From Fimbriimonadales bacterium (GTDB lineage: Bacteria; Armatimonadota; Fimbriimonadia; Fimbriimonadales; ATM1), in assembly GCA_041744215.1 (NCBI GenBank), contig JBGTLG010000016.1, positions 32,001 to 96,000 on the forward strand: a DNA stretch of 64,000 bases, read 5' to 3'. The notes beneath the pieces were generated by a model that did no database searches, was not told the DNA's origin, and saw nothing but the letters and a program-made list of their open reading frames with translations. Position 1 is the first letter of the stretch. Each line of letters begins with the position of its first letter. Shown one piece after another: positions 1 through 64,000 of this stretch. A program made the translations under genes and the position numbers.

Positions 1-471
1 GCGACTCTTCGGGTGATCGTTGTGCGCGAAGCAGCCGATAAGTTGCGTGTCGAGGCTGCGTTGGCAACCCGGAGTTTCGGTGAGGTTGCTAAAGAGCACT
101 CTGTCGATCTTTCGAAGTTCGATGGAGGAAGCCTCGGCGAAGTCGCCATCGACCGCTTGCCTCAAAACGTCAGAAACCTCGTCGCAATCATTGAGGCTGG
201 GAAACACACGCCATGGATCGAGAGTCAGGGCGCCTTCTTGATGTATCACATTGACGCAAAAAGCGAATCAAAGCAACTTCCCTTGGATGACCGATTGCGA
301 CGCCAGATTCGGCGGAAGATGATGCTTGACATGGGTCGAGCCAAGAACAACGTCAAAGCGATGATGGACGAAATGCTCAAGACGGTCAAGGTGGAGATCG
401 CAGCACCCGGGCTTCAGAAGCTTTGGGACGCCTATATTCGCGATTATCAGCGCTCTCTTAGCGGGCAATGA
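1..471 (+). CDS. PpiC/parvulin-type peptidylprolyl isomerase (foldase), C-terminal part; 5' end outside window
   Basis: Motif FGEVAKEHSVD...GGSLG typical of parvulin domains; frame open from base 1. Confidence 0.7.
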   Translation, partial: ATLRVIVVREAADKLRVEAALATRSFGEVAKEHSVDLSKFDGGSLGEVAIDRLPQNVRNLVAIIEAGKHTPWIESQGAFLMYHIDAKSESKQLPLDDRLRRQIRRKMMLDMGRAKNNVKAMMDEMLKTVKVEIAAPGLQKLWDAYIRDYQRSLSGQ

Positions 472-1874
472 TCTCGATTGTCGGATTAGGTCCTGGCGAC
501 CGATCGCAGATACCTTTACGAAACTTGGATGCTCTCCGCTCTGCCGAGCGGGTTATCCTTCGAACCCAAATCCATCCGGCCGCGGGACACCTTCGCGCAG
601 AGGGTATCGCGTTTGAGACATGCGATGATCTTTACGAGACGGCTGAGAACTTTGAGTCGCTCTACCTCCAGATCGCCCAGCGTGTTCTTGATGCCGGCAG
701 CTGTGCTTATGCGGTGCCAGGGCATCCGCTGTTCGGCGAAGAGTCGGTACGCATTTTGCTCAATCGGATCGAATGTGAGGTTTTCGGTGCGCCGAGCTTT
801 GTTGATGCTGTCCTTGATGCTATTCAAACGCCGATCGCAGCTTCACTGCAAGTCTGGAATGCCTACGATCCAGCTGCCCACTTCCCGGATCCGCGCAGCT
901 CGCAAATCGTCTACAACCTAGATTCGAAAGATGTAGCCTCGGACGTCAAACTGTGGCTGCTAAGGTTTTTTCCGGCCGATCACGCTGTGACAGTCGTTTC
1001 CGGGTGGCTTTCCGGTGAGAACCCACGAAGACTCGGCGTCCCACTTTCGGAACTCGACCATCAAGAGTTTGATCCACTCACGAGCGCATTCATTGGATCG
1101 CTTGTTAGGGAGCGACCGTATGGGTTTTATGGTCTGGTTCATGTTGTTGACAAACTGCTGGGCCCAGATGGTTGCCCCTGGGATCGGGAGCAGACGCACG
1201 AGTCTCTCAAAAAGCATCTTCTTGAAGAGACGTATGAAGCGATCGAAGCAATCGATTCGGGTGATGCGGATCGGCTTTGTGAAGAGCTTGGCGATGTGCT
1301 TTTGCAACCGCTGATGCATTCACAGATGGATGCCATAGAAGGACTTTATGATATCGACGATGTCATTGATGGGATCACCCACAAATTGGTGCGGAGGCAC
1401 CCGCACGTATTCGGCGATATCAAGGTCAACGATGCCAAGGAAGTGCTCAACAACTGGGACATGATCAAGCAATCGGAAAAGCCCGATGGCGAGAAGTCTG
1501 TTCTCGACGGCGTACCGACCGCCCTGCCCGCTTTGCTGCGTGCTTATGAGGTTAGCAAGCGAGCAGCTCGGGTCGGGTTTGAATGGCCGGATTTTCAGTC
1601 TGTGCTGGCAAAAGTCGAAGAAGAGCGAGCTGAGTTAGAGGAGGCGATTATCGCCGGCGATCCTGAGGAGATCGAAGCTGAACTCGGCGACTTGCTGTTC
1701 GCTCTCGTAAATGTCGCTCGGTGGAAAGGCGTCGAGCCGGAGGAGGCACTACGAAAGATGGTGACTCGGTTCTCGGGGAGGTTCGCTAAGATGGAGCAAT
1801 CTGCTAACAAAGCCCTTAAGGAGCATTCTTTTGCCGAGTGGGATGCGCTCTGGGAACGCGCAAAACAAAGTTAG
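468..1874 (+). CDS. mazG: Tetrapyrrole methylase-like / MazG nucleoside triphosphate pyrophosphohydrolase fusion (YabN type)
   Basis: N-terminal IVGLGPGD and YAVPGHP; two MazG domains (GCPWDREQT, EELGDVL, RRHPHVF, ELGDLLF). Confidence 0.9.
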   Translation: MISIVGLGPGDRSQIPLRNLDALRSAERVILRTQIHPAAGHLRAEGIAFETCDDLYETAENFESLYLQIAQRVLDAGSCAYAVPGHPLFGEESVRILLNRIECEVFGAPSFVDAVLDAIQTPIAASLQVWNAYDPAAHFPDPRSSQIVYNLDSKDVASDVKLWLLRFFPADHAVTVVSGWLSGENPRRLGVPLSELDHQEFDPLTSAFIGSLVRERPYGFYGLVHVVDKLLGPDGCPWDREQTHESLKKHLLEETYEAIEAIDSGDADRLCEELGDVLLQPLMHSQMDAIEGLYDIDDVIDGITHKLVRRHPHVFGDIKVNDAKEVLNNWDMIKQSEKPDGEKSVLDGVPTALPALLRAYEVSKRAARVGFEWPDFQSVLAKVEEERAELEEAIIAGDPEEIEAELGDLLFALVNVARWKGVEPEEALRKMVTRFSGRFAKMEQSANKALKEHSFAEWDALWERAKQS

Positions 1875-2602
1875 GGCGCGAAGTTCGCAACCCGTTCCTT
1901 GTTTTTGCTAAGAACTCTCAACGAGAGTTGGTCGGCATCAGATGGCAGATCCTCCAATCGAAACTCAATTCGATAGAGCCGCAGATGATGGATGCCGAGA
2001 GTGTACGGATCCGGCGCCACTATGGACTCAAACTCACCGACAAGCCAAGGTGCCCCTGGAGCGAATTGATGCCAGGGAAATCCCACAAGAAGACTGAATT
2101 CGTTTGACCTCTGCTTGTAGGCAAGTTGCAGCCTCGTTGGCTGCACAACAGTTTTTCCGGAGATTAGGACGAATCTGACTTGATCGAGTTCGTCCAATCG
2201 TGCGGATCCTGACTGTTGTGCGTTGATCACGTCGTTCTGGGGCGATGCGGCAAGTTGCACCAAGAACACCAGCCTTCCATCGACCTCACCGCGCACACTC
2301 GCCCACCGCCTAACCAACTCTTGATCGTCGAAGTGGTCACGCCTCTGTAGGAATCCGAGGCGACTCGCGACGAAGCCTGGCGCGAACCGCCAGGCAAACT
2401 CCATTGGCTGCCGGACTGGGCCAGCGTGCCTCCAACCGATCTGGACCTGGAAAGGCGCTGCACAGCGCCATCCGGCAGACGGTGACTCGCCCCATTCACG
2501 GCCTCGTTCAACCCACTCAGTGGGTGCTGACGAAGGAAACTCGAGGGACCGTCCAGGGTCGGCCAGGCAAATGAAGGCAACCGCGAGCGTCGAAAGCGTC
2601 AC
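1871..2602 (-). CDS. Hypothetical protein, possibly exported
   Basis: Long ORF filling the gap after the RND gene; GTG at 2602 avoids the overlap and gives a hydrophobic N-terminus. Confidence 0.55.
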   Translation of the reverse strand: MTLSTLAVAFICLADPGRSLEFPSSAPTEWVERGREWGESPSAGWRCAAPFQVQIGWRHAGPVRQPMEFAWRFAPGFVASRLGFLQRRDHFDDQELVRRWASVRGEVDGRLVFLVQLAASPQNDVINAQQSGSARLDELDQVRFVLISGKTVVQPTRLQLAYKQRSNEFSLLVGFPWHQFAPGAPWLVGEFESIVAPDPYTLGIHHLRLYRIEFRLEDLPSDADQLSLRVLSKNKERVANFAP

Positions 2603-2609
2603 ACCTTGA

Positions 2610-5600
2610 TTATCGGTCGGCCGTTGTGCGGAACTCTCCCTGCTCTTGCGCTTTAGACTTCGGCGACATGCGACGCTTAAGCCTGTCGATTGAGGTCGAA
2701 AGGTCATCAAAAATCGTGTAGCTGCACGGAATGACAAAGAGAGTTAGCAAGGTCGAGAGGCTAAGACCGCCAATGATGACAATGCCGAGCCCTTGACGAA
2801 ACTCGGAACCACGACCGAAGGCTAGCGCGATTGGCACCATTGCGAGTATTAGTGCAAGCGTTGTCATCATGATTGGGCGGAGACGCGCGTAGCCCGAGTC
2901 GAGGAGAGCCGTGTGCCTGTCTTCGCCGCGGGCACGGAGAGTGTTTGCGTAGTCAACAAGCAAAATTGCGTTTTTGCCGACGAGCCCGATCAGCATGATG
3001 ACGCCAATAACGCCGACGATATCAAATGCCTTACCTGCAATCATGAGTGCGAGGAAGGCACCGACCAACGCTTGTGGCTGCGCGAGCTGAATGACGAATG
3101 GGTACAGCACGTTGTTGAACAGCGAGGCAAGCACCAAGAAGACGAGGATGATTCCGAGCCCGAATGCCATTGCAATATAAGGCTGTTCTCTCTGTTGCGT
3201 TTCGTTCTCGCCTTGTTGCGCGAAGAAGACATTGTCACCCAGGTTCGCTTCGTCCAGCGCTTTTTCGATTTTTGGGCCCATCGTGCCGATGATGTATCCA
3301 GGAAGCAAGTTCGCGCTCACTACGATTTGCCGTTGTCGGTCCTTTCGTTCCACTTTGTCAGTCGACTCACTCTCTTTTATGTTGGCGATTTGCCCGAGAT
3401 AAACCGGATTTCCTTGTCGAAATGCAATGGGTACTGAGGAGAGAGCGGCTGCATCTTGGCGTACATCGTCAGCGAGGTTGATGCGTATGTTGTATTCGCG
3501 CCCACCTTCTCGAAACTTTGCGTCGGTGTTCCCCTCGTACAGCACGCGAGTCACAGCTCCAAGCGTCGCAACGGATAGATCATTGTCTGCAAGCCTCACG
3601 CGGTCGGGCTCGACTACTAACTCCGGCTTGCCTGGATTAGAGGAGAGCTCGACATTTACGATTCCTTCGACGTTAGCGAGCGCAGCAAGTGCCCTCTGTG
3701 CGGCTGGCGCCACAGCCTCGGCGTCGGTACTCTTGATACCGACTTGAACCGGTGCGCCAAATGCGAATCCGCTTTGCGCACTGACTACGATTCTTGCATC
3801 CGGTATCTTGCCTATGCGTTGCTGCAAGTCGGTGACGAGGGAGTTTTGATGGCGAGTCCGCAGCCCGTCTTCTTTCGCCCAGAACTTTAGGACGTCCTCT
3901 AGCGACTGCTTGTCTCTGAGAGTCACCTGCAACTGAGCATATTGTGAGCCTGAGCTCCTTGTTCCGATGCCACTCGTTTGCGCCCCGACGGTGCTTGTGA
4001 CGTACTCGACGTCTGGAATCTCCCTTGCGATTCCTTCGATGCGCTCAACCACGCCGAGCGTTCTGTCAAGCGAGGCACCGGGCGGCATTGTAACGTTTAC
4101 CGACAGTTGTCCTGAATCGGTCGCGGGCGCAAAACTGAAGTTGAAGATTGGCCCGCCTTTGAACTGAGTCAGCGTAAAGCCCAAGACGGTAAACGCAATC
4201 ATCGCCGCTGCGAAGAGTGCGCCTCCGAGCAGGATTCGAACGTTTGTTTTTCGTGCGAGGAAACTAAGAACAAAGATAGCAATCGCAACAACGCCCGCAG
4301 TCATAGCGAGCCCCATTCCCATTTCCACGGCTGCTCCGGCACTCGGAGCGAAGCTGCCTCCGATCATCATAAACACACCAAACAAGAATGCCCACCCGCC
4401 AACGAAGACGAGCCACCGACGCTCAAGCGCCTTGTTAAGGACGCGGCGGTACCCGTCGGCGAAACGATGGAAGCCGATGTCGAACCACTTTCCAAATCCC
4501 CGCTTGTCTTCTAAGTTTTCTCCTTTCCGATACCAGCGGGAAGCAAGCATGGGCGTAAGGGTAAACGAAACAAAAAGCGAGAACAGTGTGGCCGTTGCGA
4601 CAGTCAGAGCGAACGGTCGGAAGAATTGCCCGGTGATTCCCCCCATCATCGCAACGGGGAGGAAGATAACCACGTCAACCATCGTTATCGAAACTGCGGC
4701 GAGGCCGATTTCCATTCGCCCGTTGATTGCGGCCGTCTCGGGATCCTCACCCATTTGAAGGTGCCGATAAGTGTTCTCTAACACAACGATCGCGTCGTCG
4801 ACGAGGATGCCTACTGCCAGTGAAAGGCCGAGCATCGTCATGATGTTAAGGGTGAACCCGAAGGCACCGATTGCGGCGAACGCGGCGAATAGACACGTTG
4901 GAATCGCGAGAGCCACAATCAGAGTCCCCCTGAAGTTATGGAGGAACATGTAGACGATGCCAACCACGCCGACTATGCCCACGAACAACGCGATGTTGAG
5001 TTCGTGCAGCGACTCCTTGACTTGCTTTGCAGCCTCGCGCGTGACCGTAAACTTGATCGGAAACTCGTCGCCGAGTGTCGCCAACTCCGCTTTGACCGCA
5101 TCCGTGATCGCAACCGTGTTCCCCTCGCGCGTTTTCTGAATAGTCAGGATTACCGCATCGCGGCCGTTTACACGGCTGACTTCGGTTCGTTCTGCGGGCC
5201 CGTCGGTGATCGTTGCAATGTCACGCAGGCGCACGACAGCAGGTGATACGTTTGGATCCATTCGGTCTGAGACGGGGATAACAAGATTGCGGAGTTCGTC
5301 GACGGTGGAGAATTCTCCCTGTACACGAACAGAAGTTTCGCTGCTGCCTTCGGTTATTCGTCCGCCAGGAATGTTTACGGCCGCTCCACGAAGCGCATTC
5401 AAAGTGTCTGTGATGCCCAATCCGTAACTCAACAAACGGTTATGGTCTACAGCCACACGAAGCTCCCGGATCTGACCACCTGTGACACGAACTTCTGCAA
5501 CTCCGGGGACCCGGGCCAACCTATCGCGAACGCGATCATCGAGGGTGTCTCGCAGATCAAGCGCAGAGAGAGTTTCGCTCTCCGCCGCGATGAAGAGAAT

Positions 5601-6011
5601 GGGTTCGTTCGCCAGATTGAGCTTAGAGACGATGGGCTTTTCTGAATCAACCGGGAGAGTGCCCACGACCTCATCTACTTTGGATTTGACATCGTTTAGC
5701 GATCCATCCTGGTCGACACCAAGTTCAAACTCGATTGCTACAATTGAGAGCCCTTCAAGTGAGGTTGACTGGATACTTCGTATTCCATTGACTGTTGTGA
5801 CCGCATCTTCTATGGGCTTCGAGACGAGGGTCTCGATCTCTTGCGGGCTTGCACCTGGATATGGCGTCTGAATTGTGATGAACGGGAAGTCAATCTCTGG
5901 GTTCTGTTCAACGGGCAAACTCTGCAACGCGAGATAACCCAAGACCATGGCGGCGATCATAAGCATGAAGACCCAAACGGGTCGTCGGATCGCTGCGAGG
6001 GTCAGCCACAT
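2610..6011 (-). CDS. RND efflux transporter permease (AcrB/SwrC-like)
   Basis: AIRRPV N-terminus, GILVDDAIVVLEN, GLVGKNAILLVD and RLRPIMMT motifs; 1133 aa. Confidence 0.95.
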   Translation of the reverse strand: MWLTLAAIRRPVWVFMLMIAAMVLGYLALQSLPVEQNPEIDFPFITIQTPYPGASPQEIETLVSKPIEDAVTTVNGIRSIQSTSLEGLSIVAIEFELGVDQDGSLNDVKSKVDEVVGTLPVDSEKPIVSKLNLANEPILFIAAESETLSALDLRDTLDDRVRDRLARVPGVAEVRVTGGQIRELRVAVDHNRLLSYGLGITDTLNALRGAAVNIPGGRITEGSSETSVRVQGEFSTVDELRNLVIPVSDRMDPNVSPAVVRLRDIATITDGPAERTEVSRVNGRDAVILTIQKTREGNTVAITDAVKAELATLGDEFPIKFTVTREAAKQVKESLHELNIALFVGIVGVVGIVYMFLHNFRGTLIVALAIPTCLFAAFAAIGAFGFTLNIMTMLGLSLAVGILVDDAIVVLENTYRHLQMGEDPETAAINGRMEIGLAAVSITMVDVVIFLPVAMMGGITGQFFRPFALTVATATLFSLFVSFTLTPMLASRWYRKGENLEDKRGFGKWFDIGFHRFADGYRRVLNKALERRWLVFVGGWAFLFGVFMMIGGSFAPSAGAAVEMGMGLAMTAGVVAIAIFVLSFLARKTNVRILLGGALFAAAMIAFTVLGFTLTQFKGGPIFNFSFAPATDSGQLSVNVTMPPGASLDRTLGVVERIEGIAREIPDVEYVTSTVGAQTSGIGTRSSGSQYAQLQVTLRDKQSLEDVLKFWAKEDGLRTRHQNSLVTDLQQRIGKIPDARIVVSAQSGFAFGAPVQVGIKSTDAEAVAPAAQRALAALANVEGIVNVELSSNPGKPELVVEPDRVRLADNDLSVATLGAVTRVLYEGNTDAKFREGGREYNIRINLADDVRQDAAALSSVPIAFRQGNPVYLGQIANIKESESTDKVERKDRQRQIVVSANLLPGYIIGTMGPKIEKALDEANLGDNVFFAQQGENETQQREQPYIAMAFGLGIILVFLVLASLFNNVLYPFVIQLAQPQALVGAFLALMIAGKAFDIVGVIGVIMLIGLVGKNAILLVDYANTLRARGEDRHTALLDSGYARLRPIMMTTLALILAMVPIALAFGRGSEFRQGLGIVIIGGLSLSTLLTLFVIPCSYTIFDDLSTSIDRLKRRMSPKSKAQEQGEFRTTADR

Positions 6012-7466
6012 TTACGCATCACCCGCCGATCGTGCGCCCTCACGGATGGCGTCACCATCGGTGAGCGAATCTTTACCTTTGAGGATGACTCGCTGTGAGG
6101 GGGAGAGCCCGAAAACTTGGACCCAATCCTCTTTGATGAGCCCTAATGTGACTTCAATTCTTTTGGCTTTTGTTCCGTCGGCGACGAATACATAATGCTT
6201 TGTACCTTCGGATCGCACAGCATCGCGAGGGATGAGTGTTGCATCCATAGAGGTCGATAGCGTCAGCATTCCCCGCGCGTACATTCCCGGACGGAGCGTG
6301 CCTCCACCATTCGATACTGCGATGCGTGTAGCGAAGAGGCGACCCAATTCGTTCGCATCCGGACGGATGGCGATAACGACGCCTGCAAAGTCGCGATCTG
6401 GGAACGCGTCTATTCGAATCTTCGCTGGCTGCCCGATCTTTACTCGCGAAACTTCGAGCTCGGGAATCTGCGCCTCGAAATAGACGCTGCCAAGTCCTAC
6501 GATTCGCGCAACCGGGGAACCTGGGCCGACGGTTTGGCCGGTCTTCGCGGGGGTCCCGCTGACATACCCGTCTATCGGGGACACCACTACCGTCTCTGAG
6601 AGTTGCTGCCTAACGAGCCGAAGCTGCGCTTCAGCCTGGCGGACATTCGCTTGGGCTTGAATCACTCGCTCACTAGCAGCAGCGTCCAACATCGCGTTAG
6701 CCTTTGCGGACAAAAGCTGCTCTTCAGCCGCGCGAACGGCATCTTCGGCAACTCGGATCTCCTCCGGGCGCGCGCCTTCTAGGACCAAGTTATAGCCTTC
6801 GACTGCAGTTCGATAGTTCGCAAGCGCCATGTCATATTGCAACTGTGCCGACTCGACTTCTGCGAGCGCAATTGCATCCTCGCGATACAGTCGCTTTGCG
6901 CGGTCCAGGTCGGCCTTCGCCTTGTTCATCGAAGACTCCGCGCTGTTGACTCGCTCTCTTGCTTGCGCTTTTTCTTGTTCTCGTGCCCCTTTTCTAACCA
7001 GGGCGAGTTGACTCTTCGCCTGTGCAAGCGCGGCCTCTGCCTGACGCACTGCGGCGCCGCTTTGCGCCGGAGTTACGCGAGCTTGGATCCTCGCTTGAGC
7101 GAGGGCGCTTTCAGCGGCCGCAACCCCAGCTTGCGCCTGCTGAATCTGATGCAGGAGCCCGGCTGAGTCAACTTGCGCGATAGTCTGGCCAGCCTTGACT
7201 GGCGATCCATCCTGCACCGAAACGAACACAAGTCTCCCAGCAGTCCTTGCGCCGATCGTAACCTCATCGAGCGTTCGAAGTGGGCCGCTCACTTCCAACC
7301 CACTTTCAACGCTTTCTATCTTGGGCGTGACAAACGTGACTGGAACAACTTTGTCCGAGAGCAACTGTTTTTGAATCGCTGCCTCTTTTTGAGCCTGCCT
7401 ATCTGGGCAACCGCCGCTCACCGCTGCGGCAACGACTATGAGCATGAGAATAGGTCCGTGCTTCAT
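6012..7466 (-). CDS. RND periplasmic adaptor (membrane fusion protein), probable lipoprotein
   Basis: Lipobox-like VSGGC; lipoyl halves (V.DGSPVKAGQ and SPIDG) around a long coiled coil; LRPGMYA; start overlaps TolC stop (TGATG). Confidence 0.9.
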   Translation of the reverse strand: MKHGPILMLIVVAAAVSGGCPDRQAQKEAAIQKQLLSDKVVPVTFVTPKIESVESGLEVSGPLRTLDEVTIGARTAGRLVFVSVQDGSPVKAGQTIAQVDSAGLLHQIQQAQAGVAAAESALAQARIQARVTPAQSGAAVRQAEAALAQAKSQLALVRKGAREQEKAQARERVNSAESSMNKAKADLDRAKRLYREDAIALAEVESAQLQYDMALANYRTAVEGYNLVLEGARPEEIRVAEDAVRAAEEQLLSAKANAMLDAAASERVIQAQANVRQAEAQLRLVRQQLSETVVVSPIDGYVSGTPAKTGQTVGPGSPVARIVGLGSVYFEAQIPELEVSRVKIGQPAKIRIDAFPDRDFAGVVIAIRPDANELGRLFATRIAVSNGGGTLRPGMYARGMLTLSTSMDATLIPRDAVRSEGTKHYVFVADGTKAKRIEVTLGLIKEDWVQVFGLSPSQRVILKGKDSLTDGDAIREGARSAGDA

Positions 7467-8788
7467 CAAACATCCTCCGAGCCAACGGCTCGCTGCAAGT
7501 CCGCGACTGCATTCCAATAGTCGTAGACAGCAGATACGTGCGCACTTCTCGCGCGCGTGTAAAGCGCAGTGGCGTCGGAAACTTCAACTGGCGTTCCGAT
7601 GCCCTCTCGATACCGGAGATTAGCAAGCCTGAGCGTCTCCCGTGCGACATCGACGTTCTTTTCTGCCGACTCGATGATCTTCCGAGACGCGACGACGGTG
7701 AGATACGCCTGGCGCACGTCGACTTCGACCGCAAGGCTAACTTGGTTAAGGGCGTTCTCTGCTCTTGCTTCCTCTTGTCGCGCGTGCCCGACACGTGCCC
7801 GAGTCAGTCCACCGTCGAACAATGGAAAACTGAAGAACGCTGCCGCTGACGCAGTGTCCTTCGCTGCCCCGAAGCCTGAGGCATCTGGATCACGAGTGAA
7901 GTTCACCTGGACGTTTAACGTGGGGAGTCCTTCGCGCTGTCGAGCTTGACGGTACTTGATTTGGTATTCGACAACGTGCTCAGCTGCTAAAACTTCTGGA
8001 CGAGTTTCGTGTGCCAGTTGTATGAGTTCCTCCATCGACTTTGTTACGGCGGGCAGCCCTTCGGGGCGAACCAGCGCTACGGGTGTACTAGTGGGCCGCG
8101 AAAGAACGAAGTTGAACGACGCCTTCGCCAGTTCGACGCCGTTGAGCGCTAGAATCAAGTTTTGCTCGGCGGAGCTGGCGTCAGCTTGAAAGCGAATGAC
8201 GTCGAACCTTGCGACTTTCCCAGCCGCATACTGTTCTTCGGACACTCTGAGGTGCTCCTTCGCTGCAGCAAGTTGCTCTTCCGCAACTCCGACAAACTCT
8301 TGCGCCTGTAAGACTTGGAAGAAAGCCGACTTTGCTTCAGCCCCGGCGTTGTTCCTTGCAGCGTCAAGTTGCCGATCGCTTGCCCTTTGCAATGATCGCG
8401 CTCCGTCGACCCCGAGACGGTAGATGCCGAACAAGTCTACGGGTTGCATGAGGTTGAATTGCAACGACTTGCGGTCGATCGGCCGCACAACTACCGGAGG
8501 TGACATGGGATCGAAAACCACGGCAATCTCTCGGTCGTATCGCAGATAACTCGCATCGAATGTCAGCCTTGGCAAGGCTGCGCTCCGGGCTTGTTGGATC
8601 GTTTCCGCAACCCCTTTCGCATTTGCCTGCGCGTCTATGACTCCGAAAGCCGACTGCCGTGCGATCCTTACCGCGTCCTCAAGTGTCAACGGGTTTTGCG
8701 CCATCGCAGCGACGCCTGAAATCAGCGCAAACACCGCGACGCTTCGTGTACAGAATCGATGTGCGTTCAATATTGCCTCTCTATTCAC
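7466..8788 (-). CDS. TolC-family outer membrane efflux protein
   Basis: Signal peptide, LTLEDAVRIA, FPLFDGG, RYREGIGT; lies in RND operon. Confidence 0.9.
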   Translation of the reverse strand: MNREAILNAHRFCTRSVAVFALISGVAAMAQNPLTLEDAVRIARQSAFGVIDAQANAKGVAETIQQARSAALPRLTFDASYLRYDREIAVVFDPMSPPVVVRPIDRKSLQFNLMQPVDLFGIYRLGVDGARSLQRASDRQLDAARNNAGAEAKSAFFQVLQAQEFVGVAEEQLAAAKEHLRVSEEQYAAGKVARFDVIRFQADASSAEQNLILALNGVELAKASFNFVLSRPTSTPVALVRPEGLPAVTKSMEELIQLAHETRPEVLAAEHVVEYQIKYRQARQREGLPTLNVQVNFTRDPDASGFGAAKDTASAAAFFSFPLFDGGLTRARVGHARQEEARAENALNQVSLAVEVDVRQAYLTVVASRKIIESAEKNVDVARETLRLANLRYREGIGTPVEVSDATALYTRARSAHVSAVYDYWNAVADLQRAVGSEDV

Positions 8789-9389
8789 TTGCCTTTGGTC
8801 CGGTTCGTTGCATAACCCCGTGGAAGACTATTTCGACTAGATCCCTCAGTCGATCAGGAGGTGCCCCAACAAGAAACAACATCGCGACTGTATGAAGAAT
8901 CATTCTCGCGGTGACTTCGGTGTTGTGTTCTCGGAGTTCGCCAGCAGCGACTCTCGCAGCGAGATATCGGGCGAGCAACTGGCAACCCTCGTTCGTCATG
9001 CCAACCCATCTCTCGTGCATGTCCTCGTTGACGAGGCCCTCCCGGACGAAGATACAAATCACACGCCCTTTTTCTGCGAGGAGGTCGTAAAAAGCCTGGG
9101 CTACCTCGGGCAAGATCTCAGACGCGGGTCGCTCAAAGGAGGGTAACAGCACTCGCCGGAGTTCAGGGATCACGCCGTATCGCTCGACAACCTTTGCAAG
9201 GAGGTCCTCCTTGCTTTCGAAGTAATGGTAGATGAGCCCTGGAGCGACTCCTGCCGAGTCGGCGAGTTCCTTCATGCTAGTCCCTTCCCATCCTCGCGAC
9301 GAGAACAGCTCGAGGGCAGCCTCGAGGAGCTGCTCTCGCCGCTCCTCTGCTTGGATATCTCGTTTGGTAGGGGCTTTCTGCTCGTTCAT
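8781..9389 (-). CDS. TetR/AcrR-family regulator
   Basis: HTH AALELFSSRGWEGTSMKELADSAGVAPGLIYHYFESKEDL; ATG at 9389 lies downstream of the promoter. Confidence 0.9.
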   Translation of the reverse strand: MNEQKAPTKRDIQAEERREQLLEAALELFSSRGWEGTSMKELADSAGVAPGLIYHYFESKEDLLAKVVERYGVIPELRRVLLPSFERPASEILPEVAQAFYDLLAEKGRVICIFVREGLVNEDMHERWVGMTNEGCQLLARYLAARVAAGELREHNTEVTARMILHTVAMLFLVGAPPDRLRDLVEIVFHGVMQRTGPKASE

Positions 9390-9436
9390 TGAACGTTCAG
9401 TCAGCGAATATACGCCAGAGGTTGACCACCTGTCAA
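9390..9436 (-). promoter_or_regulatory. Sigma70 promoter of the tetR-tolC-MFP-RND operon with candidate operators
   Basis: TTGACA (9436-9431), 18-nt spacer, TATATT (9412-9407); palindromes TGAACGTTCA (9390-9399) and TTGAC-N5-GTCAA (9422-9436). Confidence 0.75.
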
Positions 9437-9590
9437 GCGGTACTGGGCAGATAGGCAACAAATGAGGCTAAAATCTGATTTCCATAGCGGAAAACAGGTC
9501 GGTGTTAGCGGCTTAACCGGCGCGGGCGACGTCCCTAACTGCAAGCGTTTTTCGCAGGGACGCGCACTTTCCAGACGGGAGAGCTACTGA

Positions 9591-10712
9591 ATGATATCTG
9601 ACAATCTTTTCGACGCTCGCGCCAGTATCAAAGTCTTCGGGGTTGGCGGGGGCGGTTGCAATGCCGTTGACCGCATGATCGCCGCCCGAGTGATGGGTGT
9701 CACTTTCATCGCTGCCAACACGGACGCGCAAGCTCTGTCTGTTTCGAAGGCCGCTTACAGAATCCAGTTGGGGTCCCAGCTGACGTCGGGCTTAGGCAGC
9801 GGCGGCGACCCTTCTGTCGGCGAAGCGGCGGCAAGAGAGAGCCTGTCGTATATCGACGCTGCGCTCGACGGGGCGGATATGGTTTTCGTGACTGCAGGGA
9901 TGGGAGGCGGCACAGGATCTGGTGCCGCACCGCTCGTCGCTGAGCGCGCAAGACAGAAAGGGATCTTGACGATAGGGGTCGTAACGAAGCCTTTCGCGTT
10001 CGAGGGTCGCCGCCGTTCCGAGCAGGCCGAAGAGGCTTCAGCGCGGCTTCGTGAAAACGTTGACACGCTCATCACGATTCCGAACGACCGGCTCACGCAA
10101 ATCGCCGATCGCAAAACGACGATGACTGATGCGTTCACGATGGCGGACGACGTTCTCCGGGCTGGCGTTCAGGGCATTTCTGAAATCATCCTCCGCCCGG
10201 GGATGATCAACGTCGATTTCGCGGATGTTCGAAATGTCATGTCTAATGCTGGCGTCGCGCTTATGGGGTTTGGCGTTGCGCGCGGAGACAACCGGGCGCG
10301 AGCCGCCGCAGAGATGGCTGCGAACAGCCCACTCCTGGAAACGAACATCGAGGGAGCGACGCGGCTGCTGGTCAACATCACGACCGGCCCAGACTTCACT
10401 ATCGGCGAAGTTCACGACGCGATGGACTACCTATTGCAGTTCACCCACCCGGATGACTCTGAAATCACCGTCGGCCACGTGCTACGCCAAGATTTGGGAG
10501 ATCAGGTCTACGTGACGCTTCTCGCAGCGGGAATGACTGCTGTTGTCCCGCGCGAGTGGGCATCTTCGGCACCGGCGCGGAGGACCGAATCGCAGCCGAC
10601 CGACGTGCCTGTTCTCGAATCTGACCAGACCGAGATGGCGGCCGTTTCCGCAGGGCCCCAAGACCTCGACATTCCGACGTTCCTTCGTCGCCAGCAAGAG
10701 AGTCGACAGTAG
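9591..10712 (+). CDS. ftsZ: Cell division protein FtsZ
   Basis: GVGGGGCNAV, tubulin signature GMGGGTGSG, INVDFADV, C-terminal LDIPTFLRR. Confidence 0.97.
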   Translation: MISDNLFDARASIKVFGVGGGGCNAVDRMIAARVMGVTFIAANTDAQALSVSKAAYRIQLGSQLTSGLGSGGDPSVGEAAARESLSYIDAALDGADMVFVTAGMGGGTGSGAAPLVAERARQKGILTIGVVTKPFAFEGRRRSEQAEEASARLRENVDTLITIPNDRLTQIADRKTTMTDAFTMADDVLRAGVQGISEIILRPGMINVDFADVRNVMSNAGVALMGFGVARGDNRARAAAEMAANSPLLETNIEGATRLLVNITTGPDFTIGEVHDAMDYLLQFTHPDDSEITVGHVLRQDLGDQVYVTLLAAGMTAVVPREWASSAPARRTESQPTDVPVLESDQTEMAAVSAGPQDLDIPTFLRRQQESRQ

Positions 10713-10807
10713 GACTTTCGGCGGAGAAACCGGCCGAGACCCGGAGTTTCTGCGCTTGACATCAACCAAAAGCGCTGAGAACAGGTATGTAGCATCAGGT
10801 TCTCCTT

Positions 10808-11326
10808 GTGTTTAACTGGTACTACGTCGGCCAATATGGACAACTCGGCCCCCTAAGTGAGGAGCAAATGGTTGAGTTGATAGACTCTGGCGTCATTTCG
10901 GCCGACACCTACGTTTGGAAGCGCGGCCTGCCTGATTGGATTCAGGCTGACGCGGCCTCTGAGTTTCGCCGACGGCTGACGCCGAACTTTCCGCCTCCTC
11001 CTCCCCCCAGCCAGCAGATGGCGTCTGCGAGATCTGTCCCGCCACCCGATCCAGTGTCGAAGTATTCCATGCAGGCGTACTACTCAGGATCGACCCAATC
11101 GGGGGGAGTGGTCAGCCCAAGCAGCCGGGTCGCAGCCGGGGTCTTGCAGCTCCTACTGCCCGGCGTCGGGCGGATGTATCTGGGCTACACGGCGATAGGC
11201 GTCCTTCAACTCGTACTGACTATCTGCACTCTAGGGATGCTGTGGATCTGGCCGTTCGTTGATGGAATCCTAATCCTTGCTGGAACAGTCCGTCACGACG
11301 GATACGGTCGAGTACTCAGAGACTGA
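10808..11326 (+). CDS. GYF_2 (DUF4339) domain + TM2 domain protein
   Basis: WYY...QLGP...TYVWKRGLPDW, Pro-rich linker, then SRVAAGVLQLLLPGVGRMYLG. Confidence 0.75.
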   Translation: MFNWYYVGQYGQLGPLSEEQMVELIDSGVISADTYVWKRGLPDWIQADAASEFRRRLTPNFPPPPPPSQQMASARSVPPPDPVSKYSMQAYYSGSTQSGGVVSPSSRVAAGVLQLLLPGVGRMYLGYTAIGVLQLVLTICTLGMLWIWPFVDGILILAGTVRHDGYGRVLRD

Positions 11327-12225
11327 TGCTCATCGGATTATCGCTGGCGGTTGCCGTTTATCTGCTGATACTGATTATTGTGGCTTGGGCAGCGACGCAC
11401 CCGCCACGCTCGCCTATCTTTCTCTCGCCTAGCGCTATGGGTATCGCGGTTGAGGAAATCGAGCTCCCATGTGAGGGACTAACGCTCCGCGGTTGGTGGG
11501 TCGATCACCCGAATCCAAAGGCGACGGCCGTACTATTGCACGGATACGTTATGAACCGTGCGGAGAACGCTGCGCTGGCGGCGCGTCTACACGAAGAGGG
11601 AGTCGCCTGTTTACTTCTCGACTTCCGAGCGCACGGGAAGAGCGATGGCAATCTCACAGGGATCGGTTGGCCGGAGCGTGCTGACGTACTGTGTGCGTGC
11701 GAGTTCGTCGCCAAACGCCACCCGCAAACACCCCGAGTGCTGATCGGGTCGAGCATGGGTGCAGCGGCAGCGGCATTCGCTATCGCGGAAGACCCAACTT
11801 GTGCAGACGGGATCGTTCTCGATAGCTCCTATTCTTCTCTACCGAGCGCGACGCTTGGTTGGTGGCGGTTCATTGGCGGCAGACCTGCGTCGGCATTGCT
11901 CGCTCCTGTAATACTCGTGGCTTGGCCAATGGTTCCGTTCAACCCCTTCTCGGTCAACGTCGGCCGGGCCCTCGCGCGATCAGACAAACCCGTTCTGATT
12001 ATCCACGGGGATGAGGATGACTTAGTGAATGTCGAGCACGCGGTGAGAAATCATCGTCTGGCGGGCGGCAAGAAGCATCTGGAGATTGTAGCGGGATCGT
12101 CGCATTCGGAGACCCGCTGGCTCGATCCGGAGCGATACGCGGAGCTTTTGATCGCTTTCATTGATGATCTTGTTTCCGACCGGATTGAACCTCCGTTATC
12201 GGCTCACGATTCGTCCCTGTCTTAG
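11326..12225 (+). CDS. Alpha/beta hydrolase with N-terminal membrane anchor
   Basis: LLHGY, DFRAHGKS, nucleophile elbow GSSMG, IIHGDEDDLV, His in GSSH. Confidence 0.85.
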   Translation: MLIGLSLAVAVYLLILIIVAWAATHPPRSPIFLSPSAMGIAVEEIELPCEGLTLRGWWVDHPNPKATAVLLHGYVMNRAENAALAARLHEEGVACLLLDFRAHGKSDGNLTGIGWPERADVLCACEFVAKRHPQTPRVLIGSSMGAAAAAFAIAEDPTCADGIVLDSSYSSLPSATLGWWRFIGGRPASALLAPVILVAWPMVPFNPFSVNVGRALARSDKPVLIIHGDEDDLVNVEHAVRNHRLAGGKKHLEIVAGSSHSETRWLDPERYAELLIAFIDDLVSDRIEPPLSAHDSSLS

Positions 12226-13590
12226 GTGACAGACGTCCTGAGAGCGTTCCTCATTTACGCAAAGACGAGCTACGCCAGATTCCTGATGCTCGGACTCCTG
12301 GTGGTGTTGGCTTCGAAGCTGTCCGTTACGCCAGTAGGCTTGGCGGTTTTTGCCGCGGCAGCCATGCTCGCGTTCACGAATGGGCGCATGGCGATCATGT
12401 TTCTTTTTGGGTCGACATTCCTGCCTTATGTGTTTGGCGTTCCTGTAACACAGGCCTACGCAGCAGTGATCCTCTTGCTACCGATGGTGCTGTTAGATTT
12501 GAGTAGAGCTTCAAAACTTGTCCCTCGCTCATTCGCTCTGCTGCTCCTGATAGTGGCTGCACTGATCGCTGCGACCTATCCCTTTCATAAGTCGATTGAC
12601 GTCCAAGTTCTTGGCTTTTCGCTTTGTGGCGCGCTCGTAGCGTGCTATCTCGTTCGGCGTGACTCGATACCAGTCACGGAGATCTTGGGTGATTTGGCGT
12701 GGGTGGTAGGAGCGACGCTGTTTGTTCCGCTCCTGTCTAACTCAATCGCGGTGCCTCTCTCTCCTTTTTGGGTAGATCGACACCTCGGATACTTCGCAAT
12801 CGATCGGTTCAGTGTCGCGTTTGTTGAGCCAAACACGGTCAGCGCGTACTTGGCAGCTACGTTTCTGTTGATCCTGATCAGCTACCGCCACCGGAGCTAC
12901 TTGACTCTGCTCACAGCGAGCGCATTCTCCGTGCTGTTGCTTTACGGAGTCAACCTAGCGGGATCTAGGACCGCCTTAGCATTTGCCGCGATCGCAATCA
13001 CGGCTGTCAGTTTTGTCTCGCTTGCGCTTCAGTACCGCGGACGAACCGAATTCTCTGTCTCGTGGCCTTCCGTGCGGATGCTTTGTCTCTCAGTTTTGAT
13101 GCTCATTGTCGCCGGAACGCTCAGCTACTCTGTTGCCCTGGGGGAGCCGCCCGCAGGGCTGTCACGGCTGGCCGGCACTTCTGGCTTCGAGGAAACCGGT
13201 CGGCCAAAGTCTTTTCGCGACGCCGCCCCTCTCCTCGACACGGTGCCGATAGCTGGCAGAAACCTCCAGCATTACGTGCTTCACGAGGCAGCTCACACCC
13301 CTCACGCAAGTCCACTTGCAGCGCTCCTTTTTCTGGGCCTCCCTGTCGCGCTGGGCTTGTTTGCGCTGGTCAGTGTTCCTATCATCGACCTGCTGACTGG
13401 GTCGAAACTGAGCCCCACTCCACATTTGGCGGTGGCGATTGGAGCGCTGTTCGTGATTATGCTGACGTTGCCGATAACCTCAGATCGAGGGATGCTCGTC
13501 CTGATAGGGTTATGGTTCGGGGCCTCACGGTTACCAAGTTACGCGTTCCGAGGTGCGCAGGCGCGCTCCGCTCCGTCCTTAAGCCCGTAG
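12226..13590 (+). CDS. O-antigen ligase / Wzy-like polysaccharide polymerase
   Basis: Many TM segments; FVEPN, AGSRTAL and HTPH motifs; next to a chain-length protein. Confidence 0.65.
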   Translation: MTDVLRAFLIYAKTSYARFLMLGLLVVLASKLSVTPVGLAVFAAAAMLAFTNGRMAIMFLFGSTFLPYVFGVPVTQAYAAVILLLPMVLLDLSRASKLVPRSFALLLLIVAALIAATYPFHKSIDVQVLGFSLCGALVACYLVRRDSIPVTEILGDLAWVVGATLFVPLLSNSIAVPLSPFWVDRHLGYFAIDRFSVAFVEPNTVSAYLAATFLLILISYRHRSYLTLLTASAFSVLLLYGVNLAGSRTALAFAAIAITAVSFVSLALQYRGRTEFSVSWPSVRMLCLSVLMLIVAGTLSYSVALGEPPAGLSRLAGTSGFEETGRPKSFRDAAPLLDTVPIAGRNLQHYVLHEAAHTPHASPLAALLFLGLPVALGLFALVSVPIIDLLTGSKLSPTPHLAVAIGALFVIMLTLPITSDRGMLVLIGLWFGASRLPSYAFRGAQARSAPSLSP

Positions 13591-13594
13591 CCGT

Positions 13595-14953
13595 ATGAAC
13601 ATCCGCTCTCTGCTTTCGCCCGGAACCGCGTGGTCTGTCTTAGTGTGGATGTTCTTCCTCGGCCTGCTAGCTTTCGTGGTTGCCAGCGTGCTTCCCAAGA
13701 AATTCGAGGCAAAGACGATGCTTATGTTCCCGCAGGCGGGTGCTGCCGACACAAACACAGGGCGCGCGCTTCTTAGTCCATTTGCAGCCGACAGGGAGGG
13801 CGCCTACCTGATGAGCGGGCAAATCTTTCTTCCGACTATCGGAACGTCGCCAAACTCGCTGATCGACCTGCTGATCAGCCGCGCTGCGGCGGAAGAGGTA
13901 GCAACGAAGAACGGGCAGGCTCTGTTTGGCGCGCCCCCGACGAGCCAACAGTTAGAGGAGTTTCAGGAAAGTGTTCGCTTTGAAGTGACTGAGAACGGAA
14001 ACCTGCTTGTCGCGTTCATGCACTCGGACAGTGGCGCCGCTGAGAAAGTCGTCACGGACTTGCTGGCTTATTGCGATGCTCGTGTTCGTGATTTAACAAG
14101 AGAATTTGCTCGAGACAGCCTTGAGTTTCTTGGCGAAGAGGTTGTCCGTCGACAGTCTGAAGTGTCACGGAGATCAGAAGCTCTGAATACATCGTTCTAC
14201 AGCTCTCCGATGGCCGCGCTGACGGGCGCACGTGATCGATTGGCAGGCGAGGTTATCACGGCCAATGCAATGTTGCGACAGTTCGAAGTCAACCTCGATG
14301 GCGCGAATGCCGCAATAACGGCTGCGCTCAAAGCCCTGCGAACAGCGCGCGCAGAGGGCGTCGGGGGAGAAGCCTATTCGACTCTTGCTTCAACCCTCAA
14401 GTCACAAGTAGCGGAGGCTCGTCAAAAGCTCAACATTGCCGCATTTTCGGTTGGTGACAACTCTCCTGAGATGCGCCGGCTACGCGATGAGTTTGCTGCT
14501 GTTACAAAGACCTATTTGGAGGAGCTTGATGCGACTGTGCGAGCTGCTGAACAGGGCGCGCTGTCAATAACCCTGGATGACGAGCGGTCTCGTGCTTCGA
14601 CGGTGGCCCAAGTCCGACGAATTCGAAGCCAAGTTTCCAAGCTTCGCGCAGACACACTAGAACTTGCAGATCTCGAGATCGAACAGCGATTGTTAGCTCG
14701 CGACCTCGAAAGAGCGGAAGCGCAACTTGATCTCGCGTCGAGCCAACTTGCAATGGCGCGAATCGCGGAGGAAAAGCGGTACAAGCCGTTTGTCGTACTT
14801 GATCCAGTGTTTGCCTCAGATCGGCCGGTCTTTCCGCGGCGCGGTTTGTTCACTGCTGGCGGGATCGGCCTTGGTCTTTTTATTGGGCTGTTCTTTTACA
14901 TTCGAACGCTTGGGCGTTCGTTAAGCGGCGATCCTCATGAGGGCGACGTCTGA
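13595..14953 (+). CDS. Polysaccharide chain-length determinant (Wzz/GumC-like), no kinase domain
   Basis: TM, LPKKFEA, long coiled coil, VVLDP...PVFPRR, C-terminal TM. Confidence 0.75.
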   Translation: MNIRSLLSPGTAWSVLVWMFFLGLLAFVVASVLPKKFEAKTMLMFPQAGAADTNTGRALLSPFAADREGAYLMSGQIFLPTIGTSPNSLIDLLISRAAAEEVATKNGQALFGAPPTSQQLEEFQESVRFEVTENGNLLVAFMHSDSGAAEKVVTDLLAYCDARVRDLTREFARDSLEFLGEEVVRRQSEVSRRSEALNTSFYSSPMAALTGARDRLAGEVITANAMLRQFEVNLDGANAAITAALKALRTARAEGVGGEAYSTLASTLKSQVAEARQKLNIAAFSVGDNSPEMRRLRDEFAAVTKTYLEELDATVRAAEQGALSITLDDERSRASTVAQVRRIRSQVSKLRADTLELADLEIEQRLLARDLERAEAQLDLASSQLAMARIAEEKRYKPFVVLDPVFASDRPVFPRRGLFTAGGIGLGLFIGLFFYIRTLGRSLSGDPHEGDV

Positions 14954-16177
14954 GTGGTTGGTTGAGGTGCCGCGTGCATAGAATCGCAAAATTTTTGGCG
15001 TCCTCATGGCGGAGAGTATTCGATTCGCGCAGGATTCGATCTCTCTGACGACTGCATCGTGCTCCACGAGGACGACGAGCAGATCCGCACCTTGCGCGAG
15101 TGATGCAAGAGTCTGCGAGTTCTGATCGTCAATGATCGGGTCAGCTGAAATCACGTCGAAACCCTCCCGTCGCAGAATCTCTAGAACCTCAATCGCAGGC
15201 GACTCTCGCTCGTCCCTGCAATTGGGCTTGAACGCTCTTCCAATCGCTACGATGCGCGGGGTGGCGACGGTTGCCACTGCGTTACGAATCTGTGCAGCGA
15301 TTTTGTGCGGCCTCTGGTCGTTGACCCGTCTGGCACACTGAATCAAAGTTGAGTTTTCGCGATCAATCTCGGATATGAACCATGGGTCTACTGGAATGCA
15401 GTGACCTCCAACTCCGATCCCGGGTGAAAGTATGTTCACGCGCGGATGCTGATTCGCCATCGCGATTACCTTCGTTGGGTCAACGTCGATTCCCTCGCAG
15501 ATTGCTGCAAGCTCATTTGCAAAGGCGATGTTCACATCTCGATACGCGTTCTCAGACAGCTTGCAGATTTCTGCCTCGATGTCTGTTGCGGGGTTTAGCT
15601 CGCCATCAACGAAGAGGCGGTACACGTTTATTGCCGCGACGGTCGACGCCGGCGTGACCCCGCCGATTACTCTCGAGTTTGTCGTAATCTCACTAATCGC
15701 GTTGCCTGGGAGGACTCTTTCTGGGCAATGTGCAAGGAAAATATCGGCATCCACCAACAATTCCGACGATTCGAGGATTGGCTTGACGATCTCACGAGTG
15801 CAAAGTACCGGTATCGTGCTCTCGACAATCACGATGCTTCCTCTTCTCAGGTGCGGAACGATAGATTCGCACGCGGCCGTCAGGCATTTCAGATCGGCAA
15901 TTTTTTTTCGCTTATCAATGGGCGTCGGCACGCAGATGAAGAAGGCGTCCGCACCCACCGGGCTAACACGGGCAGACAGATTTCTCCTCACATCTCGGTC
16001 TCTCAAGAGCGCATTGATGGAGCCTTCTTCGACGACTAACGTGGCCGAGTTGATAGCTTCGACGAGATCGGCCCGTAGGTCGACGGCGGTAGTATGCACC
16101 CCCGCCTTGGCTAGTAAGGCGGCGGTTGGGAGACCGACATATCCTGCACCTACAACAACAGCGCTATGAATGCTCAT
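14921..16177 (-). CDS. Nucleotide sugar dehydrogenase (UDP-ManNAc dehydrogenase, WecC-like)
   Basis: VVGAGYVGLP, CVPTP, HCPERVLPG, GVGGHCIPVDP, AFKPN..D.RESP. Confidence 0.9.
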   Translation of the reverse strand: MSIHSAVVVGAGYVGLPTAALLAKAGVHTTAVDLRADLVEAINSATLVVEEGSINALLRDRDVRRNLSARVSPVGADAFFICVPTPIDKRKKIADLKCLTAACESIVPHLRRGSIVIVESTIPVLCTREIVKPILESSELLVDADIFLAHCPERVLPGNAISEITTNSRVIGGVTPASTVAAINVYRLFVDGELNPATDIEAEICKLSENAYRDVNIAFANELAAICEGIDVDPTKVIAMANQHPRVNILSPGIGVGGHCIPVDPWFISEIDRENSTLIQCARRVNDQRPHKIAAQIRNAVATVATPRIVAIGRAFKPNCRDERESPAIEVLEILRREGFDVISADPIIDDQNSQTLASLAQGADLLVVLVEHDAVVREIESCANRILSAMRTPKILRFYARGTSTNHSDVALMRIAA

Positions 16178-16226
16178 ATTCCCTCTCTAATGGGCTCGTG
16201 CCCGGTAATCTGGATTCTCGGCTGAA

Positions 16227-17216
16227 ATGGCTAAAACCTCAAGTACTTTGTTCGTTTATCCTCGCGTCTGGATGGGCGGCGCTGCGAGCATGGCTGCGCG
16301 GTATCGCCATCTGCTGACATCCTGCGATGGTTTCGAGCCGGACGAGGTCACAAAGCAAGCGCTGATTCAGAGCCTTGTTTCGGGATCTCCGCTGCCCGAC
16401 CTTGCGCCCCTACTCGAAGATGCTGTCGCACTGGTGATCGGCGCTGGGCCGCCTGACGTGGTTCGCTTTGCCACTTTGCTTGCCGAGAAGTTTCCTGAGA
16501 AGTCGGTGATCAGCTGGCATGATCCTATGTTGCCTGAATACTCCGAACTGGAAATCGCCGCAGCGCGAACTGCAAAGAAGCACATTTGCCCAACCAAGCC
16601 GCACCGTGAGCTGCTTCGACGGCGGGGGGCAGAGATAGCAATCGCGTGCACCCCGTTGCTGGATGCAAAGCCGATTGAGTTGCGGGACCGAGCACAGCTG
16701 TGGGATGTTTGTCACTTTGGCTGGGTTGGTCGAGGGGCACGCGATTTGCCAGGACTTGTATCCGGAGTTGCGCGTGCACGCAAGCCCGGTTCGCGATGGC
16801 GTGTTGTTCAATATGGCGCGCTGCCGGCAGGGATGCCTCTTCAAATGATCGCCCACCGATTGAGTGGAGCATTTGAGCTGAAAGGCGAAGTGGCACAGCA
16901 GGCTATTCCTTCAGTGTACACCGATGTTCGTACGGCAGCGGTTTTGCAGGTAGGCGGATTTCTGGGAGAAATGTGCATCCCTGGCAAACTGATCGAGGCG
17001 GTCTTCTATGGTTGTCCGCCGCTGTGTGATCGACGGGGGGGGCTACTGACCCAGGTCTGTGACGAGGCAAATCTGCCTTCATGGTCGAAGCCCGTGGATG
17101 TGCCGGGGATTCTTGAAGCAGTCGATGGCTTTGTCGGAGAGGAATTCGCAATGCGACTGGGTGGTGCAATAGCGGACTGCGGAGTCACCGAGGCGTTCGA
17201 GATTCTGTCGAAGTGA
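16227..17216 (+). CDS. Putative divergent glycosyltransferase (GT-B-like)
   Basis: C-terminal IPGKLIEAVFYGCP resembles the GT4 P.K..E...G.P motif; located in polysaccharide locus. Confidence 0.5.
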   Translation: MAKTSSTLFVYPRVWMGGAASMAARYRHLLTSCDGFEPDEVTKQALIQSLVSGSPLPDLAPLLEDAVALVIGAGPPDVVRFATLLAEKFPEKSVISWHDPMLPEYSELEIAAARTAKKHICPTKPHRELLRRRGAEIAIACTPLLDAKPIELRDRAQLWDVCHFGWVGRGARDLPGLVSGVARARKPGSRWRVVQYGALPAGMPLQMIAHRLSGAFELKGEVAQQAIPSVYTDVRTAAVLQVGGFLGEMCIPGKLIEAVFYGCPPLCDRRGGLLTQVCDEANLPSWSKPVDVPGILEAVDGFVGEEFAMRLGGAIADCGVTEAFEILSK

Positions 17217-18381
17217 TCTCGTCGTAGAGCAACTCATACCGGTCAACGATCTTATCCCACGTATAGTCTCGTTCTACGAGCTGTCGTGCGTTGTCACCCA
17301 TCTTCAGAGTCAGCTCCAAATCGGTGAGCATCTCTGTCATCGACTTCGCGAACGCTTCAACGGTTCGTGGCACTATTCGTCCCGCACGATTTTGCTCTAT
17401 CTCGTCAAAGTGCGCCCCAGGAGTAGTTAAGATTGCGCACCGGTTAGCCATTGCTTCTAGCAAAGCGATTGAGAACCCTTCGGACTCAGTGGGGAGAACA
17501 AACAGGTCCGCTCGATCGAGCAGACGCTGCTTCAAGTCTCCCGTTACTGGGCCGGTTATCTCGATTTGTGATTCGGCATTGGCAGCACGAATTGACTCGC
17601 GCAGAGCGTTCTCTATTCCAAACTCGTCGGGTCCAGCGAGAATGAGGCGCGCATTAGGGACATCGTTTCGAACTCTAAGAAAAGCCTCCAAAGCAATGTC
17701 TGCGCCTTTGATTGGATGCATTCGCGCCATAAACAGCACAACTACCTCTGCGGACTGCCTATTCTGTGCTCCTTCAGCGGGCAAGTCGATCCCATTTGGG
17801 ATAACGGCTACTTTGTTGGAGAGTCCAAGTTGGCGATACGTCTTTTCTTCGTACTTCGTGAGCGCAATTAGCGCACTTGCGCGACGACAAGCAGGCAACT
17901 CGAACAAGGCCAAGTAGAGCCTCTTCTTTAGAGATCTGCGCGCCAACCGTTTGGAATCAAAAACACCGTGCTGGCTGTAGACATACGGTATTCGCTTGTC
18001 AGCCGCAAAACGCGAACAAACGCGATTGCTGTGGATAAAAGGAAGCTGGGAGTGAATGACATCGAAGTCAACTTCGCTCGAGTCAAGCCAAGGTTTAAGC
18101 GCAGGAGTGCGGTAGTCAGCATTGCTCTTGCGGAAGTAGCTTGTCGGAATCCACTTCGTCCAGGAGTCGTGCATCCGAAAGTAGCGAACTTCTACGCCAT
18201 CGACCTCGTGCCAACGCTCTGTATCGATGTCAAGCCTCTCTGTAAGGTTCGAATCAGTCGCAGCGACCATCACTCGGTGCCCGCGCTTTACAAGCCGCTC
18301 CGCAAGCGGAGCGACAGCAAGTATCGGCCCGCCAAGATTGTATGCTGGCTTCCAGCCAACTGCATTGTAGAGGATCGTCAA
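17185..18381 (-). CDS. Glycosyltransferase family 4
   Basis: VIPNGID, FMARMHPIKG, ESEGFSIALLEAMA. Confidence 0.9.
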   Translation of the reverse strand: MTILYNAVGWKPAYNLGGPILAVAPLAERLVKRGHRVMVAATDSNLTERLDIDTERWHEVDGVEVRYFRMHDSWTKWIPTSYFRKSNADYRTPALKPWLDSSEVDFDVIHSQLPFIHSNRVCSRFAADKRIPYVYSQHGVFDSKRLARRSLKKRLYLALFELPACRRASALIALTKYEEKTYRQLGLSNKVAVIPNGIDLPAEGAQNRQSAEVVVLFMARMHPIKGADIALEAFLRVRNDVPNARLILAGPDEFGIENALRESIRAANAESQIEITGPVTGDLKQRLLDRADLFVLPTESEGFSIALLEAMANRCAILTTPGAHFDEIEQNRAGRIVPRTVEAFAKSMTEMLTDLELTLKMGDNARQLVERDYTWDKIVDRYELLYDEITSTESRTPR

Positions 18382-18384
18382 TGT

Positions 18385-19764
18385 CTACCGCCGCAAGATG
18401 TTTGCAATGCCGGCCGCGCTCAAGACAGCACTCACGATTTTTTCGAACTCGATCCGCGGCGTTTCGCCCGCGAAGATGATGTCTCCGGTCACAAGCACTG
18501 GGTTTGCCGAAGGATCTCCGTCTTTCAAGTATTTTGAAAAGTCCACAGAGATTGTCGAAACATCTCCGTCAGGCAGTACGCGAATGATAGACAGTCGATT
18601 CGCCGGGCCACGTTTTGTGAGTCCGCCCGCCATTCCTATCGCGTCGGAGAGATGCATTTCGTCGTCATCGCGCATTGTGAATAGGCCGGGCGTATTGACC
18701 TCTCCCATCACAGCGACTCTCCGCGTGTTCGTGCTGACGACTATCAGATCGCCAGCCTCGATAGGAATACCTTCGACATTGGATCGCAAGTCAACGGTAA
18801 TCGTCTGGTCTCCGCGGATGACGCGAACGTCTCGCAAGGATGCGTCCGTGCTAAGGCCCCCCGAGTTGGCGATGGCGCGGGTTATCGGGCTGCCCACCGG
18901 CACGTCCTTTTGCCCCGGGTTTTCAACCGACCCGAACACCCAAACGCGATGGGTTTCCGGCAACGCCAAAGAGACAAAGTCGCCATCCTTTAACTCGAAG
19001 TTAGGTGCGCGACCTGTTTCGATCTGCAACAGCGACGACCTCAAGACTTCCACGCCCTGCCTCGACAGAGTGACAATGATCTGCTCACGCAAATCTTCCT
19101 GCCCCGGCAGTGCTATTGCAGAGACAAACTCCGTGATTGAGGTCCCCGTCTCAACCATCGAAGTGCCTGGCTGTCTAGTTAGCCCACTCGACCAAACTCG
19201 AAGCTGTCGCAGGGTCTGAATGCTGATTACATCACCTGGCTCAATGAGGAGGCTCCCAGCAGAGTCGTCTGTTGCGCCGACATTGTAGAGATCGAAGGTT
19301 TCGCGCAGCTTGCCATCGCGAAAAATGGCTGCTTGTAGCCGCTCGGGCCGAAGACTGAGTCCGCCTGCCAATGCAATAGCCTCTCGGAGGGTCAGCTTGT
19401 CAGGCAGCGCGAACTGTCCGCCTTCCGAGACTTCACCGATAATCGAAAAGTAAGTGGGGCGCACTTTCGTCAGCAGAACGAAGCATTGCGAATAGGGGAA
19501 CCTCGGACGCAAGGTTGAGGCAATGTGGTCCTGTAACGCAACCGCAGTACGACCTGATGCTTGGATCGCACCAGCATAAGGCACCGTAATCTCGCCGCCC
19601 GGCGGAATCTCGAGTTCCATTTCTGACGGGCCAACCGGAACAAGGCCCTCGACACCGAGGACCAGTCGAATTTTGATGAAATCGCCAGGTTTTAGTCGAT
19701 ACGGCTCCGCGGCAGCAAGACACGCCAGGTGCAAGACGGCGACGAGTAGGGCAATCCTATGCAT
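18385..19764 (-). CDS. Polysaccharide export protein (Wza-like, SLBB repeats)
   Basis: YRLKPGD, GEITVPYAG, repeated G.V..PG and AIALAGG SLBB motifs. Confidence 0.85.
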   Translation of the reverse strand: MHRIALLVAVLHLACLAAAEPYRLKPGDFIKIRLVLGVEGLVPVGPSEMELEIPPGGEITVPYAGAIQASGRTAVALQDHIASTLRPRFPYSQCFVLLTKVRPTYFSIIGEVSEGGQFALPDKLTLREAIALAGGLSLRPERLQAAIFRDGKLRETFDLYNVGATDDSAGSLLIEPGDVISIQTLRQLRVWSSGLTRQPGTSMVETGTSITEFVSAIALPGQEDLREQIIVTLSRQGVEVLRSSLLQIETGRAPNFELKDGDFVSLALPETHRVWVFGSVENPGQKDVPVGSPITRAIANSGGLSTDASLRDVRVIRGDQTITVDLRSNVEGIPIEAGDLIVVSTNTRRVAVMGEVNTPGLFTMRDDDEMHLSDAIGMAGGLTKRGPANRLSIIRVLPDGDVSTISVDFSKYLKDGDPSANPVLVTGDIIFAGETPRIEFEKIVSAVLSAAGIANILRR

Positions 19765-19817
19765 GACGTTAACTAGGACTTGTGATAAACCTGCGAAGCC
19801 GCGGGTAATCTCAACTC

Positions 19818-20759
19818 ATGTCCCAGGAACGCCGCGCTCTCGTAACCGGAGGGGCGGGGTTTATTGGCTCTCACCTGGTTGACGCGCTACTATCGAAAGG
19901 CTGGAAGGTGACTGTGCTCGATGATCTGAGTACCGGGAGCATTTCAAATTTGCCAGCCGCAGCCACACTCAAGTTTCTTGAGGGCTCTGTGCTCAATCCG
20001 GCAAAGGTCAGCGAGGCGATGGCTGGCGTCCATACTGTCTTTCACCTCGCAGCCAGCGTGAGCGTACCTTTCAGCGTGGAACACCCAGAAACCAGCTTTC
20101 GCGTCAATGCGGATGGGACTCTGATTTCTCTGGAGGCAGCGAGGCACGCAGGTGTCCGTAGGTTCATTTTCAGCGCGTCCTCTGCTCGCTACGGAGACGG
20201 ACCGGAATTGCCAAGGCGCGAAGGAATCGCGCCACAAACCTTATCTGTTTACGCCGCCGGTAAGCTCGCGGGCGAGGCTCTGGTTACTGCCTACGCTAAA
20301 TCTTATGCGCTCGAGACTGTGTCGCTGGTGTACTTCAACATTTTTGGCCCACGACAAAGTCCTGACTCACCTTATGCCGCCGTCATACCGATCTTTTTGT
20401 CCAAGCTAATGAAAAATCAACCGATCACGGTCTTTGGAGATGGCGAACAGACACGGGACTTCACCTACGTAGCTAACGTGGTCCAGGCGAACCTTCTCGC
20501 CGCAGACTCCGAAAGGTTGTGTGGGGAGTCGATCAATGTAGCGGGCGGCGAGTCGATCAGCCTCAATCAACTGATAAGCGAGATTAGTACAACAGTTGGC
20601 GTCTCCCCAGAAGTGATCCACGCTCCTCCAAGACCTGGAGACGTTGTCCACAGCAGCGCGGATATCAGCGCAGCTAAGCGTTTGCTCGGCTATGAACCAA
20701 TGGTGCCGTGGAGAGACGGGCTGAGGTTGACTGTCGACAGTCTACGACCGAGGGGTTAG
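19818..20759 (+). CDS. NAD-dependent nucleotide-sugar epimerase/dehydratase (extended SDR)
   Basis: VTGGAGFIGSHL, YAAGK, YFNIFGPRQ, GDGEQTRDFTYV. Confidence 0.92.
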   Translation: MSQERRALVTGGAGFIGSHLVDALLSKGWKVTVLDDLSTGSISNLPAAATLKFLEGSVLNPAKVSEAMAGVHTVFHLAASVSVPFSVEHPETSFRVNADGTLISLEAARHAGVRRFIFSASSARYGDGPELPRREGIAPQTLSVYAAGKLAGEALVTAYAKSYALETVSLVYFNIFGPRQSPDSPYAAVIPIFLSKLMKNQPITVFGDGEQTRDFTYVANVVQANLLAADSERLCGESINVAGGESISLNQLISEISTTVGVSPEVIHAPPRPGDVVHSSADISAAKRLLGYEPMVPWRDGLRLTVDSLRPRG

Positions 20760-21820
20760 CCAGCTTGATATGCCGCGAGCGTCTGATCCACCGCACGAGC
20801 AATGGATAAGTCTATCTTCGGGGTCTGCGGCGAGATGCCGCTCAGTATCGCTTGCGCCCATCTATCCGAACTGCTGACGTCGAGAGTGGCGGGAGCGTTG
20901 AAAATGCTTTGCAGATCTATCGAAGTGGATGCGACCCATGGGAGTCCGATCGCCGTCGCTTCCAACAGAACTCTAGGCATTCCTTCGCTGAGTGAAGGGA
21001 GCAACAAGATGTCAGCCGCTCTCATGAGGTCTGCAACATCAGCTCTGGCGCCGAGAAACTGAACAAGGCCGCATTGAGCAAGTTGCTTCGCTCGTCGCTC
21101 GATGTTCTCCTTCGTCTCGCCCTCTCCAACAAGCAACAGAACGAAATCGACGCCCGCCTTCGCCAACTGCTCTGCGATCTCAATCACAAACGAGTGGTTC
21201 TTGACTGGATTGAACCTTCCGACGTGGAGAATCACCTGTTTCGGGGCCGAAATCTCAAGTGCATTACGGATCCGTTGGCGGACACCTGGCTCCGCTCGCC
21301 AGTCGGCTAGTGGAATTCCGGGCGGTACTACTGCAAAGTTCCTGCCTGACTGCCCGACGAGATTAGACCCCGCCAGATTTGACACCGCGAGCAGTCTATC
21401 GGCGAAGCTGAGCGTCCAACGGCGGGCAGCGATCCGGTATGGAGCTTGTCGCAGCTTCACGAGACCGCCGAGATCGTGTGCCTGCACGACAACGTTTCGG
21501 TGGCCGAGCTGCTTGCAAAGCTTCGCAGCATCACCTGACATTTCGCCCGCGTGAGCGTGGATGACGTCGGGCTCCACCTCCGCCAACGCCCTAGCGACAG
21601 TAGCCTTGAAGCACTTCCTTGCTCGCACTGCGTGCGCAGAAAAAACCTTGCAGCCAAGTTCCTGAAATCTGGGTTCCAAAACGCCCGGCACTCTTTCAAA
21701 CATCGTAAGCACATGGCTGTTGGTCCCTCGCACCTGGGCCTCGCGTATGAAGTCAAGCAGATACGTCTCAATGCCACCGACATCGAGACGGCCTACGACG
21801 TGAAGGATTCTCTGCGTCAC
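20756..21820 (-). CDS. Glycosyltransferase family 4 (EpsF-like)
   Basis: ILHVVG...GGIET, HVGRFNPVKNH, PSLSEGMPRVLLEA. Confidence 0.88.
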   Translation of the reverse strand: MTQRILHVVGRLDVGGIETYLLDFIREAQVRGTNSHVLTMFERVPGVLEPRFQELGCKVFSAHAVRARKCFKATVARALAEVEPDVIHAHAGEMSGDAAKLCKQLGHRNVVVQAHDLGGLVKLRQAPYRIAARRWTLSFADRLLAVSNLAGSNLVGQSGRNFAVVPPGIPLADWRAEPGVRQRIRNALEISAPKQVILHVGRFNPVKNHSFVIEIAEQLAKAGVDFVLLLVGEGETKENIERRAKQLAQCGLVQFLGARADVADLMRAADILLLPSLSEGMPRVLLEATAIGLPWVASTSIDLQSIFNAPATLDVSSSDRWAQAILSGISPQTPKIDLSIARAVDQTLAAYQAG

Positions 21821-22404
21821 ATCAAGGACAGCGCGTAATCAGGAGCGTTGCCTGGTTTCCATTTTATGCTGCACCCAATACTTGGCTGCTGCGTCTCGCT
21901 CGGCATCTCGCCTTCCATTACTGCTTCGATCGCATGGCGAAGATCTGCACCGGTCACCGGGACGTCGCTGTTCGGGCGACTGTCGTCCATTTGTCCGCGG
22001 TAAACGAGGACTCCGTCCGCATCGAAGAGGTAAAAGTCAGGAGTGCACGCTGCTCGAAACGCTTTCGCGACGTCTTGCGATTCATCCACCAGATAAGGAA
22101 AACGCCATTCCCATTCCGCTGCCTTCTCCGCCATGTTTGGCGCAGAGTCGTCGGGGTACTCGTCCGTATCATTCGGATTGATGGCAACTATGGCAAGCCC
22201 CTGAGCTTCATAACTCTCGAAAATGTTGCGGAGTTCTTCACGAACATGGTGAACAAAGGGGCAGTGGTTGCACGCAAAGACCACGAGCAACGCTTCAGCA
22301 TTTCGGAAGTCATCGCTATTGACGAGAGATCCGTCGAAGTTGGGCAAGCTAAACCTCGGCATCGGCGTGCCGAGCGTCAACATCGTAGATGGAATTGGGG
22401 GCAT
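21817..22404 (-). CDS. Thioredoxin-family (AhpC/TSA-like) protein
   Basis: CNHCPFV, AACTPDF, PSIGCSIKW; SD AAGGAGG before ATG at 22404. Confidence 0.9.
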   Translation of the reverse strand: MPPIPSTMLTLGTPMPRFSLPNFDGSLVNSDDFRNAEALLVVFACNHCPFVHHVREELRNIFESYEAQGLAIVAINPNDTDEYPDDSAPNMAEKAAEWEWRFPYLVDESQDVAKAFRAACTPDFYLFDADGVLVYRGQMDDSRPNSDVPVTGADLRHAIEAVMEGEMPSETQQPSIGCSIKWKPGNAPDYALSLM

Positions 22405-22435
22405 GAATTCCTCCTTATGCTCGTTCTCCCTCAGT

Positions 22436-23317
22436 TTAGCACGCCTCGAAGCGCACATCGGGCATATCGGGCATATTGGCAAACCTAGCCTTCATCACGT
22501 TTATCGACTCTGGATGAGAGTCCACCAGGACGAAGTCCCGGCCGGCCTCTGCTGCAGCTACACCTGTCGTGCCGCTCCCTGCGAAGAAGTCGAGCACTAA
22601 TCCGCCTGGCGGCGAGGATGCCCCGACTATTCTTCGGAGTATTCCGAGTGGCTTCTGAGTCGGGTAGCCCGTCTTTTCTTTCCCGGTTGGAGAGACGATC
22701 GTGTGCCACCAAGTGTCTGTGGGCAGCTTGCCGCGCTCTGCCTTCTCTTCGCCGGCCATCTTCGGTGCCATGTAAGGTATTCGATCCACAGCCGCCGCAT
22801 CGAAGTAGTAGTTTTCTATATCCTTGACGTGAAGGAGAATATTGTCATGCTTAGGTGGCCACCTCTTGCTCGATCGTCCGCCGTAGTCATAAGCCCAAAT
22901 GATTTCATTGAGGAAGTTCTTTCGTCCAAAGATTTGATCAAGGAGTACTTTGCAGTAATGAACTTCACGGTAGTCGACATGAACGTAAAGCGAGCCGCTT
23001 TTCTTTAGAACGCGATGAGCCTCAGTTAACCTGGGTTCCAAGAAGCTCAGATAGTCGTCGAAGTTGTCTTCGTATGACGCGACGCGAAGAACGTCCGTCC
23101 GGTAGTTGCGGCCACCGAAGCCTACCCTCGGTGATGAATCGTCGCGAATTGCCTTGGTCGACGTTCTGCTTCGCGTGGTTCCTGTATTGAACGGAGGATC
23201 AACGTAGATGAGGTCTACCGACTCCGAGGGAAACCCTTGCAGGACGGCCAAGTTATCTCCGAAGATGATTCGACCAGCCACAATCAAGTTCTCACGTTTG
23301 GCATGGTCGGAATCCAA
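22436..23317 (-). CDS. Site-specific DNA amino-methyltransferase (N6A/N4C, beta class); start uncertain
   Basis: Catalytic DPPF precedes SAM-binding DFFAGSGTT; YPTQKP. Confidence 0.9.
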   Translation of the reverse strand: MDSDHAKRENLIVAGRIIFGDNLAVLQGFPSESVDLIYVDPPFNTGTTRSRTSTKAIRDDSSPRVGFGGRNYRTDVLRVASYEDNFDDYLSFLEPRLTEAHRVLKKSGSLYVHVDYREVHYCKVLLDQIFGRKNFLNEIIWAYDYGGRSSKRWPPKHDNILLHVKDIENYYFDAAAVDRIPYMAPKMAGEEKAERGKLPTDTWWHTIVSPTGKEKTGYPTQKPLGILRRIVGASSPPGGLVLDFFAGSGTTGVAAAEAGRDFVLVDSHPESINVMKARFANMPDMPDVRFEAC

Positions 23318-23437
23318 ATCGCGCGGAGGCGGATTGGAAGTGACGTTGACATTGTGCGCGAATGGAGATTCGATATCCGTGTGGATGTTGTGAGTCCCTG
23401 TGTTTGATACGGCATTCGCTCACCTCAAACGTGTTTC

Positions 23438-23530
23438 TGGCGGAGCGGGTGGGATTCGAACCCACGACCCGTCTTGACAACGAGTACGCGATTTCCAGTC
23501 GCGCTCCTTCGACCACTCGGACACCGCTCC
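23438..23530 (-). tRNA. tRNA-Ser(GGA), long variable arm, encoded CCA
   Basis: GGAGCGG acceptor, anticodon arm CGCGA-CTGGAAA-TCGCG, GGTTCGAATCC T-arm, 3' GCCA. Confidence 0.97.
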
Positions 23531-23556
23531 AGAACGGGAGGGATTATGGCAGATGA

Positions 23557-24408
23557 CTAACTCCGCGCACCCCATAGCAATCGCGTCCGCAGTTTGACCA
23601 AGAAGTCCGATCGATCTACCATAAGCAGCCGGGTCACGCGTTCAGACCGGGTTACGACAATCTCGTCGCCAGTCACCATGTTCAGTCGGTGCTGCCCATC
23701 AGCAGAAAAAACTGCGTCGCCTTGAACATCGACCATCAATTCGACGCGGCTATCAGGCGAAAGCACCAGCGGACGCGCACCGAGAGAGTGCGGAGTAATA
23801 GGCGTCAGCAACATCGCGTAGACACGCGGATGAACAATCGGCCCCCCAGCGGACAAAGAGTAGGCAGTCGAGCCGGTCGGAGTCGCAACCAGCAAACCGT
23901 CCGCGGGATAAGAAGTAATAAACTCCCAATCAATTCGCACACCAAATGACATCATCCGCGTTGCGATCGAACGCTGCACAGCGATTTCGTTCAACGCATG
24001 AAGTGTTGCAACGACAACACCACCGCGAACCAACTCACCACGAAGCATCATCCGATCGTCAAACTCCGCGTTGCCATCCAAGAACTGGCGCAACGCACTA
24101 CGAACCTCATGCGGATCACACTGAGTCACGAATCCAAAACGACCAAAATAAACGCCCAAGATCGGAGTGTTGCACTCACTCGCAGGACCGCTCGCACGAA
24201 TCAAAGTCCCATCCCCACCAAAAGTCGCAACCAAATCGCAATCCCCGATCTCAGGCAAAGCAACCCAAGCCTCATTCAAAGCAGCGCCGCTCTCGTGATC
24301 AAACCGAACCTCAACACCCAAACCCCGCAACCAACCAGCAGCAGACAAAGCAGAAGACACCGCGTCCTCACGAGCTGGATTCACTACGAAGTTGATCCGA
24401 GGCATCAA
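23557..24408 (-). CDS. nadK: NAD(+) kinase
   Basis: GGDGT, LNE, DGLLVATPTGSTAYSLSAGGP. Confidence 0.95.
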   Translation of the reverse strand: MMPRINFVVNPAREDAVSSALSAAGWLRGLGVEVRFDHESGAALNEAWVALPEIGDCDLVATFGGDGTLIRASGPASECNTPILGVYFGRFGFVTQCDPHEVRSALRQFLDGNAEFDDRMMLRGELVRGGVVVATLHALNEIAVQRSIATRMMSFGVRIDWEFITSYPADGLLVATPTGSTAYSLSAGGPIVHPRVYAMLLTPITPHSLGARPLVLSPDSRVELMVDVQGDAVFSADGQHRLNMVTGDEIVVTRSERVTRLLMVDRSDFLVKLRTRLLWGARS

Positions 24409-24447
24409 AACCTCAACGTCAATGACACAGCAAACAATTCAAAAACT

Positions 24448-25890
24448 CTAACGACCAGAACCTTCCAAACGATCCAAGTTGCGACGAGCCTCAGAATAAT
24501 CCGGCTGCAATTGCAACGCACGACGAAGCAAAGAAATCGCCTCAGCCTTCTTATTCAAACGCTCAAGCGTGACTGCCAAATTGTTCAAGTAATCCGCGCG
24601 ACCACCGTCAGCAGAAACCGCAGCACGAAAACGACGCTCAGCATCAGCCATGTCGCCGTCGCGATAAGCAAGCAAACCCATACCGTTCAAGGCATCACCA
24701 TGACGAGGATTCGCAAGAAGCAACTGATTGTAATGATGCTTCGAACCAACAAAATCACCCGTCAAATACAAACCCTGAGCCAAAGATAAGCGAACATCAT
24801 GACGAGCAGGAGAAGAACGAATCACTTCCTTCCATAACTCAACAGCGGCAGAAGTCTTACCCAAACCAGAATGACTCGCAGCAAGATTCAACTTCGCATC
24901 AACACTACCAGGAGCAATGCCAGACAGCTTCATAAAAGTCAGCTCAGCATCAGAATAAGCGCCAGTCTTCAACTGAGCCAAACCCAAATTGTTCAAAGCA
25001 TCCTGATCTGTCGGAGACAAAGCCAAACAACGCTTGTAAGCCGCAATCGAACCAGAATCGTTCCCAGACAAACCCTCCATAACACCCAAGTTGTACCAAA
25101 GAGTCGCATCATCACGCAACAATACAGAACGACGAAGCAAACCCAATGACTTCTCAGAAGAACCTGTCAAACGATATGCCTCAACAAGAGCGATAACAAC
25201 GTCAACAGAACCAGGATCAGCAGAATGAGCACGCTCCAGATAAACCAAGGAATCCGATGCACGCCCCCCCCGCAACAATGCGATACCAGCGTTCTTCGAA
25301 AAAATAGCCCGATCAGGACGCAAACGACTCGCAGATACAAAATGAACCGCAGCGCCAGCATGATCACCCTGCATAACCAATACAGCCCCCAAATTGTTCA
25401 AACAATAAGCGTCATCACCACGAATCGACAAAGCACGCTCATAATGAGAACGAGAAGAAACCAAATCACCAAGCTCGCGATCGATGTTCCCAAGGTTGTA
25501 CCAGCCGTCAAAAAAACCGCCGTCCAAAGCAACAGCAGAAAGATAAGAACGACGAGCCCCAGCCAAATCACCCAGCTGAACATAAGCGCCGCCCAAGTTG
25601 TTCAATATCTCCAAATTCCCAGGAGACAAAACAGACGCGCGAGACAAATAAACAGAAGCATCAGAAGCAACACCCTTCTGAAGACTCAGATAACCAGCCC
25701 AATGCAATACATCCGCGTTATCACCAGCCTCGCCAGCAAGAACAACAGCACGAGACAAAGCGCCATCCAAATCACCAGACTTGAATAAACGGATCACCTC
25801 CAACAAACGATCAGATACCGAGCCCTGACCAAAACACACACAACTCAGAGAAAACGCCAAAAACACAAACAACAGCTTTCTATGCATCAC
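24448..25890 (-). CDS. Tetratricopeptide-repeat protein with signal peptide
   Basis: Repeated LNNLG/WYNLG...AL.L.P units at about 34-aa spacing; hydrophobic N-terminus. Confidence 0.9.
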   Translation of the reverse strand: MMHRKLLFVFLAFSLSCVCFGQGSVSDRLLEVIRLFKSGDLDGALSRAVVLAGEAGDNADVLHWAGYLSLQKGVASDASVYLSRASVLSPGNLEILNNLGGAYVQLGDLAGARRSYLSAVALDGGFFDGWYNLGNIDRELGDLVSSRSHYERALSIRGDDAYCLNNLGAVLVMQGDHAGAAVHFVSASRLRPDRAIFSKNAGIALLRGGRASDSLVYLERAHSADPGSVDVVIALVEAYRLTGSSEKSLGLLRRSVLLRDDATLWYNLGVMEGLSGNDSGSIAAYKRCLALSPTDQDALNNLGLAQLKTGAYSDAELTFMKLSGIAPGSVDAKLNLAASHSGLGKTSAAVELWKEVIRSSPARHDVRLSLAQGLYLTGDFVGSKHHYNQLLLANPRHGDALNGMGLLAYRDGDMADAERRFRAAVSADGGRADYLNNLAVTLERLNKKAEAISLLRRALQLQPDYSEARRNLDRLEGSGR

Positions 25891-26047
25891 AACTCTCCAA
25901 AATCATCTCCGGATACACTATATTCTACCGACCCAAGGGCCTATATGGTACACATTTCGGCACAATTTTGACCACTCCAGCAGACTTGACAGGTAGGAGT
26001 TCAGTTCAAATCGCCGTGGCCCCGCCCAAATGGGTACGATGGGCTTG

Positions 26048-26794
26048 GTGAATCGCCCCACGGCTGTTGCGCTGATATTGGCCGGGTTGGCCCTGAGTAC
26101 GGCGACCTTCGGCCAAGGAGACGGAGAGACGAAGCTGATCTCTCGGCCCGACGTCATGATTCGGGTACAGAAGGCCCCAGTTGGGGCGGACTACGTCACG
26201 ATTCAGATGGTGGCCGAGAACTATCCGCCGGATCTGCTTAAACAGCAGTGTGAGCGGGTCGGTGCCCTAGCCGGTAGCGGGTCGCGGGGGATTGAGATCA
26301 CCACGATCCCGACCGGGACTTCGCCGAGTGGAACCCCCTCGACGATCTTGAATGCGAGCTTCGCCACGGACGGCCTCATTGACCGGGCCACGGGCGTGCT
26401 CCGTCTGCTTCCGTTTGCAAAGGCGTTCGCTGGGAATGATGAAGCACACAGAATCGAGTGCCTCGCCATTAGTTTCATCCAGGAAGTTCCCCGCCAGGGC
26501 GTAACGATAGGCAACTTAGAAAACGACTCGGTTCGAATCGAGGGGGCGTACGATGCGAACCATAAAATCGTTGACTTCAGGGTGTATCTGTTGGTCCAAG
26601 ACCCTGAAAAGATAGAGTTTCCTGAATCGCTCCAGGCGCAAACGATTCGCGCAGTAGCCCCGTCTAATGGGGCGGCGTTGCGTTTGATTCCGTGGATCGT
26701 CGGAGGGGCCGTGCTGGCAGGCCTGCTGGTATACTTCGCCCTCCGTCCAGCCGGGAAGAAACCTCCCGCCAAACCCAATGAACGCCCGAGGTAG
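26048..26794 (+). CDS. Hypothetical exported protein with C-terminal membrane anchor
   Basis: Signal peptide ending ATFG; C-terminal TM plus basic tail; TACGAT-N7-GTG supports start at 26048. Confidence 0.7.
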   Translation: MNRPTAVALILAGLALSTATFGQGDGETKLISRPDVMIRVQKAPVGADYVTIQMVAENYPPDLLKQQCERVGALAGSGSRGIEITTIPTGTSPSGTPSTILNASFATDGLIDRATGVLRLLPFAKAFAGNDEAHRIECLAISFIQEVPRQGVTIGNLENDSVRIEGAYDANHKIVDFRVYLLVQDPEKIEFPESLQAQTIRAVAPSNGAALRLIPWIVGGAVLAGLLVYFALRPAGKKPPAKPNERPR

Positions 26795-26800
26795 AGGATC

Positions 26801-27883
26801 TTGAGCCAGAAAATCGCCAACGCGACCCTTCACGAACTTCTTGAAATTGCTTACCATGAGAAGGCTTCCGACCTGTTCATCAAGGCGGGATCCGTCCCAA
26901 AGATCAGGCAACACGCACTTGTTAAGCCCTTGCCAGGAGACTGGGAGGTCATTGATGAGGACGAAGCGCGACGGCTCGTCACGAGCACGATGACCAGCAA
27001 GCAGTTGACTTCGTTTGAGGATAACCTTGAGATGGACCTTGCGTTCCCTGTCGGGGACATGATGCGAATTCGAGCGAACCTCTATTTCCAGAGGGGGTCT
27101 ATGGCTGGCGTCTTCAGACTCATCCCAATCGAAATCCTCTCGATCGAGCAGCTCGGACTCCCACCCGTCCTCGGTGAACTCACCAAACACAGGCAAGGAC
27201 TCGTGCTCTTCACAGGACCAACTGGGTGCGGAAAAACTACATCCCTCGCCGCCGTACTCGACCTCATCAACATAAACCGAGCCTGCCACATCGTCACCAT
27301 CGAAGATCCACTCGAATTCGTCCACATGGACAAGGCAGCCTACGTCAGCCAAAGAGAAGTCCACATCGACACACTCGACTTCTTCATCGCAATGAGAGCT
27401 GTCCTAAGAGAAGCACCCGACGTCATCCTCGTCGGAGAAATGCGCGACCCAGTCACCATGAACGTCGCACTCCAAGCAGGGGAAACAGGACACCTCGTCT
27501 TCTCAACCGTACACACCCCAAGCGCAGCGGAAACTCTCGACCGTATCGTGAACATGTTCCCGCCACACGAGAAAAATCACCTCTGCATGCGACTCTCAGG
27601 ATCCCTAAGAGCAGTTATCGCCCAAAAACTCGTCCCAAGAGCCGACGCCGAAGGCCGCGTCTGTGCCACCGAAGTCATGATCTGCACACCCACCGTCAGC
27701 AAACTGATCGAAGACGGACACTTTGGCGAACTCTATCACGCAATTTCTGAAGGCCACTTCTGGGGCATGCAAACTATGAACCAAAGCCTCTTGAAGTACG
27801 TCAAGGCCGGAGTCATCACCGAAGAGACGGCGCTGCAGTATGCGGGCATCGTTTCCGAACTTAGACAACTACTTCGACGCTAG
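26801..27883 (+). CDS. pilT: PilT/PilU-family type IV pilus retraction ATPase (copy 1)
   Basis: GPTGCGKT, TIEDP, ILVGEMRD, ETGHLVFSTVHT, GMQT. Confidence 0.9.
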   Translation: MSQKIANATLHELLEIAYHEKASDLFIKAGSVPKIRQHALVKPLPGDWEVIDEDEARRLVTSTMTSKQLTSFEDNLEMDLAFPVGDMMRIRANLYFQRGSMAGVFRLIPIEILSIEQLGLPPVLGELTKHRQGLVLFTGPTGCGKTTSLAAVLDLININRACHIVTIEDPLEFVHMDKAAYVSQREVHIDTLDFFIAMRAVLREAPDVILVGEMRDPVTMNVALQAGETGHLVFSTVHTPSAAETLDRIVNMFPPHEKNHLCMRLSGSLRAVIAQKLVPRADAEGRVCATEVMICTPTVSKLIEDGHFGELYHAISEGHFWGMQTMNQSLLKYVKAGVITEETALQYAGIVSELRQLLRR

Positions 27884-27886
27884 CTG

Positions 27887-28978
27887 ATGCAACCGTCTAT
27901 TGACGAATTGCTGAGGGACCTGGTTAGTCGAGAGGCTAGCGACCTGCACATCAAGGCTGGTTTACCGCCAGTGATGCGCATTCATGGCACGTTGGTTCAA
28001 ACGAACTATCCTGCCTTAAGCAGCGAACAAACCGAAGCTCTCCTCAAGAGCATCCTTAATGAGGAGCGTTTCGCGCGGCTTGAGAGTTTCAAGGAACTAG
28101 ACCTCTCCTATCAAGTCGAGGGGCTGAGCCGCTTTCGCGTCAACATGTTTTGGACACGAGGCGAGTTAGCTGCCGTCTTCCGAGTGATCCCCTTTGAGAT
28201 AAAGACAATTGACGATCTTGGCATTCCGAAGGTAGCGAAGAGCATTGCATTACTGCCTCGCGGATTGATCCTTGTGACGGGTCCGACTGGATCCGGCAAG
28301 AGCACTACACTTGCTGCGATGGTAACGCATATCAACTCGCATCGGAAGCAGCACATAATGACGGTCGAAGACCCGATTGAGTATATGCACTCCGACAACG
28401 TCAGCGTCATCAATCAGCGAGAACTCGGGGTCGACACTCACAGCTTCGCAGATGCGCTTCGTCATGTCATGCGACAAAATCCTGACGTTATCTTGGTCGG
28501 CGAGATGCGCGACTTGGAGACGATTCAGCTGGCGATTACGGCTGCCGAAACGGGCCACCTCGTCATGTCAACCCTTCACACTGTTGACGCAGCACAGACG
28601 ATTGACCGCATCGTCGACGTTTTTCAGCCTGACCAGCAAGCGCAAATACGAACTCAACTTTCGGTCACTCTTCAAGCCGTGATCAGCCAGACATTGTTGC
28701 CCACAAAGGACGGTGCCGGTCGTGTAGCTGCGTTTGAAGTACTGGTCGCGACGCCCAGCGTCCGCACACTGATACGAGACGGGAAGACTCACCAACTCTA
28801 TCTCGACATTCAGACCGGCGCAGAGCATGGGATGCAAACGTTGGACGGACACCTTTTGAGCCTGTTGAAAGACGAGGTTATTGACTACGAGAACGCGATT
28901 GCAAAGAGCCAGGCTCCGGCAGAGTTTCAGCGACGTGCTATCAATCTTGGCTTGTTAGAGGGAGAGGCGAGTGCCTAG
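27887..28978 (+). CDS. pilT: PilT-family ATPase (copy 2)
   Basis: ASDLH, GPTGSGKS, ILVGEMRD, AETGH..STLHT, VRTLIRD. Confidence 0.93.
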   Translation: MQPSIDELLRDLVSREASDLHIKAGLPPVMRIHGTLVQTNYPALSSEQTEALLKSILNEERFARLESFKELDLSYQVEGLSRFRVNMFWTRGELAAVFRVIPFEIKTIDDLGIPKVAKSIALLPRGLILVTGPTGSGKSTTLAAMVTHINSHRKQHIMTVEDPIEYMHSDNVSVINQRELGVDTHSFADALRHVMRQNPDVILVGEMRDLETIQLAITAAETGHLVMSTLHTVDAAQTIDRIVDVFQPDQQAQIRTQLSVTLQAVISQTLLPTKDGAGRVAAFEVLVATPSVRTLIRDGKTHQLYLDIQTGAEHGMQTLDGHLLSLLKDEVIDYENAIAKSQAPAEFQRRAINLGLLEGEASA

Positions 28979-30035
28979 AATCCCTGACTTGCTGCGCCGG
29001 GTCGTTGAGCTGAACGGTTCGGACTTACATATCAAGGCGGAATCCAGACCGTATGTCCGGATTCATGGTGAACTCCAGCAACTCGAGGACGAGGAACCGT
29101 TCACAGCGGCAGCTGCACGCGAGGACATCTACAGCGTTATCAGCGAGGCTCAACGAAAGCGATTCGAGAAAGAGCTGGAGTTAGATTTCGCTTACTCGAT
29201 CGCGGACGTTGCTCGTTTTCGCGGAAACATCTACCAGCAGCGCGGCTTGGTCCAAGCGGCTTTTCGCGTGATCCCACTCTACATCCAGACTCTTGAAGAT
29301 CTCGGACTACCCAAGATCGTTCACACCTTTTGCGAACGTCCGCGAGGCCTTGTACTTATGACGGGCCCTGCCGGCAGCGGGAAATCCACAACGCAAGCGG
29401 CTTGCATCGATCACATCAACCGAAAAACTGCGTGTCACATCATTACTGTTGAAGATCCGATTGAGTTCATTCATGACGACGTTTTGGCCGTAATTCGGCA
29501 GCGAGAACTCGACGTGGATACCCTTAGTTTCGCAAACGCCCTGAAGTATGTTCTTCGCCAAGATCCAGACGTGATCCTCATCGGGGAGATGCGAGATCTT
29601 GAAACGATACAGCTTGCGATCACTGCAGCTGAGACGGGACACCTCGTTTTTGGAACGTTGCATACGGTAGACGCAGTGCAAACTGTCGATCGAATCATCG
29701 ATGTGTTTCCGATCCACCAACAGCAGCAGATTCGAATGCAGTTATCTGTAAACCTGGTGGGTGTGATATCGCAAACGCTCGTCCGACGCGCAGACGGAAA
29801 CGGCCGCATCGCCGCCTACGAAATCCTAAACGCCGTTGGCGCTGTTCGCAATCTCATCCGCGAGAACAAGACTTACCAGATCACATCTATCGTCCAGACG
29901 GGCGCGAGGATGGGAATGCAAACATTGGACCAAAGCCTCGCAAATCTTGTTCGTGCGGAACTCGTCACCCATGACGAAGCTGCCGCCAAGGCCAAGGATC
30001 GAGGAGAGTTTGAGCGGCTTGTAGACAGCAAGTAG
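28971..30035 (+). CDS. pilT: PilT-family ATPase (copy 3)
   Basis: GSDLH, GPAGSGKS, LIGEMRD, GTLHT, AVRNLIRE. Confidence 0.93.
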   Translation: MPRIPDLLRRVVELNGSDLHIKAESRPYVRIHGELQQLEDEEPFTAAAAREDIYSVISEAQRKRFEKELELDFAYSIADVARFRGNIYQQRGLVQAAFRVIPLYIQTLEDLGLPKIVHTFCERPRGLVLMTGPAGSGKSTTQAACIDHINRKTACHIITVEDPIEFIHDDVLAVIRQRELDVDTLSFANALKYVLRQDPDVILIGEMRDLETIQLAITAAETGHLVFGTLHTVDAVQTVDRIIDVFPIHQQQQIRMQLSVNLVGVISQTLVRRADGNGRIAAYEILNAVGAVRNLIRENKTYQITSIVQTGARMGMQTLDQSLANLVRAELVTHDEAAAKAKDRGEFERLVDSK

Positions 30036-30037
30036 CG

Positions 30038-31237
30038 TTACTTGAGGTCCCGCAAACTGCGCCCGAACATCAGTGTGATTAACCCTGCGACAAGCACGAC
30101 CGACCCTCCCAGAACAAACGACTTCGGCAATCCTATTCTTTCGCTGATCGCCCCAAACATCAGAGCGCTAATGGGGTTGAGTCCCGCAAGCGACCACATA
30201 TGCACTGCCACCACTCTGCCACGCAACTCTGGCGGAGCGAAGTATTGCAGTGCTGTGTTCGTTCCCACCATTTGACCAATTCCGAAGGCACCAATCATCG
30301 CAAGCACGATGACCGCCTGCGTCTGTGAAGTAGCTAACGACAGCAGAATCAGGCTCGCACCAAGCCCAATCATAGACGCGATAGGGATTCGACCCTTCCA
30401 CTCCTTCTGACCTAACGAAGCCAGCGTCAAGACGCCGACTACAGCACCGATACCAGTCGCTGTGAGCAGCATCGAGTAACCGCTTTGGTTAAGTTTCAGA
30501 TTGTTTGTGGCGAAAGCTGAGATAAACGAGATGTAAAAGATTCCGAAGAGGGCTGTAGTCGCCATCATTATCACGAGCGTTCGCATTGCCGGCTCACGAG
30601 CAACATGATAGATACCTTCAAACAAGGTTTCCCTGAGGCTCGCCGAGCGATCATGCGAACTACTGAGATCCGCTTGAATCGCCAGCACCGCAAGAATGAT
30701 CGCAGCGAAAGAGATCCCGTTGATCAGGTAACACGCCCCGGCTCCGAACCATGTGAGCAAGAATCCTCCAATCGCAGGACCAACAATTCTTGCCAGATTG
30801 AAAGTCGCTGCATTGAGAGGAATTGCGTTTCCAATCTCGTCCTCAGGGACGATGTTGCTTATCATCGCTTGCCGTGTTGGAATCTCGATGACGGCGGCAA
30901 CTCCATTGACTAATGCAAGAGTCGCGATAAGGTTGAAGGTGACTTGCGCCGTAAACACCGCGGCACTAAGCACGAGCGCCGATAACGCGAACACAGAACT
31001 GCACACGACGAGAACAACACGCTTATTGCATCGATCCGCAAACCAACCTCCGAGCGGGCTCAAAAAGAACAGAGGAAGCGACCCGAGAAATGTTACAGTG
31101 CCCAGGGCTTGCTTGTTGTTCGTAAGCTCCCACACCAGCCACTGCTGACCGGTCATCTGAACCCAGGAACCAATGAAGGAGAACATCGCGCCAAACCAGA
31201 ACAGTCGGAAATCCCGGTGGCGGAGGGCACCCAGCAT
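30038..31237 (-). CDS. MFS transporter (MFS_3-like); start may lie slightly upstream
   Basis: ALRHRDFRLFW, GGWFADR, FNLARIVGPAIGG, PPELRGRV; about 12 TM segments. Confidence 0.88.
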   Translation of the reverse strand: MLGALRHRDFRLFWFGAMFSFIGSWVQMTGQQWLVWELTNNKQALGTVTFLGSLPLFFLSPLGGWFADRCNKRVVLVVCSSVFALSALVLSAAVFTAQVTFNLIATLALVNGVAAVIEIPTRQAMISNIVPEDEIGNAIPLNAATFNLARIVGPAIGGFLLTWFGAGACYLINGISFAAIILAVLAIQADLSSSHDRSASLRETLFEGIYHVAREPAMRTLVIMMATTALFGIFYISFISAFATNNLKLNQSGYSMLLTATGIGAVVGVLTLASLGQKEWKGRIPIASMIGLGASLILLSLATSQTQAVIVLAMIGAFGIGQMVGTNTALQYFAPPELRGRVVAVHMWSLAGLNPISALMFGAISERIGLPKSFVLGGSVVLVAGLITLMFGRSLRDLK

Positions 31238-31324
31238 AGTGGGCAGCCGAAGTTCTTTGCGCGGGGGTGAGAGGTCTGCCAAACCCAGCCGAGTATGGCA
31301 CGGAGGCGCGGTATCATTGGGGGC

Positions 31325-31993
31325 ATGACTCGCTTCGGATTGTTTCCTGCCCCGGCACTCACCATCGCCGTTTTGTTTGCTTTCGGTTGTACGCCCCAAG
31401 AAGAGGAAAAGCCAGTGATTCAGGGCGAATTCACCTCGTCGTCTGATACTCGCGACACTGACGGGGTCGAACCACCGAAGCCACCCGCCTCATTCCCGTT
31501 TGATGAAGCAGTCAAAGCTGCTGGTGAGGAGATCGCAAATCTTCCGGTGATCGAGATGGAAATCAAAGGAAAGGGGAAGGTCACGCTCGCGATCGCTGAA
31601 AAACTCGCGCCGAAGACCGCTGGCCAGATAATGCGGCTCACGGAGGAAGGATTTTTCAGCGGGCAGGCGATTCACCGCGTAGAGGACTTTGTTGTTCAGT
31701 GGGGCGATCCCGACTCAAAAGAGTACGAGAAAAACAAGGGCAGGCTTGGCGGCGGAGGCTCCGGGTCCCCCTTACCCTTCGAAGACAACGACATAGCGCA
31801 GTATCGCGGCACGTTAGCGATGGCGCGCTCAGCTTCGGAGCCGAATGGCGACTCCCAGATTTACATTCTCAAGCAGGATGCACGGATGCTCGACCGGCAA
31901 TACGTTGCCTTCGGATTCGTCATCGATGGAATGGACGTTGTCGACAAAGCAGAGATGGGCGACAAAATCGAGATGCGGGTCATCAAGAAGTGA
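31325..31993 (+). CDS. Cyclophilin-type PPIase, lipoprotein
   Basis: Lipobox AFGC; APKT, HRV..FVVQWGDP, GTLAMA, SQIYI, YVAFG; TATCAT-N7-ATG. Confidence 0.88.
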   Translation: MTRFGLFPAPALTIAVLFAFGCTPQEEEKPVIQGEFTSSSDTRDTDGVEPPKPPASFPFDEAVKAAGEEIANLPVIEMEIKGKGKVTLAIAEKLAPKTAGQIMRLTEEGFFSGQAIHRVEDFVVQWGDPDSKEYEKNKGRLGGGGSGSPLPFEDNDIAQYRGTLAMARSASEPNGDSQIYILKQDARMLDRQYVAFGFVIDGMDVVDKAEMGDKIEMRVIKK

Positions 31994-32526
31994 GGCTCAT
32001 CGCAATGTTGCTTGCCGTCTTCGCTGCGGCTGCGGCACCTACTCTCACACCCGAAAAAGAAGGAAAGAAATTGCAAATTGAAGTAAAGATCGCCGACCGG
32101 GGTCGGATACTGTTCGAATTCTATCCAGATAAAGCACCGAAGACCGTTGAGCAAATCGTCGGCCTGGCCAAGGAAGGATTTTATGACGGACAAGTTATCC
32201 ATCGAGTTGAGAATTGGGTCGTCCAGTGGGGTGATCCGAAGACAAAGGACACCGAGAAACGGCAAGACTGGGGTACCGGCGGCAGCGGCAAACCACTGCC
32301 TTTCGAAACCAATGACATTGAAATGACGCGGGGCGTACTTGCCATGGCCTCCACGGGAGAACGCAAAGGCGGAGACTCGCAGATGTTCATCCTGAAGAAG
32401 GATGCGGACTGGCTACAGGGAAAATACTGCGCGTTTGGCCGCGTTGTTGAGGGGATCGAGATCGTTGATGCGATTCAGCAAGGCGATAAGATCGAGTCAA
32501 TGAAGCAAGTCGTCCCCACGGACTAA
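31990..32526 (+). CDS. Cyclophilin-type PPIase, exported
   Basis: APKTV, GFYDG..HRV, VQWGDP, LAMA, SQMFI, YCAFGRV; GTG overlaps previous stop. Confidence 0.88.
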   Translation: MRLIAMLLAVFAAAAAPTLTPEKEGKKLQIEVKIADRGRILFEFYPDKAPKTVEQIVGLAKEGFYDGQVIHRVENWVVQWGDPKTKDTEKRQDWGTGGSGKPLPFETNDIEMTRGVLAMASTGERKGGDSQMFILKKDADWLQGKYCAFGRVVEGIEIVDAIQQGDKIESMKQVVPTD

Positions 32527-33407
32527 GCTCGCGTTGCGACGTCAATAAGGGCGAATGCAAACACGCCCATCGACACATAACCGTTGAGGGTGAAGAACGC
32601 CATGTTGAGACTGCTAAGATCGTCGGGCTTCACCAGAGTCTGCTCGTAGGTGAGGAGCGCAGCAGCGAGTGCGCATCCAATAAAGTAGAGCCATCCTGCG
32701 CCGACTGCCATGCCTGCACCCACCAAGGACAAGACCGCGCACACGTGCAGCAACCGACTGGTTCGTATGGCGATGATCCTGCCGAAACGCGCTGGGATGC
32801 TCTTCAGCCCGAAATCACGGTCAAACACGTCGTCCTGGAGCGAGTAGAGAATATCGAAGCCTGCAGTCCAACACGCGACCGCGAGGATCCAAAGCGATGG
32901 CGACCAATCGAAGCTGCCGGTCACAGCGACCCATGCTCCTGCCGGAGCCAAGCCAAGCGAGAGTCCGAGTACAAAGTGGCAGAGCCAAGTAAACCTCTTA
33001 GTGTAAGAGTAGCCAAGCATAACAATCAATGGAATTGGCGACAGAACAAAAGCCAGGGGATTCAACAGTGCCGCAGCAGTAAGATAGAGTGCGCAGGACA
33101 TTACGAAGAAAGTCAGCGCACTTCTAAGTGCCAGCCGGCCACTCGGCAGGTGCCTGCTTGCAGTTCGTGGGTTTCGCGCATCTATGTCCCTATCAACGAT
33201 CCTATTGAACGCCATCGCCGCGCTGCGTGCGCTCACCATGGCCAGCACGATCAACAAGAACACGCGCAAACCCGGCCATCCACCGGCCGCGTACATCATC
33301 CCAATCAAGGCGAATGGAAGTGCGAAGATCGAATGCTCGACCTTGATCATCTCGAGGTAGTTGCGGGTTGCGGATTCTCTACTTTCCGCCGGCACTTGTG
33401 ATGACAC
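32523..33407 (-). CDS. UbiA-family prenyltransferase (MqnP-like, futalosine menaquinone pathway)
   Basis: EMIKVEHSIFALPF, SAAMAFNRIVDRDID..NPRT, YSYTKRFT, FDILYSLQD; start approximate. Confidence 0.88.
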   Translation of the reverse strand: MSSQVPAESRESATRNYLEMIKVEHSIFALPFALIGMMYAAGGWPGLRVFLLIVLAMVSARSAAMAFNRIVDRDIDARNPRTASRHLPSGRLALRSALTFFVMSCALYLTAAALLNPLAFVLSPIPLIVMLGYSYTKRFTWLCHFVLGLSLGLAPAGAWVAVTGSFDWSPSLWILAVACWTAGFDILYSLQDDVFDRDFGLKSIPARFGRIIAIRTSRLLHVCAVLSLVGAGMAVGAGWLYFIGCALAAALLTYEQTLVKPDDLSSLNMAFFTLNGYVSMGVFAFALIDVATRA

Positions 33408-33513
33408 TTTTCTGGGGTTCCCAATGGTAGCCGACCGGGTGCCCTGAAGTCTGCTGCCGGGCCCAAACCCTGGCATAATCGTGTTGGCTTCGTGACCCTC
33501 TCGACCTAAAGTG

Positions 33514-33669
33514 ATGAACTATCTCGTGCTTTGCGCCTCTGTTCCAACAGACGACGACCTTTCGTGGTTTTGGGTACCCGCTATCGCCGCGATCGCGTTC
33601 TTCGTAGGCGCCTACCTCCTATGGGTTGTGTTTAAGCGGATGATGCGGGAAGACCCTCCCCGAGACTAA
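33514..33669 (+). CDS. Small single-pass membrane protein (51 aa), below the ORF track cutoff
   Basis: MNYLVLCASVPTDDDLSWFWVPAIAAIAFFVGAYLLWVVFKRMMREDPPRD: acidic N-side, TM, basic residues after it. Confidence 0.55.
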   Translation: MNYLVLCASVPTDDDLSWFWVPAIAAIAFFVGAYLLWVVFKRMMREDPPRD

Positions 33670-33684
33670 GGCACAAAATGTAAA

Positions 33685-33709
33685 GGGCCGCCGGTTTTCA
33701 CCGACGGCC
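33685..33709 (-). terminator. Intrinsic terminator downstream of PEP-CTERM gene
   Basis: Minus strand GGCCGTCGGT-GAAA-ACCGGCGGCC followed by CTTTACATTTT. Confidence 0.7.
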
Positions 33710-33739
33710 ACGAGAGCGTTGAGTAGCGAGGTTCCTTTC

Positions 33740-34378
33740 TTACCGCTTTCGCCGACGAGCTGCAAGTGCTGCGAGTCCGAGGCCGATGACTGCGAGAGTC
33801 GCGGGCTCCGGCACAGCGTTCTGCTCGACGATTCCGAGCGCGGCCACACTGTTCGAGGGCAGCGTCTGTCCGCTAATATCAAGGAAGAAGCTTTTCTTCA
33901 CTTTGTACCGAGTAACGGTCTGAGAAAGGTTGATTGTGGTCGTGAATGCAAACGCGCCGTCTTGGCCACCTGCGTATCCTGAGCCCAAGAATTCTCCGGA
34001 TGCACTGCCAAGAGATTTATTCCCTGTGGTCTCAACAACCTCGCTCCAAGCGATTCGGCCCCTGTCCATCACGAAACCTGTGATTACCATCCCGATGTCG
34101 GCTACAGGGAAGCCGTTGGTTGCGTCAACCTCGTACAGAATCGTCACGATTGCCGCCGCGTTCGCACTGCCATCCCCGACAATTGTCGGCACCGCGCCGA
34201 GGTCGAAATCGATCTTGCTGTTCAAAGGTCCACTAACAAACCAAGGAATCGCGGAGCTTGCGCCGGTCGGCGCAAAGGCCACGTTCGCCGTGATGACGTT
34301 GTAGACAAAGTTCGAATGTCCGAGGGAGGCCAGAAGGGTGATACCCGCCAGGACTCCGATTTTGGAAAGGTTCTTCAT
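33740..34378 (-). CDS. PEP-CTERM sorting domain protein
   Basis: Signal peptide; C-terminal VPEPATLAVIGLGLAALAARRRKR; SD-like GAGGAG. Confidence 0.92.
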   Translation of the reverse strand: MKNLSKIGVLAGITLLASLGHSNFVYNVITANVAFAPTGASSAIPWFVSGPLNSKIDFDLGAVPTIVGDGSANAAAIVTILYEVDATNGFPVADIGMVITGFVMDRGRIAWSEVVETTGNKSLGSASGEFLGSGYAGGQDGAFAFTTTINLSQTVTRYKVKKSFFLDISGQTLPSNSVAALGIVEQNAVPEPATLAVIGLGLAALAARRRKR

Positions 34379-34658
34379 AATTGCTCTCCTCGTTCTCCTT
34401 TATGATTTTTACTGAAGCAAAGTTGCCTCAATGATGCCAATAGTACCGGTCTCGGCCTTCCGAGCCCACAGTACTTCCATATTGTTCTTTCAATCGTACC
34501 AGAAGCAGCTTCCCCCTTCCACCCGGGCTTGAGGTAGCTGCTTGCTTACCGTATTATACGGGACCTACAGCCAAATGGATCGCCTAAGCGGCGTAGTTTT
34601 TACTAGTTTCGGGGCTAAATTTTGTCGCCCTGGCGCCATGGGTATCCTTACAAGGTCA

Positions 34659-35318
34659 ATGGATCCAAGAGATATCATCGTGAGGCGGGCGGCCCAAGAA
34701 CTCAAAGACGGCATGTACGTGAACTTAGGCATTGGGATGCCGACCCTCGTCGCCAACCACATTCCGCCTGGGGTCGAGGTGACCCTGCAATCGGAGAATG
34801 GGCTACTCGGAATCGGTCCCTTTCCGACCGAAGATGAGGTAGACGCTGACCTCATAAACGCTGGGAAGCAGACAGTTTCGGCCCTCCCAGGCTCCAGCTT
34901 CTTCAGTAGCGCAGACTCGTTCGCGATGATCAGGGGCGGGCATATTGACCTCAGCATCCTCGGTGGCATGGAGGTGAGCGAAAACGGCGACCTGGCGAAC
35001 TACATGATCCCCGGGAAGATGGTCAAGGGGATGGGCGGGGCGATGGACCTCGTCGCCAGCACAAACCACGTGGTGGTCATCCAAACGCACACGGCAAAGG
35101 ACGGGTCGCCAAAGATCCTGAAGAGCTGCGACCTTCCTCTCACTGGTCGCCGAGTTGTTAACCGAATCATTACCGAAAAAGCGGTTTTCGATGTGAAACC
35201 AGAGGGAGGACTCATCCTGATTGAGCATGCGCCAGGCGTGACCGTGGAGGAGATTCGCAGTTCTACTGGCTGCCCGTTCGAAGTCGCCTCCGACCTCAAA
35301 GAAATGTCCCTCGCCTAA
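34659..35318 (+). CDS. scoB: 3-oxoacid CoA-transferase subunit B
   Basis: [16 protein letters not shown] (catalytic Glu), [17 protein letters not shown]. Confidence 0.92.
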
Positions 35319-35324
35319 ACCCGG

Positions 35325-37514
35325 CTACTCACCGCGGGCGAGAGCGCCGACCACATTGGAGTAATCGTCCGTCCACAGCCTGCCTGGCCTATTCTCCATG
35401 AGTTGCATCCAGGCCACGATCCGGCCGAGTGGCGCTAATGCCTCAGGCGTCGCACCCATGACCACCCACGTCGACTGCGTTTTGCCTTCCTCGCGGAGGG
35501 TGTCTGATACGTTTGAATCCTGGAAGACTCGCGCCTGGAGCGAAAGGGCATTTGCAGCCCGTGCGAGAGGATCCCTCAAGTCGAGATACCGGTTCGAAAT
35601 GTGGAAGGCGAGGACGCCGCCCTCCCGCAACTTACTAAGGTACATTCGGATAGCTTCGACCGTGAGCAGGTGAGTCGGTATAGCATCCGAGCTGAAAGCA
35701 TCGAGGACAAGAAGATCATAGCTGGCGTCGGGCTCCTTCGCCAAGGTGAGTCGCGCGTCTCCTACGACCATCCGAACGTCTGCGCGCGAGTCTCGTAGAA
35801 ATGTGAACTTGCCCGAGTCACGCGCTATCTCAATCACGATCGGATCTATCTCAAAGAAGGTAAATCGGTCACCGGGCCTACCGTACGCGGCGAGGGCTCC
35901 AACACCGAGGCCGACAAGGCCCACGTCGCTAAGCTTGCCTCCGGCTTGGAACGACTGAAAGAGGTTCCCCATCGGGCCGGTCGGGTGGTAGTACGTGAGT
36001 GGGATATGTCGCTTCTCTAAAATCAAGCTCTGGCGTCCATGAATGGTGTTTCCGTGCAAAAGCGCTCGAGTCTCAGTGGGCTCGTCGACGATCCGGTGTA
36101 CGCCGAAGAAACTGCGTTGGACCGAGGTCACTCTCCCTGCGATTGAAGTGTTGAGTGTGAGCGAGACGATGAGGATGGCACCGATCGACAGTGCGTAGCG
36201 CGCGGGTTTCTCAAAACTCAGGAACGCCGCGAGGATGGGCACGCCTAACATTACGATGTTTCGAGTGGGGCCCGGCGCAATTCCTACTCTCTCTGACACC
36301 AGATAGGCCACCACCGCGACGCAGGCAACACCAATCGCATAAGCAGCGTCCCTGCCGATGCTTCCTTGCCTACTTGACAAAGAAGCTCGGAAAAGAAGCG
36401 CGGCAATGATTGCGATCGGATATTCTGCGACGTTTGCGAAGAGCGCAGGCGCCAGCAACGCATTGAAGGCGCCGCCTATCACACCTCCAAGCGATAGATA
36501 CAAGTAGAACTCCGTTAGGTTCCCCGCATCCGGTCGGCTTTCAGCGAGCCTTGAATGACAAAACAGTGCTGCAAGAGTAAAGAAAGCAATGTGCGCGAAA
36601 CTCGTCACGAGGATGGGATCACTCACACCCAAGGAAACGAGCAACGCCATCGCGACCGCCGCCAAGCCAGTCGCCCGCCCGAGAGACGCCGACTTGAAGA
36701 GCGGCTTGCTTCGAAACGCGACAACATACGTGAGTAGAAACAGTGCTAGCGGAATCACCCAGAGCAACGGCACCGCAGCGATGTTGGCAGTCAAGAAAGA
36801 CGTTACGCCAAGCAGCAGGCTGGTGGGCACTGCGGCGAGCGCAACCCAGCCGAGTCGTTGCGTCGCTGTAATCTGTTGAGTTGATTGCTCACGTGGCGCA
36901 CTCAATTCCGCCACGTTTCCAGCCCTCCACATCAAGATAGCCGCGAAGCCCATCAGCGCGACTAAGGCGAAGAACCCATAGCGCCAGAGCGTTCGCTGCT
37001 CATCGAGCGCCAACGCCGGTTCGACGACCAGCGGGTAAGCCAGCAAGGCGACGAAGCTCCCAAAGTTGCTCGCGGCATAAAGAAAATAAGGGTCCGCAGC
37101 GTGCTGGTGCCGAGTCGCTGCAAACCACCGCTGCACGAGCGGCGCACCGGCCGAACATGCGAAGAAAGGCGCACCAACGACGACCAGAAGTAACAGCAGG
37201 AGTGCAGCCTGCACTGGCAGGCCAGATTCGGACGGGTCGTAAGACTCTGGCATCTGCACCAGGAAGAGCGCAGCTGCTCCGAGGATGAATAGGTGGAGAA
37301 GCGCCTGCTTCCGCGGGCCTAGCAACCTCGTCGAGAGGTGGGCGTATGCGTATCCCGCCAGCAGAACTGCCTGAAAGAACACCAGGGACGTATTCCAAAC
37401 AGCTGGCGCGCCACCGAAGCTCGGCAAAATCATTTTTGCGATCATCGGCTGAACCATGAAGAGAAGAGCCGAGCCGAGAAGAATCGCGCAGGTGTAGGTG
37501 GCGAGAACGATCAC
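35325..37514 (-). CDS. Fused multi-TM / spermidine synthase-like methyltransferase protein
   Basis: About 13 TM segments, then RSFFGV, HGNTIHG, VGLGVG, FEIDP, GDAR, LDAFSSDAIPTHLLT, WTDDYS. Confidence 0.85.
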   Translation of the reverse strand: MIVLATYTCAILLGSALLFMVQPMIAKMILPSFGGAPAVWNTSLVFFQAVLLAGYAYAHLSTRLLGPRKQALLHLFILGAAALFLVQMPESYDPSESGLPVQAALLLLLLVVVGAPFFACSAGAPLVQRWFAATRHQHAADPYFLYAASNFGSFVALLAYPLVVEPALALDEQRTLWRYGFFALVALMGFAAILMWRAGNVAELSAPREQSTQQITATQRLGWVALAAVPTSLLLGVTSFLTANIAAVPLLWVIPLALFLLTYVVAFRSKPLFKSASLGRATGLAAVAMALLVSLGVSDPILVTSFAHIAFFTLAALFCHSRLAESRPDAGNLTEFYLYLSLGGVIGGAFNALLAPALFANVAEYPIAIIAALLFRASLSSRQGSIGRDAAYAIGVACVAVVAYLVSERVGIAPGPTRNIVMLGVPILAAFLSFEKPARYALSIGAILIVSLTLNTSIAGRVTSVQRSFFGVHRIVDEPTETRALLHGNTIHGRQSLILEKRHIPLTYYHPTGPMGNLFQSFQAGGKLSDVGLVGLGVGALAAYGRPGDRFTFFEIDPIVIEIARDSGKFTFLRDSRADVRMVVGDARLTLAKEPDASYDLLVLDAFSSDAIPTHLLTVEAIRMYLSKLREGGVLAFHISNRYLDLRDPLARAANALSLQARVFQDSNVSDTLREEGKTQSTWVVMGATPEALAPLGRIVAWMQLMENRPGRLWTDDYSNVVGALARGE

Positions 37515-37569
37515 GGGCCAGATAGTGTGGCACGCGTCAAAAGAGCGACGCCCTCACGAGGCGTCAGCG

Positions 37570-38085
37570 CTAAGGCGAGTATTCGATCCGAATCTCCACT
37601 TGGGTGGTATTGCCGAGTCGCATTGCGACAATCGTGTAGTGCTCGTTGAGGCTCTCGCCTTCGAGGGTCGAGGTCGGACCCACGGCTGCTTCGCCGATCA
37701 CCTTGTTGACCCGGGGTCTGTAGAAATCGATGACGTCGTCTGGTCTGTCGGGAGTCTCGAACACAAGGACTCGGACCACGCCTTTCGTTTCGTCTGAGAC
37801 TTTCTTCGCCCCTGGATACGTTGGCAAACCGTGCTTAGGGTCTACGGGCGCGGGGAGTTCGCCGACCGTGGTGGGTGGTTTCTCCTGGTCGCTGCCAACC
37901 CCATGAGGGGCGCCATCAATGCCCTCAGTCACCACCTTCGGCGGCTCGGCCTCGATTTCGATTGTGCGCTCCGGCGGTCCGCTGCATCCTGCAATGGCCA
38001 GCCAAGCGATCAGCCCGCAACCGTTTACTCCGAGGCGAGTCCGCCTCGAAGAATGATCGCTGTGGTCTCTCGCTATCTGGCGCAT
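37570..38085 (-). CDS. Hypothetical lipoprotein
   Basis: Lipobox IAGC; C-terminal domain similar to the neighbouring lipoprotein. Confidence 0.6.
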   Translation of the reverse strand: MRQIARDHSDHSSRRTRLGVNGCGLIAWLAIAGCSGPPERTIEIEAEPPKVVTEGIDGAPHGVGSDQEKPPTTVGELPAPVDPKHGLPTYPGAKKVSDETKGVVRVLVFETPDRPDDVIDFYRPRVNKVIGEAAVGPTSTLEGESLNEHYTIVAMRLGNTTQVEIRIEYSP

Positions 38086-38193
38086 TCTCGCGTTTTCTCC
38101 AGTTCCTGCCGCGAGCGGCTAGGAAGCTTAAAACGCACGCCGAACGCTAAGAGTTTCGCTGCCGGCACAACCGGGACAAGAAAGCTTGAGGCT

Positions 38194-38718
38194 CTACTTC
38201 TTCTTTCGCAGGTTGGTGATCGTAATGGTTGTTGACTTTTCTGCCTTGGTGACCATCACTGTTGTGACTCGACCTCCGCTGTCCCAGTTACCAAAGAAGC
38301 TGTCTCCGGACACAACGGTTCCCGTCGGCTTACCCAGCTTAGATTCGTAGAACGCCTTGACTTTGTCTGGCGAGTCCGATGTCTCTCGAACACTGACTAC
38401 GTTCTCTCCTTCATCCGTTTGCATCGACATGCTTCCAGCCAGCTCTTTTGAATCGGGATAGAACGGCACGCCAAGCTGAGCTTCTGATACCATTCCAACC
38501 CCACCTGCCGCGACCTTGCCATCTGGACCCTGAATCTCGAAGTTGCCGGATTCGTCAAACTTCATCTTCGCGTCGCCATCCGCGGTTTTTACGTCGACAG
38601 ACTTTCCGTCAGCAGCGACGTTGACCTGATTGCCTTTGTCGTCGATGTAAACGGATTTCTTGTCGCAGCCCACCGCAAGCACGATAGCGATTGATAGCAG
38701 CCAAACATAGTTCTTCAT
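38194..38718 (-). CDS. Hypothetical lipoprotein
   Basis: MK + hydrophobic stretch + LAVGC; start overlaps pgk stop. Confidence 0.8.
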   Translation of the reverse strand: MKNYVWLLSIAIVLAVGCDKKSVYIDDKGNQVNVAADGKSVDVKTADGDAKMKFDESGNFEIQGPDGKVAAGGVGMVSEAQLGVPFYPDSKELAGSMSMQTDEGENVVSVRETSDSPDKVKAFYESKLGKPTGTVVSGDSFFGNWDSGGRVTTVMVTKAEKSTTITITNLRKKK

Positions 38719-39917
38719 TTCAATGCTCCTTCTGTTTGAATCTCCCGTCTGTCTTGCAACACGGCGATGCCGGGCAAGTTCTTGCCTTCCATAAATTCTA
38801 AACTCGCTCCGCCGCCAGTGCTTACATGGCTCATGGCACTAGCAAGTCCCATGCGTTCAACCGCCGCTGCCGTGTCTCCTCCGCCTACGACACTTGTGCA
38901 TGCAGATTCCGCAAGCGCCTTTGCAACTGCTTCAGTTCCCATAGCAAACGCTGGTATCTCACTCACACCCATGGGGCCATTCCATACAACGGTTCCGGCG
39001 TTTAGAATCACTTCTCTAAACGCGCGAGCAGATTCTGTCCCAATGTCCAGCCCCAATTGATCGTGAGGAATTGAGTCCCTATCTACGACTGATCCAGATG
39101 CATCTGCACTGACTTCGGTCGCAACGACAACATCCGATGGCAAAAGAATCTTCGGATCCTCCGAAACAGAGCGCGCAAAGTCCAAGCTCTCTGCATCGAG
39201 TATCGATTTTCCGATCTCGAGCCCCATCGCCCTGTAGAACGTGAACATCATGCCGCCACCGATCAAGAGGCGATCCACTTTCGGCAGAAGCTGTTCGATG
39301 ACGCCGATCTTATCCTTCACTTTGGCGCCACCCAAGATTGCGACGAAGGGTCGAGACGGGTCTTCTAAGGCATTTCCTAGATACTCGATTTCTTTCTCCA
39401 TCAGTAACCCCGCGACGCTGGGTAGATAATGCCCGATTCCTTCCGTGCTTGCATGCGCTCGATGTGCACTACCAAATGCGTCATTGACAAAAAGGTCCGC
39501 GAGAGACGCCAGTTTCTTCGCGAAGACCGGATCGTTTTCCGTCTCTTCTGGATGGAAACGTACGTTTTCCAGCAACATGACGTCACCGCGTTCCAGTGCC
39601 ATCGCCATCAGACTTGCCTCGGGACCAATGCAGTCGGGCGCAAGCGGGACTTCCTTCCCCAACAGTTGCCCCAGCCGTTCCGCAATTGGCGCAAGCGACC
39701 ACTTTGAATCGCGCCCCTTAGGCCTTCCCAGGTGGCTCGCCAAGATGACCTTTGCCCCCGCACCAGTTAAGGCACGTATCGTTGAGAGCGATTCGACAAT
39801 CCTTCGATCATCGACTACCCGACCGGAGTCGTCTTGCGGAACATTGAAATCCGCGCGGACAAATACCCGGCGAGACCCAACGTCAACATCTCGAATGGTC
39901 CGCTTTACGAGCCGCAC
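38715..39917 (-). CDS. pgk: Phosphoglycerate kinase
   Basis: RADFNVP, SHLGRP, LLENVRF, DAFGSAHRAHAS, STGGGASLEF. Confidence 0.97.
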   Translation of the reverse strand: MRLVKRTIRDVDVGSRRVFVRADFNVPQDDSGRVVDDRRIVESLSTIRALTGAGAKVILASHLGRPKGRDSKWSLAPIAERLGQLLGKEVPLAPDCIGPEASLMAMALERGDVMLLENVRFHPEETENDPVFAKKLASLADLFVNDAFGSAHRAHASTEGIGHYLPSVAGLLMEKEIEYLGNALEDPSRPFVAILGGAKVKDKIGVIEQLLPKVDRLLIGGGMMFTFYRAMGLEIGKSILDAESLDFARSVSEDPKILLPSDVVVATEVSADASGSVVDRDSIPHDQLGLDIGTESARAFREVILNAGTVVWNGPMGVSEIPAFAMGTEAVAKALAESACTSVVGGGDTAAAVERMGLASAMSHVSTGGGASLEFMEGKNLPGIAVLQDRREIQTEGALK

Positions 39918-39927
39918 GGTCAGGATT

Positions 39928-40482
39928 CTACCGTCCCGGCCTCGCCCATGAGCGGAGCTCCGCGGCGAGGCGTTTAGAATAGACGAGGTTTCCGAGCATA
40001 GTTAGCTTCTCGCGCGGCTCTACCTGAAGGCGCACACGCTTCCCGTCAACTTCTGCTTCAACAAGGACCCATCTGCCGAGCAACAAGAGGGAGTTCATAT
40101 TCGCCCCGAAACGAATCGACCGAATCGCGGACCGAGGCAGCTCATGGTTTAAGGTGTCGCCGAAGAACTCCAAGCGGTCGGAATGAAGGATCAGCCAGCC
40201 GACGTCCTCATGAGTGTGTATTGCTGCCTTTCGCTTTGGGCGCGCAAAGCCAACAAAAAATGTCCGATCCCCAGACCCAGGTCGATCTGCGAGGAGCTTT
40301 CCAAGCATCTCCCGACGCAAGGTCTTGTTTTGAAACAGCGAGAAGAAGTTTATCGCAAGCCAGAGTACAACCGGGATCGACACCCAAACGTAGAAAGCTA
40401 GATCTGATTTGCCAGCCTGACTCAGAGAGACCGCGACCGCTGGGAGCGGCGCGACAAAGAGCAGGGGCACGAGATTCGACAT
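39928..40482 (-). CDS. Hypothetical membrane protein
   Basis: Two N-terminal hydrophobic segments; fills gap in a co-directional run. Confidence 0.65.
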   Translation of the reverse strand: MSNLVPLLFVAPLPAVAVSLSQAGKSDLAFYVWVSIPVVLWLAINFFSLFQNKTLRREMLGKLLADRPGSGDRTFFVGFARPKRKAAIHTHEDVGWLILHSDRLEFFGDTLNHELPRSAIRSIRFGANMNSLLLLGRWVLVEAEVDGKRVRLQVEPREKLTMLGNLVYSKRLAAELRSWARPGR

Positions 40483-40514
40483 CCATTGCCTAAAGTCTGA
40501 CCAAACTCGATTCT

Positions 40515-41078
40515 TCAGAGCTTCATCCCCAACGTCGCCTGCAACAGATTTACACCTCCATTAGAACCGCCGGTTCCAGCGTTGCTGATGTGAATCCATC
40601 GGATGCCGATGCGCGGCGAGCCTTCGATCGTGTGCAGGTACATCCCTGCACCAGCAAACGAGGCGAAGTTGGCTCTTGTAGAGATATCACCTGTTAACTG
40701 ATCCGCGAGAAAGACTCCAGAGCCAAACTCCATGTAAGGCGAATACTCCTCGCCGTTCGAGTACGTGAGTCGCATTCCGAAACTCAGCCAGCCTGCCAGA
40801 AAATTGCTGCCATCGCGACCATATACATCAGTCAAGATTACTTTTGCTCCTGCGACTTCATCGATTTGCACTTGCTTCCACTTTGCGAACTTGGCCAACC
40901 TTGCGGGCCAAGCTAACTCGAAGCCAAAAGTTGAGCCGCGTCGGTACTCGTTTGTACCGAGCGTGATGATTGATGTGCCGTAAGACACATCAGCGGACCA
41001 GGTTGGGGGATTGAAGTTCTGCGCAATCGCGGAGCTGCAACAAAGGGACAAGCCCAGGAACCATTTTCTCATATTCAA
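40515..41078 (-). CDS. Acyloxyacyl hydrolase / lipid A 3-O-deacylase (PagL-like) outer-membrane beta-barrel
   Basis: Signal peptide; PYMEFGSG, NF, IHISNAG...N.GVN catalytic region. Confidence 0.7.
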   Translation of the reverse strand: MNMRKWFLGLSLCCSSAIAQNFNPPTWSADVSYGTSIITLGTNEYRRGSTFGFELAWPARLAKFAKWKQVQIDEVAGAKVILTDVYGRDGSNFLAGWLSFGMRLTYSNGEEYSPYMEFGSGVFLADQLTGDISTRANFASFAGAGMYLHTIEGSPRIGIRWIHISNAGTGGSNGGVNLLQATLGMKL

Positions 41079-41080
41079 AT

Positions 41081-42043
41081 CTACTGTGCCATCACTTCCG
41101 CAAGAAGCAATCTCTCAGGGTCAACTTCGCGCGGAGTCGATAACACAACATCCAAGCGCTCTGCGACGAGCCTCTTTCCAACGAGTCCAATTGTATGGCA
41201 TTCACAGCCGGCCATTGCCGCCTTGACCGCTTCTGCACCCATACGCGTAGCGAGGACGCGATCCAATGCTGTCGGGCTGCCGCCTCGCTGCATGTGGCCC
41301 AACACCAAGCAGCGCACCTCGTAGCCAGTTTCGCGATGCAAGTATTCTTGCACCGAGGACGCAGTCGCGGCACCTTCCGCCGTAACGATGATGCTTGATC
41401 GCTTTCCTTTTGCGACACCGGCGCGGAGCGTATCGCAGATCCCGGGAAGGTCGAACGGGAGTTCTGGGATCAAGATCGCTTCCGCACCACCGGCGAGTCC
41501 AGCCTCCAAGGCGATAAAGCCACTCCTCCTGCCCATGACCTCGATCACGAACACTCGATCGTGCGAATAAGCGGTGTCCCGAATCTTGTCAATTGCCTCA
41601 ACAGCGGTGTTCACTGCCGTATCGAAGCCGATGCTCAGATCGCTGCACGGGATGTCATTATCGATCGAGCCTGGCAATCCGATGACCCGAGTGCCGTGTT
41701 CGTTGTGCAGTGCCATTGCTCCGGCGAGCGATCCATCGCCGCCCACAACGACCAGCCAGTGGACTCCGGCGTCGCGTAGAACTGAAGCCGCCTTCGATCG
41801 ACCGTCCGGTTCCATAAACCTCGGGCTCCTGCCGCTCCTAAGCATCGTGCCGCCCCGGCCGATGATGCCACCGACGTCGACCGATTTCATTTGATAGAGG
41901 TCACCATCAATCAGGCCATCGAAACCGTTCCTGACGCCATAGACTTCGAGCCCGCGACCCAGGCTGGTCCGAACAACGGCGCGGATCGAGGCGTTCATCC
42001 CGGGCGAATCGCCACCGCTTGTCAATATCGCCAACCGATCCAT
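41081..42043 (-). CDS. pfkA: ATP-dependent 6-phosphofructokinase
   Basis: TSGGDSPGMNA, GGDGS, SIDND, EVMGR, LGHMQRGG; SD GGAGGT. Confidence 0.96.
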   Translation of the reverse strand: MDRLAILTSGGDSPGMNASIRAVVRTSLGRGLEVYGVRNGFDGLIDGDLYQMKSVDVGGIIGRGGTMLRSGRSPRFMEPDGRSKAASVLRDAGVHWLVVVGGDGSLAGAMALHNEHGTRVIGLPGSIDNDIPCSDLSIGFDTAVNTAVEAIDKIRDTAYSHDRVFVIEVMGRRSGFIALEAGLAGGAEAILIPELPFDLPGICDTLRAGVAKGKRSSIIVTAEGAATASSVQEYLHRETGYEVRCLVLGHMQRGGSPTALDRVLATRMGAEAVKAAMAGCECHTIGLVGKRLVAERLDVVLSTPREVDPERLLLAEVMAQ

Positions 42044-42186
42044 ACCTCCGCGCATTATGGCGAACGCGATGGCCGAGGAGGCGCGGCTTCAGGCTGGCTG
42101 TAGGCAATAAGCATTCTGCTCTAGGTCAGGAGGGCGGCGAAAGTCAACTAACTCATGGCGAACCCGCTGGCTTGACCTGAGCCGCG

Positions 42187-42507
42187 TTACAGGAAGAGTA
42201 CGAGGATCCCGGCGATGTTTGCAACGATTGCCAGCGAGCCGAGGACTATCCCTGCGATGGCGTGGCCCCTCCCAACCAGAGCAGGAATTCGTTTGACTCT
42301 CTGCAATCCAAGTACACCGAAGATAAGCGCTGTTGGGCCGAGCACGAGGCCCAGGCAGGGAATCAGCGAAAAGACGCCGACGTAGTAGGCGGTCAAAGCC
42401 CACGGATTCTTGGTGGGGATCAGTTGCTCGAAGCCTGTAGCCTGCCCATGTTTGGGTGGGCCCTGCTCGGGCGGTTGAGACCAATCGGGTTGGTTACCGT
42501 TCGCCAT
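42187..42507 (-). CDS. DUF4190-like small membrane protein
   Basis: Pro-rich N-terminus, ALTAYYVG...GP.ALIFG, GRGHAIAGIVLG; CATAAT-N7-ATG. Confidence 0.7.
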   Translation of the reverse strand: MANGNQPDWSQPPEQGPPKHGQATGFEQLIPTKNPWALTAYYVGVFSLIPCLGLVLGPTALIFGVLGLQRVKRIPALVGRGHAIAGIVLGSLAIVANIAGILVLFL

Positions 42508-42615
42508 GGCAGCAATTATGGCGGACTGATTTAGACAACCCGACCGCGGGACCTTCTCACAAACGTCCCTCGGTCGCTTGGTCGGTGCTAGCAGTGGAGT
42601 ACCATTCGGAGTCAG

Positions 42616-43755
42616 ATGGCATTCTTCGCCCCGCAAGCGACCGTTCTTTCGGTCGTATCTCACGTTCGCCCTGCGTTCCGAGAATCAACGCTTCAATCTG
42701 CGGTGGATATCGCGCGCGAGTCGGGCGTCGATTCGATCCCGGTTGTGGCGGGCGGATTTCTTGTTGGCTCGGTTGCCCTGGCGGACCTGACGGCTGCTCT
42801 TCTCAGCGGAGCTTCGCCGCTCGATTCGGTCGAGACGATCATGCGGGAGCCGATGGTCGTGCTACCGAATGTCACTGTTGATCACGCAACCGAGGCGCTC
42901 AGAGCCGTTCGCGCTCAGACGCTCCTCGTTGCGGACACAGATGGTCGCTACGTCGGCGCGGTTCATGCGCTAGCGCTGTTTGGCCGAGCGGCGATTCCGG
43001 CGAGTCCAGGCCTGGTAGGCGGCATGGCGACTCCTGTGGGCGTGTACCTTACGAACGGCGAAGTCAGCGGAGGCGCAAAACCGAGCGCGCTTGTGATCAC
43101 CGGAGCGATGCTATTCATCACGTACTTCTTTGGAATCGCGGCGACGTACGGCGGTTTGCTCGTGGCTGAGAGCACGATGGGGACGCCTTTGATGGAGAAT
43201 GCGTTCAACGCGGTTGGTTGGCCCGGCGCAGTTTTTCAACTCGCCCCAGTCTTGGTGTTTCTCTTGCTGATTCGCCTCTCGCCGATTTCAGGAACTCATG
43301 CTGCGGAGCACATGGTTGTTCATGCGATCGAGCGCCGGGAGCCACTTGTCTACGAAGTCGTGTCTCGGATGCCGAGGGTGCACCCCCGATGCGGTACAAA
43401 CATCGCAGTCGGCGCGATGATGTTCATGGTACTTCTTGATTTCAGTTGGCGCTTTTTGGGCCAGATGGGGCCTTTGTTTGCGCTCGCGCTGACGGTGCTG
43501 ACTTGGCGTTCGATTGGCGGCGTAGTTCAGTACTTTGTAACGACGAAGCCGCCAAATCGAAGACAGGTGGAAGGCGCAATCGCGGCAGCAAACGAACTCC
43601 TCGAAAACTATCGAAACAGCGCACGCCTTTCGCCGAGTTTTTGGAGGCGGTTGGCCAAGAGCGGCTTGCCGTTTGTTTTGGCCGGCGCAATCGCAACTAG
43701 CTCGATTGCGTTGACGATCCTACACTTCATCGGTACGCCGATTCCGATCTGGTGA
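42616..43755 (+). CDS. CBS-domain pair fused to DUF1385-like membrane domain
   Basis: IPVV...LVG.V...D, VETIM; later HAAEH and RVHPRCGT, T.KPP. Confidence 0.7.
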   Translation: MAFFAPQATVLSVVSHVRPAFRESTLQSAVDIARESGVDSIPVVAGGFLVGSVALADLTAALLSGASPLDSVETIMREPMVVLPNVTVDHATEALRAVRAQTLLVADTDGRYVGAVHALALFGRAAIPASPGLVGGMATPVGVYLTNGEVSGGAKPSALVITGAMLFITYFFGIAATYGGLLVAESTMGTPLMENAFNAVGWPGAVFQLAPVLVFLLLIRLSPISGTHAAEHMVVHAIERREPLVYEVVSRMPRVHPRCGTNIAVGAMMFMVLLDFSWRFLGQMGPLFALALTVLTWRSIGGVVQYFVTTKPPNRRQVEGAIAAANELLENYRNSARLSPSFWRRLAKSGLPFVLAGAIATSSIALTILHFIGTPIPIW

Positions 43756-43758
43756 TCG

Positions 43759-44811
43759 TCAGCCGACCCGGATTGCCGCTTCTCCGGCGACCACTCGGCC
43801 GATACAAGCGAACCCTTCTATTGGCACTTTGCTGAAGATTGCCAGCCCACCGCTTGTCTGCGGATCTACAATGACTTCTTGAAGCCACGCCTGTACGGAA
43901 TTGGAAAAGGTGAGGTTGTCGCCAAGGTGCGCGCGTGTCTTCTTTGATCCGGCTGTGAGATTCTTGCGTTCGATCAGCGCTTGAACCCGGGGCAGAAGTG
44001 GGAGTGCTGCAGAGTCGATCTCGATTGCTACACCGCTCGATCGCGCGACATTGAATAGATGCCCCGCCAAGCCGAACCCTGTAATGTCGGTCGCACATTT
44101 TGCTCCGGCAAAAAGCGCTTTTTCCGAGGCATCGCGGTTGAGGTGCGCCATCCACGCTATAGCGACCCCGATGGGGGAGTCTTCGATCACTTTTGCGCCC
44201 GACGGCATAGCGACAGCATCTTCGACGAGCGAATCAAAGGCGAACTCATCGTCCCACTTCGCCGCACTTGTTATGACTCCCGTGCCGAGTGGCTTCGACA
44301 GATAGATCTTGTCACCCGGCTCTGCGCCCGCGTTGTGGAGCATCTGTGCCGGGTCGACAAGGCCCGTGACGGAGCAGCCGAACTTAGGCATGGGATCTTC
44401 GACACTATGTCCGCCGACGATGACCGCACCCGATTCGATCACCTTGTCCGACATGCCTTGCAGAATCCGGGCCCAAACCTCCGCTGGCGCCATCGAAGGA
44501 TCGAAACAGCAGATGTTCATCGCTGTAATCGGCCTGCCGCCCATGGCGTAGACGTCGCTCAACGCATTTGCCGCAGCGATTTGACCGTAAGAGTAAGGAT
44601 CATCGACAATTGGCGTGAAGAAGTCCATCGTTTGGACAAGCGCGTGTCGTTCTGTCACGCGAAAAACTCCCGCGTCGTCGTGAGTATCGAATCCGACGAG
44701 CAGGTCAGGATGAGAGCTACGCGGCAAAGCCGCAAGAACTTCCGCCAACTGCGAAAGGCCCAGCTTGCTCGCTCAACCAGCGCAATCGACGAGTTTTGTG
44801 AGTCGCGTCAC
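43759..44811 (-). CDS. selD: Selenide, water dikinase SelD with in-frame UGA (selenocysteine, codon 13)
   Basis: MTRLTKLVDCAG-UGA-ASKLG continues in frame into DDAGV, DFFTPIVDDP, ANALSDVYAMGG, TDITGFGL, DPQTSGGL. Confidence 0.93.
44732..44768 (-). promoter_or_regulatory. Candidate bacterial SECIS element of selD
   Basis: Hairpin CTTTCGC-AGTTG-GCGGAAG; loop begins 22 nt after UGA with G at loop position 2; outer GCAAG/CTTGC pairing. Confidence 0.65.
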
Positions 44812-44831
44812 AGAGAGAGCATACCGACTGC

Positions 44832-44862
44832 AAGAAAGGCGGGGGCCTTTGATGGCCCCCGC
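44832..44862 (-). terminator. Intrinsic terminator
   Basis: GCGGGGGCC-ATCAAA-GGCCCCCGC (9-bp stem) followed by CTTTCTT. Confidence 0.75.
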
Positions 44863-44910
44863 AGTGGTCCTCTCCTCCTCCGGCTTTGGCCGGGGAGAGG
44901 CTTTCGCCAT
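44832..44910 (-). ncRNA. Candidate small RNA (about 80 nt)
   Basis: Lies between a near-consensus promoter and a terminator; internal hairpin CCTCTCC-CCGGC-CAAA-GCCGG-AGGA-GGAGAGG. Confidence 0.55.
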
Positions 44911-44914
44911 GTCC

Positions 44915-44943
44915 AATATATACGAATTCGAGGGCGGAGTCAA
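44915..44943 (-). promoter_or_regulatory. Sigma70-type promoter
   Basis: TTGACT (44943-44938), 17-nt spacer, TATATT (44920-44915), with an A-rich tract upstream. Confidence 0.75.
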
Positions 44944-44981
44944 CAAGTTTTTTACTGAATTTGTGAAATGTTAGCAATACA

Positions 44982-45755
44982 CTATCCCGGCTTCGCCGCT
45001 GACCACACAAAAGCCTGCCCGGTTAGTTCGGCAGATGCGAATCCGTCCAGCACCTGCGACCGGAAAGCGACGCGATTAGCTTCGCCCATCCTGGCGTACA
45101 GAGTCGACAACGGGCCAGCAAGGGACACGACCTGGTCGAATGCCTGTTCGGTAGGCAAGTCGGAATAGTAGGGGACGGCGATTTCGACAGCCGAGACGTC
45201 AACGTATCCTGCTCGTGCGAGCAGGTCACGGACTTCGTCGGCATTCGAGAGGCGGAAAGCGCCCGGATCGTTCGGTTGCGGCAAATTGAGGCCGAGCATT
45301 TCGATGGCAAGTTTTGTCGGAGGGCCAACCCAGAGATTTCTTTCAGGTGGCCCCCACGTCGAGAAGACAAGATGGCCACCAGGTTTTATGGCGCGAATCG
45401 ACTGCTCTAGCGCCGTGGGGACGTCGGCTGCAAAGATCAGCCCGAATCGAGACACGAGCGCGTCGAAGGCGCCGTCTCGGAAAGGAAGCGGGTGGAATGA
45501 GCCCAGTACGGCGCAGCCGTGCGCCGCGATCATGTCTTCTGCGATGTCGAGCCCGACTACGCGCCACGCAGGCGGGTGAGACAAGGAGCCTGCGCCACAG
45601 CCGAGGTCTGCAAGAAGGCCGCCAGTATCTCCGAGCGCGCTATTTATCGCAATCGTAATCGGTTTGAACCATGTCTCGACTTCGTCTGCGCCGACACGCC
45701 ACTTGTCCGCGACGTGCTCCCAAATGCGCTTTTGCTTGGCTTCCTGTTCTTTCAT
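44982..45755 (-). CDS. Class I SAM-dependent methyltransferase (UbiE-like)
   Basis: DLGCGAG, GLDI, LPFRDGAFD, SRFGLIF, KPGG. Confidence 0.85.
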   Translation of the reverse strand: MKEQEAKQKRIWEHVADKWRVGADEVETWFKPITIAINSALGDTGGLLADLGCGAGSLSHPPAWRVVGLDIAEDMIAAHGCAVLGSFHPLPFRDGAFDALVSRFGLIFAADVPTALEQSIRAIKPGGHLVFSTWGPPERNLWVGPPTKLAIEMLGLNLPQPNDPGAFRLSNADEVRDLLARAGYVDVSAVEIAVPYYSDLPTEQAFDQVVSLAGPLSTLYARMGEANRVAFRSQVLDGFASAELTGQAFVWSAAKPG

Positions 45756-46720
45756 TCGACAGCTTCCCAAGCAATCACAGTCGCCCCGAGGAGGCCAGCA
45801 TCTTCAAGTTTGTCAGCGACAACTACTTTACAGTCCGGCCACAATGTCGGAATCGCATTCCTTTTCGCGACATCGATCGCGTTCGCCAGGAAATGCTGTT
45901 GCGCCTTCGCGATTTGTCCCGCGATCGCAAGGATCTCGACAGCGAAACCATTTATCAGGTTTCCAATAAGGACTCCTAGGTACTCTCCCGTTTCCTCCCA
46001 AAACTCGATCGCCCCTTTGTGACCTTCGTCGGCAAAGTCAGCGAGTACTTTCGGAGTCAGCACAATGTCTTCTGGAATTCTTGGCATCGCACGACGAAGC
46101 ATGCCGTTAGTTCCGAGATAAGCTTCTACACATCCTCTTGCGCCGCACGAGCACTCCGCGCCGTCCTTTTCGATCACGAGATGTCCGAACTCGACGCCGC
46201 CTCCGTTTCCGCCAACGAGCATTGTCGGCCTGGAGAGCCCGCCGGACACACATGCAGGCGTGAGCACCACGCCGGTGCCAACCCCTGTTCCGAGTGTGAT
46301 TAGTGCGAGCCCTTTTGCGATGCCTTTTCCGGAGCCATACCAATACTCTCCAAGAGCCGCGACGTTCGCGTCGTTGCCCATCACCACAGGAGTCCCAAGG
46401 CTGTCTCGGATTGGGCCAACCAGATCGACGTCGCGATAGCAACGGAACTCGCCGGCGACTATTTCGCCGAAGTTAGGCGCCCATCTTACAAGATCACCGT
46501 CGATGTGACCTGGGACGGCTAAGCCAACTGCGGCGAGGTGCCGCTGGCCCTTTGCTTGGAGGATAGCTCCGATCGTCGCGTCGATCGTTTTCTGGCTGCC
46601 TTCTTGGGCCCGGGACGCGGCCTCCACCCTCGGCCCAGCCGGCCTCCCAGTTTCATCGAACGCTGCTGCCCGCACATTTGTGCCCCCCAAATCAACGCCG
46701 ACAACGACCGAATCAGTCAC
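45752..46720 (-). CDS. ROK-family kinase (glucokinase-like)
   Basis: GVDLGGT, NDANVAALGE, TLGTGVG, EFGH, CSCGARGCVE; TAAAAT-N7-GTG. Confidence 0.9.
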   Translation of the reverse strand: MTDSVVVGVDLGGTNVRAAAFDETGRPAGPRVEAASRAQEGSQKTIDATIGAILQAKGQRHLAAVGLAVPGHIDGDLVRWAPNFGEIVAGEFRCYRDVDLVGPIRDSLGTPVVMGNDANVAALGEYWYGSGKGIAKGLALITLGTGVGTGVVLTPACVSGGLSRPTMLVGGNGGGVEFGHLVIEKDGAECSCGARGCVEAYLGTNGMLRRAMPRIPEDIVLTPKVLADFADEGHKGAIEFWEETGEYLGVLIGNLINGFAVEILAIAGQIAKAQQHFLANAIDVAKRNAIPTLWPDCKVVVADKLEDAGLLGATVIAWEAVE

Positions 46721-46749
46721 TCGGGACATTTTATCGTAAACAATGGGCC

Positions 46750-47694
46750 ATGGCTTTGCCGTCTGGTCCGCTCAAGCAGATCGCGCTCGACTCGGGGTTC
46801 GACCTCGCTGGCGTGTGCCCTGCAGTAGAACCGGCGCACTTCGACGCTTACCTTGAATGGATTGCCCGCGGAATGTATGCGGGTATGGACTGGATGGCGC
46901 GATCGCGAGAGGCGCGCGGGTCGCCCACGAGTCTGCTGGAGGGGTGCAGGTCAGTGCTCGCTGTGGGTCTGAACTATGCGCAGGAGAACGAGGTAACCCG
47001 ATGTGATGGTTCTCTGAAAGTCGCGAAGTACGCGTGGGGGCGCGATTATCATAAGGTTCTGAGATCGAAGTTAAAGCGGGTCGTTCGCAATTTGGAGGTG
47101 CAATATCCGGGGATTCGGTCTCGGATATGTGTGGATTCTGCGCCGATTTTGGAACGGGAGTACGCGTGGCTCGCTGGGATCGGGTGGTATGGAAAGAACT
47201 CGTGCGTGATCAACACCGAGCGGGGGAGTTGGTTCTTTATCGGGTTGCTTCTGCTAGATCAAGAGTTCGAGAGCGACACACCGGCAAGCGGCGGGTGTGG
47301 CACTTGCAGCGCCTGCATCGACGCTTGTCCTACAGGGGCGTTAGTCGTGCGCGAGGATTCACCAGTCGCGTTCGTCGATTCAAGCAGGTGCATCAGCTAC
47401 CTAACGATTGAGCATAAAGGTGAGTTTAGTGAGTTGGAGTCCACCATGCTGAACGGTTGGGTGTTTGGTTGCGATGTTTGCCAAGACGTTTGTCCGTTCA
47501 ATCGCGCCCGTCTTCACCACCCTTTGCGTGCGAAAGCAACGACGGAGAAAGACTTTGCTCCGAGGCCACAGAATATATCGCCCGACGCCGACTTCCTGTC
47601 AAAAGCGAGCGAAGAAGAGTTTGTGGATTTGTACAAAGGTTCCGCGCTGATGCGCGCTGGGGTTAAGCGCATGAAGAGGAATCTTCTGAGGTGA
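46750..47694 (+). CDS. queG: tRNA epoxyqueuosine reductase
   Basis: YAWGRDYH, VDSAPILER, GKN, CGTCSACIDACPTGA, CISYLTIE, GCDVCQDVCPFN. Confidence 0.95.
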   Translation: MALPSGPLKQIALDSGFDLAGVCPAVEPAHFDAYLEWIARGMYAGMDWMARSREARGSPTSLLEGCRSVLAVGLNYAQENEVTRCDGSLKVAKYAWGRDYHKVLRSKLKRVVRNLEVQYPGIRSRICVDSAPILEREYAWLAGIGWYGKNSCVINTERGSWFFIGLLLLDQEFESDTPASGGCGTCSACIDACPTGALVVREDSPVAFVDSSRCISYLTIEHKGEFSELESTMLNGWVFGCDVCQDVCPFNRARLHHPLRAKATTEKDFAPRPQNISPDADFLSKASEEEFVDLYKGSALMRAGVKRMKRNLLR

Positions 47695-48468
47695 CTACCA
47701 CTTTTCCTCTCCGATTCCCTCGACTCCTCCGAGCTGTAAATCGAGTTCTGTGCGAGTTTCGATTTTCGCGATCTCGCCATCACGTACGTAGACTATGCGG
47801 TCAGATACATCGAGCATTTTGAGGTCATGCGTGGCGGAGATGATGGTTACTCCCCGGTCTTCGTTCAGCATGCGGAGCAGATCGATGATTTCTTTCCCAG
47901 TTTTGAGATCGAGGTTTCCGGTCGGTTCGTCGGCGAGGATGATTGCGGGATCATTTGCGAGTGCTCGGGCGATCGCGACTCGCTGCTGCTGACCACCGGA
48001 CAACTCCGTCGGCCTATGATGGAGTCGGTCGCCGAGTCCGACAGAGGCGAGCAACTCGACACCCTTCTCGTCAGCGTCATCTGCGCTTAGTCCGGCGAAG
48101 AGCATCGGGAGCGTGACGTTTTCGAGTGCTGTTCGAACCTGAATCAGATTAAACGTTTGAAAGATGTATCCAATCGTTCTGTTGCGCAGGTATGCAAGCT
48201 CAGGCGGCGATAGCTGGGCGATGTCGACTTCGTTTATGTAGACGCTGCCTCCAGTCGGCTTGTCGAGTCCTCCGACCATATTGAACAGCGTGCTCTTACC
48301 GCTTCCGCTCGGTCCCATGATACTGACGTATTCGCCTCGCTGCACATCCAGCGAAACCCCACGCAGCGCATGTACTACTTCGTCACCGAGATGGTAGAGC
48401 TTTTGTACGTCGCGCGTACGTACTATAAGCTCGGATTCGAAGGCGGGGTTTGCGGCGATGGGCTTCAC
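47695..48468 (-). CDS. ABC transporter ATP-binding protein (LolD/MacB-like)
   Basis: GPSGSGKST, FQTFNL, LSGGQQQRVAIARAL, ADEPTGNLD, ATHD. Confidence 0.95.
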   Translation of the reverse strand: MKPIAANPAFESELIVRTRDVQKLYHLGDEVVHALRGVSLDVQRGEYVSIMGPSGSGKSTLFNMVGGLDKPTGGSVYINEVDIAQLSPPELAYLRNRTIGYIFQTFNLIQVRTALENVTLPMLFAGLSADDADEKGVELLASVGLGDRLHHRPTELSGGQQQRVAIARALANDPAIILADEPTGNLDLKTGKEIIDLLRMLNEDRGVTIISATHDLKMLDVSDRIVYVRDGEIAKIETRTELDLQLGGVEGIGEEKW

Positions 48469-49047
48469 CTAAACCTCAACTCTCAGCGCCGCGGCTGCGG
48501 GCATTCTCGCTGCCTGGATAGCGGGCAGGATTGCGGCGAGGATGGTGATCAAGGATCCAATTGCCACCGCGGTGCCGACAATCGGGGCCCAGGCAGCGCC
48601 AAGCAGCCCCAATGAGTTTGTGCCATCGGTGACGAAGCGGACGCATACCATCACAAGTACGCCAAGGACTGCGCCGACCGCGGACGACATGACCCCAATC
48701 AGGAGCGCTTCCAAAAAGAAAACCTTAACGATGAATGAGTTTGTCGCGCCCAGACATTTGAACGTTCCGATTTCCTTGTATCGTTCTGTGACACTCATTA
48801 GCATCGCATTCGTGATACCGACGAGGCACATCAACAACGAAAGGAACACCAGCCAGCTAAGTTTGGCTGCGCTTTCTTCAGAGTGGGGATCCCCGGCTGC
48901 CAATGCAAGGCTCGTTCGCACGCTTGCGTAGAAGGCGATTCCCAAAAGTACGCCGATTGCGGTCGCGAACTGCCGCGACAGTCGCATGCGAATACTTTTT
49001 ATCGCTTGCTTGAGGGCAACAGCTAGAGGCGGGTCCTTTTGCTTCAT
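48469..49047 (-). CDS. Minimal FtsX-like ABC permease (4 TM)
   Basis: GITNAMLMSVTERYKEIGTFKCLGA, FFLEA, PAIQAARMPAAAALR. Confidence 0.85.
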   Translation of the reverse strand: MKQKDPPLAVALKQAIKSIRMRLSRQFATAIGVLLGIAFYASVRTSLALAAGDPHSEESAAKLSWLVFLSLLMCLVGITNAMLMSVTERYKEIGTFKCLGATNSFIVKVFFLEALLIGVMSSAVGAVLGVLVMVCVRFVTDGTNSLGLLGAAWAPIVGTAVAIGSLITILAAILPAIQAARMPAAAALRVEV

Positions 49048-49427
49048 TTCTTCGGCACCTCGAGAGCAATGTACTTTCGCTTCATGAGTGTCTCCAAGAA
49101 TGCAAGGAGCGACGCTTCTGCCTCTACCTTAGTGAGCTTGTACTCCCTCTGCAAAGCCTCAACAATTCCCTGTACTGATCGTTTTCCATCGCAGAGATTC
49201 CAGACGAAAGCGCCTACTTGCTCAAGCTCCACTTGCTTGTCATCCGGTACGACTTTGCCCACCGTTCTTCCAAGAAAGCCGCGCTGAGTTACCGGTACGA
49301 ACAGCATGATACACCCGTCATCTGAGGATTCGAAGCGAATCGCAGGGTTGCGAATCGGGCGTGCGCGGCGAATGTCGGAGCGATTCGCCCGAGGCTGTTT
49401 GCGAAAGTTCAGTCGAAGAAGTCCCAT
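49044..49427 (-). CDS. PqqD-family (RRE-like) protein
   Basis: ELEQVGAFVWNLCDGKRSVQGIVEALQREY...FLETLMKRKYI. Confidence 0.8.
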   Translation of the reverse strand: MGLLRLNFRKQPRANRSDIRRARPIRNPAIRFESSDDGCIMLFVPVTQRGFLGRTVGKVVPDDKQVELEQVGAFVWNLCDGKRSVQGIVEALQREYKLTKVEAEASLLAFLETLMKRKYIALEVPKK

Positions 49428-50194
49428 TGTGGCGCGTGAGCCCTTGAGTGTACTGCGTTGATGACCAAGAGTTGGTTTCGCTCTTGATCATGCATCACCA
49501 GTGCGGTTCTTCGTCCCTTGTTTAGGCGAATTCCATCTTTGCCAACCTCGCAGTCGGCCTTGATGCCGGTCGCGGCGACTGCCCAGCCGCAAAAGTCGTG
49601 CTTTGCGAGCAGCTGCGAGGCGAACGCCCACCGATCGACCGTGAACTTCTCCAGCCGACGCTTGAATACAAGCGTCGTTCGCCCACTGAGGAGCTTGAAC
49701 GAGGACAACTGGAGGTTGGCGGGCAGCCAAACCGAGACGCCGAGAATGCTCCAGGGGATTGGGCTTCCCGTGTGACACTCGACGGAATCTACTAGTTCGC
49801 GCGCCTCTCGCTTGAAGCTGTCACCGCTTCTCCCCGATCGCTCGACAAACATGACCCTCCTGGCCTCGGGCTCGAACCACATTCGCCCATATCCTTTCGC
49901 GCCTGCGTGCCACTCATAGTCCACCGCCCCCGACTCGAGAATGTCGATATTGGAGCGAAAAGCCTGCCGGCTCCGCTTTGCCGTTCTTTCGATTTGCGAG
50001 AAGTAGGCCAGCACCCGTCGATTGATTCCGGTCACGGGCTTTGAGGCTTTCCAGCGGACTTGAATGACAGCTTCCCTCTCGCCTTCGAGGCGTACATAGC
50101 CTTCTCTTTGGGTGCCCGAAAGCACAGCAGGGCGCCATTCGCCCCCGACAGGAAGAGAGAAACCTTGCCAGGCAAAACGGTCGCCCAGGTTCAA
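49409..50194 (-). CDS. Hypothetical soluble protein
   Basis: 261-aa ORF tightly packed between tatA and the PqqD gene; no family recognised. Confidence 0.7.
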   Translation of the reverse strand: MNLGDRFAWQGFSLPVGGEWRPAVLSGTQREGYVRLEGEREAVIQVRWKASKPVTGINRRVLAYFSQIERTAKRSRQAFRSNIDILESGAVDYEWHAGAKGYGRMWFEPEARRVMFVERSGRSGDSFKREARELVDSVECHTGSPIPWSILGVSVWLPANLQLSSFKLLSGRTTLVFKRRLEKFTVDRWAFASQLLAKHDFCGWAVAATGIKADCEVGKDGIRLNKGRRTALVMHDQERNQLLVINAVHSRAHAPQWDFFD

Positions 50195-50203
50195 ATTACG
50201 GCT

Positions 50204-50437
50204 CTAAGCGGACTTTTCGTCTTCGTCTAGCCCGCGTGAGGACTCGGCTTTTGCAGCTTCCATGGTCCGTTTACCTTCCTCGACTCCGCGCTGGAACTCG
50301 CCCATCCCTTTGCCAAGGCCGCGCATCAGCTGCGGGATCTTTGCGCCTCCGAAAAGCAAGAGAATGATGATGCCAATGATCATCAGTTCATTGGTGCTCA
50401 GAAATGCCAACGTCGAGTTTAGGAGTTCCATAATCAT
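50204..50437 (-). CDS. tatA: Twin-arginine translocase TatA/E subunit
   Basis: ELMIIGIIILLLFGGAKIPQLMRGLGKGMGEFQRG; TATAAT upstream; start at one of two nearby ATGs. Confidence 0.9.
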   Translation of the reverse strand: MIMELLNSTLAFLSTNELMIIGIIILLLFGGAKIPQLMRGLGKGMGEFQRGVEEGKRTMEAAKAESSRGLDEDEKSA

Positions 50438-50521
50438 CGGCCTACCCCCAATTATACGCCCGTTCCGGCAAAAACTACAGGGAAGGGCCGCCATGGGCTG
50501 TTTCGCGGCTAAAATCTGCGG

Positions 50522-51838
50522 GTGGCTGAGCAAAAGTTGAGGAACCTCCCGAGCGTGGCAAATCTTCTTGCCGCGCCTGAGCTTGCCTCCGTGCCTCATC
50601 TTGTCGCAGTTGCGGCTGCTCGCGAGGCCGTAGCCACCGCCCGGAGGAATGGGACCGCCGGTGAGTCCGTTCTGGCGGAGGCGGTCGAACTCGCACGGAG
50701 GTACATGGCACCAGCCTATCGCCCCGTAATCAACTGCTCCGGCACGATCCTCAACACTGGGCTGGGTAGGGCGCGTCTCGCCCCAGACGCGGTCGCTGCA
50801 ATGGCAGCTGCTGCAAGCTCTCACTCTATTCTCGAACTGGACATGGGGTCGGGGCGGCGCGGAGACAGGCAAGAAGGTTTGCGATCGCTGATCATTCGCC
50901 TCACCGGAGCCGAGTCCGCTCTCGTTGTGAATAATAACGCTGGGGCAGTTCTCCTAACGATCAACACCTTGGCAACAGGCAAGAAAGTTCTTCTATCCCG
51001 AGGCCAGAGCGTGGAGATCGGCGGCGCATTTCGGATGCCAGATGTTGTCAAGGCTTCGGGCGCGATTCTGGTTGACGTGGGTACGACAAACAAGACGAAA
51101 GTCTCTGACTACGAGGCCGCATTCGATTCCGAGTGCGCGGTTCTGCTTCGATGCCACCCAAGCAACTTCAAAATCTCCGGATTCGTTGCAGAGCCGACAG
51201 CGGAAGACTTGGCGGGGTGCGCGAAGAAACTGAAGATTACGATGGTAGACGACGTTGGAAGCGGCAGTCTCATCGACACGGCACAATTCGGGCTGCCTCA
51301 TGAACAGACAGTTAGAGAGGCACTAGGAGCCGGCGCACACATCGTTACTGCCAGCGGGGACAAGCTACTCGGCGGTCCGCAGGCAGGACTCATCATCGGC
51401 AAGTCGAAACTCATTGCCAAGATCGCCAAGAACCCGCTGGCACGTGCCCTACGGATTGATAAAGTCACGGCGGCAGGTCTGGAAGCAACGCTGCGACTTT
51501 ATTGGGAAGGCCGAGCATTGGAGATCCCCACAATTCGCTACCTGTCGCGCACATCCGACGAGGTCAAAGTTCTGGGAGACCGACTGGCGAAACAACTTAA
51601 TGCTACTGCCGAACCAAGCATGTGCGAACCAGGAGGTGGTTCCTTACCCGGAGTGCAGATACCATCGTGGCGCGTCACGATTCGCGGGAACGCAAATGAA
51701 ATCGCAACGCGGTTCCGGACGATGCCGATCCCTGTAATCGGCTACATCGAATCCGGAGCGTTCAGGTTAGACCTTCGATGCGTCGACGAAGACGAGCTTG
51801 ATACCATCGCACGACAAGCTGCCGAGGTTTTTTCTTGA
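50522..51838 (+). CDS. selA: L-seryl-tRNA(Sec) selenium transferase
   Basis: VINCSGTILNTGLGRA, VVNNNAGA, EIGGAFR, VGTTN, HPSNF, SGDKLLGGPQAG, RALRIDK. Confidence 0.95.
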   Translation: MAEQKLRNLPSVANLLAAPELASVPHLVAVAAAREAVATARRNGTAGESVLAEAVELARRYMAPAYRPVINCSGTILNTGLGRARLAPDAVAAMAAAASSHSILELDMGSGRRGDRQEGLRSLIIRLTGAESALVVNNNAGAVLLTINTLATGKKVLLSRGQSVEIGGAFRMPDVVKASGAILVDVGTTNKTKVSDYEAAFDSECAVLLRCHPSNFKISGFVAEPTAEDLAGCAKKLKITMVDDVGSGSLIDTAQFGLPHEQTVREALGAGAHIVTASGDKLLGGPQAGLIIGKSKLIAKIAKNPLARALRIDKVTAAGLEATLRLYWEGRALEIPTIRYLSRTSDEVKVLGDRLAKQLNATAEPSMCEPGGGSLPGVQIPSWRVTIRGNANEIATRFRTMPIPVIGYIESGAFRLDLRCVDEDELDTIARQAAEVFS

Positions 51839-52413
51839 GAGACAAAGCGCTTGCGATATTCAGGGATAAGTTGTCTGAACTCGAGCGACACAATCCATGG
51901 CGTAAAGGCCACGGTGAACGCGTCGCCTCCCATGCCGTTGCGACGGCGCACAAGTTGGGTTTTGACGACGAGCAGCTCTTTGCGATTCGCATTGCCTCGG
52001 CGCTACACGATTATGGGAAGCTCAGGATAGCGGTCGATGTTCTTGAATCGCCTGATGCCATCGAGACTAGTCAGCTTGTCGAGATCCGTGGATGGGTAGT
52101 CGGTGTCGGTGCAGAGCTGGCGAGAGAAGTTGGGATCGAGGCGATCGATTCTTGCATCTCCTGCCAGTACGAACGTTTTGACGGGTTGGGATTTCCGGGT
52201 ACCTCAAAGGGGAAGCGGCTTCCTGTCGCAGCGCAGACTATCGCTGTCTGTACTGCGTTTGACGTAATGACGCATATCCAACCCTGGAAGCGTGCAAAAT
52301 CCGAAGAGGATGCGCTCGCAGAGTTGAATCGCAACTCAGGTACCCAGTTCGACCCTGCCGTTGTTGCGGCGTTCTCTTTGGTTCAGCCTCTCATAACTCC
52401 GGTGGAGCTTTAG
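51835..52413 (+). CDS. HD-GYP-like domain protein (degenerate)
   Basis: GHGERV, LHDYGK, ERFDGLGFP, SGTQFDP. Confidence 0.8.
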   Translation: MRDKALAIFRDKLSELERHNPWRKGHGERVASHAVATAHKLGFDDEQLFAIRIASALHDYGKLRIAVDVLESPDAIETSQLVEIRGWVVGVGAELAREVGIEAIDSCISCQYERFDGLGFPGTSKGKRLPVAAQTIAVCTAFDVMTHIQPWKRAKSEEDALAELNRNSGTQFDPAVVAAFSLVQPLITPVEL

Positions 52414-52417
52414 GTCA

Positions 52418-53215
52418 GTGTTCTCCGAATCTTTCAGCGAAGCATGGCGAATGCGCTACGGTTCGGATCCACCGATCGAGGCACCCGATCTTTCAGCGGC
52501 GCTTCGCCATCGAAGCGTTCGCTCATTCTCTCGCACGCCGATCGACGAATCGACGGTCGCAACGCTAGTGGCAGCTGCGCAATCTGCAGCAACGAGCAGC
52601 AATCTTCAGCTGTGGTCATTGATTAGCGTGCATGAGCCAGAGCGAAGGGATGCGATCGCAAAGCTCTGCGCGGATCAGGATCAGGTCCGTGATGCCGCGT
52701 GGTTCTTCGCCTTCATCGCCGACCACTATCGGCTCCGTAAAGCCGCTCTCAACTCTGGCGAGAATCCACTGGGTCTTGATTACTTAGAGTTCTTTACTAT
52801 GTCAGTGATCGATGCCTCGATCGCAGCAGAGCGAATGGTATGCGCAGCCGAGAGTCTCGGCATGGGAATCTGTTACATTGGAGCGCTACGCAACAATCCA
52901 GCTGCCGTCGCTGACTTACTTGGTCTGCCCCCAGGAACGTTTGGAGTGTTCGGCTTATGTCTTGGGTGGCCAGACGAAGAAGCCCGACCGGAAATCAAAC
53001 CCAGACTCGCGCAACAAAGCCTGTGGTTTCGCGAACGTTACAACCCAGACGTAACCGTAGGCGATTACGATGCGCGGATGCAGTCGTTCTACGAATCGCA
53101 GGGCATGAGTACGAACTTCTCTTGGTCCTCCCGATCGGGACGACGGACAAACGCGCTGACGGGACGCGAGGTCCTCAAAGAGTGGCTCGAAGGGCAGGGG
53201 TTCAATCTCCGTTAG
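52418..53215 (+). CDS. NADPH-dependent nitro/flavin reductase (NfsA/NfrA family)
   Basis: HRSVRSF, ATSSNLQ, AAESLGMGICYIGALRN, KPRL. Confidence 0.9.
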   Translation: MFSESFSEAWRMRYGSDPPIEAPDLSAALRHRSVRSFSRTPIDESTVATLVAAAQSAATSSNLQLWSLISVHEPERRDAIAKLCADQDQVRDAAWFFAFIADHYRLRKAALNSGENPLGLDYLEFFTMSVIDASIAAERMVCAAESLGMGICYIGALRNNPAAVADLLGLPPGTFGVFGLCLGWPDEEARPEIKPRLAQQSLWFRERYNPDVTVGDYDARMQSFYESQGMSTNFSWSSRSGRRTNALTGREVLKEWLEGQGFNLR

Positions 53216-53724
53216 CGTCGCTTATAGTTCACCCGAACGACAACCGAATCGGCGCGCCGAACGAAAGGTGGCAGATCGGGGAACACCGCCTGGTCGCCTT
53301 GACCGTTAAACTCTGGAAAGGCTGCTTCCTTTAGAATCAGCACTTGTAGCTTTGCGCCGGTGTGCTCCCAAACGCCACCGCGCGTTATCGGAGGTTGCAT
53401 GGAAGGATCCACACGTTCGAGCTCCAGCTTTGCTATCTCGACGATTTTGTCAAACGCAACTTGAACAGTGAACACCTCCCAATAGGCGATCGGCGAGTCA
53501 CCGTCGATTGGTGGCGCAACCCGCGCAGGTATTGCACCACCGAGAAACTCGAATGAGATTCTGTCGACGCCAGTTCGTTGAAAAAGCACCTCGCGCCGGT
53601 CTTTTATTCTCGCCGTCTCCTTGAAAACCCAAACGACGCCCCCAAGTGTGAGCAGCGTAAAAAACACGGCGCACCCGAGCACGAGCTTTCGCCCACTAAG
53701 CCCCGGTTTGTCCATTACTTTCAT
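53212..53724 (-). CDS. Hypothetical membrane-anchored protein
   Basis: Single N-terminal TM; ATG overlaps xdhC stop (ATGA). Confidence 0.6.
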   Translation of the reverse strand: MKVMDKPGLSGRKLVLGCAVFFTLLTLGGVVWVFKETARIKDRREVLFQRTGVDRISFEFLGGAIPARVAPPIDGDSPIAYWEVFTVQVAFDKIVEIAKLELERVDPSMQPPITRGGVWEHTGAKLQVLILKEAAFPEFNGQGDQAVFPDLPPFVRRADSVVVRVNYKRR

Positions 53725-54725
53725 GTCTGTTTCACTTTTTGTCCACAGCGCGCGAGGATCGGGCCTCGTTTGGCTGCCCGCACCTGAATCCACTCTGCCG
53801 CTATGCTTATCGCAATCTCTTCGACCGTTTCTGCACCTATGTCCACGCCCATGGGTGAAAGTACATTAGCGAACTCTTCGTCTGTACATACTCCCTCTTC
53901 GATCAATCCTTTTCGAACCATTTCGCGCTTGCGCTTGCTCCCGATCATGCCCAAGTAAGCGCGATCTTTGTGAATCAGCTCCCGGATCACACGAGCGTCG
54001 TTGCGATGACCGCGTGTCACCAAACACAGGTAAGTGTCTTGATCGCTAACGAAGTCTCGCGCATACACTTCCGGTTTTTGGCAGATGCGGTGGTGTGCAA
54101 ACATCATCCTCGTCTCATTCACGAACTCAGGCCGATCATCGATGACCGTCACTTCGAACCCAAGATCTGCTCCTATTCGGCAGAGTTCTCTGCCAATGTG
54201 TCCCCCGCCGAAGACAACGAGCTTCTCCGGCGGCAGGCTTGGCTCGACGAAGCAACGTTCTTCGAGCGCTTCGCGTCGGTGCGCGATTGCTTTCAGAACG
54301 ATTGGGTCTGCGGACTCACTCTCCTGAATGAAGTTTGCGTGGCCGCTCTCTAAGTCATAGACGATCGCCCCACGCGAGGTCTGATCTGTCGCGACGCGAA
54401 AGGCGTCCGCATATGAGCCTGGATCAGGAAGCAGAAGCACTTGCACTCGGCCTCCACAGATCAAACCATCATCCCAACCAAAATCGTCATCAAGCTGGAA
54501 TTCGCGAATCAAGTGCTTGCGCGTCGCCAAAGCCTCGAGTCCAAGCCGTCGACACTCCATTTCAAGGCAGCCGCCTCCGATGGTGCCGACAATCCTTCCG
54601 TCCGGCAGAAAAATCCCCTTCGCACCCGGAACCTGCGGCGCGCTGCCGCTTTTGGCGACAACTACCGCGAGGCAGAAGGACGCGCCTTCGTCGTGGAGCT
54701 TTACCGCTTCTTGAAGAATTGACAT
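53721..54725 (-). CDS. XdhC/CoxF-family molybdoenzyme maturation factor
   Basis: GSAP..PGA, GTIGGGCLE, GLICGG, FGGGHIG, DDRPEF, YLGMIGS, EEIAISIAAE. Confidence 0.9.
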   Translation of the reverse strand: MSILQEAVKLHDEGASFCLAVVVAKSGSAPQVPGAKGIFLPDGRIVGTIGGGCLEMECRRLGLEALATRKHLIREFQLDDDFGWDDGLICGGRVQVLLLPDPGSYADAFRVATDQTSRGAIVYDLESGHANFIQESESADPIVLKAIAHRREALEERCFVEPSLPPEKLVVFGGGHIGRELCRIGADLGFEVTVIDDRPEFVNETRMMFAHHRICQKPEVYARDFVSDQDTYLCLVTRGHRNDARVIRELIHKDRAYLGMIGSKRKREMVRKGLIEEGVCTDEEFANVLSPMGVDIGAETVEEIAISIAAEWIQVRAAKRGPILARCGQKVKQT

Positions 54726-54742
54726 GTGTTAGTACTGATACG

Positions 54743-56551
54743 TTACCGGACAGCTTCCATCACCCGAATAGCGACGCGATGATTCCCAAAGGGCGGCATG
54801 AGATAAAGTCCTTGCGCAACCTCCCGCAACTTCGCAGCGAACTCTTGTGCGACCCCGATCCCGACTTCTTGCGCGGTCTCATCTGGCGCATTCGCCATTT
54901 TGCTTCGAAGCCAATCGGGAACTTCGATCCCCGGAACTTCGTTGTGCATGAACTCTGCGTGTCGACTTGAGCGCAGTGGCAACACCCCGATTAGAATTGG
55001 CAGGCCCACTCTGGCTGCGTGTTCTGTTGCGAACTCCAGGTGTCGATCTTCGAAGAGCGGCTGCGTATAGATGAGGTGCGCTCCCGCCTCCACCTTACGT
55101 GAGAGCCGATCGACTTCGAATGGCAAATCTTGCGCTGCCGGGTTGAAGGCGACTGCAATGGTGAATGCGCACTTCTTTCCCAGCGTGTTGCCCGCCATGT
55201 CTCGGCCCTCATTGAATCTGGCCAGCACGCGCACAAGGCCGATCGAGTCGATGTCGAACACGCTCGTTGCGCTGGGAAAATCGCCGATATTCGCGGGATC
55301 ACCCGTGACGGGAAGGACGTTTCGTATGCCAAGGGCGTGCGCGCCAAGCATGTCGCTTTGCAGTGCGAGCAGGTTTCTGTCTCGACAAGCGACATGCATC
55401 ATCACTTCGATACCCACCTCGTTTTGAATGATTGAAGAGATCGACACAGGACTCATTCGCAAGCGAGCCCGTGCGCCATCGCTTATATCGATAAGATCAC
55501 ATCCTGCCGCGTGAAGCGCCTTCGCACCTCCAAGCACCTTGGAGGTGTCTAATCCCCGAGGCAGATCTAGTTCGACAGTCGTTACGAACTTACCAGCAAA
55601 AAGTTTGGCCCGAAGCGCGCTAGGCTCGCAGTCTTCGAGAGGCGCTTTGTCTGCGGCTTCCCTGGCGCGGACATGCGATCGTTTTCGAGGAGCCCGATCG
55701 GCGAGCGCATCTCGAAGGCCGCCGATATGTTGAGAGGCAACGCCGCAACACCCACCGATGAGATTGCAGCCCGCCTCAGCGAGGCGCGCCGCCGCTTTGC
55801 CGAAGTACTCGGGTGTCACATCATAGATGGGTGATTTCTTAACCAGCTGAGGCATCCCTGGCGTTGGCATCGCAAGTATTGGAACATCCCCCGCTTCGCT
55901 CATCCATCGAACGATGTCGTACATTCGTTGGGGACCGACGACGCAGTTTGCGCCTACCACGTCCGCGCCCCACTCGATCATCATTCTCGCGACTCTTAAT
56001 GGAAATCCCTCTGCTAACGTCTCACCATCTTCTATGAAGCTCTTTGAGGCGATCACCGGGAGACTTGTTACGGACTTCGTTGCCCGGATGGCGATCTCCA
56101 ATTCTTGAAGGTCACTGAACGACTCAAGAATGATCGCATCCGCGCCACCCTCCGCGAGAGCTTTCGCTTGGACCAAGAACTGATGTTCGGCGTCAAGCAG
56201 ATCAACAGGTCCCAGCGGCGCAAGTGGTTTGCCGCAGGGGCTAATCGCGCCGAGGACAAAGCGGTCGCCTGCGGCTGCGCGAGCGATTTTGATTCCAGCA
56301 AGACACACCTCTGCCGGATCCGCGTCGCTTCCATGCAACCTAAGACGGACCTGATTCGCCCAAAAAGTGTTTGTCTCGATTGCGTCAGCACCTGCATCCA
56401 AGAACTCTTTGTGAACCTTATGCACAAGTTCGGGCGCCTCGATGTTCGCAAGCGAATATGGCATTCGCTGGAAGCCGAGGTCAGACAAACGCGATCCCAT
56501 CGCACCGTCGATGATGAGGATTCGTTCTCGAAGAGCGTCGAGAAGTTGCAT
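54743..56551 (-). CDS. Bifunctional homocysteine S-methyltransferase / methylenetetrahydrofolate reductase (YitJ type)
   Basis: DGAMG, ETNTF, GANC, IGGCCG; then CRDRNLLALQS, TGDP, HNEVPGI. Confidence 0.92.
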   Translation of the reverse strand: MQLLDALRERILIIDGAMGSRLSDLGFQRMPYSLANIEAPELVHKVHKEFLDAGADAIETNTFWANQVRLRLHGSDADPAEVCLAGIKIARAAAGDRFVLGAISPCGKPLAPLGPVDLLDAEHQFLVQAKALAEGGADAIILESFSDLQELEIAIRATKSVTSLPVIASKSFIEDGETLAEGFPLRVARMMIEWGADVVGANCVVGPQRMYDIVRWMSEAGDVPILAMPTPGMPQLVKKSPIYDVTPEYFGKAAARLAEAGCNLIGGCCGVASQHIGGLRDALADRAPRKRSHVRAREAADKAPLEDCEPSALRAKLFAGKFVTTVELDLPRGLDTSKVLGGAKALHAAGCDLIDISDGARARLRMSPVSISSIIQNEVGIEVMMHVACRDRNLLALQSDMLGAHALGIRNVLPVTGDPANIGDFPSATSVFDIDSIGLVRVLARFNEGRDMAGNTLGKKCAFTIAVAFNPAAQDLPFEVDRLSRKVEAGAHLIYTQPLFEDRHLEFATEHAARVGLPILIGVLPLRSSRHAEFMHNEVPGIEVPDWLRSKMANAPDETAQEVGIGVAQEFAAKLREVAQGLYLMPPFGNHRVAIRVMEAVR

Positions 56552-56749
56552 CGGGAGTGTGATTATGGCGGATGCAGGGCCAGCGGGTCAGCGAACGGCG
56601 ATCTCCTGACCCCCAGACGATGAGGATCTTTCACAGTGCAAGTTCGCTTCACAGTTGAGAGCAGTCGCTTCGAGGCTCCCCCTGGCCTCGACTTGTGTTG
56701 CTCACCAGGACCAACTCACTAGAATCTTAAACCAGATATCATAGATGCT

Positions 56750-57481
56750 GTGCCGCCACTGCAGAAGATATCGACTCACGAACCCGTCTCTCAACTCCGT
56801 CGTGTGAAGATCGTTGAAGCTGGCGAGTCGCTCGTCGACTACCACGATGCTTGTCCAGAGTTGGTGCGCGACGCACCCGTTTGGGTTTACACCCGCGAGT
56901 CGCTACTCCGGAAGTCTGTTGCGGAAAAACTTGCTGTCGCCGCGCGCAGTTTGCCTAAAGGGTATCGATTGCTTGTGCTGGAGGGTTGGCGTCCAATTCA
57001 CATTCAGCGTCGCATGTGGCTTGGCGCATATCGCCGATGGCAGGAGAAGCATCCAGACTGGTCGCACGCGGCGCTCAAGAGATTGACGAATCGCTTCACT
57101 GCGCCGTTGGATGCGAAAGTCCCTCCGCCTCACACAACCGGCGCAGCAATTGATTTGCGACTCGGTGATGAACGTGGGCAGCCGCTCGACATGCGTTCAC
57201 CATTCGGTTCGTTTGATAAGCACATGTTTCCGTTCGATGCGAGAGGCCTCAGCGCGACATCTCAAAAGCACCGCATGATTTTGAAAGAAGCGATGGAGAG
57301 CGTCGGCATTACTAACTATCCCAGCGAGTATTGGCATTGGAGTTACGGAGATCAAGGATGGGCTTATCGCGGCGGACACCCCCATGCGCTGTACGGGCAG
57401 ATCGAGCCTGCCGGCTACAAACCGAAGCCAGACGATGACAACGAAGAACCGCTCGTTTGGACTGCTGACGACACCTGGTGA
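56750..57481 (+). CDS. M15-family D-Ala-D-Ala dipeptidase (VanX-like)
   Basis: EGWRP, PPHTTGAAIDL, EYWHWSYGD. Confidence 0.85.
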   Translation: MPPLQKISTHEPVSQLRRVKIVEAGESLVDYHDACPELVRDAPVWVYTRESLLRKSVAEKLAVAARSLPKGYRLLVLEGWRPIHIQRRMWLGAYRRWQEKHPDWSHAALKRLTNRFTAPLDAKVPPPHTTGAAIDLRLGDERGQPLDMRSPFGSFDKHMFPFDARGLSATSQKHRMILKEAMESVGITNYPSEYWHWSYGDQGWAYRGGHPHALYGQIEPAGYKPKPDDDNEEPLVWTADDTW

Positions 57482-57592
57482 AGCGGGTCAAGGCCGTCAA
57501 TGCAAGAGAATTGATCGCCACCTTCCGTCGTTCGTGATCTCAAAGCACCTTGTCGCCCACATCCAATCGAGGGTGGCGAGTAGACTCAGCGA

Positions 57593-58120
57593 ATGAGCTT
57601 TGGATGGGAAGGTGAGAAAGTTAGGCTTGTTCCAATAGATCGCGAGCGGCACATGGAAAACTGCTATCAATGGCTAAACGATCCGGAAGTTACGCAGTTC
57701 TTGAAGATAGGAGACTTCCCTTTGTCGAGATTAGCGGAGCGTGACTTCTTCGACAGGATGGAAAAGTGCTCGGAAACCGATGTTGTTTTTGCGATCGAGA
57801 CGTTGGACGGGGATCACATTGGAATGAGTGGTCTTCATGGGATTTCGTTTCGACACAGTCGCGCCATGACAGGCACGTTCATCGGAGACAAAACGTTTTG
57901 GAACAAGGGCTTTGGCACTGACGCAGCGATTGCCCGCACGAAGTATGCCTTCGAGGTGTTGGGGTTGCGACTTCTTTGGAGCGGAGTCTATGGATCGAAT
58001 GAGCGGTCGATTGCTATGTTAAAGCGCGCAGGATATCGGGAGATTGGCCGAATCCCTGGATACTGGTGGAAACGCGGGAAGTGGGAGGACGAAGTGCTGA
58101 TGGTCGCGGAGAGACCATAA
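57593..58120 (+). CDS. GNAT acetyltransferase (RimJ/RimL family)
   Basis: WLNDPEV, IGDKTFWNKGFGT, NERSI...AGY. Confidence 0.88.
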   Translation: MSFGWEGEKVRLVPIDRERHMENCYQWLNDPEVTQFLKIGDFPLSRLAERDFFDRMEKCSETDVVFAIETLDGDHIGMSGLHGISFRHSRAMTGTFIGDKTFWNKGFGTDAAIARTKYAFEVLGLRLLWSGVYGSNERSIAMLKRAGYREIGRIPGYWWKRGKWEDEVLMVAERP

Positions 58121-58144
58121 CTCAAGCCTAACCGTCTTTAGAGC

Positions 58145-58579
58145 ATGATCACGAACTATGCGCACGACATCATCGCGGCGGCTTACTTTGGGTTCTTCGG
58201 CATCCTTTTCTTGCAGTCAGGCTTCGACAAGCTTTTAGATCGAAAAGGAAATCTCGAGTGGATGGAGCCTCATTTTGAGAAGAGTCCGTTTCGGGGGAAG
58301 GTTGCTGGACTATTGACCGCTTTAACGTTGTTAGAGTTGGCGACGTGTGTCATGTCGTTCGTTTCGATTTTTCTCGTGTTCTTCGCAAAAGGGCCTGACG
58401 CGATCACGTTGACGCTCGCGCTGATCCTGGGGACGCTGCTGTCGTTGTTTGGCGGTCAGCGGTTTGCGAAGGACTATGCAGGGGCTGGGACGTTGACGGC
58501 GTACTTTGCCGTCGCGTTAATCGGGGCCGCTTGGATCGTCGGTCCGGTGCTGGGCTACATCCTTTCCAGAAACTCGTGA
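58145..58579 (+). CDS. DoxX-family membrane protein
   Basis: FLQSGFDK, FGGQRFAKDYAGA; four TM segments. Confidence 0.75.
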   Translation: MITNYAHDIIAAAYFGFFGILFLQSGFDKLLDRKGNLEWMEPHFEKSPFRGKVAGLLTALTLLELATCVMSFVSIFLVFFAKGPDAITLTLALILGTLLSLFGGQRFAKDYAGAGTLTAYFAVALIGAAWIVGPVLGYILSRNS

Positions 58580-58610
58580 ATAGTATAGGTCTGTCCGGGT
58601 AACATCACGT

Positions 58611-60086
58611 ATGGCCGTGCTTCAAGAGCGACTTAGCTTCGACGACGTTCTCCTCTTACCCAAGCGCACCGAGGTGATGCCCCACCAGGTTGACACTTCA
58701 ACCGAGCTTTTGCCGGGCGTCCGGCTTAACCTTCCATTTGTGTCGAGTCCTATGGACACTGTCACAGAGGCGCGGATGGCGATTGCGATGGCTCGTGAGG
58801 GCGGCGTCGGCGTGCTCCATCGCAACCTCGGAATCGACGATCAAGCCATCATGGTCGACCGCGTGAAGCGGAGCGAGCACGGTGTTATCACTAACCCCGT
58901 CAGCCTGCTCCCAAATCAAACGATCCAAGAGGCGCTGGCTGTGATGGAGCGGTACCACATCAGCGGGGTTCCGATAACGGACGAAAGCGGCAAGCTCGTG
59001 GGCATCTTGACTAACCGGGACATTCGGTTTGAGACAGAGTTCAACAAACCGATTCGTGATCGGATGACGTCGGACAAACTCGTTACCGGCCCGGTTGGTA
59101 CAACTCTCGAGCTCGCGGAAAAGAAGCTCCAGGAACATCGAATCGAAAAGCTACCGCTCGTCGATGACGACGGAAACTTGCGCGGGCTAATCACCATCAA
59201 AGACATCCTAAAAATCAAGCAGTTTCCAAATGCGACGAAGGACGCGAAGGGACGGCTTTGCGTTGGCGCGGCGATTGGCGCGATTCGCGAGCCGTACGAA
59301 CGAGCGAAAGCGCTGCTGGAGGCCGGTGTCGATTTCGTTGTGATTGATGCAGCTCATGGGCATAGCCGGGGCGTGATGGATTGCGTCAAGATGTTGAAAG
59401 AGAGATTGCCGGACCTGCGCGTGGTCGCAGGAAACGTAGTTGATCGCAGCGGCGTTTGCGAACTCGCATCGCTGGGAGCCGACTGTCTGCGGATTGGGAT
59501 AGGCGCGGGTTCCATTTGCACTACGCGTGTCGTTGCTGGTGTCGGCGTGCCGCAACTCTCTGCGGTCATGGAATGCGCAGATGCAGCTGGCGAGCTCGGG
59601 ATCCCCACGATTGCGGACGGCGGTGTTAGGACAAGCGGAGACATTGTCAAGTCGCTGGCAGCGGGATCGAGCGCGGTAATGATGGGCAACATGTTCGCGG
59701 GGTGCGACGAGAGCCCTGGGGAAATCGAGATGTATCGGAACCGCGCCTACAAGGTCTACCGGGGCATGGGTTCGATTGGGGCAATGCGGCTGGGGAGCAG
59801 CGACCGGTACTTCGCAATCAAGGAGACTGGCACGATGGTGCCGGAAGGAGTGGAGGGGCGCGTTCCCTACAAAGGGCCACTACACGAAATCATCGCTCAG
59901 CTTGGAGGCGGGTTGCGCTCTGGTATGGGCTACGTTGGAGCTGAGTCGCTTTCGGCGCTCCGCGAACGTGCTGAATTCATCAAGATCACCAACGCTGGCT
60001 TGCGAGAGTCTCACCCGCACGATGTTTGGATTACTAAGGAACCGCCGAACTACACCAGCCCGTCGTTTGGCAGCGACACCGAGTAG
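58611..60086 (+). CDS. guaB: IMP dehydrogenase
   Basis: [17 protein letters not shown] pair, [24 protein letters not shown]. Confidence 0.97.
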
Positions 60087-60186
60087 CGAGATTTGATTTC
60101 TCGACTTGACCGAATGGTGCCTAGATCACGAAAAACTGTGCGCGAGCACTGATTGCTCGCGCACAGTTTTATCTTCTTACAGCGTA

Positions 60187-60797
60187 CTAGGAGTTGCGGC
60201 GACGTCGCGCGGCCAGCGCTGCGAGACCGAGGCCGACCACAGCGAGTGTCGCGGGCTCGGGTACCACCTCGTAGTGGACGTTGCCAGCGAATGTGCGCTG
60301 CTCAAATCTCGTTCCGCCGAACGCGACGGTGCTCACGCGAGAAACATTGCTGAACAATCGCAAGTCAGCATTCTCCCAAAGCTCTTGAGGAGGGTTTGCC
60401 GCAGTGCCGGTGTACCTAATGCCTCCTGTCGCAGTTGCTTGAAGGTAGACACCCTTTACTTGCCCGGCGGTCAACTCGAGCTGTGTCGTAAGCACGAGGG
60501 GATCGAGAACAAACGTTCCCTGACGCGTGCCCACCACAGTCTGAGTTAAGGTCCACCCAGCGCTGCTTCCATCGAAGCCGACGTAGGATCCTGGTCTCGT
60601 CCAAACTTCGACATTGACGGTCGTACCGATCATGCCAGTGTAGGCAACGTCGAACTGAGTCACGTACAGATCCATGGTAAGGGCCGTGAGGTCCATGAAT
60701 ATTCCGCCGCTCCCGTTGTTCGGCGGTGCGGTTGACAGAATCCCCGCAGCACCCACCCCTACAAGAGCAGCAGCAACCCAGCAAAATACTTCCTCAT
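60187..60797 (-). pseudogene. PEP-CTERM protein with apparent frameshift in the signal peptide (or shortened start at 60756)
   Basis: C-terminal VPEPATLAVVGLGLAALAARRRR; ATG at 60797 (MRK...) is 41 nt upstream of the ORF's GTG, so out of frame. Confidence 0.55.
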
Positions 60798-60950
60798 GTT
60801 ATCCATCCATAGTGTGCTTCAGTTTCGATTGGCAAGCGCCAACGCAGTCAAGAGACACCGACTCATTTGGCCGTGCCAACCGTTCTGGTCGGCTTCGGAT
60901 CTAAAACTGGTATTTATGCTGGGCACCTCGAATGAGCCAGAATTGATCTC

Positions 60951-62624
60951 ATGAGCCGAACTCTCATGCTCGCCGTATGCCTAATCCCCCTCCACGCCGT
61001 CGCCCAGGATGGATTGAGGGACGTGATCGATACACATCGGGCTGATCTTGGGATTCTGCGCCGCGCGACAGTCGCGTTAACCGACTCCCGAGACGACCGC
61101 TTTCGACAGCATTATGAATCGAAACTGGACGAACTGCGAAGGATGGATTTTGCGCGGCTGTCGCACGACGCTCAGGTCGATTACGTATTGCTTCGCAATC
61201 ACATCGAGGCGGAGATACGCCAGATCGAGATCGGGAAGTTGCGCTTACAGGAGCAATCTGAGTATCTGCCATTTATGCACACAATCCTCGACATGGAGCT
61301 TTCTCGGAAACGATTGGACGATGTCGACGCGCCGAGGCGAGCCCGAGAATTGAACGACCTTGCGTATGCGATCAAAGAAGCTCAGGGTGCAGTTGAGAGC
61401 GGCAGACGCCCGAGCAAGACACTCGCGAATCGGATTGTTGGAACTCTCCAAACTCTGCGGGGAGTCTTGCGATCGTGGTACACGTTTTATGATGGCTACG
61501 ATCCAATTGTGACCTGGTGGTGCGCTGAACCTTACAAGGCCTGTGACGTTGCCATCGAAGAGTACATCAACTACCTACGCACGCGAGTGGTTGCGGCGGA
61601 CAACAGAACGATCATCGGTGACCCGATCGGCCGCGCAGCACTTCTCAGCGAATTGCGATCTGAGATGATTCCTTACACGCCGGAGGAGTTGGTCCAAATC
61701 GCAAACAAGGAGTTTGCTTGGTGCGAAGCGGAGATGATCAAGGCATCGCGCGAAATGGGTTTTGGCGACGATTGGAAAGCCGCGCTCGAAAAAGTAAAGA
61801 ACGATCATGTCGAGCCTGGCAAGCAGCCCGAGATCATTCGATTTCTCGCTTTAGAGGCAATCGAGTATCTGGAAAAGCACGACCTAGTTACCATCCCGCC
61901 GTTGGCAAAGGAGACGTGGCGGATGGAGATGATGACGCCGCAGCAACAGCTGGTGTCTCCATTCTTCCTCGGCGGTGAGACGATTCAGGTAGCGTTCCCG
62001 ACTAGCACGATGTCGCACGAAGCGAAGGAGATGAGTATGAGAGGCAACAACATTCACTTCGCGCGCGCGACGGTTCATCACGAACTGATTCCCGGGCATC
62101 ACCTGCAAGGCTTTATGGCGCAAAGATATCGCAGTTATCGAAGCTTGTTTTCAACTCCATTTTTTGGCGAAGGGTGGGCACTGTACTGGGAAATGCTGTT
62201 GTGGGATCACGGCTTTCAGAATTCTGCGGAGAATCGTGTCGGGATGCTCTTTTGGAGAATGCACCGATGCGCGAGGATCATATTCTCGTTAGGTTTTCAC
62301 TTAGGAACGATGACGCCGCAGGAGTGCATCGACTTCTTGGTCGATCGGGTCGGGCATGAACGAGCCAACGCGGAGGCGGAGGTTCGGCGTTCGTTCGCAG
62401 GAAACTACGGTCCGCTGTATCAAGCTGCCTACTTGCTGGGCGGGTTGCAGCTGCGAGAAATCCACCGTGAGCTGGTGATCAGTGGCAAGATGACGAACCG
62501 AGAGTTTCACGATGCGGTGTTGCGCCTTGGTTCGATTCCCGTCGACATGATCCGTGTGAGCCTGACGAATGCGCCGCTGACACGCGATTATCAGAGCAAC
62601 TGGCGCTTCTATCCCGGCATCTGA
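60951..62624 (+). CDS. DUF885-family protein (exported, metallopeptidase-like)
   Basis: Signal peptide; HHELIPGHHLQ, EGWALYWE, YQAAYLLG. Confidence 0.85.
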   Translation: MSRTLMLAVCLIPLHAVAQDGLRDVIDTHRADLGILRRATVALTDSRDDRFRQHYESKLDELRRMDFARLSHDAQVDYVLLRNHIEAEIRQIEIGKLRLQEQSEYLPFMHTILDMELSRKRLDDVDAPRRARELNDLAYAIKEAQGAVESGRRPSKTLANRIVGTLQTLRGVLRSWYTFYDGYDPIVTWWCAEPYKACDVAIEEYINYLRTRVVAADNRTIIGDPIGRAALLSELRSEMIPYTPEELVQIANKEFAWCEAEMIKASREMGFGDDWKAALEKVKNDHVEPGKQPEIIRFLALEAIEYLEKHDLVTIPPLAKETWRMEMMTPQQQLVSPFFLGGETIQVAFPTSTMSHEAKEMSMRGNNIHFARATVHHELIPGHHLQGFMAQRYRSYRSLFSTPFFGEGWALYWEMLLWDHGFQNSAENRVGMLFWRMHRCARIIFSLGFHLGTMTPQECIDFLVDRVGHERANAEAEVRRSFAGNYGPLYQAAYLLGGLQLREIHRELVISGKMTNREFHDAVLRLGSIPVDMIRVSLTNAPLTRDYQSNWRFYPGI

Positions 62625-64000
62625 TGCGTTAGATCGCTTGCGTCGAGATTTGCGTACAGCTCAAGGGCCTCCGCACTTGGGCGTCGGCGGTGACGCCTCG
62701 CCTCGTCGTAGGTCATGACCGGATTCTTGTGCTCTATGTCAAGCGCTGCGAGAACTAGATCGAAGAACTGGGTGTTTTCAGTTAGCCCGGCGCAAAGTTC
62801 TGACGACGGACCTAGTGCAGTTACGAGAACGTGCTCGTTCGTATGGTTGCCGCTTGTGAAAACCACCTTAGTGTGGTTCCCTAGAACCATCGCAAGCGTA
62901 GTGTTGAGACCAGATGCGAAGTTGGCCAGCTTGAACGGCGATCTCCCGCCAGCAGCCTCAGCGACTGCTTCCGCTTCCTCGCCAGTAAGCTCAATGTCAA
63001 GGCGTTTCTTGATCGCATCCTTCACCTGAGATCCGGTGGGAGTACGACTAATCTCAGCGAAAATGGCATCGTAGGTTCCCTTCATTCTCACGACCGACTC
63101 GAGCCCCGCTGTGCTGTCACCATATCCTGATCCTGCACCGTTCAGCGACGGACCGCCGCAGGCATGATCGGCCGTGATGACCAATAATGTCTCCTCATCT
63201 TCTAGCGCGAAGTCGACAGCTACTTTCATCGCGTCCTCAAACTCAATTTGATCATAGACCATCGCCGCAAGGTCCGTTGCATGCCCGCCGTGATCTACGC
63301 GACCCCCTTCTATCTGCAAAACGAACCCATTGCTCGATCCCTTGAGTTGCGCGAGTGCCTTCTTCGTCATATCTGCGAGCGTAGGAACAGTTTCCTCCAG
63401 CACTACAGAGTTGAGGCGATCGATTGTATAGGGTAGGTGCGAGTCACCAAAAATGCCGAGAAGTCTGCCGGACGCTGCGCTCATCTCTGCCTTGTTCTTT
63501 GCGAGTGTGTAGCCCTTCTTTTGAAACTCCGAGTAAACGTCTTTTTTATCTTGCCGCTTGTCCGGGTTAAAGAAGCGATCACCTCCTCCCATAAGCACAT
63601 CGATTCCGCTCGCAAGGTACTTCTCTGCGATCAGTCCTTCTAAGTTTCTATCTTCGCAATTCACTGCAAAGCCTGCCGGAGTCGCATGCGTGAGCCGCGT
63701 CGTTGTGACGAGTCCCGTTTTGATGCTTCGCTCAGTCGCCAATTGAAACAGAGTTCGAAGTTCAGTTCCGTCAGGAAACATATTGAGCTGACCGTTCCAG
63801 ATTCGGCGTCCGCTGCCCCACGCCGAACTTGCCGCGGCGGAGTCTGTGACAATGGAGTTCAGGGAACGTGTATCCTGCAAACCGTTCACAGCGCACGGCT
63901 CGTCCATTAGTGAAGACCAGTACGAGTGCTTGCCGTCGCGAATCTGGCGAAAGTGGTCGGTCATAGCCATGACCTGCAAAGGCATACCATCGACGACGCA
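62609..64000 (-). CDS. Alkaline phosphatase; 5' end outside window
   Basis: VDGM, VTDSAAA (catalytic Ser), THATPA, EGGRVDHGGH, TADH, HT. Confidence 0.92.
   Translation of the reverse strand, partial: CVVDGMPLQVMAMTDHFRQIRDGKHSYWSSLMDEPCAVNGLQDTRSLNSIVTDSAAASSAWGSGRRIWNGQLNMFPDGTELRTLFQLATERSIKTGLVTTTRLTHATPAGFAVNCEDRNLEGLIAEKYLASGIDVLMGGGDRFFNPDKRQDKKDVYSEFQKKGYTLAKNKAEMSAASGRLLGIFGDSHLPYTIDRLNSVVLEETVPTLADMTKKALAQLKGSSNGFVLQIEGGRVDHGGHATDLAAMVYDQIEFEDAMKVAVDFALEDEETLLVITADHACGGPSLNGAGSGYGDSTAGLESVVRMKGTYDAIFAEISRTPTGSQVKDAIKKRLDIELTGEEAEAVAEAAGGRSPFKLANFASGLNTTLAMVLGNHTKVVFTSGNHTNEHVLVTALGPSSELCAGLTENTQFFDLVLAALDIEHKNPVMTYDEARRHRRRPSAEALELYANLDASDLTHQMPG

What the first reader, a model, noticed from the sequence alone, without database searches (positions are those of the whole stretch)
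23850..25920. Sharply localised extreme strand asymmetry (+ strand A/C-rich) across nadK and the TPR gene
Seen: the + strand is almost stripped of T and poor in G. Hand counts of 60-mers: 24301-24360 has A27 C24 G8 T1; 25621-25680 has A27 C15 G13 T5. Both minus-strand genes remain intact, but their codons end mostly in T/G, and the TPR protein looks enriched in Ser/Val/Gly/Leu. The bias fades inside nadK and stops abruptly near 25.9 kb. Established: C-to-T and A-to-G changes accumulate on DNA held single-stranded. Inference: a long-lived, site-specific process (replication initiation or termination, fork stalling, persistent R/D-loop, local strand-displacement synthesis) exposes the minus strand here. 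This would be a chromosomal landmark with no gene label.
Basis: partly seen in the sequence, partly recalled or inferred. Interest (0 to 1): 0.78.

Follow-up and report, generated by a model that had tools for sequence, protein, structure and literature searches.

The report
One-strand mutation island, TPR–nadK operon
A 2-kb stretch of this hot-spring bacterium's chromosome has had nearly all its freely changeable letters turned into G or T on one strand while the two genes stayed intact; it is one of about two dozen such islands, so it is a patchy one-strand mutation footprint of unknown cause and not a unique chromosomal landmark.

Summary
The skew sits at silent codon positions (TPR gene: 85 % G+T at position 3, 49 % at position 2) and in non-coding spacers, so it is evolved sequence under purifying selection, not an artefact, a burst or codon selection. 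It arose in place on this lineage; the sister species has the same genes and tRNA without the skew. Polarised changes on the minus strand are C>T 59 vs 6, G>T 31 vs 2 and A>G 17 vs 4. That fits damage to an exposed single strand and is broader than deamination alone.

The "unique landmark" reading fails. The genome has 23 such islands of both polarities, and a relative has 47. The dnaA-linked origin is on another contig and shows a bipolar switch, whereas this island is unipolar. Genome-wide the skew follows the absolute strand, not gene direction. This island nevertheless runs from the operon's promoter region to a downstream tRNA.

The closest published kind is GRINS (Nivina 2021), but this island is single-copy. 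The mechanism is unresolved. My best guess is transcription-linked exposure of the non-template strand (about 0.4). This scan has already noted similar patches in at least 13 other genomes.

The parts
23886..25936 (-). Skew island: the minus strand is G/T-rich (plus strand 68 % A+C). Sharp edge at about 25,937; gradual fade toward 23,459-24,009.
   Evidence: HMM segment C16:55886-57936; change-points; composition; single copy in the genome.
24448..25890 (-). TPR-repeat protein gene (480 aa, hydrophobic N-terminus). G+T at codon position 3 is 0.85, second highest of 2,144 genes.
   Evidence: ORF; Pfam TPR_2 E=2.9e-44 and other TPR families; codon positions; 61 % aa identity to the G001 orthologue vs <=50 % to ten other relatives.
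23557..24408 (-). nadK (NAD kinase, 283 aa). G+T at position 3 is 0.74, fading to 0.53-0.71 in the last 60 codons.
   Evidence: Pfam NAD_kinase_C E=1.5e-34 and NAD_kinase E=4.3e-12; codon bins; 87 % identity to G001 vs <=78 % to others.
23438..23530 (-). tRNA-Ser(GGA), 26 bp downstream of the nadK stop on the same strand. Probable 3' end of the skewed unit; the tRNA itself is not skewed.
   Evidence: ARAGORN; Rfam RF00005 57.8 bits; A+C is .51 over 23438-23556. The same layout in G001 carries no skew.
24409..24447 (-). Non-coding spacer between TPR and nadK; 77 % A+C on the plus strand.
25891..25936 (-). 5' leader / promoter-like stretch upstream of the TPR start; 70 % A+C on the plus strand. 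It holds a TAGAAT (-10-like) hexamer on the minus strand at about 25,921-25,926. The skew stops just beyond (25,937-26,029 is 54 %).
   Evidence: The promoter is inferred from the hexamer only; the sigma-70 scan did not call it.
27115..27721 (-). Second, weaker patch of the same polarity (minus strand G/T-rich) inside the plus-strand pilT-like gene 26801-27883. Here the coding strand is A/C-rich: G+T at position 3 is 0.07-0.30 across codons 121-330.
   Evidence: HMM segment C16:59115-59721; codon bins; change-points 27,115 and 27,722; Pfam T2SSE.

Best explanation
The island is an in-place, lineage-specific footprint of a substitution bias acting on one DNA strand. Since G000 split from its sister species, the minus strand of about 2 kb has gained T and G at the expense of C and A wherever selection allows: silent codon positions, spacers, and tolerant amino-acid positions. 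The polarised spectrum (C>T much greater than G>T, then A>G, then A>T, all on the minus strand) is what hydrolytic and oxidative damage does to DNA held single-stranded, in an organism assembled from hot-spring samples. For this island the exposed strand is the non-template strand of a TPR-nadK-tRNA-Ser unit. The patch begins within about 50 bp of the operon's 5' end and fades toward the tRNA. I therefore infer that the recurrent exposure is transcription-linked: an R-loop-like or stalled-transcription state that leaves the coding strand unpaired. Shown: strand specificity, silent-site location, in-place origin, direction of change, and no excess of position-1+2 substitutions over the sister branch. 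Inferred: single-strandedness, the link to transcription, and the role of temperature. It is one member of a genome-wide mosaic of such islands and not a unique landmark.
For: The skew is at position 3 and in non-coding DNA, with position 2 untouched. Polarised G000-branch changes in TPR+nadK on the coding strand are, at positions 1+2 (n=87), C>T 22/T>C 5, A>G 11/G>A 3, G>T 14/T>G 2, A>T 6/T>A 2; at position 3 (n=71), C>T 37/1, G>T 17/0, A>G 6/1. The sister branch in the same genes is far less directional (n=91 and 49). Inheritance is vertical and the G001 orthologues are unskewed (GT3 .54 and .48). The sharp edge at 25,937 (support 25,902-25,986) sits beside the TPR start (25,890) and a TAGAAT hexamer. 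In G000, 6 of 14 scorable islands have their 5' edge within 150 bp of a co-oriented gene start (1.7 expected, P=0.008) and 5 of 16 have their 3' edge at a co-oriented gene end (1.9 expected, P=0.036), with no enrichment at anti-oriented borders. The 3'-edge/co-oriented-end link replicates in G010 (10 of 32 vs 3.9, P=0.002). The divergent neighbour orf26030 is not skewed this way (S = -0.11), so the sign changes at the shared promoter region. The G/T-rich strand carries 14.6 G3+ runs per kb against 0.5 on the other strand. Three of 19 genes lying <=60 bp upstream of a same-strand tRNA are at or above the 99.6th GT3 percentile (about 0.1 expected). The source is labelled a hot springs metagenome. 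RNase HI was not found in G000 nor in 0 of 18 family members searched.
Against: Genome-wide the skew follows the absolute strand and not gene direction. Neighbour GT3 correlates at r=+.51 for same-strand pairs (n=1210) but r=-.45 for divergent (n=278) and -.40 for convergent pairs (n=308). Genes are 'co' with their domain's skew only 46-51 % of the time. The same holds in G010 (+.63, -.64, -.52). 'Anti' islands exist, including the pilT1 patch 1.2 kb away, C33:168863-170168 and C15:86253-88051; these would need unproven antisense transcripts. The ribosomal-protein/EF-Tu cluster is ordinary (GT3 .39-.56). G001 has the same TPR-nadK-tRNA layout without skew. Sixteen of the 19 tRNA-upstream genes are ordinary. 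The tRNA link does not replicate in G010 (0 of 40 tRNAs with upstream K >= .60), and the 5'-edge link is not significant there (6 of 32 vs 3.9, P=.18). The tRNA link was found post hoc. No promoter was called by the scan. Two RNase HII-family genes are present. No transcription or R-loop data exist. Equal position-1+2 substitution counts on the two branches (87 vs 91), with reverse changes down (19 vs 41), could equally reflect a fixation bias.
Confidence: 0.4

Rival explanations
1. The exposure is independent of gene orientation and linked to replication or repair. Recurrent fork pausing, gaps on one template strand, or repeated one-strand repair synthesis at this spot leaves the minus strand single-stranded or copied with errors. 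Gene borders matter only because bound transcription complexes or tRNA genes set where forks pause.
For: Absolute-strand coherence across oppositely oriented neighbours holds in two genomes. The skew forms domains of about 10-25 kb (lag-1 r=.46, lag-10 .19, lag-30 .05). 'Anti' islands need no extra assumption. Weak halos are symmetric on both flanks (K about .53 within 3 kb, paired p=.66). Replication does write this footprint in the clade: there are bipolar switches beside dnaA in G010 (about 449-452 kb) and in G000 (C40, about 35-38 kb). Island length of 0.3-2.7 kb is near bacterial Okazaki-fragment size (the size is recalled). The island ends at a tRNA gene, a known fork-pause element in yeast (recalled).
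Against: Island polarity agrees with the putative leading strand in only 29-30 of 47 G010 islands (p=.08-.14). Both polarities alternate within single contigs. Gene orientation is unrelated to the skew, unlike classical leading-strand bias. For a fork paused at the tRNA, the skew should be strongest next to the tRNA, but here it fades there and is sharpest at the far, promoter edge. The edge enrichment is specific to co-oriented gene borders in G000.
Confidence: 0.3
2. This is a single-copy stage of the GRINS phenomenon. An as yet unknown process (Nivina et al. suggest error-prone copying of tautomeric bases, coupled to gene conversion) or a strand-specific fixation bias recodes kb-sized segments toward keto or amino bases.
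For: The phenotype matches the published description: more than 500 bp, mean |GC skew| .28 and |TA skew| .42 (threshold .15), strongest at third positions, functional proteins, Thr/Pro depleted and Gly enriched. The authors mention single-copy intense-skew regions. Position-1+2 substitutions are not more numerous than on the sister branch (87 vs 91), while reverse changes are halved (19 vs 41) and forward ones rise only 1.36-fold (68 vs 50), as a fixation bias would give. Similar patches were noted by this scan in at least 13 genomes, including non-thermal ones (unchecked AI notes).
Against: The defining repeat is absent: no non-self BLAST hit for this island or the other large islands. The strong G>T component is not predicted by the tautomer (transition-only) idea. 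No mechanism is established, so this is a label more than an explanation. MutS/MutL are present.
Confidence: 0.15
3. One reading: a unique site-specific landmark, namely a replication origin, terminus or dedicated strand-displacement site.
For: The patch is strong and sharply bounded. Origins in this clade do carry the same kind of footprint.
Against: There are 23 islands in G000 and 47 in G010. dnaA and its bipolar switch lie on contig C40. There is no polarity switch at this island and its halos are symmetric. It is absent at the orthologous locus in G001 and in 10 other relatives' loci.
Confidence: 0.03
4. Selection on codon usage or mRNA composition of these genes, such as a regulon tuned to T/G-ending codons.
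For: Several islands are gene-shaped.
Against: Non-coding spacers and leaders are equally skewed. Patch borders fall inside genes (nadK, pilT1, the WD40 gene at C6:18257). Opposite-strand neighbours share the absolute-strand skew. The island genes have unrelated functions. Highly expressed genes are ordinary.
Confidence: 0.03
5. A foreign or chimeric insert carrying its donor's composition, an assembly or sequencing artefact, or an enzymatic burst (a deaminase toxin, or reverse-transcription-based retro-conversion of an mRNA-tRNA co-transcript).
For: The edges are sharp. The island ends at a tRNA. Four of 23 HMM segments touch contig ends.
Against: TPR and NadK are each closest to the sister species and the locus is colinear with it. 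The sequence is identical in three samples' independent contigs. Codon-position filtering excludes an artefact or a single burst. No clean sequence-context footprint was seen. No RVT_1 reverse transcriptase was found in this 93 %-complete genome. Two of the contig-end cases are one island split by a 141-bp overlap, and one is an IS flank.
Confidence: 0.04

Closest known systems
[quoted passage not shown]
   Same: Kb-scale, abruptly bounded, intense GC and TA skews of the same sign (G+T or C+A). They are strongest at third codon positions and encode working proteins, with shifts in amino-acid use (Gly up, Pro/Thr down). They occur across bacterial phyla, and the mechanism is unknown.
   Different: GRINS are defined by duplication (>500 bp with >80 % identity to another copy) and are tied to gene conversion. 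This island and the other large islands here are single-copy. GRINS often flip sign within 1 kb; this island has one sign throughout. The authors mention single-copy skewed regions only in passing.
Replication-associated strand asymmetry (G/T-rich leading strand; polarity switch at the origin)
   Same: The same base pairs are affected, the effect follows the absolute strand, it is independent of gene direction, and it sits at silent sites. This clade shows that footprint beside dnaA.
   Different: It is local (2 kb, not a replichore), unipolar, three to ten times stronger than the contig-level background, and on a different contig from dnaA. Island polarity is only weakly related to the putative replichore in G010.
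Transcription-associated mutational asymmetry: C>T and A>G excess on the non-transcribed strand (E. coli work of Beletskii & Bhagwat and of Francino & Ochman, and mammalian work of Green et al.; all recalled, not read here)
   Same: The G+T excess is on the coding strand of a transcription unit, starting near its 5' end.
   Different: The known effects are small and scale with expression. Here a few units are extreme while ribosomal-protein genes are normal, and other islands have the opposite orientation to their genes.
Deamination gradients of animal mitochondrial DNA: heavy strand single-stranded during replication (PMC3269015; abstract seen in the listing only)
   Same: C>T and A>G on the exposed strand, strongest at third and weakest at second codon positions.
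   Different: This is a chromosomal patch and not a whole genome. There is no known strand-displacement origin. A large G>T component is present.
R-loop / AID-targeted immunoglobulin switch and variable regions (recalled; PMC2118391 seen in a listing only)
   Same: A kb-scale zone that starts just downstream of a promoter, has a G-rich non-template strand, and mutates through exposure of that strand.
   Different: That system is eukaryotic, enzymatic and somatic. No deaminase footprint was found here, and the changes are germ-line and filtered by selection.

Membership tests
GRINS (Nivina et al. 2021) | Region longer than 500 bp | tested here: met
   2,051 bp.
GRINS (Nivina et al. 2021) | Mean absolute GC skew and TA skew above 0.15 (150-nt windows) | tested here: met
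   0.279 and 0.423.
GRINS (Nivina et al. 2021) | Duplicated: more than 80 % DNA identity to another region of the same cluster or genome | tested here: not met
   blastn of all 23 islands against the 2.68-Mb assembly gave no non-self hit for this island. Only two small islands have internal tandem repeats. The genome is 93 % complete, so a copy in unassembled DNA is not excluded.
GRINS (Nivina et al. 2021) | Skew most marked at third codon positions, with GC and TA skews correlated | tested here: met
   Island K at positions 1/2/3 is .68/.51/.84. GC and TA skews have the same sign throughout. Window-to-window r is .23 inside the island and .41 over 20 kb.
Replication origin or terminus | Polarity switch of strand skew at the site | tested here: not met
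   The island is unipolar with symmetric same-sign halos. Bipolar switches are seen elsewhere, beside dnaA.
Replication origin or terminus | Linkage to dnaA/oriC, and one or few per chromosome | tested here: not met
   dnaA is at C40:40783-42147, not on C16. There are 23 islands in the genome.
Transcription-associated strand asymmetry / R-loop zone | The G/T-rich strand is the non-template (coding) strand | tested here: met
   TPR and nadK are on the minus strand, which is the G/T-rich one. This is not met for the neighbouring pilT1 patch.
Transcription-associated strand asymmetry / R-loop zone | The zone starts at the transcription start and ends at the terminator | tested here: inconclusive
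   The edge at 25,937 (support 25,902-25,986) lies beside the start codon at 25,890 and a TAGAAT hexamer, and the skew fades toward the tRNA. The real TSS and terminator are unknown, and the promoter scan was negative.
Transcription-associated strand asymmetry / R-loop zone | RNA:DNA hybrid or single-stranded non-template strand detectable; dependence on transcription | not testable with these tools
   No RNA or R-loop data. The runs found are DNA contigs only.
Horizontally acquired island | Phylogenetic discordance or broken synteny | tested here: not met
   NadK is 87 % and TPR 61 % identical to the same-genus G001, higher than to any of 10 other relatives, and the locus is colinear.

The most novel reading that the evidence does not exclude
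Kb-sized, single-copy, one-strand recoding islands are a general and undescribed feature of DNA metabolism in many uncultured prokaryotes and large phages. They would come from a bistable, self-reinforcing exposure of one strand. For example, an R-loop or gap-prone state makes the displaced strand more G/T-rich, which in turn stabilises that state. Such a state switches on and off at individual transcription units over species-level time and rewrites silent sites and part of the protein. GRINS would then be the special case in which such a segment also spreads by gene conversion.
Probability: 0.2. Interest if true: 0.8.

Novelty: new variant of a known kind. Interest (0 to 1): 0.5.

Why it matters
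Local, strand-specific substitution bias this strong breaks the usual assumption that silent-site composition is uniform along a bacterial chromosome apart from the replichore trend. It distorts codon-usage, HGT-detection, dN/dS and phylogenetic analyses for the genes involved. It also measurably shifts protein composition: Thr, Pro and Ile fall to about a third to two-fifths of the genome average in the TPR protein. The only published description (GRINS) is tied to repeats and gene conversion and offers no tested mechanism. This case adds several things. It is a single-copy example in housekeeping genes. It has an outgroup-polarised spectrum (C>T, G>T, A>G on one strand). There is no sign of a rate increase. 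The islands turn over between sister species. There is a partial link to transcription-unit borders. And the same genomes give a direct comparison with the true origin footprint. That makes the question testable, since the organism's islands give precise coordinates for R-loop, ssDNA and replication-profile mapping.

Tried and rejected
- **Within-population variants.** The one read-laying run gave only contigs. X1 covers the stretch with 0 differences. X2 and X3 hold the same strain at depth about 3-4 and no sister strain, so recent changes could not be polarised. The other "differences" listed come from conserved parts of other organisms (tRNA, pilT).
- **Shared motif at island edges.** None was found among 13 edges; the best 9-mer occurs in 3.
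- **Sigma-70 promoter scan.** 1 hit against 2.4 expected, and none at the island edge. The excess of minus-strand terminator-like hits (15 vs 7.7) is a side-effect of T-richness.
- **Deaminase context footprint.** All contexts shift. C flanked by pyrimidines shifts more (about 8-10-fold in odds vs about 3-fold), but this is confounded by GGC/CGC codon preference.
- **Expression-linked codon bias.** Rejected, because the ribosomal-protein/EF-Tu cluster has GT3 .39-.56.
- **Unidirectional fork leaving the island.** Rejected, because the halos are symmetric.
- **Lack of mismatch repair.** Rejected: MutS (two copies) and MutL are present, and NucS was not found.
- **Lack of uracil repair.** Rejected: two UDG-family genes are present. 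Endonuclease V was not found, but the control finds it in only 7 of 14 reference genomes.
- **Reverse-transcriptase retro-conversion.** No RVT_1 was found.
- **RNase HI.** Its absence is a family-wide trait (0 of 18), not specific to G000, and two RNase HII-family genes exist.
- **tRNA link.** Suggestive in G000 (3 of 19), not replicated in G010 (0 of 40).
- **Contig ends.** The association (4 of 23) dissolves: C38-end and C37-start are one island with a 141-bp overlap, and C26-start is an IS flank.
- **Faster protein evolution in skewed genes.** Not seen (r=.13, p=.11, n=153).
- **Strict NadK-only polarisation.** Only 3 sites, uninformative.
- **Caveats.** The MTase control for the polarised spectrum failed because only G001 had an orthologue in the fetched loci. 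Genes were called with my own simple caller that ignores position 3, so start codons are approximate.
Full report
**1.
In 300-bp windows the plus strand between about 23.6 and 26.0 kb has AT skew +0.32 to +0.52 and GC skew down to -0.38, while the flanks sit near zero. A likelihood change-point puts the sharp edge at 25,937 (support 25,902-25,986). The other edge is gradual, anywhere between 23,451 and 24,009, so the bias does fade inside nadK. The stretch holds two intact minus-strand genes: a TPR-repeat protein (24,448-25,890) and NAD kinase (23,557-24,408). A tRNA-Ser(GGA) lies 26 bp downstream of nadK.

**2. It is evolved sequence, not an artefact, a burst or codon selection.**
On the coding strand G+T is 0.68, 0.49 and 0.85 at codon positions 1, 2 and 3 of the TPR gene and 0.61, 0.55 and 0.74 in nadK. 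Neighbouring genes are near 0.5 at position 3. A process that spares position 2 and saturates position 3 must have acted gradually under purifying selection.

Non-coding DNA is skewed too. The nadK-TPR spacer is 77 % A+C, the 5' leader 70 %, and the 93 bp beyond the edge 54 %. Pooled over all islands of at least 600 bp, non-coding K is 0.64 (n=3,801). The sequence is identical in contigs from three samples of one study, including pieces across the patch and its edge.

With the proteins kept and synonymous codons redrawn from genome-wide usage, the genome yields 10-11 HMM segments (5.2-5.6 kb) and 4 windows above |0.3|. The real genome has 23 segments (25.1 kb) and 67 such windows.

**3. It arose in place on this lineage.**
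NadK is 87 % and TPR 61 % identical to the same-genus genome G001. That is higher than to any of ten other relatives (at most 78 % and 50 %), and the locus is colinear with G001. The G001 orthologues are unskewed (GT3 0.48 and 0.54), although G001 has the same nadK-tRNA-Ser layout.

I used eleven relatives to polarise changes. Those assigned to the G000 branch on the coding (minus) strand are:

| Change | Positions 1+2 (n=87), forward/reverse | Position 3 (n=71), forward/reverse |
|---|---|---|
| C>T | 22/5 | 37/1 |
| G>T | 14/2 | 17/0 |
| A>G | 11/3 | 6/1 |
| A>T | 6/2 | 0/0 |

The same genes on the G001 branch are far less directional: C>T 22 vs 19 and A>G 12 vs 13 overall, with G>T 19 vs 7. 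The spectrum is broader than deamination, though, because G>T, typical of oxidised or lost guanine, is the second-largest class.

The number of position-1+2 changes is the same on both branches (87 vs 91). Skew does not correlate with protein divergence across 153 orthologue pairs (r=.13). The bias changed without a visible rate increase. This leaves room for a fixation bias as well as a mutation bias.

**4. It is not a unique landmark.**
Genome-wide there are 45 merged patches above |0.22|, or 23 HMM islands, of both polarities. GT3 varies among genes with sd 0.061 against a binomial 0.029. The tail genes are unrelated in function: TatD, MoaB, MoaC, a GNAT, an amidase, PP2C, DnaJ-WD40, peptidases, a NERD helicase, pilT.

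The skew is a property of the absolute strand. GT3 of neighbouring genes correlates at +0.51 when they share a strand and at -0.45 or -0.40 when they are divergent or convergent. Genes are "co" with their domain's skew only 46-51 % of the time. The coherence decays over 10-20 genes. Contig means are only -0.055 to +0.066. The ribosomal-protein/EF-Tu cluster is ordinary.

I fetched the 2.23-Mb chromosome of relative G010, and it shows the same thing independently: neighbour correlations +0.63, -0.64 and -0.52, and 47 islands. Islands turn over quickly. GT3 of G000 and G001 orthologues correlates at only r=.26, and each species has its own skewed genes.

**5. Relation to replication.**
dnaA is on contig C40 in G000 and at 464.6 kb in G010. 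Beside both there is a bipolar, orientation-independent switch of the same silent-site footprint. In G010, S is +0.1 to +0.24 left of about 449 kb and mostly -0.1 to -0.34 for at least 45 kb to the right. In G000, S is mostly +0.15 to +0.29 at 28.7-34.4 kb (one gene at -0.18) and -0.20 to -0.36 at 38.5-42.1 kb. Replication therefore does write this signature in the clade.

The island under study differs. It is unipolar, stronger (S=+0.70 for TPR) and on another contig, and it has symmetric weak halos on both flanks. In G010 island polarity agrees with the putative leading strand in only 29-30 of 47 cases.

**6. Relation to transcription units.**
The G/T-rich strand of this island is the coding strand. 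Its sharp edge lies beside the TPR start and a TAGAAT hexamer. The divergent neighbour is not skewed the same way. The skew fades toward the tRNA.

In G000, 6 of 14 island 5' edges lie within 150 bp of a co-oriented gene start (1.7 expected, P=.008). Five of 16 3' edges lie at co-oriented gene ends (P=.036). Anti-oriented borders show no enrichment. In G010 the 3'-edge link replicates (10 of 32 vs 3.9, P=.002), but the 5'-edge link does not (6 vs 3.9, P=.18).

Three of the sixteen islands of at least 600 bp (this one, C4:499-2382 and C22:46396-48135), all among the most skewed, end at a same-strand tRNA 11-26 bp after the last gene. Three of 19 genes in that position are at or above the 99.6th GT3 percentile. 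This was found post hoc, 16 of the 19 are ordinary, and it does not replicate in G010 (0 of 40 tRNAs).

"Anti" islands, including the pilT1 patch 1.2 kb away, are not explained by sense transcription.

**7. What I conclude about mechanism.**
Firmly established: a local, strand-specific, lineage-specific bias that recodes silent sites toward T and G on the minus strand. Its spectrum is that of damage to single-stranded DNA, and the organism was assembled from hot-spring samples.

Inferred, at about 0.4: for this island the exposure is that of the non-template strand of the TPR-nadK-tRNA unit, in an R-loop-like state.

The main rival, at about 0.3, is an orientation-independent replication- or repair-linked exposure. 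It explains the genome-wide neighbour statistics and the "anti" islands better, but explains the promoter-side sharp edge worse.

A GRINS-type unknown process or a fixation bias remains possible at about 0.15.

Enzyme leads were checked without a decisive result. UDG (two genes), MutS (two) and MutL are present. Endonuclease V, NucS, RVT_1 and RNase HI were not found in this 93 %-complete genome. RNase HI was also not found in any of the 18 other family members searched, and two RNase HII-family genes are present. No clean sequence-context footprint of an enzymatic deaminase was seen.

**8. Comparison with what is known.**
The nearest published kind is GRINS (PMC8256042; I read the abstract and sections 5, 6, 10, 11 and 13). 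The island meets the length and skew thresholds and the third-position signature. It fails the defining duplication criterion, since there is no non-self hit. The authors mention single-copy skewed regions only in their Discussion and give no tested mechanism.

In the held library the term appears in five papers, all on PKS/NRPS. I did not see their supplementary tables.

This scan's own notes list similar keto/amino patches in at least 13 other genomes: archaea, giant phages and a Poribacteria symbiont. Those are unchecked AI notes. They gave me the GRINS lead and lower the weight of a purely thermophilic explanation.

I file the island as a new variant of a known kind: a single-copy, housekeeping-gene, GRINS-like skew island.

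**9. Verdict.**
The phenomenon is striking and mechanistically open, but it is not unique to this locus, has a published relative, and was seen repeatedly in this scan.

Noticed in passing
G000 contig C40:28,000-43,000 (outside the window): Origin-like bipolar switch of silent-site strand skew next to dnaA (C40:40783-42147). Most genes at 28.7-34.4 kb have S +0.15 to +0.29; genes at 38.5-42.1 kb have S -0.20 to -0.36, whatever their orientation. The skew is confined to about 8 kb on each side.
   Followed up: partly
G010:C1:433,000-495,000 and 2,056,000-2,103,000 (relative): There are two origin-like plus-to-minus polarity switches in one chromosome. One is at about 449-452 kb, 13-16 kb from dnaA. 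The other is at about 2.09-2.10 Mb, where seven islands cluster and cumulative GC skew has its minimum. Whether the second is an integrated replicon or a second initiation zone is open.
   Followed up: partly
window 26,801-30,035: Three tandem pilT/T2SSE-like ATPase genes (26801-27883, 27887-28978, 28971-30035). They are 96, 93 and 87 % identical to their G001 orthologues, and only the first carries a skew patch.
   Followed up: partly
window 22,436-23,317: A DNA methyltransferase gene of the N6_N4_Mtase family sits directly downstream of the tRNA-Ser. No restriction-enzyme gene was looked for in the window, so whether it is an orphan is open. Orthologues were recovered in only 1 of the 11 relatives' fetched loci.
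   Followed up: no
G000 C38:62,141-62,997 and C37:1-145: Contigs C38 (end) and C37 (start) overlap by 141 identical bases inside a skew island, so the assembler broke within an island. C26:1-150 matches the flank of a DDE transposase also present at C6:189.5 kb and at the end of C35.
   Followed up: partly
G000 C16:140,024-140,561 and C27:4,294-4,686: Two small skew islands consist of internal tandem repeats (units about 84 bp and about 130 bp, 79-85 % identical). These are the only islands here that approach the repeat criterion of GRINS.
   Followed up: no
G000 C24:22,136-22,867 and C30:84,809-85,760: Two islands lie where my gene caller found no gene (732 and 952 bp). They are either missed genes with unusual composition or long non-coding stretches with strong skew.
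   Followed up: no
Whole genome G000 and family f1: RNase HI (PF00075) was not found in G000 nor in 0 of 18 other genomes of its family, but in 8 of 8 genomes of three sister families. Endonuclease V (PF04493) and NucS were also not found in G000.
   Followed up: partly
G000 C33:160,000-173,000: A defence-like gene cluster (Schlafen-like helicase, HNH, DUF2726, NERD-AAA_19 helicase) lies directly upstream of rplU. The helicase gene and rplU share one absolute-strand skew despite opposite orientation.
   Followed up: no
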